A stretch of DNA of 64,000 bases from Longimicrobiales bacterium. Its GTDB lineage: Bacteria; Gemmatimonadota; Gemmatimonadetes; Longimicrobiales; Gaopeijiaceae. The notes below the pieces were generated by a model that saw only the letters and a program-made list of their open reading frames with translations, searched no databases and had not been told where the DNA came from. Each line of letters begins with the position of its first letter. Position 1 is the stretch's first letter. A program made the translations under genes and the position numbers. The DNA lies in the NCBI GenBank assembly GCA_965248195.1, contig CBDFIQ010000001.1:1312001-1376000 (forward strand). The letters are read 5' to 3'. Below are positions 1-64,000 of this stretch, piece by piece.

Positions 1-184
1 GGTCGTCGGACCATGGGTCGGTCTCAGCTCGATAGTTGTACAGCGCTTTGTTCCGGCGTCCTGCGAACAAACGGCTACCCTCCGAGACGATAACGAAAGG
101 GGGTCGCTCTCTTGACCCGGACTCTCTGCCAGTGTTCCATAGTGTCTCGACGGTCCTCGCTGGTTGAACCCATGGCCCATATTC

Positions 185-1186
185 ATGAAAGCGATTATTC
201 CACTGGCTGGAAAGGGTACTCGTCTTCGCCCGCACACGTACACCACACCTAAGCCGCTGATTCGCGTCGCGGGACGGCCGGTCATGAGCTACATCCTCGA
301 TGACCTCGCCGAGCTCGGAGTGGACGAGATCGTCTTCGTGGTCGGTTACATGCGAGAGACGATCGAGAGCTATGTCGCCGAGGCGTATCCGAACATCACG
401 GCTCACTACGTTTTCCAGGACGTTCAGGATGGGACGGCCGGCGCCGTGAAGTTGGCGGAGCCGTTCGTGGATGAAGACGTGCTGATCATCTTCGTGGATA
501 CGCTCTTCGATGCGGATCTTGCGCTGGTTCGCAGCGTCGCCAAGACCGCGGGGGGCGTCATCTGGGCAAAGGAGGTGGAGGATTACCAGCGGTACGGGGT
601 GATCCTCACCGACGAGGAGGGCCACATGGTCCGAATCGTCGAGAAGCCTTCGGAGCCGATCTCCAAGCTCGCCAACATCGGGCTCCAATACATCAAGGAC
701 TGGCGGCTCCTCTTTGCGGGAGTCCGGGACACGCTGGACGCCGGCCCCGGACCGTCCGGCGAGTTCTATCTGACCGATGCTTTCCAGTACATGGTTGACC
801 ATGGCTCGAAGATCCAGGTGGCGCCCGTCGCGGGCTGGTACGACTGCGGGGAGCCAGGGACGCTGATCGAGACGAATCGGCATTTGCTGCTCGCAGGGCG
901 AAGCGGAGTCGCGGATTCTGCTACCCTGGAGGGTTCAACCTTGAACGATCCCGTTCGCGTGGAGGAGGGCGCCGTGGTGCGTAACTCGGTCCTCGGACCC
1001 AACGTGACGGTTGAAGCGGGAGCCCGGGTCGAGGATTCGACCGTGGCCGACACAATTTTGGGCGCGGGCTGCACGGTCGTCGGCTCCACACTCCACGACT
1101 CTCTCGTGGGTTCGGAGTCGAGGGTCACGGCGTACCGCGGACGCCTCAGCGTCGGCGATCATTCGGGCGTGGAGGGGAGAGACTAG
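185..1186 (+). CDS. Sugar-1-phosphate nucleotidyltransferase (glucose-1-phosphate thymidylyltransferase-like) with C-terminal left-handed beta-helix
   Basis: N-terminal MKAIIPLAGKGTRLRPHT..PKPL signature, IVEKP motif, hexapeptide-like C-terminus; ATG at 185 preferred over TTG at 164. Confidence 0.9.
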   Translation: MKAIIPLAGKGTRLRPHTYTTPKPLIRVAGRPVMSYILDDLAELGVDEIVFVVGYMRETIESYVAEAYPNITAHYVFQDVQDGTAGAVKLAEPFVDEDVLIIFVDTLFDADLALVRSVAKTAGGVIWAKEVEDYQRYGVILTDEEGHMVRIVEKPSEPISKLANIGLQYIKDWRLLFAGVRDTLDAGPGPSGEFYLTDAFQYMVDHGSKIQVAPVAGWYDCGEPGTLIETNRHLLLAGRSGVADSATLEGSTLNDPVRVEEGAVVRNSVLGPNVTVEAGARVEDSTVADTILGAGCTVVGSTLHDSLVGSESRVTAYRGRLSVGDHSGVEGRD

Positions 1187-1207
1187 CTTGGGAGCGCTGG
1201 GCCGTCG

Positions 1208-2419
1208 TCAGCCGAGTCCCGACACCAGCAGCACGGTGTAGAGCGCCCGCTGGATTCCCGCCGGACCGTCTTCGTTGCGATACCACTCGCTGGTTGTATG
1301 GACCTCTCCCGCCGAACCGCCGGCTCCGAGGGTGATCGCCGGGATCCCCAACGACATCGGCAGGTTGGCGTCGGTCGAGGCAGCCGTGACCTGAGGCTCG
1401 ACGCCCGCCGCTCGCGTGGCCGCGAGTGCGGCTTCCACGAGCGGGGAATCCAGATCTGTGGAGCCGGTCGGCCGGTGCCCCACCACGGTCACCTCGAGGT
1501 GGAGACGGCCATCCTTCCCGGTCACGCCGGAGTTCTCCTCGGCTACGGACCGATCCAGCACCGCCCGAAGACGCTCCTCCCCATCGTCGAGATGCCCGCT
1601 CGATTCACTCCGAAGGTCCAGATCGGCCCAGGCCTCGGCCGGGATCGCGTTGACGCTCGTCCCTCCTCCCCACCGTGCGACCGTGAGACTCAGCGCCGGA
1701 TCGGTAGGCTTCGGCCACGCCGCCAAGGCGCCCACCGCCCGCCCGAGCGCGTGGATGGGATTGGGTGCGCCCCAGTCGATCCACGAGTGTCCCCCCCGGC
1801 CCCGGAGGCCCACCCGAAAGCGCCGTGCTCCGAGGCCTCTCGTCACCACGTAGTTGAGTCCCGCTCCGTCCAGAGAGATGAAGCCGGCCGCCTCCGACGC
1901 CACCCCTCCAGCGCGGAACAGGTGACGCACGCCACGGAGGTCCCCACTCCCCTCCTCCCCTACGGTGGCGGCGAACAGGATCGGACGGCGCGTCGTGATG
2001 CCCGCCTTCGACAGGGCCCGAACGACCGAAACGAGGGCGGCGAGGCCCCGCGAATTGTCCGAGATCCCGGGAGCCCGCAGGATGTCGCCGTCGACGCGTA
2101 CCGTCACGTCGGTGCCAGCCGGGAAGACGGTGTCCAGGTGCGCCGACAGCACCAGCGGCTCTCGATCTTCAGCGCCGGGGCGGAGCGCGAGCACGTTACC
2201 GACCGAGTCCTGCTGAACGTCGGCCAGGCCCGCCTCATCGAGGAGTTCCGCCAAACGGCACCCCCGGGCCTCTTCGCCGAACGGCGGGGCCGGGATCTCC
2301 GTGAGACCGATCTGGTGGGCGAGCGTCTGGTCGTCGGTGGTGACGATCTGCTCGTTCGCCGCTCGTACGTCCGCTCGCTCCAGTAGCTTGCTCACGGAAG
2401 GCATCGTGTCGGGCAACAT
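1208..2419 (-). CDS. M20/M25/M40 family metallo-hydrolase (peptidase T-like)
   Basis: SAHLDTVF, GISDN, TVGEEG, GGHSW and C-terminal HTTSE metal-ligand motifs. Confidence 0.85.
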   Translation of the reverse strand: MLPDTMPSVSKLLERADVRAANEQIVTTDDQTLAHQIGLTEIPAPPFGEEARGCRLAELLDEAGLADVQQDSVGNVLALRPGAEDREPLVLSAHLDTVFPAGTDVTVRVDGDILRAPGISDNSRGLAALVSVVRALSKAGITTRRPILFAATVGEEGSGDLRGVRHLFRAGGVASEAAGFISLDGAGLNYVVTRGLGARRFRVGLRGRGGHSWIDWGAPNPIHALGRAVGALAAWPKPTDPALSLTVARWGGGTSVNAIPAEAWADLDLRSESSGHLDDGEERLRAVLDRSVAEENSGVTGKDGRLHLEVTVVGHRPTGSTDLDSPLVEAALAATRAAGVEPQVTAASTDANLPMSLGIPAITLGAGGSAGEVHTTSEWYRNEDGPAGIQRALYTVLLVSGLG

Positions 2420-2520
2420 CAGGCAAAGCTCGGGACGTGGTCCGGCTCCGTCAAATCCCGGGGGGCGGTCGGTGCCGTGACGCAGCGTCTCCTGTATCTT
2501 GAACTCCCCTGTCTGCGGAG

Positions 2521-3225
2521 GTGGCGATGAAGTGCTGGGTCGGTACGAGCGGCTTTTCGTACAAGGAGTGGAAGGGGTCCTTTTATCCGGAGGATCTCTC
2601 CAACGACCGGATGCTCGCCTATTACGGAGACCGCCTGAACGCGGTCGAGATCAACAACACCTTTTATCGAATGCCCAAACGGGCGACGCTCGCTGATTGG
2701 GGGGGCAAGGTTCCGGACGAGTTTTCCTTCGTGCTCAAGGCATCCCGCAAGATCACACATTTCAAGAGGCTCAAGGACACCCAGGACGAGCTGGGCTATC
2801 TCGTGGATGTCTCCAGTGAGCTCGGTGCGCGCCTGGGCCCCATGCTCTTCCAGCTTCCGCCCAACTTGAAGATCGACGTAGAACGCCTGCGGGACTTCGT
2901 CTCACTCTTTCCGGCGGGGCTCCGGGCCGCGTTCGAGTTCCGCCACGACTCCTGGTTCGCCGACGAGACCTACACCGTACTCAGCGACGCTGGGGCTGCG
3001 CTCGTCGTTGCGGACACGGAGGCGGACGAGCCGGCAGAGGTGGTGGCAACGGCGCCATACGGATACCTCCGCCTCCGTAGAGCCGACTACGACCCAGACG
3101 ACGTGGCGCGCTGGGCGCGCATCGTTTCAGATCAGGAGTGGAAGGATGCCTTCGTCTTCTTCAAACATGAGAACGCAGGCGCCGGTCCAGCGCTCGCGGA
3201 GCGGTTCGTGGCCGAGCTCGGTTGA
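2521..3225 (+). CDS. DUF72 domain-containing protein
   Basis: VGTSGFSYKEWKGSFYP, VEINNTFY, LFQLPP, FEFRH motifs. Confidence 0.9.
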   Translation: MAMKCWVGTSGFSYKEWKGSFYPEDLSNDRMLAYYGDRLNAVEINNTFYRMPKRATLADWGGKVPDEFSFVLKASRKITHFKRLKDTQDELGYLVDVSSELGARLGPMLFQLPPNLKIDVERLRDFVSLFPAGLRAAFEFRHDSWFADETYTVLSDAGAALVVADTEADEPAEVVATAPYGYLRLRRADYDPDDVARWARIVSDQEWKDAFVFFKHENAGAGPALAERFVAELG

Positions 3226-3248
3226 CGACGGGTGGTGCCTAGGCCCCG

Positions 3249-4040
3249 CTAAAGCAACGCCTGGATGAAGCCCCCGTCCACCGGGATCGACGTTCCGGTG
3301 ATAAAGCTGGCCCGTTCGGAGGCGAGAAACGCGACGAGCGCCGCGAACTCGGTGGGGTCGCCGATGCGTCCCATCGGGCTTTGGCCCTCCCAGCGCTCGA
3401 AGGCCTCTTCCACCGTGATCCCCTGGGTTTCCGAGATGTTCGCAGCCAGCCCGTCCAGCCGCTTGGTCCTCGTGAAGCCCGGCATCACGTTGTTCACGGT
3501 AATGCCGGCGGAGGCGACCTCATTGGCGAGTGTCTTTGCGAACCCCGTCACGGCCGCGCGGACGGCGTTCGACAGGATGAGGCCGTCGATCGGCTGCTTC
3601 ACGGCCACCGAGGTGATGTTGATGATCCGGCCCCACCCGGCCTTCTTCATCGCCGGGAGCACCGCCCGGGTCAGATTCAAGACGCTGTTGAGATTCTGTT
3701 CGACGGCCCCACTCCATGCTTCGACGGAGTGGCTTTCGAAGGGGCCAGGCGGTGGTCCGCCGGTATTCGTGACCAGGATATCCACCTTCCCGAAATCGGA
3801 TTCGGCCGTTTCCATGAGACGGTCCACGTCTGCCGGGTCGGTCAGATCCGTCGGGACCGCAACCACATCGGCGCCCGTCTCATCGTAGATCTCCCGACCC
3901 GCCTCTTCCAGGGGAGCCACCGTCCGGGCACAAATCACGAGGTTTGCACCCTCCTTGGCCAGTTCGTCGGCGACGGCCCGGCCGAGACCGCGGCTGGAAG
4001 CGGCAACCAACGCTGTTTTCCCTTTGAGACCCAAATCCAT
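3249..4040 (-). CDS. SDR family oxidoreductase (FabG-like)
   Basis: MDLGLKGKTALVAASSRGLG, NTGGPPPG, ITGTSIPVDGG; ATG at 4040. Confidence 0.9.
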   Translation of the reverse strand: MDLGLKGKTALVAASSRGLGRAVADELAKEGANLVICARTVAPLEEAGREIYDETGADVVAVPTDLTDPADVDRLMETAESDFGKVDILVTNTGGPPPGPFESHSVEAWSGAVEQNLNSVLNLTRAVLPAMKKAGWGRIINITSVAVKQPIDGLILSNAVRAAVTGFAKTLANEVASAGITVNNVMPGFTRTKRLDGLAANISETQGITVEEAFERWEGQSPMGRIGDPTEFAALVAFLASERASFITGTSIPVDGGFIQALL

Positions 4041-4054
4041 TCGTCTAGCTCCGT

Positions 4055-4118
4055 TTAGCCCCGCCAATAGTCGGTCTTAGCTACGCAGATAGTCGTCTTA
4101 GCCCCGCAGATAATCGTC
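4055..4118. repeat. Three degenerate 21-22 bp tandem copies of the cupin gene 3' end
   Basis: ttagccccgccaatagtcggtc / ttagctacgcagatagtcgtc / ttagccccgcagataatcgtc. Confidence 0.7.
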
Positions 4119-4469
4119 ATCGCCAGTCAGCCAGTCTTGTCTGGGAGGCACGAATACGTCCAGGTCCAGCGTGTCTTCGAGTGCCTCCGCACTGTGGGGC
4201 ACGTTGGAGGGAATATGTAGCACCTCTCCGGCACGCACGACCACCTCTTCCGACTGATCGTCTCCGATCCGAAAGAGCAGGGCCCCCTCGAGGACATAGG
4301 CGAACTGCTCGTTCTCGTGGTGGTGGACGGGGACCACGATTCCCTTGTCGAGGTAGATCTGGGCGAGCATCCCCTTCTCTCCGTTCACCCAGTGCCGGCG
4401 TAAGCCGGGTTTCATCTCCTCCATGGGCAGGCTCTCCCATGAAACGTGTCGGACGGGGGAATCACTCAT
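4098..4469 (-). CDS. Cupin domain-containing protein
   Basis: PVHHHENEQ...EG and IPSNVPHS cupin motifs; DVFVPPRQDWL end. Confidence 0.9.
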   Translation of the reverse strand: MSDSPVRHVSWESLPMEEMKPGLRRHWVNGEKGMLAQIYLDKGIVVPVHHHENEQFAYVLEGALLFRIGDDQSEEVVVRAGEVLHIPSNVPHSAEALEDTLDLDVFVPPRQDWLTGDDDYLRG

Positions 4470-4668
4470 GCGCGGATCCGGTCGGGGTTATGGACTGATC
4501 AGGGTGATGCGTCGAGAGCTAATAGAACCGCCTCCGTTTGGTGGGGGCAAGATGGTGTGCGCCGTCCGGAGACCGAGATTTGACGGGGACGGCAAGGATT
4601 CCCTAGCCCGTCGTGGCCGGTTGTGCGATCCTTGATTTTTACGGGTTGGTGGAATCGAGGAGAAGAGC

Positions 4669-5082
4669 GTGGCCGACAAATCCGACACCTCCGAAGCCCG
4701 CTGGCGAGAGATTCTCACGCCGGAGCAGTTCGAAGTATTGCGGCAAAAGGGTACCGAGCGGGCTTTCACCGGCGCGTACTGCGACGTGAAGGACCCGGGG
4801 ACCTATCGATGCGCAGGGTGTGGCGAGGCCTTGTTCAGCTCGGAGTCCAAGTTCGAATCGGGAAGTGGCTGGCCGAGCTTTTACAAGGCGATCGAGGGCG
4901 GACGGGTCCGTACGGAGGAGGACCACACCCTGGGTATGAAGCGGATGGAGGTCTTGTGTGCTAGCTGCGGCGGCCATCTGGGTCACGTTTTTCCCGATGG
5001 CCCGGCGCCCACGGGGCTCCGGTACTGCGTCAACTCTGTGGCGCTGTCGCTGGAACCGGATGAAGCTCCCGATGGGGAATGA
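4669..5082 (+). CDS. msrB: Peptide-methionine (R)-S-oxide reductase
   Basis: GTERAFTG, CxxC pairs, [27 protein letters not shown]. Confidence 0.95.
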
Positions 5083-5701
5083 CCCCATTGCCGGCCCGCG
5101 GGCGTGGACCGTGAACACGGTAGGCGCGCTACTTGCAGTAGTCATGGCGCTCGGGTGCGGTGGAACCGCCGAAGCCCCGCCTGCGGGTAGCTTCGAGGGC
5201 TTCATCCCGGACCTGCGCGGCGAGCGGGTAATGGTGTTCCCGGTGCAGATCCCTGCCGGTGTGCCCGGAGACGCGAGCCCCGAGATCGAATTTGCCCTTC
5301 GAACCAGGACCGCGGAGGTCGATTGGATTTTTTCGGATGAGCTCGAGGCGGTGCTGGCGCGCTCTCCAGCGGTCGACAGTGCGGTGAGCGGACTGCCGGT
5401 AAGCTTCTTTCTCAGGGCACAGGTACGGCGGATCGGTGATCCTCTGTTCGGTCAGCTTCTTCGATTGGGCGCGCTTGCCAATTCGGACATCGCCTTGATT
5501 CCGGTGACGGTCGGCCGTGGAGCGGAGGGTGCCGGTGGAACATCGGTCGTGGAGATCGTCGCGACCATTTTGAACGTGCGGACCGGACAAGTGATCTGGT
5601 TCGGGGTCGTGGCGGGCGCGCCGGGCTCGGTGGCCGACTTCGGATCGGTCGCTTCGGCGGTGGAGGCGTTGGCTGAAACGTTGTTGTGGTACGTGCAGTA
5701 A
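5072..5701 (+). CDS. Hypothetical lipoprotein
   Basis: Hydrophobic signal ending ALGC (lipobox-like); overlaps the msrB end; start uncertain (5060/5072). Confidence 0.65.
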
Positions 5702-5760
5702 TAGTCGTGGAAGGTGCAGTAATAAAGTGCAGTGATAGTTGTTGTAGGTGCAGTAAATTT
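5693..5760. repeat. Imperfect 34-bp tandem duplication containing four GTGCAGT(A/G)A copies
   Basis: Copies at 5693, 5714, 5727 and 5748; the first includes the upstream gene's last codons and stop. Confidence 0.7.
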
Positions 5761-5790
5761 AGTGACATAAATGGCAACAAGTGATGGGAT

Positions 5791-6306
5791 ATGTCGATGA
5801 AGCGCAGGCCGATCATGAATGTGCTGGCCATTAGCCTCATCCTTGCGCCTTTAGCGTGCGAGGAGGAGGTCAACCTTGCCTTGCCCTCTGAGAGTGAGGC
5901 GGGGGCCCACTACGCGAATTCTTCGGACCTATCCGTCCGCCTGAGCGGCAACGTCGTAGAGCTCACGGTCGACCAGCCCCTCCGGCAGGTGCGCAGGGGT
6001 GGCTCTCTTTGGGCCAAGGTCGGACCCTACATCTACCTCTTCACAGACGAGACGGAGGGCCTGCTACGCGAGTATCCGGGTGTGTCCGGTGTGCGGGTCA
6101 TTACGCGCACGGGCGGCAGCAACGCGGAAGTGGCCCGCGCCTTTCTCCACAGGGACTCGTTGAACGAGCTCACCTGGAGACGGGCGAGGAACATCGCCGG
6201 GATGGCACGGACGGAGGGGACCCGGCGTCCGGCGCTGTTGGAGGAGCTCGTCGAGTGGGGTCAGGCTCACACAGAGTTCGGGTACAGCCAGGATTTCGTC
6301 GATTAG
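5791..6306 (+). CDS. Hypothetical lipoprotein
   Basis: Basic N-terminus, hydrophobic stretch, LAC lipobox. Confidence 0.7.
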   Translation: MSMKRRPIMNVLAISLILAPLACEEEVNLALPSESEAGAHYANSSDLSVRLSGNVVELTVDQPLRQVRRGGSLWAKVGPYIYLFTDETEGLLREYPGVSGVRVITRTGGSNAEVARAFLHRDSLNELTWRRARNIAGMARTEGTRRPALLEELVEWGQAHTEFGYSQDFVD

Positions 6307-6327
6307 TTTCGTGAGGGGGGCGTTGGC

Positions 6328-6678
6328 GTGATTGGGAAAGACCTCGACTCACTCGAGGCGACGTGCCTGCTTTGCCTCCAGACCAAGCCCCGGCAGGACC
6401 TCGACCGGCTGCTCTGGTGCGACGCGTGTATAGCGGATGCAAAAGCCCGGGCCCTCTCCCGGAGCTGGTACGTCGGCCTCGCGGTCGCGGTGGTGCTGGC
6501 GCTGTGGATTTGGCTGTACATCCAACCCTCGAACCTGGTGATCGGTGGATGGATCGGAACGGTCGTCGGCGCCTTCTACGTGAGCGCACGGGTCGTGCGC
6601 GAGGTGCTCTATGCCGTTGCGCGCATCCGCGGGGAGGCCGCCGACCTAGAGGCCACGCCAAAAGAGCCCGCCGAGTAA
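6328..6678 (+). CDS. Small membrane protein with N-terminal CxxC...CxxC (zinc-ribbon-like) and two TM helices
   Basis: CLLC and CDAC motifs followed by two hydrophobic segments. Confidence 0.65.
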   Translation: MIGKDLDSLEATCLLCLQTKPRQDLDRLLWCDACIADAKARALSRSWYVGLAVAVVLALWIWLYIQPSNLVIGGWIGTVVGAFYVSARVVREVLYAVARIRGEAADLEATPKEPAE

Positions 6679-6780
6679 CTTCTCACCCATCCCGCTCGTA
6701 TGTCGATGTACTTACTTTCTTGATCGATATGCGGGCTCTGATCCATATCCGGGCTCTTGAATCCACAGTGAGGCACACGC

Positions 6781-7965
6781 ATGGCCGGTAAATTCCAGGG
6801 GACCGACTTCTACGACGTCGACTCGCTCCTGAGTGAAGAGGAGCGCATGATCCGGGACACCGTGCGCGAGTGGGTCGAGGAGCGCGTGATGCCGCTCATA
6901 GGCAAGGCGTACATCGAGCGGCGCTTTCCGAAGGAGCTCATTCCCGAGTTGGGTGAGATGGGCATGCTGGGCGCGAATCTTCCAGAGGAGTACGGCTGCG
7001 CGGGCCTCAACAACATGGCGTACGGCCTCATCGCCCAGGAGCTCGAGCGCGGGGATTCCGGTATTCGGTCGTTTGCTTCGGTTCAGGGCGCCCTGGTCAT
7101 GTATCCCCTCTTCGCCTTCGGGAGCGACGAGCACAAGCAGGAGTGGCTTCCCAAGCTCGCGACGGGCGAAAAGATCGGATGCTTCGGGCTCAGCGAGCCC
7201 GACTATGGGTCGAATCCGGCGGGCATGATCACGACCGCGAAGAAGACCAACGACGGCTGGCTGCTGAACGGCACCAAGATGTGGATCACCAACGGCTCCA
7301 TGGCCGATGTCGCCATCATCTGGGCGCAGACGGCGGAAATCGGCGACACGAAAGGGATCCGCGGATTCGTCGTTCCCACCGATGTCGACGGCTTCTCGGC
7401 CCGCGACCAGAAGGGAAAGCTGTCGCTGCTGGCCTCCGACACCAGCGAGGTACATCTGGCGGATATTCACTTGCCCGACAGCGCCCTGCTGCCCGAGACT
7501 ACCGGGCTGAAAGGCCCGCTCATGTGCCTCACCCAGGCGCGTTTCGGCATCACCTTCGGGGCCGTGGGCGCCGCCATGGCATGCTTCGAGGAGGCCAGGA
7601 GCTACGCCAAGGAGCGGGTGATGTTCGGTGGTCTCCTCGGGGGCAAGCAGATCCAACAGATCCGGCTGGCGGATATGCTGACCAAGATCACGCAGGCCCA
7701 ATTACTGTGCATCCAACTCGCCCGGCTCAAGGACGCCGGCACGATGACGCCTCAGCAGGTTTCCCTCGCCAAGCGCGCCAACGTCGATATGGCGTGCGAC
7801 ATCGCCCGCGAGGCCCGGAGGCTCCTAGGGGCCAACGGGATCCTTGTCGAGTACCACTCCATGCGGCATATGGCCAACCTGGAATCGGTCTACACCTACG
7901 AGGGCACGCACGACATCCACGGGCTGATTCTTGGAGAGGCGGTGACGGGGATTGCGGCGTACTGA
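6781..7965 (+). CDS. Acyl-CoA dehydrogenase, glutaryl-CoA dehydrogenase-like
   Basis: ELERGDSGIRSFASVQ, GCFGLSEPDYGSNP, KMWITNG, TYEGTHDIH. Confidence 0.9.
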   Translation: MAGKFQGTDFYDVDSLLSEEERMIRDTVREWVEERVMPLIGKAYIERRFPKELIPELGEMGMLGANLPEEYGCAGLNNMAYGLIAQELERGDSGIRSFASVQGALVMYPLFAFGSDEHKQEWLPKLATGEKIGCFGLSEPDYGSNPAGMITTAKKTNDGWLLNGTKMWITNGSMADVAIIWAQTAEIGDTKGIRGFVVPTDVDGFSARDQKGKLSLLASDTSEVHLADIHLPDSALLPETTGLKGPLMCLTQARFGITFGAVGAAMACFEEARSYAKERVMFGGLLGGKQIQQIRLADMLTKITQAQLLCIQLARLKDAGTMTPQQVSLAKRANVDMACDIAREARRLLGANGILVEYHSMRHMANLESVYTYEGTHDIHGLILGEAVTGIAAY

Positions 7966-8097
7966 GAGGCGGCCGCGGGAACGACTTGACCGTTTCTCGG
8001 GGCTGGGTAGCTTCTAACGCTCTTCTTCGGGAGAGACGTCCGGTTGGAGGCGCCGGGGCGATGTTCGACCAACACCTCCTTTGACGTGAGAGATCTC

Positions 8098-10490
8098 ATG
8101 AAACCGATTTTCCAGGCGTTGCCGATACTCGTCGTCGCTTTCTGGAGCGGAGCCGTTCCCGGATCCGCTCAGTCGGCGGCGGGTGGCCCGTCCTCCGTAG
8201 CAGCCACGCCAGGGTTCGGGGGCGCGGTCGCGGTCGGCGATGGAGAAGTGTTCGTGGGCGAGGCCGGTACCAGATCGTGCCCGGGACCGTTTACGTCTTC
8301 CGTCGCCGGTCGACGGGGTGGGAGGAGGTGGCCCGTCTTCGCGCATCCGACGGGGTCCGAGATGACGGCTTCGGGGCAGCGATCGCGGTGGATGGCGAGA
8401 CGTTGTTGGTGAGTGCCGCGGCTCGGGATGAGGGCGGTGCCGTCTACGTGTTCGAGCGGTCTTCGGCTGGGGATTGGATGGAGGTGGACCGGCTTCCCGC
8501 GGTCGACATCGACCCTCGCGGTGACTACGGAGCTACGCTGGCTCTGGTGGGCGACATCGCGATGGTCGGGGCACCCGCTTTGACAGCTGCGAGCGCAGAG
8601 TCGTCGGCGGCAGGCGCGGTCTACGTCTTCGAGCGGTCCGGTGGAGGCTGGAGCGCCGGGGCCGTCCTGTCCGAGGGAGACGCAGGTAACGGTTTCGGGG
8701 CTGCGCTGGCTCTCCAGTCGGGTAGAGTCCTGGTGGGGGCGCCGCTGGCCGATAGTGCGGGGACGGCCTACTCGTTCAGTGGTGATGGGGGTCTTTGGCG
8801 GCTGGACGGTACGATTCTGGCTCGCGGGGTGAGGAGGGGCGACCGGTTCGGAGCCTCTCTGACTTCGGACGGCGACGAGGCTCTGGTGGCTGCACCGGGT
8901 CGGAATGGGGGGGAGGGGGTGGTCTTCACGTTCCGACGGGAGCGTGACGGCGAGTGGTCGTCTGTCGGACTCCTCATCCCTTTCGACGGTTTTCAGTCCG
9001 ACGGGTTCGGTGCGAGTCTCGGCTTGGGTGATGGCGAGGTATGGGTCGGCTCGCCGCAGGCCGGCGGCCGTAGGGGCGCCGCCTACGTATTTTCGCGTGA
9101 GATCTCGGGTGGATGGGGTAGCGTCACGAAGATCATGGATGCCACCGTCGGCTCGGGAAGCGGGTTCGCTGCCGCGCTCGACGTCGAGGACGACTTGGCG
9201 GTGCTGGGGGTGTCGGGGGCCGACTACGGGGTAGGATCAGCCGTCATCTTCGAGCGGGGCGCCGGCGGTTGGGAGCCGGCCGGCACTGTGAAGGGGGAGA
9301 TGGAGGGATACGCCGCCGTGCTCGGTGAGCAGATCGAGTGCGCCGATGACGAGGCGTCGGCCTTCGAGTGCGCCGGCTACGATCTGGTGTCATTCCTTCC
9401 CGTTGGCGCCATGGGCGTGCCGCGCGGAGTCAATCTGAACGACCTCTGGGGGTGGACGGATCCCGAAACTGGACGCGAGTACGCCTTGGCTGCGCGCCGG
9501 GACGGTGTGTCCTTCGTGGACGTCAGCGATCCGTTGAATCCGCGCTACCTGGGTCAGCTCTTGAGGACCGAGGGATCGCCGTTGGCTGCATGGAGGGACA
9601 TAAAGGTCTACAGGAACCACGCGTACATCGTGGCCGACGGCTCGGGTCTTCACGGCATCCAGATCTTCGATCTGACCCAACTCAGAAACGTGACGGAGCC
9701 GGTGACATTCGAGGAGACCGCGCACTACGCGGGTGTGGCCAGCGTTCACAACATCGCCATCAACGAGGAGACCGGTTTTGGCTACAGCGTCGGGAACAGC
9801 TCGGGGGGCGAAACGTGTGGCGGAGGGATCCACATCATCGATCTCGAAGAGCCGGCGAGCCCCACCTTCGCGGGTTGCTTCTCACAGCCGGGCACAGGAC
9901 GGAACGGCACAGGTTATACGCACGACGCCCAATGCGTCACCTACCGGGGCCCCGACGAGGAACACCAGGGCAAGCAGATCTGCCTCGGGTCCAACGAGAC
10001 CGCCTTCAACATCGTCGACGTGACGGATCCGTCGAATGCGGTGGCGCTCTCGCTGGCTAGCTACCCGGACGTCGCCTACACCCATCAGGGTTGGCTTACC
10101 GAGGATCAGCGGTATTTCTACCAGGGAGACGAGCTGGACGAGGGAGACGGCCGCAAGACCCGTACTCTCATCTGGGACGTCTCGGACCTGGATGACCCGG
10201 TGCTCGTGAAAGAATTTTACGGCACGCACGAGTCTACGGACCACAACATGTACGTGCTGGGCAACCTCCTGTACCAGTCCAACAACCGTGCGGGACTCAG
10301 GGTGCTCGACATCAGCGATCCCGAGGACCCGGTGGAAGTCGGCTTCTTCGACACCGTGCCATACGGAGACAACGGTCCCGGCAGCGGAGGATCGTGGAGC
10401 AACTATCCGTACTTCGAGAGTGGGATTGTTGTGGTCAGCAGTCGGTTCGAGGGTCTCTTCATCCTGAAGAAGAAACAGCCGATCATGTGA
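8098..10490 (+). CDS. Secreted choice-of-anchor B family protein with FG-GAP-like repeats; frameshift near 8270-8280
   Basis: Signal peptide and first repeat in the 8098 frame; the rest (GTVYVF, NDLWGWTDPETGREYA, YTHQGWLT, WSNYPYF) in the 8277 frame. Confidence 0.8.
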
Positions 10491-10501
10491 CGGGGGTCCA
10501 G

Positions 10502-11248
10502 TTATCTACAGATGAGCGGATCCGGGTCCAGAGCGTTCGGCGCGGCCAGTGGCACGTCGAAAACGTCGACCCAGCCTTCTTCTTGGTCGTCCGAGCGAAT
10601 CTGAACCCAGAAACGGCTCTCGCCCTCATGGACCACGCTTCCTCCATATTCGTAGTCGGAAGACGTGAAGAAGTCGGGCCCCGGCCAGAATTGCTCCGTG
10701 TCGAAGAACGCACCCTTGAACCACGTGTTGTAGAAGCCCTCGCCCAGGTAGTCTAGAACGTAGAGCGTATCACCCGGCTGAAAGATGTCCTCCTCGTCCA
10801 GGAACGGAACTGGCCTCGACGGGCGGGTGATGGCCACGATGCCCGGCGAATCGACGACCACGGCTCCCGTGAGGACTTCGAATCTCTCATTCGCTTCGAG
10901 GGTCGTGACCGGATTCGTGGCCACTCCCAGGCTCGCGTAGACGGGTACCGCACCACACGCCAACCACTCGTCAAACATGCAGCCTTCGCCGGGGCAGGCC
11001 GGCTGCACCACATACGGGAATAACAGCTCGGAAGACATCGGGGTTTCGGAGTCGGGTGCCGAGTCGATTTGTGGTCCCGAACTCGGCTGGTTTGCTTCGA
11101 GATCGCCGTTGGTCTGTGCTGCTTCGGCCGCCAGGCCGGTTTGCGAATCCTCTGCATCGTCCTCCGGGGCCGCGCAAGCGGCGGCGCTCAAGCTGACCAA
11201 GAGGGGCAGGGCCGCTAGAAGGTGATGCGCTGTTGGTCCGAACCTCAT
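10502..11248 (-). CDS. Hypothetical lipoprotein
   Basis: Signal peptide ending AAAC; CPGEGC motif; 248-aa ORF. Confidence 0.65.
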   Translation of the reverse strand: MRFGPTAHHLLAALPLLVSLSAAACAAPEDDAEDSQTGLAAEAAQTNGDLEANQPSSGPQIDSAPDSETPMSSELLFPYVVQPACPGEGCMFDEWLACGAVPVYASLGVATNPVTTLEANERFEVLTGAVVVDSPGIVAITRPSRPVPFLDEEDIFQPGDTLYVLDYLGEGFYNTWFKGAFFDTEQFWPGPDFFTSSDYEYGGSVVHEGESRFWVQIRSDDQEEGWVDVFDVPLAAPNALDPDPLICR

Positions 11249-11383
11249 TTTCGCGTCCTTCGTATAGACCAGGGCAATCCTATGCTATTTCCAAACTGTG
11301 CCTATTCCAGTCTACTCGTAAACGATTTCGTAGAGGCCCTGATGGGTTCGGCTGAGCAATTGACCATCGCCTCCAGGCGCTAC

Positions 11384-11411
11384 TTGACCCTTTTGGGGTG
11401 CCGGATAGTTT
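11384..11411 (+). promoter_or_regulatory. Possible sigma70-type promoter of tRNA-Lys
   Basis: TTGACC-N16-TAGTTT about 24 bp upstream of the tRNA. Confidence 0.35.
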
Positions 11412-11434
11412 TCAACCCTCTCCTTCGGGGGATT

Positions 11435-11508
11435 GCCCTGCTAGCTCAACTGGCTAGAGCAACTGACTCTTAATCAGTAGGTTCGGGGTTCGAGTCCCTG
11501 GCGGGGCA
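11435..11508 (+). tRNA. tRNA-Lys: tRNA-Lys (anticodon CTT), CCA not encoded
   Basis: Acceptor GCCCTGC/GCGGGGC-A, D-arm AGCTCAACTGGCTAGAGC, anticodon arm CTGA-CTCTTAA-TCAG, T-loop GGTTCGAGTCC. Confidence 0.97.
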
Positions 11509-11528
11509 CTAGGCAGCACAAAGCTTAT

Positions 11529-11550
11529 CGGCCTTGGGCCGTTTTTCTTT
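11529..11550 (+). terminator. Short intrinsic terminator-like hairpin after the tRNA
   Basis: CGGCC-TTG-GGCCG followed by TTTTTCTTT. Confidence 0.5.
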
Positions 11551-11558
11551 GATGGGCC

Positions 11559-11579
11559 GAGTCAGCCATAAGTCAGCCA
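11559..11579 (+). promoter_or_regulatory. Putative integrase arm-type binding site (attL side)
   Basis: GAGTCAGCCATAAGTCAGCCA, a tandem AGTCAGCCA; near-identical copy at 29438. Confidence 0.75.
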
Positions 11580-11831
11580 CAGGACTGGTTTCGAGCGCCT
11601 TCTTCGGGGCCTATCGACGCTGAGTCTGCGCCGGTAGATCGACGTCAACTACTCCGACTCAAGTCCGTCCCATCGGAGTTTCATCGGAGTTTTTCCGAAA
11701 TAATTAGGGTCGAGAGACGAACGCTCGCATCTGGGTTCCCCTTGCATGACGACGGATTGCCCCCGACAGTTCGCGTGGAAACGCTCTTTAGAGACAGTTC
11801 GCTGCACTCCTTCTCATTCCATCACGACCTT

Positions 11832-12127
11832 ATGAACTCCAGCCTCACCGAGATCGAGAATCGCCTCTGGGACGCTGCTGACGAGCTTCGCGCCAACTCC
11901 AAGCTCAAGTCATCGGAATACTCCGTTCCCGTGCTCGGGCTCATCTTCCTCCGCTACGCCGATCATCGGTTCACGACTGCCGAAGCAGAGCTGGGCGAGA
12001 AATCGTCCAGCAGGCGCACCGTAGGCAAGACTGACTACCAAGCGAAGGGGGTCCTCTATCTGCCCAATGAGGCTCGACTCCCGTCGCTCCTGGCGCTCCC
12101 GAACATCGGACAGGCAGTCGACGAGGC
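11832..12127 (+). pseudogene. hsdM: N-terminal fragment of type I R-M methyltransferase subunit, fused in frame to an hsdR fragment
   Basis: [38 protein letters not shown] (HsdM_N); no methyltransferase motifs follow. Confidence 0.8.
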
Positions 12128-12164
12128 TGGCAAGGGCCACAACGGGCGCCTGGGGCGCCGTGTA

Positions 12165-14036
12165 CGACTGATCCAACATTCCGCGGGCTCCGGCAAGTCC
12201 AACACCATCAGCTGGACGGCGCACCAGGTGACCAATCTGCATGACGACGCCGACAAGCCGATCTTCAGCTCGGCCGTCATCGTGACCGATCGCATCGTGC
12301 TGGACCGCCAGCTTCAGAATACCGTCGCGCAGTTCGAGCAGACCAAGGGGGTGGTCAAGAAGATCGACGGCACCTCGCGGCAGTTGAAGGAGGCGCTGGA
12401 GGGCGGCGCGCGCATCGTCATCACGACGATCCAGAAGTTCTCGACCGAGCACCTCGCGGCGCTGTCGGGCCAGGGTTCACGCACCTTCGCCGTCATTATC
12501 GACGAGGCCCACGGCAGCCAGTCCGGCAAGAGCGCCCAGGCGATGAGCGATGCCCTGACGCGCGACGAGGGTATGACCAGCGACGATATCGAGGATCTGA
12601 TCGCCGATTACCAGAACGCGCGCGGGCCGCAACCCAACATCAGCTACTTCGCCTTCACCGCCACGCCGCGGAACGTGACACTGGAGCGCTTCGGCGCCAA
12701 GGGCGCCGACGGGCTGCCGCAACCTTTCCACCTCTATTCGATGCGCCAGGCCATCGAGGAGGGGTTCATTCTGGACGTGCTCCAGAACTGCATGACCTAC
12801 AAGGCCTATTATCAACTCGAAAAAACCATCGAGGACGATCCCGAACCGAAAGGGCGCAGCGCGCAGCGCCGTGTCGCCCGCTTCGCCTCGCTCCACCGGA
12901 CGGCCATCGGCCAGAAGGTTGAGGTCGTCATCGAGCATTTCCGCCGCCATGTCATGGGCGAACTCGGCGGCCAGGCCCGGGCGATGATCGTCACCGGCGG
13001 CCGGGAACATGCGCTGCGCTATTTCTTCGGCGTGCGCGATTACATCAACGCCCACAGATACACGGATTTAAAGGCCCTGGTTGCGTTTTCCGGCGAGCTG
13101 GAACTGGATGGCGAGACCTACACCGAAGCGGCCTTGAACGGGTTCTCCGAAACCGAACTGCCCCGGCGTTTCGATACCGGCGACTATCGCGTGCTGATCG
13201 TCGCAGAGAAATACCAAACCGGTTTCCATCAGCCGAAGCTCTGCGCCATGTATATGGACCGAAAACTTGCCGGGCTACAGGCGGTCCAAACGCTTTCGCG
13301 TCTCAATCGGACCTATCCGGGCAAGGAGCGCACCTACGTTCTCGACTTCCAGAACACCATCGAGGAGATCCAGGCCGCCTTCAAACCGTATTATGAGGTA
13401 ACCGCCCTGGAGGCCAACTCGGACCCCAATCAGATCTACGAGCTGGAAGCGCGTCTCAAGACCTTCGGCATCCTCGACCAGGGCGAGATCGACCGTTTCG
13501 CCGAGACTTTCTACAAGGGCCCGCTCGATACGCATGACCGGGCACGCCTCGAAGGCCTGGTGCGCCATGCCGTCGCCCGCTTCGAAGCGGAGGACGACGA
13601 GGGGCGGCGCGAGGAGTTCCGGCAACTCCTGAAGAGCTACATGCGCTTCTACAGCTTCGTGGCGCAGATCATCCGGCTCGACGATACGGGGCTTGAGACG
13701 CTCTACACCTACGCGGCCTGGCTGTCCCGCTTGTTGCCCAATCGGGAAATTCCGGCCGACATCGAGATCACCGAGGACATGCTTCGCCTTCAGGCATTCC
13801 GCGTCGAGCAGAAGGAAGAAGGGGCGGCGTCGCTCGGTCCGGGCGACACCGAGACGCTCACGCCGATCAGCGAGTTCGCCGCCAAACCGTACACGGAAGA
13901 GGAAGAACGTTCCCTTTCCGAGATCATCAAGGCGTTCAATGACCGACACGGGACGGCGTTCACGCACGACGACTTCATCCGTTTCGAGCAAGTCAATCGT
14001 GAAATCATGGATGACGACCTGACCGAAATGCTGCGC
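12165..14036 (+). pseudogene. hsdR: Type I R-M restriction subunit helicase core, lacking the N-terminal nuclease domain and C-terminus
   Basis: [11 protein letters not shown] (Walker A), [35 protein letters not shown]. Confidence 0.85.
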
Positions 14037-14527
14037 AGGCCGTCGCCGCCATCCGGCTGCTGGCGCTCACCGGATGCCGCCGGAGCGAAGTGCTCAATCT
14101 CCGCTGGCGCGACATCGGCGAGCACGCGATCAAGCTGCCCGACTCCAAGACCGGCCCGCACGCGGTGCCGCTCGGCGAAGCCGCGCGAGCGCATATCGAG
14201 GCGCTGGCCAATCCCCGCGACCCGGAGGCGCACCTGTTCCCGCGCCATGCCGAAGGCCGGGGTCTCTCGATACTGACCACCTGCTGGCGCGCGGTCTGCG
14301 CGGATGCGAAGCTCGGCAGGCTGCGGCTGCATGACCTGCGGCACACCGCCGCCAGTCACGCCGTCATGTCCGGCGAAAACCTGCCCCTGGTCGGCAAATT
14401 GCTCGGGCACCGGCGGCACCAGACCACCGCAGGCTACGCTCACTTGGCTGACAGTCACCTTGTCGCGGCGGCCGAGAAGATCGGAAATGCGATTGTCGCA
14501 GCCATGACAAGATGTAGAACACCCTAG
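14033..14527 (+). pseudogene. Tyrosine recombinase catalytic-domain fragment (N-terminus missing)
   Basis: [38 protein letters not shown]; begins abruptly inside the hsdR ORF. Confidence 0.85.
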
Positions 14528-14579
14528 CTCGCCATGAAACCACCCTTCGTTTACTTCAATTTGCCGACAACATTGCCCG

Positions 14580-14668
14580 TTTCGTCGCGCCGTATCGGCA
14601 AATGTGGCACTTCTTCCGTGCGTAGCGGGCGGCTGAGGATAGAGCGCGCACGGTAGGATAGTCATTTT
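14580..14668 (-). pseudogene. Possible decayed C-terminal remnant of a type ISP-like restriction-modification enzyme
   Basis: Reads K*LSYRARSILSRPLRTEEV/(shift)FADTARR, resembling a remembered KWLSYR...ILGR.L..EEV..F...ARR end, with TGG>TGA. Confidence 0.35.
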
Positions 14669-15062
14669 GTTAGGGAATCATAATTCCTAGATCACTCGGC
14701 TATATCGCCGCTCGGAGGAAATCTGTTTTTTGAATCATCGTGATTCCATCTCTTTCACAGACTGGACGAAATCGACATGTTTCGCGTGAGATTCTGCAGT
14801 CATGGGAATTTCAGCCGCCCTTATCTTGGCGCAGATCATCTCCATTTTCTGAAGCGTCAAGCCCGGATTCGATGGGGCGTTAACCGAGAAGGCGATATAG
14901 CGGTGCAGGTTCTTTTCCGCCACCCACGATCTCCATGAGACCGACCGTCCAGTATCCCTCTCGGCCTTCGACGAAGCTCTGGTACTGAGAGAGCGGTAGG
15001 TAGAGTTCTAGGTTGTTTTCCTCGTCATGCTAGACGCTGCGGTGCAGTAGAGGGGTGGCATC

Positions 15063-16022
15063 ATGAAAAAGCTCTTGCTCGTGGGCATGGTGATCGCTCT
15101 GGTGATCTCCTCCGGCCCGGTGTTGGCCCAGGACGGCTGGTACATGGGGATGGACCTGGGGGCTGCGGTAGCCCCGGGAATGGACGTAAAGACCGGGGGG
15201 TTGGATGATTGGGTATCGAGCGCGGATGCGGCGCATTCAGCGATCCGATGCGACAAGACCATAAACCCGGACGGTTTTCAGGTAGAAGAAGGAGCGTGTG
15301 GCAATGCCCCTTCGACTTGGGGGCCCATGGACGAGTCGTTTGATGACGGCAGGGGGATCCTGGCTGGGTTGGCCTTGGGGTATCGCATGGGGAACTTCAG
15401 GGCCGAGGGCGAATATTTCTATCGCAGTGCAACCCATGACAGCACGGATGTTCCCTATGATTCCGCGACAAATTATGATCCCGGCACGGATCCGGGATTC
15501 CAGACAGTCATGGATGGAGTCGATGCCGTGCTGTCGCACAACGTTTTTGCCAACTTGCACTACGACTTTCGCTCCGATTCGAAGTTTACGCCGTCTCTGG
15601 GGATTGGAGTCGGCTTTGCGAAAGTCTCGCTTGCGTACCGGACCTTCTGGCGCCGGACGAATGACCCCGAGAACGTCACGGTATTCGATACTGAGGGGGT
15701 GATTGGTGACGAGCTGGCGAAGGCCCAGGCGTTAAACCGGGAAATTGCCGGCACGATCACCGCGGACAGAGCGAAATTGTCGGATCTGCTGCTCGGCTAC
15801 CAGGCGGTGGCGGGCCTGGATTATCAGGTCAGCGATCGGGTCACCATCGGGCTCAAGTTCCGATGGGCGAGTTTCGGCGAATTCGATGACGAGTCGGCAT
15901 ATGATTCTCTCCGCGATCATGCGTCGGTGGCCGGTAACCCGCCGGTCCCCGTTACCTACTATGTCAAGACGGATGACATTCAGTTCTGGGGAATCAGCCT
16001 CAACATGAAGTATCACTTCTGA
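15063..16022 (+). CDS. Outer-membrane beta-barrel protein (8-stranded OmpA/Opa/Msp2-like) with long loops
   Basis: Signal peptide, GWYMGMDLG, RAEGEYFYR, PSLGIGVG, YQAVAGLDY, terminal KYHF. Confidence 0.8.
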   Translation: MKKLLLVGMVIALVISSGPVLAQDGWYMGMDLGAAVAPGMDVKTGGLDDWVSSADAAHSAIRCDKTINPDGFQVEEGACGNAPSTWGPMDESFDDGRGILAGLALGYRMGNFRAEGEYFYRSATHDSTDVPYDSATNYDPGTDPGFQTVMDGVDAVLSHNVFANLHYDFRSDSKFTPSLGIGVGFAKVSLAYRTFWRRTNDPENVTVFDTEGVIGDELAKAQALNREIAGTITADRAKLSDLLLGYQAVAGLDYQVSDRVTIGLKFRWASFGEFDDESAYDSLRDHASVAGNPPVPVTYYVKTDDIQFWGISLNMKYHF

Positions 16023-16553
16023 CCGGCAGCTAATGGAGTCATCAGGGTCCGAGAGTCTGTCAGATCGGTGTCTCGCGGGGGAAGAGTGATTGGTCACACC
16101 TCCCCCGCAACAAAAATCTCCCTATCGCCGGACCGAGCAGGTTTCGGCACGTGGAGCGACAAAAGGATGCCAACTGCAGTAAGATATTAGGCAGGCCCGA
16201 GTCGAAGGTTGCTGGCACGGCCCGACTGGCGAGCAGTAGAGACTAAATATCGGCGGGAGAGGCGAACATGGCTGACGGCACATCCCACTCCGGCGCGGTC
16301 CATACGAATAACAGCCAAAGCTCCAAATACTCGGCGCCATGTCGAGCCGGCGCAGGCGGAAAGGCGATTGCCAGGAGAACTATTTCACGGCCGAAAATCA
16401 TCGGCGCAATCTCGCCGCCGCCCATTCGCTCATTCGAGACCTTCCGGCCAGGGTCGAGACTCGATGCCTCAGTATCGGTCCTGATCCATCAGGGTGGAGT
16501 AAATACCTAGTTCCGACAATATGATGTACTGAAACGTCGAAGGGAACCTTTTT

Positions 16554-19500
16554 ATGTCCAGATCAAGACGTCAAGTTCATGCCATTGATTTGTCGTACCC
16601 GCCTCGCATGAGCCAGTCGACCCGACTGAGGCCGGATGCCGAAGCGGGCCAGTCCCACTCGGCGGCCCACAGGGACGGCTCTCTCGCTCCTAATCCACCG
16701 GCGGGGCTTGTTCCCAAAGACCATCCCACCAAGCGCAGCCGTCGCGGCTCGGGGGGCGTTCGCGTGTTGGCCGCCGTCGCGTGTTTGGCCTGGCTGGCCT
16801 GGCCGACCGAGGCTTTCGCGCAGCAGGTGACGCTGAACGTGGACGCCGTTGCGGGCGACAACAAGATCAACCGGTCGGAGCACACGAACGGCATCGCCGT
16901 GAGCGGCAACACGGGTACGGAAAGCGGCGTGACTGTCGAGGTGACCATCGGCGGCACACCGTTGACGAGCGTGACCTACGCGATGAACGCGATGTGGTCG
17001 GTGAACGTGGAGCCCAGTGCGGACTACATTACCGAAACGAGCGTGGAGCTTTCCGTGACGGCCACCAAGACCGGGTTTACCAGTGCGACGGTTACGCGGA
17101 CGCTGCCGGTGGATTTGACGCCGCCGAGTGTGAGTTACACGGCGCCATCGAATCTCACGGTGGGCGTTTTGATCACGCCGATAGCTCCGACCACGAGCGA
17201 TACGGATATCGTCTCCTACGCCACTAGCGGCAGTTCCCTGCCGCTGGGACTGGCGTTGAATGGCAATACAGGTATTATCAGCGGCTCGCCGAGGACGGCC
17301 AACACCAACACGCAGACGGTGGGGGTGCTGGTCACCGACGACGCCGGCAACGTGGATCGGCCGCAGATTACATTCCCGGCGGTTGAGTTCGCATCCGGCG
17401 TAATGGTTTCGGAGACGGAACTGACGGTGCCCGAAGGCGGCTCGGCGAGCTACACGGTGAGGCTCGTCACCCAGCCGACGGATGATGTCACGATCACGGT
17501 GGAGCGGGTGACCGGCGATGAGGATCTGACGGCGAGCCCGGGTACGCTGACCTTCACGAACTCGAACTGGAGTGTGCAGCAGACAGTGACGGTCTCGGCG
17601 GCGGAAGATGACGACGGCGCGGCCGGCACTGCCCAGTTTGGCCATAAGGTGATCAGCCCCGGCACCGTCTATCACGGCGTTTCGACCCCTGGCCTCAAAG
17701 CAACCGAGGATGACAACGACACGATCGGCGTGATCGTCTCGCCGACGGCACTGTCGGTGCCGGAAGGCGGCTCGGCGACCTACACGGTGAGGCTCGGCAC
17801 CAAGCCACTGGAGGGTGATGTCACGGTCGAGGCGACCCGGGACCAACTGAGTGACGCTGACCTGACGGTGACCTCGGTAACGGATATGGATGCGGACTTT
17901 AATTCGGTTACGTTGTTATTCACGGACTTGAACTGGCATACGGCGCAGACGGTGACGGTCTCGGCGGCCGAGGACGACGCCGACGAGGTGGATGGCGTCG
18001 CGATCTTCTCTCACAGAGCGGCGACAGGCGACGAAGACTATTACGATATTTATATCGATCCAGTCACGGCGACCGAGGCCGACAACGAAAAGGTAGTGAC
18101 GGTCGTGATTCAAACGGAGGTGTCAGCTCCGGTGCGCGGCGTGTTCGAGGTGACGATCATCTTTAGCGAGGCGGTGATGGGTTTCGAGCGGAGCGAGATC
18201 GCGGTGACGAATGGTTCGGTGACCGACTTCAGTGGGTCGGCGCCGACCTATAAGGCAGAGATCACTCCCTCGAAGAGCGGTGAAGTGATCGTGGAGGTTG
18301 GGGCGAATGTGGTCGAATACGGGGTCGGCAACGGCAATATAGCGGGCGCGCCTCTGGTGCTCGAGGCGGATCTGTATCCGGTGGTGAGCTATCAGGAGGA
18401 GAGCTACACGGCGAGGGAAGGTGGAGAGACGGTGACGGTGACGGTGAAGCTGAGCGAGGGCTGGGACGAGGAGCTAGCGATCCCGATCCGGGTGACGCGG
18501 CCGCAACCAGAGTCGACGGAAGTCGACGACTATACGGTCGACGGGTTGGAGGAGTGGGATGCCCAGGAGGGCACAGGCAAGCTCACCTTCTCAGCCGGCG
18601 AAACGGAACAGACGTTCACGATTGCGGCCAACGATGACGGGGACGGGGAAGACGAAGAGCTGGAGCTGGGATTTGGGGACTTGCCGACGCCGGTGATGGC
18701 GGGGGACCCGGTCGTGGCGACGGTGACGCTCGAGGACAAGGGTTTGGTGTTGAGCTACCAGGAGGAGAGCTATACGGCGCTCGAGGGAGGAGAGGCTGCG
18801 ACAGTAACGGTGAAGCTGAGCTTCGGCTGGGACGAGGAGCTAGCGATCCCGATCCGGGTGACGCGGCCGCAACCAGAGTCGACGGAAGTCGACGACTATA
18901 CGGTCGACGGGTTGGAGGAGTGGGATGCCCAGGAGGGCACAGGCAAGCTCACCTTCTCAGCCGGCGAAACGGAACAGACGTTCACGATTGCGGCCAACGA
19001 TGACGAGGACGGGGAAGACGAAGAGCTGGAGCTGGGATTTGGGGACTTGCCGACGCCGGTGATGGCGGGGGACCCGGTCGTGGCGACGGTGACGCTCGAG
19101 GACAAGGGTTTGGTGTTGAGCTACCAGGAGGAGAGCTATACGGCGCTCGAGGGAGGAGAGGCTGCGACAGTAACGGTGAAGCTGAGCGAGGGCTGGGACG
19201 AGGAGCTAGCGATCCCGATCCGGGTGACGCGGCCGCAACCAGAGTCGACGGAAGTCGACGACTATACGGTCGACGGGTTGGAGGAGTGGGATGCCCAGGA
19301 GGGCACAGGCAAGCTCACCTTCTCAGCCGGCGAAACGGAACAGACGTTCACGATTGCGGCCAACGATGACGAGGACGGGGAAGACGAAGAGCTCGAGCTG
19401 GGATTTGGGGACTTGCCGACGCCGGTGATGGCGGGGGACCCGGTCGTGGCGACGGTGACGCTCGAGGACAAGGGTTTGGTGGAGCTCACGGTGAGCTTTG

Positions 19501-22163
19501 GGCAGGCGGAGTACGAGATTAGGGAAGGTCAGGAGGCCGACATCGAGGTGACCGTCTCACCGGCAACGGACCGACGGGTGGAAGTGCCACTGGTCGTGGT
19601 GCCCAAAGGAGGGGCAACGGACGAAGACTATAGCGGGGTGCCGGCGTCGCTAGTGTTCGAGGAAGGCGAAAGTCAGGGGACGATATCCGTAAAGGTGCTG
19701 GCGGATGAAGTGGACGATCCTGGAGAGTCGATTGTGCTGAGCTTTGGAGAGTTACCGGAGGCGGTAAGTGAAGGAGAGATCTCGCAGACAACAGTGAACT
19801 TCACTCAGCGGCGCACGGCGGAGCAGTTCTCACAAACACTGGAGGTTATGCTGGCGGTCTTAGCACGGTCGACGGCCGCGAGCGCACAGTCAGCCATTCA
19901 GGGTCGCTTCGAACGGCATCGTCAGTGGAGTCGGTTGGCGTCGTCCGGTGGGGTGCAGGGGCCGGGGACTAACGCGGCGGCGAGCGCGGACGCGGCCGAG
20001 CCAACGCAGGGATCGCGGCTGCGGAGCTTCTCGCTGGGTTCGTTAGGGAGCGTCGCACGCTCCGGCCTTTCGCACTTGAGCGCCGCTCCTAGCTACGGCA
20101 CGGACCTGAGAGGGAGCGTCTACGGTCAGGATCGACTGTATGGTTCTGGGATCGGCGACGCGCCGCTAGGGCCGGGCTCGACTGACCTCTCAGGGACGAG
20201 GGATCAAGGGTTCAGTCTTGCGGGGACCTCCTTCGAGATGGCTCTGGGCAAGCAGGAGCAGGGGACGAGCACGAGCTGGGTGCCGGTGTTGTGGGGTCAG
20301 GGGGATCTGCAGCACTTCAACGGAGACCTGGATCGGCTCGAAATGAACTATCGCGGCCGCCTCGAGGCCGCTCACGTCGGGCTGGACCTCTATGCCAACG
20401 ACAAGATGCTCGCCGGGCTGTCGTTCATGCGCAGCTGGGGAGACATGGACTACACCGACGATGGTGTAGACGGGGTCTTGGGAAGTGATCTGAACACGTT
20501 TCATCCTTATCTGTATTGGGAGCCGAACGAACGGGTGAGCATGTGGGGCTTCGGAGGCATGGGATGGGGTGAAGTGGATGTCAAAGAGCTGGGCCGGACG
20601 CACGACTTCGATGCCGACTTTCGGATGCTCGCTGGTGGCGTGAGGTCGGTGCTGTGCAGGTGGCCTTGCAATGAGTTGGCCCTGCGAGCGGATGCCTTCA
20701 CGGCGCAACTGAGGACCGATGCCACCGACGACATCGCCAAGGTGAGCGGTAAAGCCTACCGGGGACGGTTGATGCTCGAGTGGGTGCACGACCTGCCGAT
20801 GTCAGCGGGGCGATCACTGGGCCTGCAGCTGGAGGCCGGCGGACGGTTTGATGGGGGCGATGCGGATCGCGGCGCCGGCGTGGAAACGGGTCTTCGTCTG
20901 GGGTACCTGGATGCGAACCATGGACTGGACGTGGCGCTGCACGGCCGGACGCTAGTGGTGCATGAAAGCGACTACCGGGATTGGGGGTTGGGCGTACAGG
21001 CGAGCTGGGACCCGGGCGAGAAGCAGCGCGGGTTCAGGGCGTCGGTGATGTCCACGTGGGGCCGGGACGGAGGAGGCCGGACGACGCTGTGGGACAACGC
21101 CGATGTTGTCATGCGCCCAACGGGGATGGGAGCCATGAGTATGGCCTCCCAGTACCGGATGGAAAGCGAGGTGGCCTACGCCGGCATGAAGGCGCCAGGC
21201 GTACCGGGTCTGCTGACGCCCTATAGCCGGCTGCGATGGGCCGGACCGGGGCGGGAGCTGGCCTTGGGGACCGCTTGGAGCTTGTCCGCCGCCCTGCCCG
21301 CGATGTTGGAGTTCGAAGCCATGAGACGCGAAACCAGAACGGGTCCGGCCGATCTGGGGATGTCGCTGCGCGTGTCGATCCCCTTGGGCGGCATGCGGGA
21401 TGTCATCCCCAGCCGGGGCCACGTTTCCGCCCAGGCGCCCGCTCCGAAATTGATTCCGCGCGAGGTTGCCGAATCTGGCGCCGACGAGCAGCGGGCCAGC
21501 GCCGCGGCTACACAACCACCCGCCGAGCCAGTCAGTGCCCCCCAACAGGATGCGAATCCACCACCCGAACCCGCGACGCCCGAGTCGGCCTCGCCTGCTT
21601 CGCAGCCCGCGCAAGCTTCGGCCCAGCCGCAAGGCGCGGCACCTGCACCAACAACCACTGCACCGGCCAAAGGACACGAGCGCGTCGTCAATGTCCAGCC
21701 GACGCCACAGCCACGTGCAAGAACGACCCCGCAGCCCCGGTCCGCGGCATCCCCGACGCAAACCGGCGAGTTGCAAGCCCAGGTGACATTGCCGCAGCTC
21801 GACCTTCGTCGCCAATCACCGCCTGCCGTGACCCCTCCCGACGCACCGGCCCCCACGGTTTTGCCAAGCGGGGGCATCCTCGTTCAAGTGGGCGCTTTTC
21901 GGAGTGCCGAGAGGGCTGCCCGGTTCACCGACGAGTTACGGCAACAGGGTCATGCCGCGATCACGATCGGCGGCAACGACTATCACCGCATCGTCGTCGG
22001 GCCATTCCCTAGCCGGCGCGACGGTGCCAGCGCCCAATCACAGCTAGAACAACAAGGCTACCAGGGATACCTTCGAGTTGACGTGGGGCACCGGTTGGAG
22101 TCTGCCCGCTCGCTTTCAGCTGCCCCTGCTCGACCTTTTCGTCCAACTCGGGAGTTGCGATGA
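16554..22163 (+). CDS. Large autotransporter-like surface adhesin: Ig-like/Calx-beta repeats, beta-barrel region, Pro-rich linker, C-terminal SPOR domain
   Basis: Signal ending AFA-QQ; putative-Ig motif LPLGLALNGNTGIISGSP; repeats; LWGQGD...HPYLYW barrel; VQVGAFRS...HRIVVGPF SPOR; start codon uncertain. Confidence 0.8.
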   Translation: MSRSRRQVHAIDLSYPPRMSQSTRLRPDAEAGQSHSAAHRDGSLAPNPPAGLVPKDHPTKRSRRGSGGVRVLAAVACLAWLAWPTEAFAQQVTLNVDAVAGDNKINRSEHTNGIAVSGNTGTESGVTVEVTIGGTPLTSVTYAMNAMWSVNVEPSADYITETSVELSVTATKTGFTSATVTRTLPVDLTPPSVSYTAPSNLTVGVLITPIAPTTSDTDIVSYATSGSSLPLGLALNGNTGIISGSPRTANTNTQTVGVLVTDDAGNVDRPQITFPAVEFASGVMVSETELTVPEGGSASYTVRLVTQPTDDVTITVERVTGDEDLTASPGTLTFTNSNWSVQQTVTVSAAEDDDGAAGTAQFGHKVISPGTVYHGVSTPGLKATEDDNDTIGVIVSPTALSVPEGGSATYTVRLGTKPLEGDVTVEATRDQLSDADLTVTSVTDMDADFNSVTLLFTDLNWHTAQTVTVSAAEDDADEVDGVAIFSHRAATGDEDYYDIYIDPVTATEADNEKVVTVVIQTEVSAPVRGVFEVTIIFSEAVMGFERSEIAVTNGSVTDFSGSAPTYKAEITPSKSGEVIVEVGANVVEYGVGNGNIAGAPLVLEADLYPVVSYQEESYTAREGGETVTVTVKLSEGWDEELAIPIRVTRPQPESTEVDDYTVDGLEEWDAQEGTGKLTFSAGETEQTFTIAANDDGDGEDEELELGFGDLPTPVMAGDPVVATVTLEDKGLVLSYQEESYTALEGGEAATVTVKLSFGWDEELAIPIRVTRPQPESTEVDDYTVDGLEEWDAQEGTGKLTFSAGETEQTFTIAANDDEDGEDEELELGFGDLPTPVMAGDPVVATVTLEDKGLVLSYQEESYTALEGGEAATVTVKLSEGWDEELAIPIRVTRPQPESTEVDDYTVDGLEEWDAQEGTGKLTFSAGETEQTFTIAANDDEDGEDEELELGFGDLPTPVMAGDPVVATVTLEDKGLVELTVSFGQAEYEIREGQEADIEVTVSPATDRRVEVPLVVVPKGGATDEDYSGVPASLVFEEGESQGTISVKVLADEVDDPGESIVLSFGELPEAVSEGEISQTTVNFTQRRTAEQFSQTLEVMLAVLARSTAASAQSAIQGRFERHRQWSRLASSGGVQGPGTNAAASADAAEPTQGSRLRSFSLGSLGSVARSGLSHLSAAPSYGTDLRGSVYGQDRLYGSGIGDAPLGPGSTDLSGTRDQGFSLAGTSFEMALGKQEQGTSTSWVPVLWGQGDLQHFNGDLDRLEMNYRGRLEAAHVGLDLYANDKMLAGLSFMRSWGDMDYTDDGVDGVLGSDLNTFHPYLYWEPNERVSMWGFGGMGWGEVDVKELGRTHDFDADFRMLAGGVRSVLCRWPCNELALRADAFTAQLRTDATDDIAKVSGKAYRGRLMLEWVHDLPMSAGRSLGLQLEAGGRFDGGDADRGAGVETGLRLGYLDANHGLDVALHGRTLVVHESDYRDWGLGVQASWDPGEKQRGFRASVMSTWGRDGGGRTTLWDNADVVMRPTGMGAMSMASQYRMESEVAYAGMKAPGVPGLLTPYSRLRWAGPGRELALGTAWSLSAALPAMLEFEAMRRETRTGPADLGMSLRVSIPLGGMRDVIPSRGHVSAQAPAPKLIPREVAESGADEQRASAAATQPPAEPVSAPQQDANPPPEPATPESASPASQPAQASAQPQGAAPAPTTTAPAKGHERVVNVQPTPQPRARTTPQPRSAASPTQTGELQAQVTLPQLDLRRQSPPAVTPPDAPAPTVLPSGGILVQVGAFRSAERAARFTDELRQQGHAAITIGGNDYHRIVVGPFPSRRDGASAQSQLEQQGYQGYLRVDVGHRLESARSLSAAPARPFRPTRELR
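18387..19481 (+). repeat. Three near-identical 366-bp (122-aa) tandem repeats within the adhesin
   Basis: Units start at 18387, 18753 and 19119 (SYQEESYTA...LEDKGLV) and differ at few positions. Confidence 0.95.
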
Positions 22164-22792
22164 TCGTCCACCGTTTTGTAGTGGTGACCGCGATGCTTGG
22201 GGTCAGTTCGTGTTGCCTAATAAACCCGCCGCCCCTGCTTCCGCCGTCCGGTCCAGCCATAGACTCGCTGCCGGCTGAGCAGGATTCCGTCCGTCAGGCC
22301 GAAGAGGCCGCACGTGCGGAGGCTGCGCGCCTAGCCGCCGAACGTGCCGCCGAGGCGGAGCGCCAGCGTGCCATCGCCGCCGAACGTGCCGCCGACGCGG
22401 AGCGGCAGCGTGCCATCGCCGCCGCCCGTGCCACCCTCGAAGAGATAGTCTTCTTCGACTACGACATGTCGGCGGTCCGCAATGACGCGGCAGCCGTGCT
22501 CCGCGAGAAGGTGAACATCCTCCGTGCGAGCCCACAGGTGCGCCTCCGCATTGAAGGGTACTGCGACGAGCGGGGGTCCTCCGCGTACAACCTCGCCCTG
22601 GGCAACCGTAGGGCCGAGGCGATACTTCAGTTCTTCACAGGCTTCGGGCTGTCCGAGAGCCGCTTCGACATCGAGTCTTTCGGCGAGGGCCGACCTCTGG
22701 TGCAGGGCTCGAACGAGGGTGCCTGGGCGAGGAACCGGCGCGTCGAGTTCGTGATCACGGCAGGTGCGGACGCCATCAATCCGCCCGAGTGA
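22160..22792 (+). CDS. Pal-like OmpA-family peptidoglycan-associated lipoprotein
   Basis: VFFDYD, IEGYCDERGSSAYNLALGNRRA, SFGE, WARNRRVEF; ATGA overlap with the adhesin; internal 14-aa duplication AAERAA(E/D)AERQRAI. Confidence 0.85.
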   Translation: MIVHRFVVVTAMLGVSSCCLINPPPLLPPSGPAIDSLPAEQDSVRQAEEAARAEAARLAAERAAEAERQRAIAAERAADAERQRAIAAARATLEEIVFFDYDMSAVRNDAAAVLREKVNILRASPQVRLRIEGYCDERGSSAYNLALGNRRAEAILQFFTGFGLSESRFDIESFGEGRPLVQGSNEGAWARNRRVEFVITAGADAINPPE

Positions 22793-23124
22793 CGGAGTGA
22801 CCTCTACGTGGCCCTTCCTCCGGTACGCGGGGGGAACCGCCGAGCGCTGGGCCACGCGCCGTGGCCGAACCCCTAACTATAGCTAGCTAGCTGCTAGGCA
22901 GTGCGCCTTGGCATATGGGAATCCCCGCCCCAGCGCGACGGTTCGCACATAGACGTATCATGGACTGGCCTTTCCATCGTGTGAACCTGGAGATTGACAG
23001 GAGATGCTCTGAGGGAGCCAGGAGGTCATCAGAAGATCCGAGGTGTTTGCATGACACTTCAATGGCTGCTGAATGATCGACCTGGCGGGAAGTCGGCAAG
23101 AATCGCGGCTGAGGGGAAACGACG

Positions 23125-23559
23125 ATGACGAACGAAGCACGACAAGGCGGGGCGATGATCATTCCGGGTCTGCGCTACACGGATGCGCCGGCCGCGGTGG
23201 AATGGCTGTGCGCGGCATTCGGCTTCGAGAAGCACCTGGTGGTGGGGGGTGCCGAGGGCAAGATCGCGCATGCCCAACTCACCTATCGCAACAGCATGAT
23301 CATGCTCAGCTCGGGTGGTGAGAGGTCCTATGACGGCCTGTTCGTCCAGCCCGCCGAGGTCGGTGCGGTAACTCAGGCAACCTATGTGATCGTTGACGAT
23401 GTCGACGACCATTGTACGCGGGCACGCGATGCTGGTGCCGAGATCGTGATGGAGCCGACCGATCAGGACTATGGCGGTCGGCTCTACACGTGCCGCGATC
23501 CCGAGCAGCACGTGTGGAACTTCGGCTCGTTCAACCCATGGACCGACCCAGGCCACTAA
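23125..23559 (+). CDS. VOC family (glyoxalase/bleomycin resistance) protein
   Basis: LRYTDAPAAVEWLCAAFGF, HAQL, DQDYGGR, RDPEQHVWNFG. Confidence 0.85.
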   Translation: MTNEARQGGAMIIPGLRYTDAPAAVEWLCAAFGFEKHLVVGGAEGKIAHAQLTYRNSMIMLSSGGERSYDGLFVQPAEVGAVTQATYVIVDDVDDHCTRARDAGAEIVMEPTDQDYGGRLYTCRDPEQHVWNFGSFNPWTDPGH

Positions 23560-23692
23560 TATCGACGTCCGGCACAAACTGGCGTCTCCGCCTCCCGCTG
23601 GCAGACAGGGGCGGTTGTGGATGCGCCCTTCGTAGACTGATGTTCCTGTCGTTGGCCGGCCCGCAGCTACATTCCTTTAAGGAGGTAATCCG

Positions 23693-23935
23693 ATGACCAT
23701 GGAAACGGTGAGCGCTTTTCTAGGGTGGTGCACGATCATTAATCTAGGGATTCTTATCTGGTGGCTTCTGTTCGTTACCCTGGCGCACAACTTTACCTAT
23801 CGCTATCACCGAAAGCTCATCAACATCTCGATGGAGACGTTTGATGCGATCCATTACGGCGGCATGGCAGTCTTTAAGTTTGGAGTGCTGTTGTTCAATC
23901 TGGTGCCGTATCTGGCCTTGAAGATCGTCGGCTGA
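23693..23935 (+). CDS. Small two-TM membrane protein (DUF6868-like)
   Basis: AAGGAGG RBS; FLGWCTIINLGILIWW...FDAIHYGGMA.FK...FNLVPYLAL. Confidence 0.7.
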   Translation: MTMETVSAFLGWCTIINLGILIWWLLFVTLAHNFTYRYHRKLINISMETFDAIHYGGMAVFKFGVLLFNLVPYLALKIVG

Positions 23936-24119
23936 GGCGGATGTGATGATGTAGGAGCGGGGGTACGACGATCCGGACATTCTGACCCCCAGGTCGGGCT
24001 GGGGCTCTTTTGCCCGGGGACGGAATTGGCGTTGTGAATCGCACAACTGGGCATGCAAATTATGCAGGCCAAGCCCCGAGAACTTCGGTACACTCAGACA
24101 GCTTAGGAGAGAGGGCAGA

Positions 24120-24959
24120 GTGAAACAGATATTCTTGCTAGCGGTGGTTTTCTTTGTTTCTTCCGATCATGTGTGGGCCTAGGACGGATGGTACATAGGG
24201 ACGGACTTGGAAATCACGATAGTTCCAGGCATGAATGTGAACGGCACCGATAATGATTGGAGTACAAAATGCGACCTAATCACCAATCCGACTCAGGCGG
24301 AAATCGGTGATGGCTGCACATCCGCGCCGCCTCCAACTTCGTGGTCGAATGAAGTGGACGGAGGCCGTGGGATACTGGCAGCACTCGCCGTCGGATATCG
24401 CCGAGGACATCTGAGGGTCGAGGGAGAGTATTTCTATCGAACCACGAGCTATGATGATTACTCCCCGACGCGTATTGGCGACGAGGAGACACTGACCAAG
24501 GCCGACCAAGAACTCGAAATCGCAGATGGTGGAGTCGACGACCTGTTAGCGCACAACTTGTTCGGCAATCTGTATTATGACTTCGCTCTCAACTCACGGA
24601 TAACACCCTACGTGGGGGTCGGCGCAGGTGTTGCACGAGTGTCGCTCGATTACTTCAGTCGATGGAAGCGCAATGACGATCCCGGCCAAATCGAGACATT
24701 TCATGACCCTGTCCGGAGGGCCAGTATTGCCGGCACGAGCACCATCGGTATGGCCAAGTTGTCGGACACGTTGCTTGCCTACCAAGCCGTTGCAGGTGTG
24801 GATTATCAAGTCAGCGAACGAATCACTATGGGGTTCAAGGTGCGATGGGTGAACGTCGGCGAATTCGAGGATGGAGCGGAGTGGGATCAACTCCATGGCG
24901 CGACAACGGATGACATTTCGTTTTGGGGGATCAGTTTCAACACGAAGTATCGGTTCTGA
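24120..24959 (+). pseudogene. Paralog of the 15063 OM beta-barrel with an in-frame TAG at 24180-24182
   Basis: GTG-MKQIFLLAVVFFVSSDHVWA*DGWYIG vs paralog VLAQDGWYMG; also about 15 aa shorter near the C-terminus. Confidence 0.8.
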
Positions 24960-25064
24960 CTCAATGCGATCCGGCCTTCGGCTTTCTTGATTTCCTAGGT
25001 CGGCCGTCCCGTCTCGTCCAGTTCCCAATGTCGACTCGGGCACTCGTAAGGCGAGTTGAGGACA

Positions 25065-25534
25065 TGATCGGCCCCCCATTGTGGTACCACCTACTGTGTT
25101 AGTCCAACCGCCTCCTGAAGCCTGGGGAGAGGGCCGCAGAGTGCCGGGAGTTTCAGGAAGGCCGGATCGGGCTGGATCGCTTCCGGAGCCGGGGGCCGGT
25201 AGCCCAGAGAGCTATGAGGACGGATGGTGTTGTACTCGCGCCGCCACTGTTCGATGAGCACCTTCGCCTCCTCCAACGAATAGAAGGTTTCCCGCTTCAG
25301 AAGCTCCTCGCCGAGTGTTGCATTGAAGCTCTCGTTATAGCCATTCTCCCACGGGCTTGCCGGCGTGATGAATAACGTCCGTACCCCCAGTTGCTTCAAC
25401 CACCCTCGAACCACCGTAGCCGTGAACTCCGGGCCATTGTCCGAGCGGATGTGCGCTGGTGGACCGTGCCGGACAAAGAGCTCGGTCAGCGCCTCCAAGA
25501 CATCGTCCGCCTGCAGCCGCCGAGCCACGAGGAT
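25065..25534 (-). mobile_element. IS3-family remnant (transposase 3' part and terminal repeat), cut by IS256
   Basis: HIRSDNGPEF, PWENGYNESFN, YNTIRPHSSLGY; terminus ...GGGGCCGATCA at 25065. Confidence 0.85.
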
Positions 25535-26910
25535 GGTCAAGTCCCGATTTGTGTGTAAAAGCGGAGGAAGCTCCTCGCCTTCGGCTAGGCTGCTTGGGCG
25601 ACCTCCTGTTTCTGGAGGAGTGAGAGGTCGAGGTAACGCCGGTCGCCCCAGACGTGTGTGGTCCTGAGTGCGACGGCCGTGATGAGCCTGAGGGCGCTGG
25701 CCCGGTCCGGGAAGGCGCCGGCGGCCTTGATCCTGCGTTTGATCTCGCCGTGCAGCCGCTCGAGGCTGTTGGTGGTACGCAGCCGGGGCCAGTGCGCCTC
25801 GGGGAACGCGTAGAACTGCGTCGCTGCCCCGAAGCCCCGCTCCAGGACCTCCACGGCCTCGGGCAGCTCCTTCTTCCAGCGTGCGCCGAACTCGCCCAGG
25901 AGCTTCTTCGCCTCGGCGAGTCCGGATGTCTGGAAGATCACCGAGACCTCACGCGCCACGCGCTTGCGTAGGCGGTGGGGGACCCTCGCCCCCACATTAC
26001 GCTGCAGATGGACCGTACACCTCTGACGGCGTGCCTCGGGCAGGAAGCGGCGGACCGCAGCTGCCAGGCCTGCGTGCTCATCGGCGATCACGAGCTCGAC
26101 ACCGCCGAGGCCGCGGTCCTGGAGTTGCTCGAGGAGCTCCGACCAGCTCTGCTGCGACTCCTCAGCGCCCAGCGTGACGGCCAGGAGCCGTCGGTGACCC
26201 TCAGGGCCCACTGCATACGCCACGAGCGCACTCACGTTCTCGACTTTGCGGGCCCAGCGGGCGTCCAAGAACGTGGCGTCCAGGTACAGATAGGGGTGAG
26301 GCCCCTCGATCGGCGCACGGCGCAGCCCTTCCACGGCCTCGTCGAGCCGTTTTGCCACACGACTCACCGTCGAGCGCCCAACACGCTCGCCCATCAGCGC
26401 CTCGGTGACGTCGCCCATCTTGCGCTGTGACACGCCGCTCACATACGCCTCGACCATCATCTCGTCGAGCTCGGGGCTCCTGCGCTGGTAGCGGCCGATC
26501 ACGTCGGCCGGCGAACCGTTGTCCCGGCTCCGGGGCATGGCGACCTCGATCTGCCCCAGGCTCGTCAGCAGCCGCCTCAGGTATGTGCCGTTCCTATGGT
26601 CCTTCCGGCTTCCCACCCGCTCGAAGCGGCGTGCACCTACCATGGCCTTCAGCTCCTCTTCCAGCACCATCTCGAGCGTCAGCCGGATCGCGCCTTGAAA
26701 CAGCTCGCGCAAATCATCGCGTAGCTCGTCTTGCGTGGCCCGACCGATCTCCACAATCTCTTGCATCGGAAGCTCCTCTCCGGTTCCGAGCCTGCTCTGC
26801 AGACCCGGACTCCCGGGTTCATGTGACAGTGAACAACAACAGAGGAGCTTCCGTTTTTCTTTCCCTCCTGTCCAGCTTATCCGCTTTTACACAAATCTAG
26901 GGACACTACC
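25535..26910 (-). mobile_element. IS256-family element with imperfect terminal inverted repeats and no target-site duplication
   Basis: Left GGTCAAGTCCCGATTTGTGTGTAAAAGCGGA vs right (reverse complement) GGTAGTGTCCCTAGATTTGTGTAAAAGCGGA. Confidence 0.88.
25585..26766 (-). CDS. IS256-family (mutator-type) transposase, apparently intact
   Basis: RNGTYLR, GVSQRK, YLYLDA, VIADEH, QRCTVH, RTTNSLER. Confidence 0.93.
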   Translation of the reverse strand: MQEIVEIGRATQDELRDDLRELFQGAIRLTLEMVLEEELKAMVGARRFERVGSRKDHRNGTYLRRLLTSLGQIEVAMPRSRDNGSPADVIGRYQRRSPELDEMMVEAYVSGVSQRKMGDVTEALMGERVGRSTVSRVAKRLDEAVEGLRRAPIEGPHPYLYLDATFLDARWARKVENVSALVAYAVGPEGHRRLLAVTLGAEESQQSWSELLEQLQDRGLGGVELVIADEHAGLAAAVRRFLPEARRQRCTVHLQRNVGARVPHRLRKRVAREVSVIFQTSGLAEAKKLLGEFGARWKKELPEAVEVLERGFGAATQFYAFPEAHWPRLRTTNSLERLHGEIKRRIKAAGAFPDRASALRLITAVALRTTHVWGDRRYLDLSLLQKQEVAQAA

Positions 26911-27075
26911 CTGCAGATCCGACATCAAATAGCGGACACAGCGACTGGAAATGCGGATGTGTGGAGGTCCGTTTCCGTTGAACCGTCGCATCTCCAGGAA
27001 GCGAGGGGTGAGACCGAGGTATGCCGCCGCCTCTTGGGCTGTTAGCAGGCGGTCGTTTTCATTGCCATGCTTCAT
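26911..27075 (-). pseudogene. Excisionase/AlpA-like HTH protein truncated at its C-terminus by IS256
   Basis: LLTAQEAAAYLGLTPRFLEMRR..G.GPP...VRY..SDLQ, after which the frame enters the IS256 end. Confidence 0.75.
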
Positions 27076-27256
27076 CAACTCACTCCATCCTTGCGCGGTG
27101 AATCCCTAACGATGCATGGATGGTGCGAGGACTCCCGTTACGACTCAAGCGATGGGAGCTGAAATCGGCTGGTTACGGCCCTAAGTACCTAATAGAGTGC
27201 CCTTGGTGCGGCGGAAACGCCGAGACCGCCTATCGGCAGAGTGTCGTTTGGTGGTG

Positions 27257-28249
27257 CTAGAACGAGCCCTCAGTGAGGGGTCCCAGCAGGATGGCGGGGA
27301 TCTTCGCCGGGCGTCGAGGGGCGTCACGGAGCTGGAGTGGCAGGAGGTTGGAAATCCTTCCGACGGCCTTGGCAACTGCCTTCGCCGACGGTTCTCGACC
27401 GCCCGGGTTCCCTTGCCTCTGCAGGAAGGAAATTCGGTCAAAGCTCCTTCTACTCGGTGGATCGCCGGTTGGGAACTGATGCTGCACGGTCCAGAGGTAG
27501 GGGTCGCCCGCACGGTGCCTTATGTCAGGCATCGGCTCGAACCCCTCGGCGCTCACCCACTCCTCTACCGTGTGACGGTATTCCTCAAGTTGGGAATCGA
27601 CGCGATTACGGATCGCCTTCGGTAGCTTATCGCCGCCCAATTTCCGCCTGGCGAGACGTCGTGCCTTCTTAGCATACAAACCCCATGCCAGCCGCACGTT
27701 GAGTCCGTGCATCAGCACGCTTGTGCCCGGCTTCAGGACCATTTCCCAGTCCGGCGCGGCTAGGCCGTCGTCAAGCGGATGATCGAGGGAAAACTCATTG
27801 GGGAGGACTGTGGGCTCCAAGATGGATGCAGTGTATTTATCTCCCTCTTCCTCTATCTCCGCTTCTTCCCAAACAACCAATGCCATTCCGCCGACGTACA
27901 GGAGAACCGACTCGAGCGCAGCGCGCCAAAGCCAGTGGTCGTAGAGGCGATACTTTTGACACCACTCCCGAAACGCACCCGCAAGCCCCCTCGCCGCCCC
28001 CGACCCGTGGTCCAGTCTATAGAGGAAAGCGGTGATATTCGAGCCGATAAACTCCTTGAGGGCGCGTGCGTCGTCATGCGTCCCGAGTTCGGCAGCGAAG
28101 TCGCGTGCTGGGGGCACGACCGATTCCTCAAGATCCTTCCGAAGTTGTGGGACGTTTTCCTCGACAAGTCTCGCGAAGTGCATCCGTGCGTGGATCTGAA
28201 GACTCTCGGTGTCCGGGTGATACCACGAAGAGGCGCGGCGGGGCGACAC
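27257..28249 (-). CDS. Hypothetical protein between integrase and excisionase
   Basis: 330-aa ORF whose GTG directly abuts the integrase stop codon. Confidence 0.6.
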   Translation of the reverse strand: MSPRRASSWYHPDTESLQIHARMHFARLVEENVPQLRKDLEESVVPPARDFAAELGTHDDARALKEFIGSNITAFLYRLDHGSGAARGLAGAFREWCQKYRLYDHWLWRAALESVLLYVGGMALVVWEEAEIEEEGDKYTASILEPTVLPNEFSLDHPLDDGLAAPDWEMVLKPGTSVLMHGLNVRLAWGLYAKKARRLARRKLGGDKLPKAIRNRVDSQLEEYRHTVEEWVSAEGFEPMPDIRHRAGDPYLWTVQHQFPTGDPPSRRSFDRISFLQRQGNPGGREPSAKAVAKAVGRISNLLPLQLRDAPRRPAKIPAILLGPLTEGSF

Positions 28250-29407
28250 CTACGGTCCCAGCGAAGGGAGCTTGAGGACCTCACCCATTCGTTCCCCTAG
28301 TACGTCCATAGCTTGTTTGGACTGCTTATCCGCGAGCCGGGCGTATACTGCGGTCACAGCGGGGTGGGAGTGGTTTAAGATCTTCCCGATCACTTGGATC
28401 GGGGTCCCCTGTTGAGCCATCCAGCTTCCCACGGTTCGGCGCAGGTCGTGCAAGCGCACATCCTCGAGTCCTGCTTTCTGGCGAACCCGCTCCCATTGCC
28501 CCTTGATGTCCTTCCGGTGCCTGTCGAAGCGCCCTGGGAATACCCAGGGACAGTCCTGCTGTCGTGGCAGGCTCCTGAAGACATGAGCGGCTTCGGGAGA
28601 CAGATGGATGACATGTGGGCGCCCTGATTTCGTATCAGGAAGGCGAAGTTCGCGGCGTTCGAGGTCCACATCCACCCATCTGGTCGCCAGCAATTCAGTC
28701 TTCCTTAGCCCGGTCAGGAGGTAGAGTAGGGTGGCAGCCTGCACGTAGGGGTCTGCCTCTTCGCTCACAGCCTTCATCAGACGCTTGACCTCGGGTTCCT
28801 TGAGCCAGCGGTCGCGAGCCTTTTCCCTGTTCCGGTGCACGCCACGGGCTGGGTTGGGGTGACCGGCGGGTACGTATCCCCATTCCTCGGCCTTGCTAAA
28901 TAAGTGGCTAACCAGCGCGAGTACCCGGTTTGCCTCCGTCGGCGCTCGCAGGCTCACCTTTTGGTGGAGCCAGGCAACGTCCTGTCGTCGAACATCAATG
29001 AGTGAGTGCGATCCGAGGGCCGGGACGACGTGCCTTTCGAGCCGGCGCTCGTCTCCACGCCACGTCTTTTTCGCTCCCTTCGCGTAGTCCTGTACGTAGG
29101 TCTTGGCGAACTGCTTGATAGTCGTGTCCGTAGGTGGGCGGCCATCGAGAGGGTCTGCTCCGTCCTGAACGGCTACAAGAAAGCTGCGGGCCTTCTTGCG
29201 GGCCTGGTCCAGAGTGAGGGTACCGTATTGGCCGACGGTCGTGAAACGGGAGTTGCGTTGGCCCGGCTTTCGATACTGGATCACGAAGGACTTCTTCCCG
29301 CTGGGGTAGATCCGCACGCCGAACCCAGAGGGCTGGTCGTCCCACCGTATGTCCTTTCCTGAACCGGCGTAGCGAAAGGAGTCGATCTGCCGCTTCGTGA
29401 GAGCCAT
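28250..29407 (-). CDS. Tyrosine-type site-specific integrase with N-terminal arm-binding domain
   Basis: WDDQPSGFGVRIYPSGKKSF arm domain; TGLRKTE, DTKSG, HDLRRT, ILNH, VYARL catalytic residues. Confidence 0.95.
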   Translation of the reverse strand: MALTKRQIDSFRYAGSGKDIRWDDQPSGFGVRIYPSGKKSFVIQYRKPGQRNSRFTTVGQYGTLTLDQARKKARSFLVAVQDGADPLDGRPPTDTTIKQFAKTYVQDYAKGAKKTWRGDERRLERHVVPALGSHSLIDVRRQDVAWLHQKVSLRAPTEANRVLALVSHLFSKAEEWGYVPAGHPNPARGVHRNREKARDRWLKEPEVKRLMKAVSEEADPYVQAATLLYLLTGLRKTELLATRWVDVDLERRELRLPDTKSGRPHVIHLSPEAAHVFRSLPRQQDCPWVFPGRFDRHRKDIKGQWERVRQKAGLEDVRLHDLRRTVGSWMAQQGTPIQVIGKILNHSHPAVTAVYARLADKQSKQAMDVLGERMGEVLKLPSLGP

Positions 29408-29437
29408 ATGCCGAACGTCCCAGGTGCACTCAAACTT

Positions 29438-29458
29438 GAGTCAGCCATAAGTCAACCA
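29438..29458 (+). promoter_or_regulatory. Putative integrase arm-type binding site (attR side)
   Basis: GAGTCAGCCATAAGTCAACCA, 20/21 identical to 11559-11579. Confidence 0.75.
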
Positions 29459-29576
29459 GCTGCATGAAAGACTATGCAGGAGTGAAGAAACAAATATACC
29501 CTCAGGGAGTGATACATTACAGGCTATATAGGGTTTATCGGTGTGTTCGCGGGGGCATGTGTAGGGTGACGCCTTG

Positions 29577-29623
29577 TGACTCTTAATCAGTAGGTTCGGG
29601 GTTCGAGTCCCTGGCGGGGCACT
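29577..29623 (+). repeat. att core: duplicated 3' half of tRNA-Lys (boundary of islands 1 and 2)
   Basis: TGACTCTTAATCAGTAGGTTCGGGGTTCGAGTCCCTGGCGGGGCACT, identical to 11464-11510. Confidence 0.97.
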
Positions 29624-29763
29624 GGCGGTAAGTCCTTTTTAAATACAGGGACTTCCACTTTTGCTGCGGCACAGTGTTAACGCAGTGTAGTTGTCTTCTG
29701 CGGAACTCAAGAGATTTGAAGATCGCGACCTGAGCAGGTTACCGCTGCCGTTGCTAGCAGCTG

Positions 29764-30174
29764 TTATCTTCGGGCATTAACTGAGCCGCCAAGAAACAAT
29801 CGGCTGCCATCGGGAAGCGTAAAATTGCTTCCTACCGCTTTGTTCGTCCTGTCTTTGGCGTGATAGCCCTCGACCACCAGCACGGTTCCTATAAGCACCG
29901 TGTTTTGCGTCACGCCATTGCGTATCAGCTGATTCGGGCTACCGCCCTCCACCTCCCATCGGGCCACCTCGCCGTCCGGGCCTTCGACGTCAATATGGAA
30001 CCACGAGTGGGGATTGATCATTTCCCACACGGCAAGTTTGCCTTCGAGGGTCAGCGGACTGTCGATGTCGAATTCTGCAGCAAATGCGTGATGGGCCCAT
30101 ACAGGAATGGCCGCGAGAATGGCCGCGAGTGCCAACGCGACGCCTACGATCGCAACTATCATTCGGGTTTGCAT
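29764..30174 (-). CDS. DUF6152 family secreted protein
   Basis: Signal ending VWA, then HHAFAAEFD, INPHSW, WEVEGGSPNQL; GAGG RBS before ATG 30174. Confidence 0.8.
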   Translation of the reverse strand: MQTRMIVAIVGVALALAAILAAIPVWAHHAFAAEFDIDSPLTLEGKLAVWEMINPHSWFHIDVEGPDGEVARWEVEGGSPNQLIRNGVTQNTVLIGTVLVVEGYHAKDRTNKAVGSNFTLPDGSRLFLGGSVNARR

Positions 30175-30187
30175 CGGAATGCCCTCC

Positions 30188-31210
30188 TCAATTCGGTTTT
30201 TTTGCCGCTGCTTCTTCTGCCGCCAGTTTTTCTTCGAGACGGGCGCCAACCAGGGTGTTATACAGACCGTAATTGCCCTCGTGGCAGGCGTGTTCGAACA
30301 TCGGACCGATTGTCTGTTTCATCAGAAGTTCGGCAGACCAGGGGCGGGTCCACATCGTTTCATCATCGATCGTGAATCTATAAACCATCGTTTCGTCATC
30401 GATTCGGGTAAAGCGTTCGGTCACACGCTTGTTCTCGGTGGATCCATTGATAGGATTCTTGCCGTTGAAGTTCGCGGTCTCCACCACCAGGGTCTCGCCC
30501 TCCCAATGCCCCCGCGAGGTGCCCATCCACTGGCGAATCTTTGCGTCGGCCTGCTCTCGACCATCCAACGGAATGATGCGGGCATCATGAATCATTTCAA
30601 CCAGGATCATGACGTAATCCCGATTCTGCACGATCTGGTAGTTGCTGTTGTAACCGGTGTTCATCATGGGCGGACCGGACCCCCCCATGATGATGCAACG
30701 GTCATCCAGTTGATTGTTTTCGGCAGAGTCCCAACGTCCGCCCCTCAGCCGGTCTTCCTCTTCGCGCTGCGCCGTGATCCGTTGACCTTCGGTTGTCATG
30801 GCAGGGATTCTTCCACTCGGGGGATCGAAAATGAGTGAGGTTCGCAGACCGGTTGCGAGAGTGGCCTGACTCCGGTCGAGTCCGAATTGAGTGAAGTCAT
30901 AGTGCACGTCTGCCGTCGTGCCCGGAACGGTCTGAGCGCTTTCCCGCTCCAACGCACGCGCTTCAATTGCAGCAACTTCTTCCGCCGTGTAGAACTCGCC
31001 GGTCACGCCATCGCGCCGCTGCAACGGCGTATAAGTTGCGTTCGACCAGAACCCCTCGAAATCCGGTTGCCCGTCCGCCGTGCGGGGCACCGTGTAGCCA
31101 TCGGCCGGACTCGGGTTTCGTACCTGCGCGCCAACCAGGTTGGCCGTCAGTAAAGAGGCTGCAAACAAGGCGGCGGCAATACTGCCTGAAGTGAGAAATC
31201 GATGATTCAT
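30188..31210 (-). CDS. Secreted hypothetical protein, tandem paralog A
   Basis: Signal peptide; PRTADGQPDFEGFW, GHWEGETLVVET, EHACHEGN; ATG 31210 with GGAG RBS. Confidence 0.8.
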   Translation of the reverse strand: MNHRFLTSGSIAAALFAASLLTANLVGAQVRNPSPADGYTVPRTADGQPDFEGFWSNATYTPLQRRDGVTGEFYTAEEVAAIEARALERESAQTVPGTTADVHYDFTQFGLDRSQATLATGLRTSLIFDPPSGRIPAMTTEGQRITAQREEEDRLRGGRWDSAENNQLDDRCIIMGGSGPPMMNTGYNSNYQIVQNRDYVMILVEMIHDARIIPLDGREQADAKIRQWMGTSRGHWEGETLVVETANFNGKNPINGSTENKRVTERFTRIDDETMVYRFTIDDETMWTRPWSAELLMKQTIGPMFEHACHEGNYGLYNTLVGARLEEKLAAEEAAAKKPN

Positions 31211-31229
31211 CTGAAATCTCCTGCGGGAA

Positions 31230-32258
31230 TCAATTAGGTTTTTTCGCCGCTGCCTCTTCCGCCGCCAATTTCTCTTCGAGGCGAGCTCCGGCCAAGGTGT
31301 TAGCCAGACCGTAATTACCCTCATGGCAGGCGTGTTCGAACATCGGACCGATTGTCTGTTTCATCAGAAGTTCGGCAGACCAGGGGCGGGCCCACATTGT
31401 TTCATCATCGATCGTGAATCTATAAACCATCGTTTCGTCATCGATTCGAGTAAAGCGTTCGGTCACACGCTTGTTCTCGGTGGATCCATTGATAGGATTC
31501 TTGCCGTTGAAGTTCGCGGTCTCCACCACCAGGGTCTCGCCCTCCCAATGCCCCCGCGAGGTGCCCATCCACTGGCGAATCTTTGCGTCGGCCTGCTCTC
31601 GACCATCCAATGGAATGAGGCGGGCATCATGAATCATTTCAACCAGGATCATGACGTAATCCCGATTCTGCACGATCTGGTAGTTGCTGTTATAGGCCGC
31701 GTTCATCATGGGCGGGCCGGAACCCCTCATGATCAGGCAACGCATGCCCACGCTCAAGTTTTCGGCAGCGTCATAGCGTCCGCCCCTCAGCCGGGCTTCC
31801 TCTTCACGCTGTGCCATGAGCCGCTGACCTTCAGCAGTCCGGGGAGGGATTCTTCCACTCGGGGGATCGAAAATGAGTGAGGTTCGCAGACCGGTTGCCA
31901 TAGTGGCCTGACTCCGGTCGAGTCCGAATTGAGTGAAGTCATAGTGCACGTCCGCCCTCGTGCCCGGAACGGTCTGAGCGCTTTCCCGCTCCAACTCACG
32001 CGCTTCAATTGCAGCAACTTCTTCCGCCGTGTAGAACTCGCCGGCAACGCCATCGCGCCGCTGCAACGGCGTCCGGGTTGTGTTCGACCAGAACCCCTCG
32101 AAATCCGGTTGCCCGTCCGGTGTGCGGGGCACCGTGTAGCCATCGGCCGGACTCGGGTTTGGTACCTGCGCGCCAACCAGGTTGGCCGTCAGTAAAGAGG
32201 CTGCAAACAAGGCGGCGGTAATACTGCCTGAAGTGAGAAATCGATGTTTCGTATGCAT
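31230..32258 (-). CDS. Secreted hypothetical protein, tandem paralog B
   Basis: Near-identical to paralog A at an offset of 1042 bp. Confidence 0.8.
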   Translation of the reverse strand: MHTKHRFLTSGSITAALFAASLLTANLVGAQVPNPSPADGYTVPRTPDGQPDFEGFWSNTTRTPLQRRDGVAGEFYTAEEVAAIEARELERESAQTVPGTRADVHYDFTQFGLDRSQATMATGLRTSLIFDPPSGRIPPRTAEGQRLMAQREEEARLRGGRYDAAENLSVGMRCLIMRGSGPPMMNAAYNSNYQIVQNRDYVMILVEMIHDARLIPLDGREQADAKIRQWMGTSRGHWEGETLVVETANFNGKNPINGSTENKRVTERFTRIDDETMVYRFTIDDETMWARPWSAELLMKQTIGPMFEHACHEGNYGLANTLAGARLEEKLAAEEAAAKKPN

Positions 32259-32273
32259 TCTCTTGTGCCTGGG

Positions 32274-33101
32274 TTAACGCTCCGGAGTAATCGGCTGTTT
32301 GCGGAGGTGGCCGTAAATCAGGTCTTCTACAAACTCCACGCATCTGAATTCCAATATTTCTGCATTCGGTTCGACACGGCGATAGAGGGGCATGCTCATG
32401 GTCCAGGGTCGAGTGAACACGTTCGTATCTTCGATCGTTACTTCATACAGCAGTGTGTCCTCGCTTCGCGGCGTGAATCGTTCGATCACATGCAGGGCGT
32501 CGCTATGGAAGTTTCCGGCCCGATCGAACCAAGTCTTACCATTGAAGCCCCTGGTATCGACAACCAGCGATTCTCCGTCCCAATTCCCGTTCGACCAACC
32601 CATCCAACTGGGGGCGGGCGGCAGGGTGTGGTTCTCCATGTAGATGGTCCGGACCGCGCCAGCGTACTCATGGACTATCATGATGTGCTGCCCGCTCTGA
32701 ATGATCTGAAAGGGAAAGGGCATATAGGTGGCGCGCGGCACGCCGGGTAGATAGCACTTGATCTCAGGGTCCAGTTCCAGGCGCCTGGCGAAGTTCTCGT
32801 CCCTTTGTGCACGCGCCTCTGGCCGGTACGGAATCGAGCCACCGTCGACGATACCAAGCCCCGCGGGTATTGCGGCACTGGCACCGAGTTCGCGGACCAT
32901 ACCGGGGCCTGCAGCATGGGGCTCAATGTCCCAATTAGCGGTGTTGATGGACTGCCAGATGCCGTTCAGGTCGGGATTGCCGTCGCCGGTCCGCGGCGCC
33001 CGGTAGTCCGTCGTCTGCGCTGTGGCAATGGTCGCTCCCAACAACAGACCGACCGCGATGACAACCGTCGCAGTGGCCCATCTTCCAGACCAGTCTTGCA
33101 T
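32274..33101 (-). CDS. Secreted hypothetical protein, divergent member of the same family
   Basis: PRTGDGNPDLNGIW, CYLPGVPR, WDGESLVVDT, EFRCVE; ATG 33101 with GAGGAG RBS. Confidence 0.75.
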   Translation of the reverse strand: MQDWSGRWATATVVIAVGLLLGATIATAQTTDYRAPRTGDGNPDLNGIWQSINTANWDIEPHAAGPGMVRELGASAAIPAGLGIVDGGSIPYRPEARAQRDENFARRLELDPEIKCYLPGVPRATYMPFPFQIIQSGQHIMIVHEYAGAVRTIYMENHTLPPAPSWMGWSNGNWDGESLVVDTRGFNGKTWFDRAGNFHSDALHVIERFTPRSEDTLLYEVTIEDTNVFTRPWTMSMPLYRRVEPNAEILEFRCVEFVEDLIYGHLRKQPITPER

Positions 33102-33211
33102 CCCTGATCTCCTCTGGAAACTCGCGGTGTACCTGTCGAGCATAATCCCTGCAAATATGGGCGATGTCAAATGCATCTGGCGCCGGGGCCAGCCCGTGGT
33201 CCTCAGCCTCG

Positions 33212-34798
33212 TCAGCGTGTGGCGCACGAGAAGCTCTCCTCCCTTTTCGGGTCTCCGTTTCCGTCGTAAACGGCCCTCGCGGGGTAGGCGCACAGCGGTC
33301 GGCGCGTCTCCACTTCGCCCTCCGGACCGAATTTGGTCGCAAGCACGTGGTCCGGCGCCTGCCCTTCTTCGACCCACGCTTCAATTAGCGCCATCTTGTC
33401 AAAGACGCTTGGTCCCTCACCACCGCCGCAATGCCCCATACCCGGCGCCATGAACAGACGATAGGAGTCGTGAACTTCCTCGGCACTGCCGACGGATTCT
33501 ACCACACGCTCGTAATACTGGGTTGCGTTCAAGGGTGAGATCTGCGCGTCGCTCCAGCCGTGATACGCGAGCAGCTTGCCGCCCCGGGCGAAGAACGGCT
33601 TGAGGTCGGGATCGAGGGCATTCAGCGTCTCGTCGTCGGTCTCCTCGGCCTTCACGATATCGGTGTCGAAATCGAATCGGTCGATGGTCCAGCTGGGGTC
33701 GCCGTATACCAGATAACGATAAAGTTCGAGCCCGGTGGCGCGTGCGGAATTGGTCCACCCGAGGTCGGTCCAGTTGAGCTCGCTCCCCGGAACCAGACCG
33801 GTAATCTCCCGGTTGGTACTGGGATTCACCGGAGACGTGTACAACATCCGCACGGTCCCGACCTGTGCGGCCGTCAGGCAGGAGCCGTTCTTGGCACCCT
33901 CACATTGGAGGACGGCGGGGTCGAAATCACAACGCTGAGGGCTGTCGATAACGCCGTCCACGACACCATCAGCCGCGTCGCACGCGCTGATTGCCGCCGC
34001 ATGCACAAGCAATCTGTCATCTTCGGAGAGACGGGCGGCTGGGTTGGATTCCAGATACGTGGCGACTCGGAGTGCTCCTGCTGCACGTCCGCTCCAATCC
34101 TGGCCCGGTGCTCCGGCCACGATGCCGTCGAAGTCTTCGGGAAAGGCCTGCGCCATCTTCATCGCCTGGCGGCCACCGGCGGAACACCCGTTCCAATAGG
34201 AGTAGCGGAGATTCTCATCGTAATGAGCCGCGATGACCTCCTTGGTGAGGACAGCCATCAGGTGCAGCGAGCGCCAGCCGAAGTCGACGACCTTCTCGGG
34301 ATGATCGAGACCAAACTCCGCCGTGTTGCCGATATGCCCGGTGTCGGTCGAGCTGGTCGCGTAGCCGTTGGCCAGCGCGGCAGCCATGGATCCATGCCTG
34401 ATCGATCCGCTGAACGCACCGTTCCCGACCGCCTGGTATTTTCCGTTCCATCCCGAAAGCGGCATCCACACCTCGACGGTGATGTTCGAATCGTTCGTGG
34501 GTCGGAGCGTGGCGACCAACCGGCAGAACGCGGGCAAGCCACCGTATGTGCGGGTCACGGAAGCCGCCGACGGCGGGCGACCGCCCGGCGCAACCGGAGG
34601 CGTGAACGCCCCGGTCTCGACGACTTCGGCGCTCGTGACGGTCCCCTCCATAATCGAGAACGAGATCAGATCGTCGCACCACACGTTGTCGGCGCCCTGG
34701 AGCGCTCCCCCTTCCCCACCGACCGGCGCGGAGGCCGCAGTGGCGTCGGTGAGTGTCGTGGCCATGATGGCGATCGGGATCATCAGAAAGCGTTTCAT
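33212..34798 (-). CDS. Tannase/feruloyl esterase family alpha/beta hydrolase, secreted
   Basis: WNGK...GNG, STDTGH, GCSAGG nucleophile, YHGWSD, PGMGHC, RPLCAYP. Confidence 0.9.
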   Translation of the reverse strand: MKRFLMIPIAIMATTLTDATAASAPVGGEGGALQGADNVWCDDLISFSIMEGTVTSAEVVETGAFTPPVAPGGRPPSAASVTRTYGGLPAFCRLVATLRPTNDSNITVEVWMPLSGWNGKYQAVGNGAFSGSIRHGSMAAALANGYATSSTDTGHIGNTAEFGLDHPEKVVDFGWRSLHLMAVLTKEVIAAHYDENLRYSYWNGCSAGGRQAMKMAQAFPEDFDGIVAGAPGQDWSGRAAGALRVATYLESNPAARLSEDDRLLVHAAAISACDAADGVVDGVIDSPQRCDFDPAVLQCEGAKNGSCLTAAQVGTVRMLYTSPVNPSTNREITGLVPGSELNWTDLGWTNSARATGLELYRYLVYGDPSWTIDRFDFDTDIVKAEETDDETLNALDPDLKPFFARGGKLLAYHGWSDAQISPLNATQYYERVVESVGSAEEVHDSYRLFMAPGMGHCGGGEGPSVFDKMALIEAWVEEGQAPDHVLATKFGPEGEVETRRPLCAYPARAVYDGNGDPKREESFSCATR

Positions 34799-35130
34799 CG
34801 TTTAACCCTCGTTTCAATGTGGCGTGGCGGCGGCAGGCCTCCGGGCCGTCGGGAGAAATCGCCGCTCGATGGCGTAGCGGCCTGCTAGGGCTGCGTTGAC
34901 GCGGGCGACTGGATCAGACATGGGCGCACTCCAAGATCAGACCGCTGTCAACATCCGAGAGTGGGGCGGTAGGCGCAAGCGGAAGCTTCTAGAACCGATC
35001 CTCTCGAGGCTCTTCGCTTCGAGGGCCTGGCAGGGAGCCCCTTGCCCACGCCCCCTCATCCACTTATATAAAGAAGCACGATATAAAGATCGTCGAGATA
35101 TTAAATCTATCCGTCGCGAAGGGCCGACCC

Positions 35131-35484
35131 GTGACCGAAAAAGACTTCGACGTGCAGGGCTTCGCCCGTGACATCAACGAACTGCTCATCCTCTCCACCC
35201 TCCGCACCGAGGGCAAGCACGGATACCAGATCGCGCTCGATGTGGAAGCGGACAGCAATGGACTGTTCCGGTTCCGCCACGGGACCCTCTACCCGATCCT
35301 CCACCGCCTTGAGGAGGAAGGCCTGATCCGAGGATCCTGGTCGAAGGGAGGGGGCCGCCGGAAGAAAGTGTACTCGCTCACCGGCCCGGGTGAGGGGCAC
35401 CTGAATGGCGAGACGAACAGGGTTCAAGAGATCATGTCCCGCCTCATGCAGGTGATTGGGCACCCCGGCGAGGCTCCGGCGTGA
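35131..35484 (+). CDS. PadR family transcriptional regulator
   Basis: KHGYQI, GTLYPILHRLEEEGLI, RKKVYSLT. Confidence 0.9.
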   Translation: MTEKDFDVQGFARDINELLILSTLRTEGKHGYQIALDVEADSNGLFRFRHGTLYPILHRLEEEGLIRGSWSKGGGRRKKVYSLTGPGEGHLNGETNRVQEIMSRLMQVIGHPGEAPA

Positions 35485-36257
35485 ACGGGCCGGTGGCGAG
35501 GGGTTTTGCCCCGGTGCTCCGGGACGTCGAGCGCGGGCTCGCGTTACCGATTCCGGATCGTGTGCGAATCCTGAGAGAGCTTGAATACGATCTCGAGGAG
35601 CTGTGTGCCCGACTCGTGGCGGGCGGCCTATCAGATGACGTAGCCCGTGGCCGCGCCGTCCAGGCGCTCGTGCCTGACAGGGCCACCCTCAATGAACTGG
35701 GGCGGCTGCACACACCCTGGTATCGGCGAGTCACCCGCCATCTGACCGCGGATCGCTTGAGATTCGCCGAGCGTTCGGCCCTGGTCATCGCAACGGCCTC
35801 CGTAGTTATCGTCCAGACCGTCACTCTCTTTCGAGTCGACCTTCTCCGCGACCCATCCCCGTTTCTTTGGCCGGTCCTCGGGCTGGGCGCGCTGCTTTTC
35901 GCGACCGTTACGACGAAGGTCTTCAATCTGTGGATCAAGGGTGATCACAGGACGCCGACCCAAGGTCTCAGCACGATCCTGGCACTGGCCGGAGCGATTG
36001 TCCTGACTGGAATCGGAGGAATGATTTTTGATCTCTACCGTCTGGCCGGAGCCCTCGAAAGGGCGCCCGAATTGGCCGACGTCGTGGCCGGGGCATGGCT
36101 CTTACGCGACCTGACCCTCGTGTCCATATCCATCCTGCTGGCTCTTGGCGGGGGGCTTGCCTGGCTCGTACTGAACCAGTGGCTGAGCCTTGTCGATGGA
36201 GCACGCAGCGATGTGCTCGGGCTGAACCTTGATTATTCTGGGAAAGGAGAAACATGA
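35481..36257 (+). CDS. Membrane protein with N-terminal PadR-partner (HAAS-like) helical domain
   Basis: RILRELEYDLEEL...GLS motif followed by four hydrophobic segments; GTGA overlap with padR. Confidence 0.7.
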   Translation: MNGPVARGFAPVLRDVERGLALPIPDRVRILRELEYDLEELCARLVAGGLSDDVARGRAVQALVPDRATLNELGRLHTPWYRRVTRHLTADRLRFAERSALVIATASVVIVQTVTLFRVDLLRDPSPFLWPVLGLGALLFATVTTKVFNLWIKGDHRTPTQGLSTILALAGAIVLTGIGGMIFDLYRLAGALERAPELADVVAGAWLLRDLTLVSISILLALGGGLAWLVLNQWLSLVDGARSDVLGLNLDYSGKGET

Positions 36258-36673
36258 TGACTCCGGCTGATCAACTTGCGGCCATATGGAATGACATCGG
36301 ATTCATCCGCTTGCCGCTGATATTTTCGTTCTTGGTTGTCGTCGGGCTCGCCTTGTGGTCGGCGATCAAGCTCTTTAGGCCCCATGCAACGCCTGACCTC
36401 CATACCAAGGCTTGGCTCGACGCGATCCTGTTCTGGGGGGGGTTCGCAACCATATCCGGCCTGCTGGGAACGCTCGTTGGATTCACTATCGCCACCCAGA
36501 GTGTTGAAGCCGCTGGCGAGGTGAACGTCACCCTTATGTGGGGTGGGATCAAAGTGTCCATGCTCGGCTCGCTCTTTGGAGTCCTGATCCTGGCCTTCGC
36601 AGCCCTTCTGTGGTTCGTGCTTCAGCTCCGGTGGCGACTGCTCGTGGCGGACGAAATCGAGAAGGCCGTTTAG
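36254..36673 (+). CDS. Small three-TM protein, MotA/TolQ/ExbB-like channel domain
   Basis: GLLGTLVG motif, GGIKVSM; ATGA overlap. Confidence 0.7.
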   Translation: MMTPADQLAAIWNDIGFIRLPLIFSFLVVVGLALWSAIKLFRPHATPDLHTKAWLDAILFWGGFATISGLLGTLVGFTIATQSVEAAGEVNVTLMWGGIKVSMLGSLFGVLILAFAALLWFVLQLRWRLLVADEIEKAV

Positions 36674-36899
36674 CCGACCTTCTCTGCTTCGTCTGAGTAG
36701 GGAGCTAGAACACTCGCAAATGGACGGAGCCCCGCTTAGGATATATGCGGGATTTTAAGCCTCCGTCTAAGGAATTGGAACCGATGGTAGGTCGCGACGG
36801 CGCGTTCGCCATCATATTGATACAGCCCGGATGGCGTACGAGTACGGCGGTCACATAGGGGTCTAGATCCACGTCGTTCAGCGACTTCGAGGAGGATCC

Positions 36900-38858
36900 A
36901 TGAAACGCCACACCGCAAGCATTTCCCTCCCGCTCGTTCTGCTGACGTATGTGATCACTGCAGCAGTAACCCCCTGGTTGGCGTCGGCTCAGGAGCCGCT
37001 CTGGGGTGGAGCGTTGGTGACTAGGATCGACTCGCTCGCCGAGGCCACGCTTGTCCAGGGGAGCGCGGCAGCCCTGAGCATTGGGGTGAAGCGAGGCGGC
37101 GACCTTCTCCTGGTGAAGGGCTACGGTCAGGCGGATATCGAGAACGATGTTCCGGCAATCGCGGAAACGGTATACCGCATCGGCTCCATCACCAAGCAGT
37201 TCACGGCCGCGGCGGTAATGCAGCTCGTGGAGGCCGGGAAAATCGGGCTCGACGACCCGATCACCAAGTATCTGCCCGACTATCCGACGCAGGGGCACGA
37301 AGTCACGATTCGACATCTCCTCACGCACACATCGGGCATCAAGAGCTATACGGGCCTGGCGGCGTGGAGACCGACGATAAAGTTGGATCTTACCGACGAG
37401 GAGCTCCTGGCCCTCTTCAAAGACGAGCCCTTCGATTTCACTCCGGGTGAGCGTTTTCTGTACAACAACTCCGGGTTCTATCTACTGGGCGTGATCATCG
37501 AGAAGGCCGGCGGCGAGACCTACCGGGAATACCTGAACGCCCATCTCTTCGGCCCCCTCGGTCTGAGGGGCTCAACGTACTGCGATGAGCGACCCATAAT
37601 CCGCGGAAGGGCCGAAGGTTATGCGTTAGTGGGCGGGGAGCTGCTGAACGATGAGTACCTCTCCATGAACCAACCGGGAGCCGCCGGTGCCCTCTGCTCA
37701 ACCGTTCCGGATCTCCTCTCCTGGACCGCGGCCTTGCGAACTGAGCGTGTGGTATCGGCGGCGAGCTACCGGCAGATGACCACGTCCGGGACGCTCGACG
37801 AGGGCTCCACGACGGGCTACGGTTTTGGACTGGTAGTGGGGGACCTGGAAGGGCATCCCAGCGTTTCCCATGGAGGTGGGATCAACGGCTTCAGCACCAT
37901 GCTGGCCCACTATCCGGACGCGGACCTGGATGTGGTGGTCCTCTCGAATACCACAGGTGTTCATCCGGGACGCATCGCCGAACTGATCGCCAAATGGGCT
38001 CTCGGGATCGAGGTCCGCGTAATCGGTGGCACTGGCCGAGCCTTGCCTGTCTGGACAGACCGAGACGGCTCGGAGCAATTGTTAGATCCAGCGCTCATCG
38101 GATTCTTTGAAGCCCCGGCCTTCTCACCGGATGGTCGTAGGGTGGCACTCCAGCGTCAGGTACCAGGCGAGTCGGAGGACATTTGGATCTACGATCTTGA
38201 ACAGAGGACCTTTTCCCAACTGACATTTGGAGACGGCAGGAACCTTCAGCCGTTCTGGAACCCAGATGGCACCGAGGTCGGGTTTTCCTCAAATCGAGAC
38301 GGTCTGTTCGCGCTGTACTCTCGCCCAGCGGATTTGAGCGGTGATGCCCGACTACTGGTCTCAGACCCGGATGATGGCTTGTATGAAGCGAGCTGGACCC
38401 CCGATGGGCAGTCCCTCGTCTACCGTTGGGGTAGTACTACGACCACGGGCAGCCAGGACCTGAGGTCCAGTTCACCCGACCTGGGCAGCGCGCCCGTCGT
38501 AATATCGGGCACTCCGGCTTCGGAAAATTCTCCATCGCTCTCGCCCGATGGACGCTGGGTTGCCTATGCGTCGGATGAGTCCGGCCAGTACGAGGTTTAC
38601 GTCCGCCCGTTCCCAGGTCCCGGAGACCCGTCGTTGGTATCGGTGAACGGGGGCTTTAACCCAAAGTGGGCTCCCAACGGAAGGGAGCTCTTCTACTTGG
38701 GGCCGGATGGGGTGTTTAACGTCGCTACAGTCCGGACAGATCCTGATTTTGCGGTGGAGTCGCACGAGCAACTCGATTCGCGAGCTGGATTCCTACAGGC
38801 GATTATTCGCCACTGGGATCTCACCCCCGATGGCCAGCGTTTGTTGGTGATTGGATAG
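36900..38858 (+). CDS. Serine hydrolase (beta-lactamase class C-like) fused to TolB/PD40 beta-propeller repeats
   Basis: GSITKQF (SxxK), YNN, HGGGINGF; then FSPDG, WNPDG, WTPDG, LSPDG and WAPNG repeats. Confidence 0.8.
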   Translation: MKRHTASISLPLVLLTYVITAAVTPWLASAQEPLWGGALVTRIDSLAEATLVQGSAAALSIGVKRGGDLLLVKGYGQADIENDVPAIAETVYRIGSITKQFTAAAVMQLVEAGKIGLDDPITKYLPDYPTQGHEVTIRHLLTHTSGIKSYTGLAAWRPTIKLDLTDEELLALFKDEPFDFTPGERFLYNNSGFYLLGVIIEKAGGETYREYLNAHLFGPLGLRGSTYCDERPIIRGRAEGYALVGGELLNDEYLSMNQPGAAGALCSTVPDLLSWTAALRTERVVSAASYRQMTTSGTLDEGSTTGYGFGLVVGDLEGHPSVSHGGGINGFSTMLAHYPDADLDVVVLSNTTGVHPGRIAELIAKWALGIEVRVIGGTGRALPVWTDRDGSEQLLDPALIGFFEAPAFSPDGRRVALQRQVPGESEDIWIYDLEQRTFSQLTFGDGRNLQPFWNPDGTEVGFSSNRDGLFALYSRPADLSGDARLLVSDPDDGLYEASWTPDGQSLVYRWGSTTTTGSQDLRSSSPDLGSAPVVISGTPASENSPSLSPDGRWVAYASDESGQYEVYVRPFPGPGDPSLVSVNGGFNPKWAPNGRELFYLGPDGVFNVATVRTDPDFAVESHEQLDSRAGFLQAIIRHWDLTPDGQRLLVIG

Positions 38859-39035
38859 GCCGGTACGTTATCGTCCAGAACTGGTTGGAGGGGTTGAAGG
38901 AGCGGGTGCCCAACTGACCCGCAGATCCCCTGGCTTCGCGTCTTCGTGGAAGGCGTGGTGATCGTCGGGAAACTGGAAAACTAGCAGTCGCGCATCAGTC
39001 CCATGCGTAGCTTGAACGCATTCAGTAATATCTCT

Positions 39036-39506
39036 ATGAGCGAGCGTCGGATCATTATTTACGGAAACGCTGGTGCGGGTAAGACGACGATGGCCCGCGA
39101 ACTTCAACGCGAGTGCGACCTACCACTTTTGCTTCTTGACTCGATTGCGTGGTCAGACGGGGTGGTTCGGAGGCCACTGGAAGAAAGCATCAACGATTTA
39201 GCGCAGTTAATATCGGGCCACTCGGAATGGATGCTTGAAGGATGCTATGGCGAACTCGTAGAGGCAGCGTTACCGCACTGCACCGAACTGAGATTTCTAA
39301 ACCCTGGCGTCGCAGCCTGTGTCGAAAATTGCCGCAAACGTCCGTGGGAGCCCGACAAATTCACGTCGCCCGAAGAACAGGACAGGATGCTTGAGGACCT
39401 GATCAGTTGGGTTCGCGAGTATGAAACACGTGAGGACGAGTATGGCTTGGCTCGTCACCGGGCGATTTTCGACAATTTCCAAGAAACAAAGCGGGAATAC
39501 AGCTAA
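39036..39506 (+). CDS. P-loop kinase-like protein (FlaR/topology modulation family)
   Basis: IIIYGNAGAGKTT, LDSIAW, WMLEGCY. Confidence 0.8.
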   Translation: MSERRIIIYGNAGAGKTTMARELQRECDLPLLLLDSIAWSDGVVRRPLEESINDLAQLISGHSEWMLEGCYGELVEAALPHCTELRFLNPGVAACVENCRKRPWEPDKFTSPEEQDRMLEDLISWVREYETREDEYGLARHRAIFDNFQETKREYS

Positions 39507-39673
39507 CCCTCCGTCTGTCCGCAATCCCCGCCTGACCGTCTACTGCGAGTATCCCGACACAGACATGGCTCTGCACCGCGTCGATGGGTCAATCATGAGC
39601 CCCCTCTGGCTCGCTGACGACATGCTGTCGGCGTTCAAGCGCATCGACGATCGCTTTCGCCACCATATCAAGC

Positions 39674-39743
39674 GACGGATAGAGCCAGGGAGTGGCCGCT
39701 TCCGTTCTGGAGTGAGACTGTAAGGCGGGTGGTGGTGGAGTAG
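39674..39743 (+). repeat. About 70-bp element, inverted partner of 42672-42745
   Basis: Identical 20-bp core CCGTTCTGGAGTGAGACTGT at 39702-39721 and (reverse complement) 42694-42713, with similar flanks. Confidence 0.75.
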
Positions 39744-39980
39744 TCCTTGATTCTGAGGGTTTGCAGATTATGCCGCTGCGTGCCGCCCCTTGGTCGTCCT
39801 CGGACGAAGACGTCAAACGTCACCTCGGGGGGACAACGACCTTCTTCGCACCGGCAGAACAATGCCTAATTGGGTAACAGGTCTCGCAAGAACGACCGGC
39901 ACGGCCTTTGCTTAACGACCCAATGCGGATCCTGCATCAGCGGCTGTGTAGAATCACAGATCGACTAGACGGGGGTCATC

Positions 39981-42474
39981 ATGGGTCTCGATAAACGCCA
40001 CGTTGGAATAGTCGGAGTCCTATCCGTCGCTACAGTGTTGGGCCTCGTCGATGCGAGGCCGGCGCATGCGCAGGACCAGGCCGGCCTGGCGGAGCCCGCG
40101 GTGCCAGAGAAGGCGGGCAAGGAGCTGCGAGCGTACCGGATCACCGGGAGCTCGCCTCAGATCGACGGCCGCTTGGACGAGGAGGTCTGGGCAGCCGCCG
40201 ACGCCATCGACGATCTGGTTCAAAATGAACCCGACAACATGGAGCCGCCGACCGAGCGCACGGTGGTGCGGGTGGCTTACGACGAACGCTACCTCTACGT
40301 GGCGGTCTACTCCTACATGCGGGAACCGTCGCAGATCACCACGGGCCTCGGCCGGCGCGACAACCTTCCGCCGAGCGACCAGATTCTGCTCACTTTCGAT
40401 CCCCGCCATGACCATCTCACCGCCTACACCTTTACGACGAACCCGTCGGGGGTGCAGCTCGATCGCACATGGTTCGACGACAACCGTTCCAGCAACGACT
40501 ATAGCGGGGTCTGGGAGGTCGCCACTCAGATCACACCGGACGGGTGGACCGCCGAGTTCCAGATTCCTTTCTCGCAGATGCGGTTCGATGTGCCACCGGG
40601 CGATGAGATGGTGTGGGGCTTCAATGTGCGGCGGAACCTCTACCGCCGCGGTGAGTTCGACCTGTGGGTCCCCACCCCGCGAGGAGCGCAGGGGTTCGTG
40701 TCCCGGATGGGTCACCTCGTGTTCGGCGACCGGCTGTCGCCGCCGCGCCGCGTAGAGTTCCTGCCCTACACGTTCGTCCGACGTGAGGATCTGCCTACAA
40801 CGAGCCGGGAGCATGGAGTAGATGGCGGCGTCGATCTCCGCCTCGGGCTGGGAACGGCGGCCACGCTCTCGGCGACGATCAACCCGGACTTTGCGCAGGT
40901 CGAGCTGGATCCGGCGGTCCTGAACCTGACGGTCTTCGAATCGTTTCTTTCCCGAGAAACGGCCCTTCTTTCTGGAAGACAGCAGGACGTTCCTGCTTCA
41001 GTACCGCCAGTTCCCCGTGTTTCACTCACGTCGGATCGGGCGACGGCCGGGCCGGTTCTCACTCGAGGATGGCGATCGCCTCGTCGACCAGCCCGACCAG
41101 ACCACGATCGTCGGTGCCTCGAAGGTGACGGGCAAAGCTGATAGCTGGACCTACGGTGTGTTAAGTGCGCTGACCGCACGCGAATACGCCACCGTGGACG
41201 CGGTGACGGTCGATGGCGCCGGTACCGAGACGGTGACGCGGCTCGACCGATTGATCGAGCCGCGGACCTCCTACAACGTGGCCCGGTTGCAGCGGGACAT
41301 CCTCGGCGGCTCATCGAACGTCGGTGCGATCGCCACGGCGGTCGTGCGGGAACAAGACGCCGATGCGCTCACCGGCGGCGTCGACTATAACCTCCGCTGG
41401 GGTCGTAATCTTTTCACGTGGGACGGTCACTGGGTGGCGACGCGAGCGCCCTTCACGGACGGCCAGCGCACCGGGTTCGGCGGCGTCACGCGCTTCAACT
41501 ATTTGGGAAAATACGTCGGGTTCTTCGGATTCTTCAACCACTTCAGCCCCAACTTTCAGAACAGGGATCTGGGTTTCAAACAAGGTCGGGTGGACCAGAC
41601 CGTCGCAAACGGGGGAATCGCCTTACGTCAGCCTGATCCGTGGGGGATCTTCCGACGTATCCAACTCTTTGCGGGCGGCGGAGGTAGCTGGAACGGCGAG
41701 CGCATGGCCTTGGGCAGCTTCGTCAGCGCCAGTCTGTCGGCGCAGCTCCGAAACTTCTGGCAGATCAACGCCTTTGGCACTCGCATCTTTCGGGCGCTGG
41801 ACGACCTCGATACCCGCGGCGGGCCACCGATCGTGAAGCCGGCCGAGACATTTCTCGGCTTCAACGTGGGCACCGACACCCGCAAGAGCTGGCGGGTATT
41901 CATGAACGTTTTCGGCAGCCGCGACGAGGAAGGCGGGTGGAACGCACAGATCGGGCCAAACCTTACGCTTCAGCCATCGGCACAGCTTCAGGCGTCCGTC
42001 AGCATGAACTACAGCTTTGGCAAGGACGTCGCGCAGTGGGTCTCCAACGAGGACGTGAACGGAGACGGTGAGACGGATTATGTTTACGGGCGGCTCCGGC
42101 GGGACGTTATCAACGTCACCGGGCGCGCGACCTACGCGTTTCACCGCGACATGACGCTCGAGGTCTTCTTGCAGCCGTTCGTCGCAGTCGGCCATTACAC
42201 CGACATCAAGCGTCTCGCGCGTCCCCGCTCGTTCGAGTTCGAGCCGGCGACCATTCCGTTCAATCCCGACTTCAATCGCAAATCACTCCGCGGCAACATC
42301 GTCTTGCGCTGGGAGTATCTGCGCGGAAGTACGCTCTTTGTCGTCTGGAACATGTCGACTTCTGACGATGCGCGTCCTGGCGAACTTTCGCCTCTCCAAG
42401 ATTTCGGCAGCGCCTTCAGGGCGGACGGCACCCACGTCTTCATGATCAAGCTGAACTACTGGCTCGGTCTGTAG
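39981..42474 (+). pseudogene. DUF5916/CBM9-like secreted or outer-membrane protein with a +1 frameshift at about 40944-40950
   Basis: IDGRLDEEVW, GWTAEFQIPFSQMRF, TINPDFAQVE; the motif FESF-FPEKRPFFLE is split across frames by one extra base. Confidence 0.8.
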
Positions 42475-42671
42475 TCAGTTGGGGTCTCGATACTCAATGC
42501 ATCCGCAGCGCGCACCCGGACACGTTGTCCAGCCTCAAGGGCATCGACTGAGGATTCTCGGGTCGGGACCGCTTGCGCTGAGCCCTCCGACGGAAGAGCG
42601 AACATCAGCATCATTAGGGATACGATCGTCCTCATCATGATCCGAACCAGGAGAATCCTCTATACGTCAGA

Positions 42672-42745
42672 TTACGTAGCAACCACCCACCGCACAGTCT
42701 CACTCCAGAACGGCATCGGCAACTCCCGAGGCTCATCCGTCTCGA
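42672..42745 (-). repeat. About 70-bp element, inverted partner of 39674-39743
   Basis: Encodes TDEPRELPMPFWSETVRWVVAT* vs TDRAREWPLPFWSETVRRVVVE*. Confidence 0.75.
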
Positions 42746-42844
42746 CTTCGAATTCCTCATTCTCAGCCATCATCTTGAGGAACCATGCGTGCGCCTCACG
42801 GGCTGTGTGGTACCCCTGCCACACCAAGTCCGCTTCGGGCTGGG

Positions 42845-43411
42845 TCAGTCCTCGTCCGCGACGGCTTCCGCGTCGATCGTGATGTACACGGTGTCGCCGA
42901 CGACGACACCCCCCCGGTCGATCTTGTCGTTCCAGGACACTCCGAAGTCATGGCGATTGATCTCTGTCTCGGCCAGGAATCCGGCCCGCAGCTTCGGGCC
43001 CTTGTTCACCCATTCGCCGTCCACTTCCTCCCACCATGGCGTCGGCCAACTCCCCAGGTAGCTGACTCGGAGTGGCACTTCATGGGTCACGCCTCGGATC
43101 GTGAGATCACCTCTGACCAAAAAGTCATGGTCTCCGATGATCTCCACACGATCCCCCTCGAACGTGATTTTCGGATGTGACTCGACGTCGAGGAAGTCCG
43201 GAGCACTCAGGTGCACGTCCCGCTCCTGGTCTCCCGTCCAGATGCCCGTCGCATCGATGACCGTCTTCACCGACGACCGCTTCGGGTCGGCCGGGTCGAA
43301 GTCTAGCGTCCCGTGCACGTTCTTGAAGGAGCCTCGCACCCATGTGACCATCATGTGCCGCGTGCGGAACGCTGCTGCTGTGTGACCCGGTTCGAATGTC
43401 CACTTCGTCAT
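42845..43411 (-). CDS. YceI family protein
   Basis: WTFEPGHT..F..RHMMVTWVRGSF, RDVHL..DFLD, GDLTIRGVT, INRHDFG; AAGGAG RBS. Confidence 0.9.
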   Translation of the reverse strand: MTKWTFEPGHTAAAFRTRHMMVTWVRGSFKNVHGTLDFDPADPKRSSVKTVIDATGIWTGDQERDVHLSAPDFLDVESHPKITFEGDRVEIIGDHDFLVRGDLTIRGVTHEVPLRVSYLGSWPTPWWEEVDGEWVNKGPKLRAGFLAETEINRHDFGVSWNDKIDRGGVVVGDTVYITIDAEAVADED

Positions 43412-43548
43412 TGCATACTCCTTTAGGTGGTTGCGCAGCACCAAGGCTGCGACCGCTGGATACGATCGGCAGTCGAGCAGGTCGCAGACTCCCCACGAGC
43501 ATTCCTATGCTACCCTCGATAAAACGCTGATGCGCGGGCGGTCCCCGC

Positions 43549-44694
43549 TCAGGAGATCTGGACCATCGTTTTGCCAAAGTTCTCGCCGCGCAGCATGCCG
43601 ATAAAGGCGTCCACGGAGCTGTCCAGCCCGTGGGTGACGCTCTCACGATACTTGAGCTTGCCCTCTTTGATCCAGCCCGACATGGTTCGCAACGCCTCGC
43701 CGGCGTCCGGTTGCCGAGCAGCAAGCTCGAAAAAATGGAAGAATCGGAACCCCTCGGTGGAGCCCTCCTCGCCGAGGTCCTTCAGCCCCGCCTCGCGCAG
43801 CCGCTGAAGCGGTGTTGCCTGTTGTTTTTCCCACGGTGCGTTGTTCCTGGCGAGGTTGTATTGGCTCACCCAGCCTGCTACCGGCACGCGGCAACCCGGG
43901 TTCAGCAGCGGGATCACCGCCTCGAGCACTTCGCCGCCAACATTCTCGAAGTAGACGTCGATGCCATCGGGCACGGCAGCCGCCAGCGCGGTGGGAAGGT
44001 CGCCGGCCTTGTAGTCGATGCAAGCGTCGAAGCCGAGCTCGTCGACGACGTAAGCGCACTTCCGAGGCCCGCCGGCGATGCCGACCGCCCGGCAGCCGTG
44101 GATTTTCGCCAACTGCCCGACGACCTGTCCGACCGCACCGCTGGCCGCGCTCACGACCACTGTCTCCCCCGCCTTGATGGTGGCCACGTTGAGCAGGCCG
44201 ACATACGCGGCGTAGCCGGTCATCCCCAGGATGCCGAGCCCCGTAGACGGTGGGCCGAGAGAGCCGTCCCACTTCTCGATGGGCATCGCCTCGTTGCCCC
44301 ACTGCAAATCTTCAGGTGTGCCGACACTGTATTCTTGCCATCCGTAGTAACCCACGACGAGGTCGCCCTCACTCCACCCGTTTGCTCGGCTCTCCACCAC
44401 TTCCGACACGGTGCCACCCACGATGGTGGAGCCTACGCTCCGCTCGTTGTTCATGGCGCCGGAAGCGTCGAGGCCGCGCATGTACGGGTCCAGCGTGAGC
44501 CACTTGGTGTGGAGCAGCATCTGACCCTCGGCGATGGGCGGAACCTCCGCCGTCACCACCTCGAAATCGGAGGGCTTGGGCTCGCCCTCCGGAGTCCTCT
44601 TCAGCACGATCCTGCGATTGACGACCCCGCCGCCTCGGGCACGGTCTTCAACTGGCTCGATCGCGAGTTCTTGTCGCGTCCTGAGTCTGTTCAC
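43549..44694 (-). CDS. NADP-dependent oxidoreductase (CurA/prostaglandin reductase-like MDR)
   Basis: LDPYMRG, LGMTGYAAY.GL, VSAASGAVG, DVYFENVGG, GENFGK; GTG start inferred from GGAGG RBS. Confidence 0.9.
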   Translation of the reverse strand: MNRLRTRQELAIEPVEDRARGGGVVNRRIVLKRTPEGEPKPSDFEVVTAEVPPIAEGQMLLHTKWLTLDPYMRGLDASGAMNNERSVGSTIVGGTVSEVVESRANGWSEGDLVVGYYGWQEYSVGTPEDLQWGNEAMPIEKWDGSLGPPSTGLGILGMTGYAAYVGLLNVATIKAGETVVVSAASGAVGQVVGQLAKIHGCRAVGIAGGPRKCAYVVDELGFDACIDYKAGDLPTALAAAVPDGIDVYFENVGGEVLEAVIPLLNPGCRVPVAGWVSQYNLARNNAPWEKQQATPLQRLREAGLKDLGEEGSTEGFRFFHFFELAARQPDAGEALRTMSGWIKEGKLKYRESVTHGLDSSVDAFIGMLRGENFGKTMVQIS

Positions 44695-44708
44695 GGTGTT
44701 TGCCTCCC

Positions 44709-45083
44709 TCAGGCGTGCAGATGGAAGACCTTGTTCATGATCTTCCACTCCCCGTCGACTTTTAGCAGCGTGAACAGGTCGGTGTACCGGGAACCAGTCC
44801 AGTTGTCGAGCTCAAGCCGCACGGTGGCGACCGTGCCATTGACGTCGATGCCGGCGATCCGCGCCTGGAGCTCCGTCGCGGGACCGTTCTCGTCGTTCCA
44901 GGCAAAGAGCTGCTGGATGGGGCCGGCGAACAGGTCGGAACCGACATAACCGAAGATGGTCGCGTCCTCGTGGAAGGCGGGTTTCATGTCGTCGCCTCGG
45001 CCGGATTTGGCGCCATCGATGTAGGGCTGGATGGCCTCTGCGATCGCGCCATGTTCAGTCAGGGTGGTAGTTGCAGTAGTCAT
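44709..45083 (-). CDS. NTF2-like / putative lumazine-binding family protein
   Basis: YIDG...MKPAFHEDA, YTDLFTLLKVDGEWKIMNKVF. Confidence 0.85.
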   Translation of the reverse strand: MTTATTTLTEHGAIAEAIQPYIDGAKSGRGDDMKPAFHEDATIFGYVGSDLFAGPIQQLFAWNDENGPATELQARIAGIDVNGTVATVRLELDNWTGSRYTDLFTLLKVDGEWKIMNKVFHLHA

Positions 45084-45144
45084 GGGTTTCACTCCTTATT
45101 TAGTGGTGTAAACATCGTGTGTTGTGCGATAGCGGTTATCGCAT

Positions 45145-45363
45145 CTACCACTGTCGCCCTCGATCGACACGTACCAGGTCGGGCAGAATCGGCGCAGCGT
45201 CGTTCGCCATCCTGCGAAACGTCCGAGCGATGTGGAGATCACCTTGCCGCTCTGCCCGTCCCGCGACGCTGAGGAAGATCTCGATTTTCCTATCGGCCGG
45301 GATGATTGGTGCGTCCAGGCCGCGATGGCCTTGCCTGGTGGTCCCGTCTACGATCGTCGCCAT
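45145..45363 (-). CDS. Small hypothetical protein, first gene of the leftward sigma54 operon
   Basis: AAGGAG RBS; lies just downstream of the sigma54-like promoter. Confidence 0.5.
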   Translation of the reverse strand: MATIVDGTTRQGHRGLDAPIIPADRKIEIFLSVAGRAERQGDLHIARTFRRMANDAAPILPDLVRVDRGRQW

Positions 45364-45409
45364 TTGCCTGTCTCCTTATCAGCTCTAGGGGCGTTTCCCT
45401 TGTCTATAG

Positions 45410-45424
45410 ACAAGACGCATGCCA
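45410..45424 (-). promoter_or_regulatory. sigma54 -24/-12 promoter (leftward)
   Basis: TGGCATGCGTCTTGT vs consensus TGGCACG-N4-TTGC. Confidence 0.65.
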
Positions 45425-45522
45425 CGTAATCCGAGCGCCTGAAAATGGCCCTAATTTGTTTGACTGCTGTTAGTTAGGAGAGGTCGCGTACGCGAGAGTC
45501 CCTAGCGGTTTTGGGGTCGCTA

Positions 45523-45556
45523 CCTCCGAGATTTCGTATGGGGCACGAAATATTGC
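45523..45556. promoter_or_regulatory. Putative upstream activator site 1
   Basis: CCTCCGAG-ATTTCG-N9-CGAAAT-ATTGC. Confidence 0.7.
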
Positions 45557-45786
45557 GTCCGAGGATGCGGGACGGCGTGCGCGGGCACCCGGCAGTCATT
45601 CCTACGCGGCTATCAGCGTGGTGGATCAGGCGTTGGCGGTCTGGTGTGGTTCCTTACTTGCGTTCCACAGCGTAGTATTGCCAAGTAACCCGGGGGGGAG
45701 GAGCACCCCGATCTCTCCGATTGGGAAGTCACAACGCCTTGCTAGAGAGATGACGTGTACATTGCCGATGACGCAGGTAACGTTTC

Positions 45787-46395
45787 ATGAATGATCGGAT
45801 CAGTTTCGGTTTCGGGAACCTGTACGTGTCCACCAGCGACCACATCGCGCACTTTTATCGTAGCGATGAGGAATGGCTCGAGTTGGCCACCGGTTTCTTC
45901 CGCGCTGGGCTGCAATCGGGGGACAAGTGCGTTTGCGTCCTCAGGCCCGGTAACCGGGAGCGAGAGCTGAAGCAACGTCTATCCGGCGACGGAGCACCAG
46001 TGGACGCCGCGCTGGCCTCCGGCCAGTTCACACTCTTCGAGGGCAGGGACGAACCGCGCCTGATGCAGGACGAGCTGACAACGGCCCTCGCGGATGTTCC
46101 CGGCCGCTATCCGCTGCTGCGCTGGGCGGGCGACATGAGTTGGTCGTTGGAGCAGATGCCCGACTCGGAAAAGCTCATGGAATGGGAATCGCACTGCAAT
46201 ACGGTAGAGAGTCCGCCCGCCGTATTCCTTTGCCAGTACGATCTCAGGGCTTTCCTCGGTAGTGTGGTCATGGACGCCATGAATACGCATCCACTGTGCG
46301 TGATTGGGGACGCCATCCATCAGAATCCGTACTATCAGACGCCGGAGGAATTTCTGGCGGAAATGAACCGCCGCTCTCCGACGGCCCAAGCGTAA
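45787..46395 (+). CDS. MEDS (methanogen/methylotroph DcmR sensory) domain protein
   Basis: DHIAHFY, LRWAGDMSW, LCQYDL..F....MDAMNTHP, NPYY. Confidence 0.85.
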   Translation: MNDRISFGFGNLYVSTSDHIAHFYRSDEEWLELATGFFRAGLQSGDKCVCVLRPGNRERELKQRLSGDGAPVDAALASGQFTLFEGRDEPRLMQDELTTALADVPGRYPLLRWAGDMSWSLEQMPDSEKLMEWESHCNTVESPPAVFLCQYDLRAFLGSVVMDAMNTHPLCVIGDAIHQNPYYQTPEEFLAEMNRRSPTAQA

Positions 46396-46410
46396 CACAC
46401 GTCTCGTCCC

Positions 46411-48699
46411 ATGACCCTCGACCCAATACCAGGCCCCACCGCCGCGCTGGACTTAAAGGACCCGGTATTACGATTCCTGACCGTCATCTCCGAGGTGGGG
46501 GGGGACGCCGAGCGGGCGCGCCTCACGGCGACAGCGATTCCTGCGGCGATCCCGTGTACGCTATGTGGAGTGGCGCTACTGAACGAGGCCGTGGGATCAT
46601 GGAGCCTTGCGCTGGTTCGTGACGGGGCCCTCGTTGACAACACCCTTTCAGTTTTGACGCCAGTGTTCGACTCGGCGTTCGACGCTCCGGCTGTGGTGGT
46701 CAGTGGTAAAGACGGCGACACCCCCGAACCCACCGCCTCGGACGCGATGGCGCAACTGGGCGTGCGCGGACTCGCCGTGGCACCACTCAGGACGCTCCGC
46801 CACCGGGTGGGAGCGATGTTCGTCGCCCGGCAGGGTGACGCATTTTCCGAGGACGATGGCGTTCGTCTGATGTCGTTGGCTGAGTGTGCCTCCATCGGGT
46901 TGGAGAACGCGCACCTCAGTGAGGAGCTCAAGCGCACGGCCGATCAATACAGTGCTCTCTATCACAACACCCCCGTCATGATGCACTCCGTCGACGACGA
47001 CGGAAAACTGATTCGCGTGAACGACTACTGGCTGAGCGTGTTGGGGTACGAACGGCAAGACGTACTGGGGAAGAGCTCGGCTGATTTTCTTACCGAGGCC
47101 TCGCGGAGAACCCTGGTGGAGGTCGTGTTTCCCCAGTTGCGGAAGTCCGGCCAGGTGCGTGACGTCGAGATTCAAATGGTTAAGCGCGACGGTACCATCC
47201 TCGACATCCTGGGCTCGGCGGTGGCACAGTTTGGCGACCATGAGCGAATCGAACAAACGCTGGCTTTCTTTGTGGACGTCACCGAGCGCAAACGCGTCGA
47301 AGCCGCCCTACGGGAAAGCGAAGAACGCTTTGCCGGCCTCTTCCGGTCAGCGATGGACGCCATTGTCATTGTCGACCTTGCCGGCCGGATTATGCAGTTC
47401 AATGATGCCGCCGAGACCGTATTTCGCTGCGCGGCTAGTGAAGCGACGGGGGAGCGCTTTCCCCAGCGCTTCGCAGCCGACGAGTTTCGGCGGATTCTCG
47501 AGGACTGTTTGCGTGAGCGCAAGGGAGATGAAATCACACGCCGATATCTGGTCGCCGCCGGCGGTCTGACGGCCCTGCGCTCTGACGGCGAAGCTTTTGC
47601 TGCTGAGGCGACTATCTCTCAGGTCGATATTCCGGGCGACCCGCTATTTGCCATCATTCTGCGGGACGTCGACGATCGGAAACGCGTCGAAACCGAAATC
47701 CGTCAACTGCGCCAACAATCAGATTATCTCAAAGAAGAGATCAAGACGCATCACAACTTCGAGGAGATCGTCGGCGACAGCCCTGCGCTCCGGAGGGTGC
47801 TCCGATCCGTGGAAACCGTTGCACCAACTTCGGCCACGGTGCTCATTCTCGGTGACACAGGAACCGGCAAGGAGCTCGTCGCACGGGCTATCCACGATCT
47901 CAGTCCGCTTCGCGACAAACCGCTCGTGAAAGTGAATTGTGCCGCGCTGCCTGCCGGTCTCGCAGAGAGCGAACTCTTCGGACACGAAAGAGGTGCCTTC
48001 ACAGGCGCCGTCGCACGAAAGATCGGGCGTTTCGAACTGGCGGACCGAGGGACCATCTTCCTGGACGAGATCGGTGACCTCCCGTTGGATATGCAGGTCA
48101 AGCTGCTCCGAGTGCTTCAGGAGGGTGAGTTCGAGCGGATCGGCGGCACGCGCACGATGACGGTCAACGTCAGAGTCATCGCCGCTACGAACCGGGATCT
48201 CAAGCAGGCTGTGACAGACGAGCGCTTTCGTTCCGACCTCTACTACAGACTCAATGTTTTTCCCGTCACGATGCCCTCGCTTCGGGATCGGAAAGAGGAT
48301 ATCCCGGTGCTCGTGAGTTACTTCGTCGACAAGTACGCGAGAAGGCTCGGCAAGCGCATAGATACCATAGCTGATGGTGTCTTGACGGCTCTGCTCGCAT
48401 ATGAGTGGCCGGGTAACATTCGGGAGCTGGAAAACGTGATCGAGCGGGCCGTTATTCTGACGCCGGGTGCCGCCCTGGAATTTGGCGGCTGGCTGATGGA
48501 AACCGGAGCCGCTCCCAATAATGAAACCGGGATGCTGACCCTCGATGAAGCGCAGCGACAGCACATCATCAAGACCCTCGACTTGACGCGTTGGCGAGTC
48601 GGTGGCGAAAGGGGCGCCGCCAAGCTCCTGGACATCAAAGCGACTACGCTTGCATCCCGAATGAAGAAGCTCGGCATAGAACGCCCGGATTCCCGCTAA
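46411..48699 (+). CDS. sigma54-dependent enhancer-binding protein, FhlA-like (GAF-PAS-PAS-AAA+-HTH)
   Basis: [72 protein letters not shown]. Confidence 0.93.
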
Positions 48700-48840
48700 T
48701 CCGGCGCCGCATCCCCGAACCACCGCCGCCGCGCCACCGCCGCCACGTCACCACCGCCGCGCCATCCTCTGCCCCCGGCGTTCGCTGCTGGATTCAATAG
48801 GCTCCATCGCATGATGGGCCGGTCCCTGACCCGGGTCGAG

Positions 48841-48877
48841 CCTCCAACATTTCGAACACGCAACGAAATATTGGAGG
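48841..48877. promoter_or_regulatory. Putative upstream activator site 2
   Basis: CCTCCAACATTTCG-N9-CGAAATATTGGAGG, 14-bp arms with one mismatch. Confidence 0.75.
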
Positions 48878-48973
48878 TTTTTGTGAACCGTGGCCGCTCT
48901 CCTTGGGTCGAGCCTCTCGGCTAATCCCTTACAACACAAAGACTTGGCGGTTTTGAGCGGCCAGGATCTACCG

Positions 48974-48988
48974 CGGCACGCCTTCTGC
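48974..48988 (+). promoter_or_regulatory. sigma54 -24/-12 promoter (rightward)
   Basis: CGGCACGCCTTCTGC. Confidence 0.7.
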
Positions 48989-49073
48989 CAATAGGGGACG
49001 TATGTCGAGATCTACCGGCTCGACATCCATGTGGCACCGAGGCACCGGTGAAACCAGTCGTAGGAGTCATGTC

Positions 49074-49370
49074 GTGCTGCGCATTACGAAGGTCGAGAGA
49101 AGAACCGGCTCAGTAACGTTGATCGTCGAGGGTCCGATTACATCTGAGGATGTAGCCCTGCTGGAACTCGACTGCGTTCGCCTACTCCAGGCCGGCCGCC
49201 GGGTGCGATTGGATCTTGCCGACGTGGACTTCATCGACCACACCGGGGTTGCGGCGCTGAGAGAGCTCATGGCCCGCGACGTCGAGATCGAAAGGACCTC
49301 CCTGACCGTGGAGAGATTGTTGACGAGGGTCACCCGCAGCAATCGGCTGCGCTGCTCTGACCAACCCTGA
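49074..49370 (+). CDS. STAS-like domain protein
   Basis: VRLDLADVDFIDHTGVAAL; GTG start after AGGAG. Confidence 0.7.
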   Translation: MLRITKVERRTGSVTLIVEGPITSEDVALLELDCVRLLQAGRRVRLDLADVDFIDHTGVAALRELMARDVEIERTSLTVERLLTRVTRSNRLRCSDQP

Positions 49371-49386
49371 ATCAATGGAGATTCCA

Positions 49387-49896
49387 ATGAACAGTTTGAA
49401 CCTTTTCAACCGAGTAGGCACCGCGGCCGGTCGGTGGGGCATCGTGTTTTTGCTCTTGTGGATCGGCACTTTCAAATTTTCGGCATTCGAAGCGGAGGCC
49501 ATCCGACCCCTAGTGGAGAACAGTCCATTCATGGGCTGGCTCTACGCTGTGTTGAGCGAGCGGGCGGTCTCAATCGTCATCGGGAGCAGCGAGATCGTGG
49601 TCGCGTTGGCAATAGCTTCGCGGCGCTGGTACCCGAGGGTGTCATTCTACGGGAGCCTGGCCGCGGCCGGCATCTTCCTCGTCACGCTCAGTTTCTTCGT
49701 GACGACGCCTGGCACGCTGGCGACGGTTCCGGGCTACCCGCTTCCTGTGCCCGTGGGACCCGGATTCTTCCTGATCAAGGATCTCATCTTGTTCGGGGCC
49801 GCTTTGACGATGGCGGCAGAGGCGGGCAAGACGGCTGCCGTCGTTACGTCGCAGCCCTCGATCGGCGCCGGGTCACCGGTCGCGAAGGCCGCGTGA
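49387..49896 (+). CDS. DUF417/YkgB (RclC-like) inner-membrane protein
   Basis: WIGTFKFSAFEAEAIRPLVENSPFMGWLY, TLSFFVTTP, FLIKD. Confidence 0.85.
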   Translation: MNSLNLFNRVGTAAGRWGIVFLLLWIGTFKFSAFEAEAIRPLVENSPFMGWLYAVLSERAVSIVIGSSEIVVALAIASRRWYPRVSFYGSLAAAGIFLVTLSFFVTTPGTLATVPGYPLPVPVGPGFFLIKDLILFGAALTMAAEAGKTAAVVTSQPSIGAGSPVAKAA

Positions 49897-49967
49897 GTGA
49901 CTCGCAACGAGCGCTCACCGGTGCAGAAAGTACACACACCAACATCCTCAAAGGAGATATACACATC

Positions 49968-50501
49968 ATGAAGACGATAATTTTCCTCGCACTCGCCGGG
50001 GCAGTTCTGACCACCATGCTGGACAACGACGATGCTGTTGGCTACGCGCTGAACGATCTAGAAATGGCTCACGTCACGGTGATCGCAAGCAACATCGACA
50101 TCGGGTACGCACACCTTGCGTTGGCCCTCTCCGAGAGCCCGGACATCCGGGAGTTTGCCGAGACGATGATTCGGGATCATTCCGCCGTCAACGAGCAGGT
50201 GTTCGCGCTCGCCGACAAACTGGGTATTACGGCTCAGGACAACGAGATGAGTCGCCTCCTTCTGGCACAAGCAGAGGAGATCAAGGATGAGTTGAGCCAG
50301 TTGCGTGGCGGCGCATTCGACAGCCGCTACGCCGCGAACGAAGCAGCCTACCACCAGATGGTAAACGGTGTCGTGCAGAACGATTTCATCCCCAATGTGG
50401 TGAACCCTGAAGTGCAGGCTGCGTTCAAGGGTGCCCTTTCGATCTTCCTGGTTCACCAGGAACACGCGGAAGAGCTCGAACGTCAGTTCGGGCCGATGTA
50501 A
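49968..50501 (+). CDS. DUF4142 domain-containing secreted protein
   Basis: AAGGAG RBS; signal peptide; FAETMIRDH, FDSRY..NE..YH. Confidence 0.8.
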   Translation: MKTIIFLALAGAVLTTMLDNDDAVGYALNDLEMAHVTVIASNIDIGYAHLALALSESPDIREFAETMIRDHSAVNEQVFALADKLGITAQDNEMSRLLLAQAEEIKDELSQLRGGAFDSRYAANEAAYHQMVNGVVQNDFIPNVVNPEVQAAFKGALSIFLVHQEHAEELERQFGPM

Positions 50502-50864
50502 ATGAGACGAAGCGCAAGGACGTTGTTAGTCGCATGCACGATGCTCCTAACGGTCTTTGGTTTGACGGGAGTCGCCCTCGCCCAGGCGGGCGGGGCGACC
50601 CCGGCAAACGCGACCCATGTGATCGACATCCGGCAGCTGCGATTTCAACCCGCCGTATTGACGGTGGTGCCAGGCGACACGGTGGTGTGGATCAATCGAG
50701 ATATCGTCCCACACGCAGTAAGCGCACTGGACGCCGAGTGGGAGTCGGAAGGCTTGATGACAAATGGATCGTGGCGGCGCGTGGTGACCGGGAAGGGCAG
50801 CGTGGAATACTACTGCACATATCACCCGACGATGCGAGGTACCATCCTCTTGAAGGGAGTGTGA
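50502..50864 (+). CDS. Cupredoxin (amicyanin/plastocyanin-like)
   Basis: Signal peptide; GDTVVWINRD.VPH and YYCTYHPTM type-1 copper ligands. Confidence 0.9.
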   Translation: MRRSARTLLVACTMLLTVFGLTGVALAQAGGATPANATHVIDIRQLRFQPAVLTVVPGDTVVWINRDIVPHAVSALDAEWESEGLMTNGSWRRVVTGKGSVEYYCTYHPTMRGTILLKGV

Positions 50865-50867
50865 TTC

Positions 50868-51518
50868 ATGTTTACAGAAACAAAGACGCGAACGCGGCTG
50901 CTCATCGCGCTTGCGGGACTAGGTTTGGTTACGGCGACGCTACCGTTGTGGCTAGGAGCACGCCCAGCATCTCAAATGACTGAGATCGAGCGAGCCCAGT
51001 TCACCAGCGAGGGTGAAGCCGTTCAACCTGATGATTGGCGGTCCTGGACGTTCATCGGAGCGCCGCTAACCCCGAATGCACTCAACGGCGGCGAAGCACC
51101 TTTCCCGGAATTTCACAACGTATACATCGAGCCAACGGCGTTGGAGGCCTACCAGATGACTGGACAGTTTCCTGAGGGCACTCAGCTCGCAAAGGAACTC
51201 GTCTCAGTGATCTCCGATGCCGCTCATGAGGACGGATCGACAGTGCAGGTGAGCGGTCGAGGCTATTTCCAAGGCGAATTTCAGGGCCTAGAGCTCGCTG
51301 TCAAAGAGTCGAGTCGTTTTCCGGATGAGCCCGGGGGCTGGGCATATTTCAGCTTCGGCCACCACCCGGAGCCATATGCAGAATCGGCCACTGCCTTTCC
51401 GACAGCCACTTGTAATGGGTGCCACCAGGCGAACGCCGCGCAGGATTGGGTATTCGCGCAGTTTTACCCCCTGCTGCGAGGGATCGAGTTCGGTACAAGA
51501 GCGATAGTTACCCATTAA
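50868..51518 (+). CDS. Cytochrome P460 family protein
   Basis: TPNALNGGEAPF, VYIEP, GTQLAKE, GYFQG..GLE.AVK, GWAYF, C-terminal CNGCH, VFAQFYPLLR. Confidence 0.9.
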   Translation: MFTETKTRTRLLIALAGLGLVTATLPLWLGARPASQMTEIERAQFTSEGEAVQPDDWRSWTFIGAPLTPNALNGGEAPFPEFHNVYIEPTALEAYQMTGQFPEGTQLAKELVSVISDAAHEDGSTVQVSGRGYFQGEFQGLELAVKESSRFPDEPGGWAYFSFGHHPEPYAESATAFPTATCNGCHQANAAQDWVFAQFYPLLRGIEFGTRAIVTH

Positions 51519-52159
51519 ACGACAGACTGGTGAGGTCCCGAATTAGGTCTCCGGAGTGAATGATTCCGTGGGGACATTGGTTCGGGGCCTCCTTGCAACA
51601 TACAGGAGGTGGTCATGTCTTCATCCACACCGGTCGCGACGACCGAGTCGATGTTTCAACCCGCTAAAGTGGGACGCAATAAGACGACTTCGCGTGCCTT
51701 CAGGGCCAGGCGCTTAACCGAGTTCTCGAGCCCTGGTACCTAGGGACGGCGAAGATGAACTCCGAAGTGCTGGTGGAGACTCTAGAATGGATCATGGATG
51801 GCATGCTGACACCGATTCGCCAGGAAAGGTTATTCAAGACGGACGCGTAGGGCCTGCCCTGGACTCCACCGATAGCAGGGGTGAGTCCCTCGAAATCCAC
51901 CGTGTTCCGACCGTATCCCGACTACAGTCCGACTGCAGTCCCACCGTAACCCCACCATTAACCCCACCGTACCCGGACCGTAGCGGTACCAACTACCGAC
52001 CTCACGCTTATCAGGCGCCTGAGTAGGGGTCGGAATCACGGCAGGATGCCGGAAAACCTAGATGGATCGCGCGATTTGCCGCCTTCGTGATTCTTCGATG
52101 CCGTGATCTGCCGGGTTCGATCGACAGGACAACCGACAGGACCGACACGCCGGTGATCC

Positions 52160-54976
52160 CTAATCGGCCCGCAGCGCTTCCGCCGGATGGACCCGGCTCG
52201 CCCTTCGTGCGGGCAGCCACGCAGAGGCGAGGGACACGATGATCAACACCACGACGCTTCCGGCTTGCGCACCGAACCCCAATCCATCAACCCCGCGGAT
52301 CCGGGACCCCAGAACCTCCGTAAGCCAGTAGGCGCCGATCAAGCCGCAGCCCGCCCCTATTGCTGCGAAGAATGCCGACTGCCGCAGTACCCTCGCAGCC
52401 GCGGCTTGGCGGGTAGCGCCGAGGGCTCGCCGAACGCCGATCTCTCGGGTGCGGCGTTGAACTTCCTGGGCGAACATGCCGAAAATGGCGGCGATGGCTA
52501 GCACCATCGCGACGATGGCGAAGCCCGTGAGGAGGAAAAGGTAAAAGCGCTGCGGTGCGATTCGCTCCAACCGGTACGACTCCAACGTTCTGGCCTGCGT
52601 TATCGCGATCAGGGGATCCACCTCCCAGACGGCGTCCTGAAGAGCTGTCAACGAGGGTGGTGCCGTAGGATCCGTACGAATGAGGAAGGCAGTCCGGTCT
52701 GCCCAGCCCACCATATCCTCCGACCAGAGTTCGGACCGCTGGTCGATCGGCACATAGACCGTCCTCGGGTTCTGCTCACCAGGCCCGTCGTGGGACACGT
52801 CTTTGACGACCCCCACGATCTCGGCCTGAATCGCCGGGAAATAGGGCGACTCTTCAAAATCGAAGATCTCTCCGAGCGGGTCGTCCTTCCCGAACCCGAA
52901 TTGCGCGAGAGACTCGTTCACGACGACGACGCGGGGTCCGCCCGCACGATCGCCGGGACCGAAGCCGCGACCCTTACGGATCTCGATGCCCAGTGTCCGG
53001 AAGTAGTTCGAGCTGACCCATTTGATGCGGTACCCCCTCGAGGGTCTCCTTGCTCTCGAAGAGGCGCTGTCTTCGGGGAAGATCTGCGCTTCTCGGTTCG
53101 GAAACGGCCGGAAGTACCCCGTGGGCCCCCAGAGTGGCGGGTTGTTCGCGTAAGCCACCTCTTCAACACCCGGTACCGCCCCGAGCCTGTCCGTCACCTC
53201 GTCGATGAAGGCCACATCGCGTGTGCCGATTCGGAACGCATTGGAGACCGAGAGCCATTCCCATTCGGGACTGAGAACCGCCCCAGCTTCGGCGATCGTA
53301 ATACCGGTAGATTGGGCGTATTGGGCTCTAGGGAGTCTCATGTAGAGAGAGGTCACGTCCTCCGGATCGAGGCCCGGATCCGTCGCGGACACACGGGCAT
53401 AGGTCTGGAGGAGCGCTCCCGCCCCCGAGATCAGAATGGAAGCCAGGGTGAGTTGGCCGACGAGAACGAAACCCCGACTTCGCCCCTCCCCGCTGATCGC
53501 CCCGTGAGCCCCCCGCTTGAGATCGCTCACGAGACTCAGCCGAGAAGCCTGGAGCGCGGGAAGAAAGCTGCTCACCACCCAGACTGCCCCCGCGAGCAAG
53601 GCGATCCCGACGAGAACGCGACCGTCCACTCCAGCCAAGTCGAGGCGGGGCACGTCCCAGGGCACCAGCTCCCTCACTCGGGGAAGAAGGACCACGGTGA
53701 TGGCTACAGCGGCGGCGGCCCCGATCCCCGTCAGAATACCGGCCTCGAGCACGAGCTCACGTGCCAGCCGAGCCCGAGAGGCGCCATACGCTGCCCTCAC
53801 CGCCAACTCGCTTCGCCGGCCCAGGGCGCGCGCCAGGAGAAGACCCGCCACGCTCGAACAGACCACGAGGAGGAGCAGACCCACGATTCCCGAGAGCATG
53901 AGAAGGTTCTCACGCCATGCACGTCCTTCGGCGTCCTTCAGCATGGGCCTCACGAGGGCCGTCAGTCCAGCTTGCGTGTCCGGATATGCTTCCGCGAGGC
54001 CCCCCTGTATGCGGTCGAGATCGGCATCTGCGTCCGCAATCGAGACGCCCGGCGCGAGCCGTGCGATCGGCCACAGATCGCCGCCATATGCCCGCCCGGT
54101 CCGGTCCGAGCCCATCGGGTCGTTGATGAAGACATCCCGCCTGGGGCCTCCCCAAAGGGGGAGGTCGAAGTAGTGAAATCCCTCCGGCATGACGCCGACG
54201 ACCTCCGCGGACCCCCCAGCGATGCGGAGTGTCCGTCCGAGAATAGCCGGGTCCGCACCGAAACGCGTGCGCCAGAAATCGTATGTGAGGACGGCTACCG
54301 TCGGAGCGCCGACCGCGTCATCCTCGGGGAGCACTGCCCGGCCCAGCCAAGGCCGCACGCCCACGACGTTGAAGAAGCTCGACTCGACGCGTAATCCGCC
54401 CACGACGTACGGGCGGTTCAACTGAAGGGTCATGGCGCGAGCTTGAGTGGCGGTGATGGCGGTGAAGCTCCGCTGAGACTCCTTCCAGTCCAGGTAGTCT
54501 CGCGGTGCGAGCGCTGGCGTCCTTCCGTCGGGCATCTCCTTCATCACGCTTACGACCCGGTGTGGATCGGGAAAGGGAAGTGGGCGGAGGAGGACGTGTT
54601 CCAGCACCGTCAGGACGGTGGCTCCGGCGCCGAGTCCCAACGCCAAGACTGTGACGGCGAGCATGGCCTGGTGCGGCTGTCGTACAATTCTCCGAAGCGC
54701 TGTTCTGAGATCATCCCAAAGTTCGATGCGCGCCTGGCGCCGAGTGTGGTGGAGGAGCCGGCGTTCGTTTTCGCGATAGCCTCGGTGTCGCCATCGATCG
54801 ACGTCGCCAAAGGCGTGAGTCGCCTTGGAATGGGCCTCCGCCTCGGAGAGACCCGCGGCGATCAGGTCTCGGACCTTGGCCTCGAAGTGGTGTGCGAAGT
54901 CATCGTCCACTTCCGCTCGAGCCTTGTCACGGGCGAACGGATTCCGAAACATCCTCCTGAGCTGACGCGGGCTCAT
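52160..54976 (-). CDS. ADOP-type duplicated MacB/FtsX ABC permease
   Basis: Permease prefix domain; two MacB_PCD and FtsX repeats (ELAVRAAYGA, EIGVRRALGA); ends PARRASRVHPAEALRAD. Confidence 0.9.
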   Translation of the reverse strand: MSPRQLRRMFRNPFARDKARAEVDDDFAHHFEAKVRDLIAAGLSEAEAHSKATHAFGDVDRWRHRGYRENERRLLHHTRRQARIELWDDLRTALRRIVRQPHQAMLAVTVLALGLGAGATVLTVLEHVLLRPLPFPDPHRVVSVMKEMPDGRTPALAPRDYLDWKESQRSFTAITATQARAMTLQLNRPYVVGGLRVESSFFNVVGVRPWLGRAVLPEDDAVGAPTVAVLTYDFWRTRFGADPAILGRTLRIAGGSAEVVGVMPEGFHYFDLPLWGGPRRDVFINDPMGSDRTGRAYGGDLWPIARLAPGVSIADADADLDRIQGGLAEAYPDTQAGLTALVRPMLKDAEGRAWRENLLMLSGIVGLLLLVVCSSVAGLLLARALGRRSELAVRAAYGASRARLARELVLEAGILTGIGAAAAVAITVVLLPRVRELVPWDVPRLDLAGVDGRVLVGIALLAGAVWVVSSFLPALQASRLSLVSDLKRGAHGAISGEGRSRGFVLVGQLTLASILISGAGALLQTYARVSATDPGLDPEDVTSLYMRLPRAQYAQSTGITIAEAGAVLSPEWEWLSVSNAFRIGTRDVAFIDEVTDRLGAVPGVEEVAYANNPPLWGPTGYFRPFPNREAQIFPEDSASSRARRPSRGYRIKWVSSNYFRTLGIEIRKGRGFGPGDRAGGPRVVVVNESLAQFGFGKDDPLGEIFDFEESPYFPAIQAEIVGVVKDVSHDGPGEQNPRTVYVPIDQRSELWSEDMVGWADRTAFLIRTDPTAPPSLTALQDAVWEVDPLIAITQARTLESYRLERIAPQRFYLFLLTGFAIVAMVLAIAAIFGMFAQEVQRRTREIGVRRALGATRQAAAARVLRQSAFFAAIGAGCGLIGAYWLTEVLGSRIRGVDGLGFGAQAGSVVVLIIVSLASAWLPARRASRVHPAEALRAD

Positions 54977-55329
54977 GATTTGACCCCGGCGGCCACCGAG
55001 GATACCGCACGCTCCATGGCTTTCACGTACCTCTCCCAGTATCGAATCTCATGGTTCAGCCGCTTGGAGCCGGCGGAAGTAAGTTCGTAGACCCTTGCGC
55101 GGCGACCCGTTTCCGTGCGAGACCAGCGAGACTCGATCAGGTTCTTCCGGTCTAACCGGTAGAGGGCTGGGTAGAGACTCCCCTCTTCGACCAGCAGTTC
55201 TTCGCCCGTAACCCCGTGGATCCACTTGGATATGGCGTACCCATGCATCGGTCCCAGGCTGACGGCCTTGAGGACGAGCAAATCCAAGGTACCGCGGATG
55301 ACATCCAGGCCTCGTTTCTCGTCGCTCAT
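54973..55329 (-). CDS. PadR family regulator (acidobacterial ADOP-associated type)
   Basis: GTLDLLVLK, MHGYAI, VEEGSLYPALYRL, RRARVYELT. Confidence 0.9.
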   Translation of the reverse strand: MSDEKRGLDVIRGTLDLLVLKAVSLGPMHGYAISKWIHGVTGEELLVEEGSLYPALYRLDRKNLIESRWSRTETGRRARVYELTSAGSKRLNHEIRYWERYVKAMERAVSSVAAGVKS

Positions 55330-55338
55330 CACCATGAC

Positions 55339-55371
55339 CATTAGAAACACCAAGGGTTATGGTTTCTAATG
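55339..55371. promoter_or_regulatory. Inverted repeat upstream of padR (candidate operator)
   Basis: CATTAGAAAC-N13-GTTTCTAATG. Confidence 0.55.
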
Positions 55372-55612
55372 ATAGGACCCGAGTGCCGATCCGCAAGTGC
55401 ATGCCGCACACCGCTCGAAAAACGCGGTCACGGCAGGGCCCTTGCGACGGATTCTAAGTCAGATGCTCGACATAGGGCACGGCAAGTGCGCAAGAGGCGG
55501 CGTGGTGCAGAGCTCAGAGATCAGTCAAATCAGTTGGCGCCATCAAGTCGCTGGCGACCTCCTGCTCATGCAGCGTGAGGTTCGTCACGCCTTCGCCAAT
55601 CGGGTGAGAGAC

Positions 55613-55635
55613 TTGTGTGCCAATTTGTGTGCCAA
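55613..55635 (+). repeat. Tandem TTGTGTGCCAA x2, arm-site-like, about 150 bp inside attR of island 2
   Basis: TTGTGTGCCAA-T-TTGTGTGCCAA. Confidence 0.6.
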
Positions 55636-55761
55636 CTCCGCAAAACGGGGCGAATCTCAGTGGAACGAGGAAAACGTCACTGTTCCCGTAACGCTAATGA
55701 CTGCAACACTTAAGCGACCTTGAACTAACTGAGCCGCACTCCCGAAAACTCGCCGATATGA

Positions 55762-55806
55762 ACTCTTAATCAGTAGGTTCGGGGTTCGAGTCCCTGGCGG
55801 GGCACT
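55762..55806 (+). repeat. att core: third copy of the tRNA-Lys 3' half (right end of island 2)
   Basis: 45 bp identical to 11466-11510. Confidence 0.97.
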
Positions 55807-55808
55807 GG

Positions 55809-55845
55809 CGGAAGTCCAGGAACAATCTGGACTTCCGGATTTTGT
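55809..55845 (+). terminator. Hairpin, probably the original tRNA-Lys terminator
   Basis: CGGAAGTCCAG-N7-CTGGACTTCCG followed by GATTTTGT. Confidence 0.6.
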
Positions 55846-55943
55846 GTCCGCGAGTTAGGGGTGAACCCTTATGGTGGCGAGGCGTCCACGGAAAGAGGAT
55901 TGGATCGGCCTGACGCATGGAACCCCGTGGGAAGGGGCCACCC

Positions 55944-57452
55944 TTACGCGATGATGTCGTGAATGACCTCACCCGCGACGTCTGTCAATCGGAAGTCACG
56001 ACCACTGTAGTTGTAGGTCAGCTTCTCGTGGTCGATCCCCATCAGGTGGAGGATCGTCGCGTGTAGGTCGTGGATGTGCACCGGGTTCTCGACAGCCTTG
56101 AAGCCGAAGTCGTCGGTGGACCCATAGGTCATCCCACCCTTCACGCCACCACCGGCCAGCCACACGGAAAAGCCGAAGGGGTTATGGTCGCGGCCGTTCG
56201 TGACGCGACCCATGGCCCCGCCACCCCCGGTCTCGAGGACCGGGGTCCGCCCGAACTCGGTGCCGCACACTACGAGCGTCTCATCGAAGAGCCCCCGCGA
56301 CTTGAGATCCTTGATGACCGCCGCGAAGGCCTGATCGGAGTGCCGGGCGTTGACCCGGTGTTTCATGATGTCGCCGTGGTGATCCCACGGATCCCCTTTC
56401 GCGTAGTAGACCTGTACCATGCGCACGCCCTGCTCGATGAGGCGCACGGCCATCAGACACCCTCGTGCCGTGCTGCCCGGCCCGTAGAGCTGCTGCGTCG
56501 CCTCGGTCTCCTTCCGGATGTCGAAGACGTCGGGAGCCTCGGTCTGCATGCGGTACGCGATCTCCATTGCGTCGATCGCACCCTCGATCTGCTCGTCCTG
56601 TTGTCCAAGGCGCTCCAGGTGGAGACGGTTCAGCCTTTCTACTAGGTCCACCTCTCGACGCTGGTCGTCCAACTCCACTGCGTCGGTGTGGATGTTGGGA
56701 ATCAGGTCGTACGGATCGAAGTCCTCCTCTAGCCGTGGGACCTTGTCAGAAATGAACGTGCCCTGGTGGATCGCGGGCAGCCAGGCGTTGCTCCACAGAG
56801 GCGGCCCGATCACGGTCGGCTGCTCCGGACAGAGCACGACGAAGCCGGGGAGGTTCTCGTTTTCCGTGCCCAAACCGTAGGTGAGCCACGAACCCAGAGA
56901 GGGCCGACCAGGCTGGATATGCCCGGTATTCATCATGAGCAGCGATGGCTCGTGGTTCGGGATGTCCGTCCACATGGAACGAATCAGGCAGATGTCGTCG
57001 ACGACCCCTCCGACGTGCGGGAAGAGCTCGCTGATCGCAGTGCCCGACTCTCCGTAGCGTTGGAAGCTGAACGGCGACTTCATGAGAGCCCCGGTCTTCC
57101 GCTCCGTCTTGACTTCACCCGTCGGAAGCGGCTGCCCGTGGTACCTCTCGAGCTCGGGCTTGGGGTCGAACGTGTCGACTTGAGAGACCCCACCGTTCAT
57201 GAAGAGGAAGATCACGTTCTTGGCGCGCGGCTCGAAGTCGGGCTTCGGAATCAGCCCACCCATCACGGAGCGGATCGGGCTCGCGGCCTCGGCCATCGAC
57301 TCCCCGACCATCTGGGAGAACGCCATCATGCCGAAGCCCGCTCCCATCGTCTTCAGCGCCTGACGCCTGGTCTGCGGGTGGCTGTGGATGATGCCACATC
57401 CGTCGTGATGGCGATGATCGCGTGGGTGATGCCCCTGTGGGTGGCCGGACAT
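55944..57452 (-). CDS. DUF1501 domain-containing protein (Tat-like signal)
   Basis: TRRQAL; IFLFMNGGVSQVDTFDPKP, WDHH, EFGRTP, GRDHNP, DFRLTDV. Confidence 0.9.
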   Translation of the reverse strand: MSGHPQGHHPRDHRHHDGCGIIHSHPQTRRQALKTMGAGFGMMAFSQMVGESMAEAASPIRSVMGGLIPKPDFEPRAKNVIFLFMNGGVSQVDTFDPKPELERYHGQPLPTGEVKTERKTGALMKSPFSFQRYGESGTAISELFPHVGGVVDDICLIRSMWTDIPNHEPSLLMMNTGHIQPGRPSLGSWLTYGLGTENENLPGFVVLCPEQPTVIGPPLWSNAWLPAIHQGTFISDKVPRLEEDFDPYDLIPNIHTDAVELDDQRREVDLVERLNRLHLERLGQQDEQIEGAIDAMEIAYRMQTEAPDVFDIRKETEATQQLYGPGSTARGCLMAVRLIEQGVRMVQVYYAKGDPWDHHGDIMKHRVNARHSDQAFAAVIKDLKSRGLFDETLVVCGTEFGRTPVLETGGGGAMGRVTNGRDHNPFGFSVWLAGGGVKGGMTYGSTDDFGFKAVENPVHIHDLHATILHLMGIDHEKLTYNYSGRDFRLTDVAGEVIHDIIA

Positions 57453-57480
57453 ATCCGCTCCTAGGAGCTCTCGTCTGACA

Positions 57481-60400
57481 TCAATCGATGAATCGGAATT
57501 CGGCGGCGCTGAACAGAGCCCGGGCGTACTGTACCCATGCCTTCATGGAAGCCCGCCGCGCGGCGAGCTCAGCACGGTCAGTCTCGGCCTTGGCCAGCTG
57601 CTCGGCGTTCCCTTCGTCGTCCGGTTCGGCACTCTCGTCGGGTTCGTCCGTCCCGGCGGCCGTCTCGTCCGCCTCCTCCTCCGCGATCTCCTCCAACACC
57701 TGCTCCAGCCAAGACGCTCGCTGCTCGGTGAGGAACTCGAGTCCGAGCTGGACCTCCTGGTCGGTCACGGCCCGGCCGTACAGAAGCGGGTAGGCGGTCC
57801 CGATCATGTCCCGATCGTTGAAGCTCACGGGCAGGTCGTCGTCCTTGTCTTCTTGGTCGTCGTCGTCTTGGTCGTCGTCCTTGCCTTCTTGGTCGTCGTC
57901 GTCTCGGGCGTCGTCCCCGTCGCCCTCTGCGTCACCCCGGTTGGCAGCGGCCTGCGCCTCGCCCTTGACCTCGGCCACCTCCTCGTCCTTGTCCTCGGCC
58001 ACCTCCTCGTCCCCCGCGGTCTCCGTGGCGAGTCGCTTGACCAAGGCCTCGGCCTGCCTCTGCACGAATGGTGAGTTCATGAAATAGAGGCTTTGCAGCG
58101 GCACGTTCGTGCTGAAGCGCCGCTCGGCGGTCAGGCTCGGGTTCGGGAAGTCGAACGTCTGCAGGTACTCGTTGACCTGGAAACGACTCACCTCGCCGTA
58201 GATCGTGCGTCTGTTGTTCTCGTCGCTCTCCAGCAGCAGCGACTTGCCCCCCACTTTGGCGTCGAGATTCCCGGATACGTGCAGCAGTGCATCCCGAATA
58301 CCTTCCGCCCCCAACCGCTGCCGGTTGAACCGCCAGTAGTACCGGTTGTTGGGGTCGACGTCGTCGAAGGCGGGATTCTCGTCGGCGGACAGCTGGTAGA
58401 CGGACGACAGCATGATGTCTCGATGGAGTTGCTTGATCGACATGCCGTTGTCGACAAAGCGCGAGGTGAGGAACTCCAACAACTCGGGGTTCGTCGGTGG
58501 GTCTCCCGCGAAGCCGAAGTTGCTCGGCGACGGAACGATGCCCGTGCCCAGGTGCCAAGCCCAGACGCGGTTGACGATGACGCGTGCCGTGATCGGGTGC
58601 TCTGCGATGTCCTCGGCGAGTCCGAGCCGGCCGCTGCCCTCATCGTAGCTCGGCGCCTTCTCGTCTAGGACGTGGAGGAAGCTCCTCGGCACCCTCTCGC
58701 CCAGGTTGTTCGGATTGCCGCGGAGGTGCAGGCCGATGTCCTCGATGGCCTCCTCGTCCTTGTCCCTGACGCCCATGACGAACGGGATGTCCGGAAGCTC
58801 CTCCTTCAGCTCCTTGATCTCCTCTCGCGTCGCCTCGACATGGGCCGCCGATACGCGGCTCAGTTGCCGCTCGAGCCCCCATTCGGAGAACCGCAGCAGT
58901 GCCGGCTCCTTGAAGAACGTGTCGATCTCGTAGTCGAGGTCGGTGCGGTAGACGTCGGCGTAGAGGTTGAAGCGCTCCCGCTCCATCGTGTCGAGCTCGA
59001 GCTGATGCTTGTCGAAGAAGCTCTCGAAGCCGTTCGGCATCGGGGTCGATTTCACCTCCTCGAGAGGTGTACCCTTTGCGATGATCTTGCCGTTGCGCTC
59101 CTCGAGCTTCTGCTGCTCGGCGACGATCTCGAGCAGCAGCCTCTGAAAGCCGTCGGCTAGCTCCTGCGCACGCTCCTCGGTGCCCCCCTCGTCGGCGATC
59201 ATCTCCTGCCATGGCACGAGGTAGGGATAGTGCTTCGGCTCGTCGTCGAGGAAGTCGATCCACCGCTCGATCGTCTCGAGGTCCAGTCGGCCCTCGCTCG
59301 CCGCTCGCTCCACCGGGATCTGCTCCTTACCGGTCACCTTCCAGGCGGCCATCATGTACTGCGACGTCTGCAGCGTGAGGACTCGGGAGAGCTGCTCGCT
59401 CTCCGTTCGCATGTATTGCGTGAGACCCTCTTCCAAGCTCTTGATGAACTCCTGGTCGCTCTTGAACTCCGCAGCCGTTGCCGAGTCGGCGACGGGGTAT
59501 TCGTAATACACCGTGTTGTCGAAGATCCCGGCCAACGAGTAGTAATCATGCTGCCCGATCGGGTCGTACTTGTGGTCGTGGCAGCGTGCGCAGCCGACCG
59601 TGAGGCCGAGGAATGCACGGGACGTCACGTCGACCCGGTCGTGTCGCTCGTCGGCTCGCGCGACCGGGGGATCGGCGATGTCGTAGTACCAAGGTCCCTG
59701 GCCCAGGAAGCCCAGGGCCGGTAACAGGTCGTCCCTCTCCGCCTCCGGCATCTGGTCGGCAGCGAGGTGGGCCATGACGAACCTGTCGTAAGGCATGTCG
59801 TCGTTGAGCGCCTTCACGACCCAGTCGCGCTGCAGGTAGCCCATGGGATAGCGCTCCCGCCCGGAACCGCCCTTTGCGAGTCCGCGCGTATCGTCCTCAC
59901 CGAATCGGATCACGTCGAGCCAATGCCGTCCCCACCGCTCGCCATAGTGGTCGGACTCGAGCAGCCTCTCTACGGCTTTCTCGAAGGCGTTCTCTGAATC
60001 GTCGTTGATGAAAGCCTCGACCTCTTCGGGCGTCGGGGGCAGACCGGTCAGGTCGAACGCCGCTCGCCGAATCAACTGACGCCCGTCCGCCGGTCTCACC
60101 GGATGGAGACCCTGCTCCTCGAGTTTGGCCAGCACGAAGCGGTCGATGTCGGTCTTGGCCCACTCGTCCGACGACGGAGTCGGCACCGTCGGATGCGTCA
60201 GCGGCTGGAAAGACCAGAAGGCGCGCTCCTCGTCCGCGATCGCCCGGCGCGGAAGCGCGACCGGGGCCGCCACATCGGCCCATTCGGCTCCAGCGCGGAT
60301 CCACTCCACGAAGCCCTGGATCTCGCGGTCTGTCAGTTGGTCAGCGTTGCGGGGCATCTGGAGATCGTCACTCTCGTGCCGCAAAGCCGCGATCAAGACG

Positions 60401-61023
60401 CTCTGCTCTGGATTCCCGGGGATGATCGCCGGGCCGCGACCGCCGCCCTGCAGCACCCGTTCCCGAGAGTCGAGCCGCAGCCCGCCGCGCTCGTCGTCAG
60501 TGTGACAGGCGAAGCAACTGCGCTCCAGCACGGGCCTCACTCGGTCGACGAAGAGCTGCCCGCCCAGAGACAGACCTTCGTCGGCCACAGCCCTTACGGC
60601 CACCCGATCTTCCTCCGGCCAGAGCGCCTCCATCCTGATCCATTCGGCGAGGCCCTCGATCTCGCGGGGGCTCAACGGCTCGCCGTCTTGCGGCATCTCG
60701 AGATCGGCGACCTCGTGCCGGACGACCTTGATCAGCAGGCTGTTGTCCGGGTCCCCCGGAATGATCGCTGGGCCCGTGCGGCCACCGGCGAGCAACGCCT
60801 CCAACGAGTTGAGGCGCAAGCCACCAAGTCGCACCTCGGCGTGACACCCATAGCACTTGCCAGCCAGCACCGGTCGCACCCGGGTCTCGAAGAACTCGTC
60901 GGTCGACTGGGCGCTGGCGGTGAAGGCCGTGATGACTAGCGCGAGACTGATCGCCGCACCTAATGCGGCGGTCTTCTTCATAAATGAAGTTGGCGGAGGT
61001 TGCATCACGGATTCACCTGCCAT
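57481..61023 (-). CDS. PSD1/PSCyt (DUF1553/DUF1549) protein with two planctomycete cytochrome c domains
   Basis: CYGCH, CFACH, CARCHDHKYDPI, YGERWGRHWLD, ARVIVNRVW, PLQSLYFMNS; start uncertain (61023/61005/60981). Confidence 0.9.
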   Translation of the reverse strand: MAGESVMQPPPTSFMKKTAALGAAISLALVITAFTASAQSTDEFFETRVRPVLAGKCYGCHAEVRLGGLRLNSLEALLAGGRTGPAIIPGDPDNSLLIKVVRHEVADLEMPQDGEPLSPREIEGLAEWIRMEALWPEEDRVAVRAVADEGLSLGGQLFVDRVRPVLERSCFACHTDDERGGLRLDSRERVLQGGGRGPAIIPGNPEQSVLIAALRHESDDLQMPRNADQLTDREIQGFVEWIRAGAEWADVAAPVALPRRAIADEERAFWSFQPLTHPTVPTPSSDEWAKTDIDRFVLAKLEEQGLHPVRPADGRQLIRRAAFDLTGLPPTPEEVEAFINDDSENAFEKAVERLLESDHYGERWGRHWLDVIRFGEDDTRGLAKGGSGRERYPMGYLQRDWVVKALNDDMPYDRFVMAHLAADQMPEAERDDLLPALGFLGQGPWYYDIADPPVARADERHDRVDVTSRAFLGLTVGCARCHDHKYDPIGQHDYYSLAGIFDNTVYYEYPVADSATAAEFKSDQEFIKSLEEGLTQYMRTESEQLSRVLTLQTSQYMMAAWKVTGKEQIPVERAASEGRLDLETIERWIDFLDDEPKHYPYLVPWQEMIADEGGTEERAQELADGFQRLLLEIVAEQQKLEERNGKIIAKGTPLEEVKSTPMPNGFESFFDKHQLELDTMERERFNLYADVYRTDLDYEIDTFFKEPALLRFSEWGLERQLSRVSAAHVEATREEIKELKEELPDIPFVMGVRDKDEEAIEDIGLHLRGNPNNLGERVPRSFLHVLDEKAPSYDEGSGRLGLAEDIAEHPITARVIVNRVWAWHLGTGIVPSPSNFGFAGDPPTNPELLEFLTSRFVDNGMSIKQLHRDIMLSSVYQLSADENPAFDDVDPNNRYYWRFNRQRLGAEGIRDALLHVSGNLDAKVGGKSLLLESDENNRRTIYGEVSRFQVNEYLQTFDFPNPSLTAERRFSTNVPLQSLYFMNSPFVQRQAEALVKRLATETAGDEEVAEDKDEEVAEVKGEAQAAANRGDAEGDGDDARDDDDQEGKDDDQDDDDQEDKDDDLPVSFNDRDMIGTAYPLLYGRAVTDQEVQLGLEFLTEQRASWLEQVLEEIAEEEADETAAGTDEPDESAEPDDEGNAEQLAKAETDRAELAARRASMKAWVQYARALFSAAEFRFID

Positions 61024-61089
61024 AAGCGCACGAACTTGGTATGGCTAACATATCATCTGGACTCGACCGTGGCCAAAGCTCAGTGCCGA

Positions 61090-62859
61090 TCAGGGCCCGA
61101 TCGATACGGCCGCACACGTCGCGTTTCCAGAGCGATCCGCGGCGCACACCTCGAGATCCACCGCCGACGCCGGAACCGTGGCCGACCATAGATACTCGCC
61201 GTACCACGTCATCGGCGTAACGGAGTCCTGCGCTCCGCGGGTCCAGCGCACCTCCACATACTGCCACTCCTCCAGCAGTAACGGGCTCTTTCGATCATGA
61301 ACTCGGGCGCGCACAAGAAATCCCCCGGCGGACGGGCTCGCGCCCGGAATACTCACGACCGGCACAGCCGTATCGGGAGCCAAGCCTCGACCAAAGAAGA
61401 CTCGTTCCTCCACCGCGCCCTCCACTTCTCCCTGTGACTGGACTACGTCGATGCGGCCATCCCCATCGAGATCGCCGATCGCCATGCCTAATGTGCCCGG
61501 GGTCTCCGCGCCCACGAAGACCTCGTTCGCAGTGCGCAGGTTCCCGGTACCGTCGTTGATGAGAAGGCGGTCGGGGCCGGAGAGCGACCCAATGAGGAAG
61601 TCGGCGTCGCCATCCGAATCATAGTCCAGGAACGAGACCATGTTGTCGTCTTCGCCGATGTTGTCGGCAGCTGGCCATAACACGTCGGTCATGTCGCTGA
61701 ATCCGCCCTGGCCGTTATTCATGAAGAGGTGCTCACGCCGGCTCGAACCTCTTCCGCCGACGATGTCACCGTCGTTGGTAGTCACAAGATCGAGGAAGCC
61801 GTCCCCGTCGAGATCCATCGCCTCGAATTCGTAATTGTTCGTGTACTGCGGCAGTCCACGAGCCTCCTCGAACATTCCGCTCCCGTCGTTCGTGAACATG
61901 ACGCTGCCCCCGCAGCGCTTGCACGAAACGAGTACATCGAGGTCGTAGTCGTTGTCGACGTCGACCAGCTCGACCTCCCAAGAAAAGCGAACGAGCGTCT
62001 CCGGCATGCGCGCGGACGTAGCGTCGGTGAAGCGCCCGCCTCCGTCGTTGAGCCACAGGCGAGTGCGTCCTCCCTGGTTCACCATGTTGTTACCGGGGCC
62101 CCAGTCGGCAAGCACCAGGTCGAGATCGCCGTCGCCGTCCACGTCTCCCGGCTCGGCGTCGCCAAGGCTCAAGTCGATCCGAGGCAGATGCGTCGCGGTG
62201 ACCTCCTCGAACGCTCCGTCGCCCACGCCCAGGAAGAGGCGGCTCTGAGTCTGATAGGTCGTGCCGACGAAGATGTCGACATCACCATCCCCATCGAAAT
62301 CTCTCGCCTTGATCACGCGTGAGATATCGGGACGCGGGCCCAGGACGTCGGCGGTGCGTTGTTCGAAACGCTGACCCGGCCCGCGGTTCATGAATACGCG
62401 GTTCGGCTCCGGATCGCCGGGGGTCGAGTAGTCCCCGCCGTTCGCGAACAGGATGTCGAGCCACCCATCACCATTTAGATCGGCGAGTTCGACCTTGTTG
62501 CTCCACTCGGCCGTGGAGTCGAGGACCTCGTCGGTCGCGTCGACCCAAAGGGCGCGTGGCAGAGGACTCGCAGTGCCGTCGAGTCCGACATCGGGCGCAG
62601 GGTTGGCAGGCGTGCAGGTCGACAGGACAGTGGCGACGAGGAGTACAGTGCTCAGGCGCAGCTGGAGGCGCTCGACGTTAATGACGGACTCCGGAGCGAA
62701 GGTCCAGGGCTGCGTAGAAGTTCTCCGAGCAGCATGTGCCATACTCGAAAGCGTTGATAGGGTTGTCAACATGGCTCGCCGGGCCTGATGCCGGCGAGTG
62801 GGACGACACTGATCCGTTGAGTGAACGCCTGGCTTTCCACGCGGCACCGGATCCGGCAA
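61090..62859 (-). CDS. FG-GAP/VCBS repeat-containing secreted protein
   Basis: Repeated D(L/F/V)(N/D)GDG.(L/V)D motifs; the true start is probably downstream, near the hydrophobic segment at about 62680. Confidence 0.8.
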   Translation of the reverse strand: MPDPVPRGKPGVHSTDQCRPTRRHQARRAMLTTLSTLSSMAHAARRTSTQPWTFAPESVINVERLQLRLSTVLLVATVLSTCTPANPAPDVGLDGTASPLPRALWVDATDEVLDSTAEWSNKVELADLNGDGWLDILFANGGDYSTPGDPEPNRVFMNRGPGQRFEQRTADVLGPRPDISRVIKARDFDGDGDVDIFVGTTYQTQSRLFLGVGDGAFEEVTATHLPRIDLSLGDAEPGDVDGDGDLDLVLADWGPGNNMVNQGGRTRLWLNDGGGRFTDATSARMPETLVRFSWEVELVDVDNDYDLDVLVSCKRCGGSVMFTNDGSGMFEEARGLPQYTNNYEFEAMDLDGDGFLDLVTTNDGDIVGGRGSSRREHLFMNNGQGGFSDMTDVLWPAADNIGEDDNMVSFLDYDSDGDADFLIGSLSGPDRLLINDGTGNLRTANEVFVGAETPGTLGMAIGDLDGDGRIDVVQSQGEVEGAVEERVFFGRGLAPDTAVPVVSIPGASPSAGGFLVRARVHDRKSPLLLEEWQYVEVRWTRGAQDSVTPMTWYGEYLWSATVPASAVDLEVCAADRSGNATCAAVSIGP

Positions 62860-62904
62860 GTTGGCCCACCCCCCAGAAGCCCTGCCAAGTAAGGAGAAAG
62901 AGAC

Positions 62905-63981
62905 ATGCCGTCCTCCACCCGTTCGATCCTCGGCCCGGTTGTGGTCGCGCTCGCGCTCGCATCATTGATCGCCCCGCAATCCCCGCTCGCGGCGCAGCAG
63001 CCCGCGGCGCCCGTGGGTGCCTACGACGCGTCGCCGTATCTGGGGGAGATCCGTAACACTGTCCTCTATGGAGACATCTGGGAGCGGCCCCAACTTTCGG
63101 CCCGAGACCGTAGCCTCGTCACGGTCGCCGTGACCCAGGCGCTCTACGCGACGAACGAGCTTCGCCTCCACATCGGCAGGGCACTCGACAACGGCGTCAC
63201 GCAGAGCGAGATCGCCGAGCTCATCGCGCACGTGCTGTGGTATTCGGGATTCCCGACCGCGGTGAACGCGGCCCGGGTCGCCGCCGAGGTGTTTGCCGAG
63301 CGCAGCCTCCCGGAGTCCCCGCCGGAGTCGTCGCCGCGGGAACCCAGTCTGGACGATCCCCTTTTCCCTGGCGTCTTTCCCGCCACCCCCTACGTCGGGG
63401 ACCTCCTCAATCTGCTCTACGCCGAGACCTGGGAGCGACCGGAGTTGTCGCTCCGGGATCGGAGCCTCGTGACCGTGGCGGTCGGCACGGCGCTTTATGC
63501 GTCCAGCGAGGTCCGCTTCCACGTGGGTCGGGCGCTCGACAATGGGGTGACCCAGGAGGAGATTTCCGAACTCATCACCCACGTGACGTTCTACTCCGGC
63601 TTCCCGACAGGCGTGAACGCGGCGCGTGTGGCCGCTGATGTGTTCGAACAGCGAGGCCTGCCACTGCCGGACGCTCGGTTCCCCGGCGCTCCTTATCTCG
63701 ATACGCTGATCTCCGGCCTCGTTTACCGCGACACCTGGCCGCGCAGCGAGCTGTCGCTTCGTGACCGCAGCCTCATCACGATCGCCATGACACAGGCCGC
63801 GTACCAAACGGACCAACTCCGCGGTCACCTCGGACGGGGGCTCGACAACGGCATCACGCCGGAAGAGCTCTCCGAGATGATGGCCCATGTGACGCTGTAT
63901 TCGGGCTTCCCGAGCGGAGTGAACGGGTCGCGGTTGCTGGCCGCTGTGCTGCAAGAGCGCGGGATTCCGCTCCCGAACTGA
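62905..63981 (+). CDS. Secreted protein with three tandem carboxymuconolactone decarboxylase (CMD) domains
   Basis: AAGGAG RBS; signal peptide; three W.R..LS.RDRSL.T.A...H.GR.LDNG.T..E..E...H...YSGFP units. Confidence 0.88.
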   Translation: MPSSTRSILGPVVVALALASLIAPQSPLAAQQPAAPVGAYDASPYLGEIRNTVLYGDIWERPQLSARDRSLVTVAVTQALYATNELRLHIGRALDNGVTQSEIAELIAHVLWYSGFPTAVNAARVAAEVFAERSLPESPPESSPREPSLDDPLFPGVFPATPYVGDLLNLLYAETWERPELSLRDRSLVTVAVGTALYASSEVRFHVGRALDNGVTQEEISELITHVTFYSGFPTGVNAARVAADVFEQRGLPLPDARFPGAPYLDTLISGLVYRDTWPRSELSLRDRSLITIAMTQAAYQTDQLRGHLGRGLDNGITPEELSEMMAHVTLYSGFPSGVNGSRLLAAVLQERGIPLPN

Positions 63982-64000
63982 GGCGGCGCGAACCGGTATG

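Follow-up and report, generated by a model that had tools for sequence, protein, structure and literature searches.

A candidate EtnR2/EtnR1-type split sensor on an FhlA-like sigma54 activator between two detoxification-type operons

What does a stand-alone MEDS protein do when its gene lies directly ahead of a sigma54 activator gene, between two outward-facing operons? This question is raised by positions 42845 to 51518 of a 64,000-nucleotide stretch of DNA from a Longimicrobiales bacterium, here called the window. In the portions of the literature available to us, MEDS has so far been a sensor by prediction; a two-protein system was tested once (EtnR2/EtnR1), and no mechanism is given. An earlier note had read the locus as a mobile, self-contained sigma54 module for detoxifying reactive nitrogen, chlorine or electrophile species, with MEDS modulating the activator. 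On balance, we favor the reading that the locus is an EtnR2/EtnR1-type split sensor placed on an FhlA-like sigma54 activator, likely switching the two flanking operons upon a small electrophile or thiol-reactive compound.

Pfam searches placed all domains named in the earlier note where it had them. The left operon, on the reverse strand, is headed by a 72-amino-acid ORF (45145..45363) with a strong ribosome-binding site (AAGGAG ahead of the ATG). This ORF matched no Pfam family, its ESM Atlas matches were all below 0.9, and it has one weak paralogue, a short ORF at G000:C2:114516 in the same genome (46% over 35 amino acids). It is followed by a Lumazine_bd_2 (NTF2-like) protein (PF12893; 44709..45083), a CurA/PTGR-like NADP-dependent reductase with ADH_N_2 and ADH_zinc_N domains (43549..44673), and, at the end, a yceI-like gene (PF04264, E 1.6e-44; 42845..43411) whose start has a ribosome-binding site. 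The reductase scored 375.7 bits against the CurA model, under the cut-off of 440; it is a likely enone/enal reductase. On the forward strand, meds (PF14417; 45787..46395) and the activator gene (46411..48699) precede the right operon, which comprises a small STAS-domain protein (PF01740; 49074..49370), a DUF417 membrane protein of the RclC/YkgB family (PF04224; 49375..49896), a DUF4142 protein (PF13628; 49968..50501), an amicyanin-like cupredoxin (PF00127; 50502..50864), and a terminal cytochrome P460 (PF16694; 50868..51518). The DUF417 protein belongs to its family but falls outside the RclC equivalog (79.7 bits, under the cut-off of 275). The cupredoxin has the whole type-1 copper ligand set (H71, C105, H108, and M111).

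The activator has the domains expected of a sigma54 enhancer-binding protein. Pfam and motif searches give a GAF-PAS-PAS-AAA+-HTH order, and the predicted protein carries Walker A (481), GAFTGA (528), Walker B (550), an arginine finger (607), and a C-terminal Fis-/FhlA-type HTH. Its best NCBIfam model is FhlA, at 412.8 bits against an equivalog cut-off of 830, which places it outside the FhlA equivalog. The N-terminal GAF is below the Pfam cut-off (E 0.0018); its AlphaFold model (pLDDT 80) matches a GAF fold, with a best Z of 15.8 against solved GAF domains (rmsd 4.8 over 160 residues). The two PAS domains could themselves sense a signal.

Both operons have predicted sigma54 promoters with upstream activator sites. 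The -24/-12 elements and the shared palindrome that the earlier note described are present in the sequence: TGGCATGCGTCTTGT on the left (45410..45424, reverse strand; matrix score 12.6, third within the window) and CGGCACGCCTTCTGC on the right (48974..48988, forward strand; score 9.6). Locus L002, the closest to the window, has TGGCACACCCTTTGC at the position equivalent to the right promoter. By themselves, -24/-12 sites are about as frequent as expected at random, with 11 matches versus 11.6 expected at one mismatch. The palindrome ATTTCG-N9-CGAAAT, a pattern picked after the sites had been seen, has exactly two copies in the 4.86-Mb genome, both at the two promoters. The predicted left site (45523..45555) consists of two ACGAAATTTCGT-type units 19 bp apart, and the predicted right site (48841..48877) is a palindrome with 14-bp arms and a 9-bp spacer. 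Relative to the -24 GG, their units are 109 and 128 bp upstream at the left promoter and 106 and 125 bp upstream at the right. With a matrix built from a de novo motif of 20 other loci, the window and L002 being left out of training, the left site has the top tandem score genome-wide (24.7). The right site, at 16.1, ranks second within the window but is not among the top 25 of the genome, nor does it pass the joint site-plus-promoter filter; in L002 its arms are kept, the spacer is altered, and the orientation is flipped. The motif reached a likelihood of 63, against 24 to 49 for five shuffles, while an A/T-tract motif reached 58. At L029, the activator has no GAF and a different HTH, and the promoter has no such units. 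The genome also encodes rpoN. The -24/-12 elements, the sites about 100 bp upstream, and rpoN together form the predicted sigma54 arrangement, and it is very probable that the activator drives both promoters.

Two further -24/-12 sites were set aside. A promoter for meds itself (45647) was rejected on its score of 8.5 and on the lack of a forward-strand counterpart ahead of meds at the checked loci, except L024, where the counterpart serves P460. The site at 39897, which has no upstream units, was kept out of the regulon. Runs labeled as RNA yielded only small shares and contigs, and bear on neither transcription nor operon structure.

The MEDS protein is the only MEDS match in its genome (119 bits against a Pfam cut-off of 29.8). 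Its model (pLDDT 94) aligns with Elp456/FlaH/KaiC-type chains at Z 15.2 to 14, the best at rmsd 3.0, with 167 to 177 residues aligned. The sequence has no Walker A (GxxxxGKT/S). As modeled, MEDS is a RecA/KaiC fold without Walker A, as described for inactivated KaiC-like domains. A sequence search of the PDB with the MEDS profile found KaiC at E 0.05 only. Conserved cysteines stand at C48, C137, and C149. Selenocysteine in the family was considered and found unsupported: no protein among 120 ended prematurely at a conserved cysteine, and a stop within the aligned region occurred at one locus (L044) out of 42.

MEDS is regularly paired with one distinctive domain. A gene with the partner GAF directly follows meds in 24 of the 28 metagenome loci with 250 bp or more of downstream sequence; among loci that were not used for profile building, it does so in 13/17. 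This recurrence supports MEDS as the activator's dedicated partner. The exceptions are L019, L029, L037, and L051; L003 (MEDS 54% identical) and L004 are also without the GAF partner. MEDS and GAF distances covary across 20 loci (rho 0.81; permutation maximum 0.45), which is evidence of co-inheritance only. The partner GAF heads sigma54 activators at seven loci and histidine kinases at others (L041, P0130, P0193, and L048), and the sensor position after it may be GAF, PAS, or PAS-PAS. The conserved unit is meds plus a partner with a distinctive leading GAF, not the whole cassette. Among matches listed for the GAF profile against 1.84 billion representatives, 6/150 were family members, swamped by multi-GAF proteins. 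A search for MEDS-activator fusions, with 8000 candidates scored, gave one match, a MEDS-GAF-GAF-GGDEF protein; its GAF matches the partner profile weakly (24 bits), and we did not take it as fusion evidence.

The pair has a precedent in EtnR2/EtnR1, with which mycobacteria that consume ethylene sense epoxide. The earlier note did not recognize the combination as described; we likewise found no paper on a MEDS and sigma54-activator pair, which Anantharaman and Aravind 2005 or Makarova 2017 may list, but the note had missed this closest precedent. The window MEDS is 29.5% identical to EtnR2 over 94% (142 bits). By hhalign, the GAF profile aligns with residues 22-165 of EtnR1 at a probability of 96.6% (E 6.5e-10), and with the JS614 EtnR1 protein at 96.0%; a Streptomyces EtnR1-like protein aligned weakly (21%). 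The family-specific first 50 GAF positions score 18.3 bits on the EtnR1 of strain NBB4, against a maximum of 5.3 for 1390 ordinary GAF matches in 146 control proteins; on the JS614 protein they score 5.6, the background level. Gene order is identical, with a gap of 15 bp in the window and 10 bp in NBB4. Judged by these alignments, MEDS is homologous to EtnR2 and the activator's N-terminal GAF to EtnR1 22-165. With an identity of only about 30%, and with H22 and C137 missing, EtnR2 need not have a similar ligand.

The genes around the pair differ by locus while an electrophile/thiol-redox theme is kept. Genes for OYE, SDR, CMD/AhpD, peroxiredoxin, thioredoxin, FMN reductase, DoxX/DUF417, and isochorismatase occur at other loci, as do unrelated ones (Crp and Omp85 in L026; an ECF sigma factor in L023). 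L002 alone shares the STAS-DUF417-DUF4142-cupredoxin set, with a DUF4142 protein 77% identical and a reductase 92% identical; its left-operon genes have moved behind that set. In L002 and L026, too, a STAS gene is the first of a sigma54-type operon; in L022/L023 it lies near the activator. The Lumazine_bd_2 gene adjoins the pair also in L002 (two copies), L028, and L033; on plasmids, alkene reductase and TetR/LysR genes adjoined it in 3/3 loci opened. The yceI-like gene adjoins the pair in the window only, among the loci compared. Of the co-occurrence for which the earlier note had proposed a search, the MEDS/partner-GAF pair recurs and the complete effector set does not, L002 having the right-operon set minus P460. 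The proposed detoxification theme is supported. As to possible mobility, no mobility genes were found among 17 annotated proteins around the cassette, and no terminal repeats bound it; the only tRNA is 31 kb away and the best plasmid match is 33%. The cassette has a patchy distribution among kin.

The regulon might answer hydroxylamine or nitric oxide, with P460 and cupredoxin as core output. The predicted P460 has the sequence features of an active enzyme: a CNGCH heme motif at 182 (C182-H186), and K109 and E142, which align with Lys106 and position 131 of NsP460, the cross-link lysine and distal carboxylate of hydroxylamine-oxidizing P460s (PMC11928373). A type-1 copper protein adjoins it. 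However, P460 flanks the pair at just one other locus (L024), which weakens the reactive-nitrogen focus of the earlier note, and L002 has the cupredoxin in a genome with no P460 match. Furthermore, the window genome's other P460 is accompanied by a globin-like gene and adjoins a different activator. We thus regard this reading as improbable. Since that second activator has the same HTH type, the description of the regulon as self-contained becomes uncertain.

MEDS could also be an anti-activator that restrains the GAF-headed activator and releases it on sensing. Parallels are NifL with NifA and PspA with PspF. The pairing and co-inheritance data fit this as well; furthermore, a repressor role is ascribed to DcmR, the archetype of MEDS proteins, and MEDS has been hypothesized to be a negative SigB regulator in actinobacteria, as far as the excerpts of those sources go. 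However, in the accessible text on the sole tested homologous pair, the ethylene-oxide response requires both EtnR1 and EtnR2, and etnR1 alone gave no signal, from which it follows that EtnR2 acts positively (10.1101/2024.02.19.581074). We therefore hold an anti-activator to be unlikely, and a needed positive partner to be fairly probable. It is distinctly unlikely that the activator drives the regulon on a signal sensed by its own GAF or PAS domains, with MEDS as an accessory tuner or co-inherited passenger. The activator's two PAS domains, a freely varying second sensor position, and partnerless MEDS in 4/28 loci would fit; against it, the first GAF is constant, whereas the domains after it, and even the output, vary. 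Among 401 genomes of the phylum, strong matches to the MEDS or GAF profile occur in the window's genome only, and the 400 without a strong GAF match also lack this MEDS subfamily.

In the split-sensor reading that we favor, MEDS, a RecA/KaiC fold without a P-loop, would bind the signal or be modified by it, with the conserved cysteines as a possible place; whether that signal is an electrophile or thiol oxidant we rate as evenly balanced. MEDS would then dock on the N-terminal GAF, releasing the AAA+ domain, and the activator, seated on tandem ACGAAATTTCGT-type sites, would open both promoters. The left operon would supply cytoplasmic reductase-type detoxification (CurA-like, NTF2-like, and YceI proteins) and the right operon a membrane and likely exported set (DUF417, DUF4142, cupredoxin, and P460), the effector genes being interchangeable cargo. 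More tentatively, MEDS and a dedicated N-terminal GAF may form a general phosphorylation-free two-protein module with electrophile-modified cysteines, GAF docking, and a swappable output (sigma54 ATPase here, PucR-type HTH in EtnR1, or histidine kinase elsewhere). Different bacteria appear to couple one sensor pair to different outputs, and the same partner domain ahead of three output kinds marks the surface on which MEDS most likely acts. This reduces the MEDS question to two genes and one promoter. If the reading is true, the long-predicted MEDS domain gains a mechanism, sediment bacteria a sigma54 electrophile-stress regulon, and sigma54 activators a way of being controlled by a partner protein; such a swappable sensor would be directly useful for biosensors.

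Among known systems, FhlA, the best NCBIfam model for the window activator, is likewise a sigma54 activator with a GAF head, and the ATTTCG/CGAAAT half-site is the same as in the E. coli FhlA site as quoted in the excerpt available. The half-sites are 9 bp apart here and 2 in the FhlA site, and the input here is GAF-PAS-PAS. FhlA is the E. coli formate hydrogenlyase activator, and the locus has no hydrogenase or formate genes; FhlA is not known to work with a MEDS partner. DcmR and MEDS as an inactivated KaiC-like domain (PMC5847659 and PMC11507031, in their accessible parts) share the MEDS domain with the window protein, whose model has the RecA/KaiC fold; DcmR carries an HTH itself and acts without a partner, whereas the window MEDS is without a DNA-binding domain.

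EtnR2/EtnR1 of Mycolicibacterium chubuense NBB4 is closest, with a stand-alone MEDS gene directly ahead of its partner, homology of both MEDS and the partner's first domain, and two divergent promoters predicted under one pair, according to the available part of 10.1101/2024.02.19.581074. There, EtnR1 has a CdaR/PucR-type output in a genome without RpoN, it targets genes for alkene/epoxide catabolism and for coenzyme M synthesis, and its GAF is put at 135-285; in the window, an AAA+ sigma54 activator with GAFTGA and a Fis-type HTH provides the output, the predicted targets are of detoxification type, and the shared domain corresponds to 22-165, which carries no annotation in that text. RclR-rclABC and NemR-nemA/gloA of E. 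coli overlap with the locus in effector classes, as presented in the accessible part of PMC7464077: RclC-family DUF417 occurs here, in L002, and in L024, and NemA-like OYE in L002 and L033. Those regulators are one-component AraC or TetR cysteine sensors, whereas the window would combine a two-protein sensor with sigma54. If this is true, it constitutes a sigma54 route to genes that in E. coli are under RclR and NemR.

The locus at 42845-51518 is centered on meds (45787-46395), and the activator gene begins 15 bp after it. The activator (762 aa) carries Walker A, GAFTGA, Walker B, an arginine finger, and an FhlA-type HTH; residues 1-180 score under the Pfam GAF cut-off, and the predicted model of this stretch matches solved GAF domains (best Z 15.8). 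The left operon (minus strand) comprises, in order, a small ORF, Lumazine_bd_2, a CurA-like reductase, and YceI, and the right operon STAS, DUF417, DUF4142, a cupredoxin, and P460; all genes named in the earlier note are borne out by the ORF list and Pfam search of the window. The genome (G000; 4.86 Mb, 91.8% complete) holds rpoN and a single MEDS match. Two short ORFs (45145-45363 and G000:C2:114507-114667) have a common 35-residue helix-like stretch, match no Pfam family, and may represent a small-protein family. In sediment runs, contig depth over the Lumazine_bd_2 and CurA-like genes (43335-45169) reaches ~100x that of their neighbors at 85% likeness, which indicates that many other organisms carry closely similar copies. 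Immediately right of the locus, and outside it, Pfam identifies a PadR regulator and a duplicated MacB/FtsX permease (52160-55353).

MEDS genes are recurrently followed by a gene that starts with the same distinctive GAF domain (the partner GAF). We found 121 stand-alone MEDS relatives, mostly at 44-60% identity. From 38 metagenome loci, 10 were dropped (contig ends ≤250 bp from meds), and the partner GAF heads the adjoining gene in 24 of the 28 left. The pairing also holds at 13/17 loci outside profile training, which include one duplicate and one identical pair. The domain is absent after meds at four metagenome loci (L019, L029, L037, and L051) and at two of three genome loci (L003 and L004). 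Distances among MEDS and GAF sequences covary (rho 0.81, 20 loci), a sequence pattern that is evidence of co-inheritance, not of binding. The partner GAF lies at the extreme N-terminus in all 10 strong full matches among proteins P0130-P0285, while the domains behind it vary: GAF, PAS, or PAS-PAS, then an output domain, which is a sigma54 ATPase at seven loci and a histidine kinase in L041, L048, P0130, and P0193. One contig bears two meds-activator loci ~14 kb apart (L029:9932-12070 and L023:9965-12763); at one of them the activator is PAS-AAA+, has a different HTH, and lacks the partner GAF. Across 401 genomes of the phylum, a strong match to either profile occurs only in G000, with weak matches to the MEDS profile in three others and to the GAF profile in one. 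In the literature searched, outside which some key papers lie, we found no description of meds paired with a sigma54 activator. The value of the locus is that the shared partner domain makes MEDS signaling testable.

The effector genes differ from locus to locus, and the whole combination that the earlier note proposed to seek elsewhere is not conserved. In the closest comparison detailed here, L002 (MEDS 74%, activator 70%), meds-activator-STAS-DUF417-DUF4142-cupredoxin is followed by SDR, Lumazine_bd_2, isochorismatase, a second predicted promoter, Lumazine_bd_2, and CurA, with a divergent old yellow enzyme (OYE) gene on the left. Among the 87 proteins scanned, cargo includes CMD/AhpD (L020 and L033, the latter also with peroxiredoxin, thioredoxin, tautomerase, and OYE), DoxX, isochorismatase, and hydrolase (L027, L030), SDR and Lumazine_bd_2 (L028), and DUF417, FMN reductase, and P460 (L024); cargo at L026 and L023 is unrelated. 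On plasmids, Lumazine_bd_2 adjoins an alkene/flavin reductase and a TetR/LysR regulator at 3/3 loci opened of 50 records matched. A review (PMC7464077) assigns NemA and RclC to the responses to electrophiles and hypochlorite, and the family names therefore suggest an interchangeable electrophile/thiol-redox set. At L029:13697-14254 (also the start of L023), an AhpD/CMD-like ORF reads C-E-Y, then an in-frame stop, with the frame open beyond; DoxX and a GrdB-like gene follow. The sequence suggests a CxxU selenoprotein encoded within an operon of the sigma54 type.

Predicted sigma54 promoters are accompanied by upstream sites. Matches to -24/-12 are in themselves not rare (11 observed vs 11.6 expected). 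ATTTCG-N9-CGAAAT, a pattern picked after the sites were seen, has two genome copies, one per promoter, and its half-site equals the FhlA half-site as quoted in the literature. A symmetric motif search ≤380 bp upstream of meds at 20 other loci, with the window, L002, and three near-duplicates left out, gave ACGAAATTTCGT as best motif (log-likelihood 63 vs 24-49 in five shuffles; a competing A/T-tract motif reached 58). Scanned as tandem pairs, this independently learned motif places 45525 at genome rank 1 and 48843 at rank 2 in the window, the latter not among the genome's top 25. Each copy of the earlier note's shared palindrome is therefore more aptly described as a pair of degenerate units spaced by 19 bp. 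Units lie 109/128 bp (left) and 106/125 bp (right) from the -24 GG. Among 18 hand-chosen regions, 17 have the -24/-12 pattern and 15 have units 40-220 bp from it (L026 109/127, L002 125); at the right site in L002, the arms are kept, the spacer changed, and the orientation flipped. When the genome was filtered jointly for upstream site and promoter, the left site passed together with a single further position, and the right site fell below the promoter threshold. A perfect -24/-12 site at 39897 has no upstream units.

The locus is accessory DNA. A search of 11 same-genus genomes did not detect the MEDS gene, and in five of these the DNA of the locus matched nothing except its AAA+ domain and short dispersed repeats; in congener G007, other genes follow the flanking DUF5916 gene. 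Close variants cover 30/30 bins of the stretch in two sediment/vent DNA runs. The distribution is patchy, and mobility, as proposed in the earlier note, is a possibility. No mobility gene among the 17 annotated proteins around the locus, nearby tRNA, or close plasmid copy was found. The DUF5916 gene (39981-42474), a single ORF in G007, is split into two overlapping frames (break near 41017-41141) and flanked by inverted copies of a dispersed repeat common in congeners (39674-39733 and 42682-42773). Another, 150-bp dispersed repeat (51990-52145) is present in full at two more places in the genome and occurs many times in congeners. One contig of sequencing run X14 joins 52084 to 42829 (short side 43 letters), a faint hint that a relative has the repeat next to the left end or that the unit can circularize.

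Beyond the anatomy and homology shown here, MEDS would most likely sense a small thiol-reactive compound and dock on the activator's first GAF; docking would free the ATPase, and the freed activator would open both promoters from tandem sites. The thiol-reactive signal is suggested by the cargo and the EtnR2 precedent. An inhibitory MEDS is unlikely, and an activator that senses the signal alone is less likely still. In the mycobacterial precedent, an excerpt of the biosensor study reports that both etn genes are required and that ethylene oxide, not ethylene, is the inducer (10.1101/2024.02.19.581074). Least probable is a hydroxylamine/NO regulon. The window P460 retains the lysine and the carboxylate characteristic of active enzymes (positions per PMC11928373); P460 is peripheral to the conserved unit, and the L002 genome has no P460 match. 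At G000:C2:3109632-3113835, a second FhlA-like GAF-AAA+ activator with a similar HTH, accompanied by a thioredoxin-like gene, is divergent to a truncated-globin-like gene and a two-domain P460, which a -24/-12 site precedes (thioredoxin- and globin-like names by inspection); this is possibly a separate nitrosative-stress unit. The similar HTH, the P460, the -24/-12 site, and the single, weak units there mean that cross-talk with the locus may occur.

The pair of MEDS and GAF-headed activator has its nearest known counterpart in EtnR2/EtnR1. The window MEDS is modeled with a RecA/KaiC fold, a labeling of the domain also found in an excerpt of PMC5847659. Its matches in 23 plasmid records include EtnR2, from Mycolicibacterium chubuense NBB4 (29.5% over 94%), as well as the counterpart of EtnR2 in Nocardioides JS614; the family profile scores 142 bits on EtnR2. 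The partner GAF profile aligns to residues 22-165 of NBB4 EtnR1 (probability 96.6%; JS614 96.0%). Since an ordinary GAF may also match through its tail, the first 50 profile positions were scored alone: family members reach 71-78 bits, NBB4 EtnR1 18.3, and JS614 5.6, against ≤5.3 on 146 proteins holding 1390 ordinary GAF matches. A Streptomyces EtnR1-like gene, found with the partner GAF, adjoins a MEDS gene in reversed order (weak alignment, 21%). On a Streptomyces plasmid (L071:2740-5815), EtnR1-like and MEDS genes are divergent to dnaK-grpE-dnaJ and a general-stress gene, so that the pair is set among stress genes and not catabolic ones. Cysteines are conserved in the window MEDS family at C48 (114/115 aligned), C149 (120/120), and C137 (112/118); C137 and H22 are absent from EtnR2, whereas C48 and C149 are kept. 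The gene arrangement is likewise shared, the partner gene lying ≤10 bp after the MEDS gene in NBB4 and JS614 and 15 bp after it in the window.
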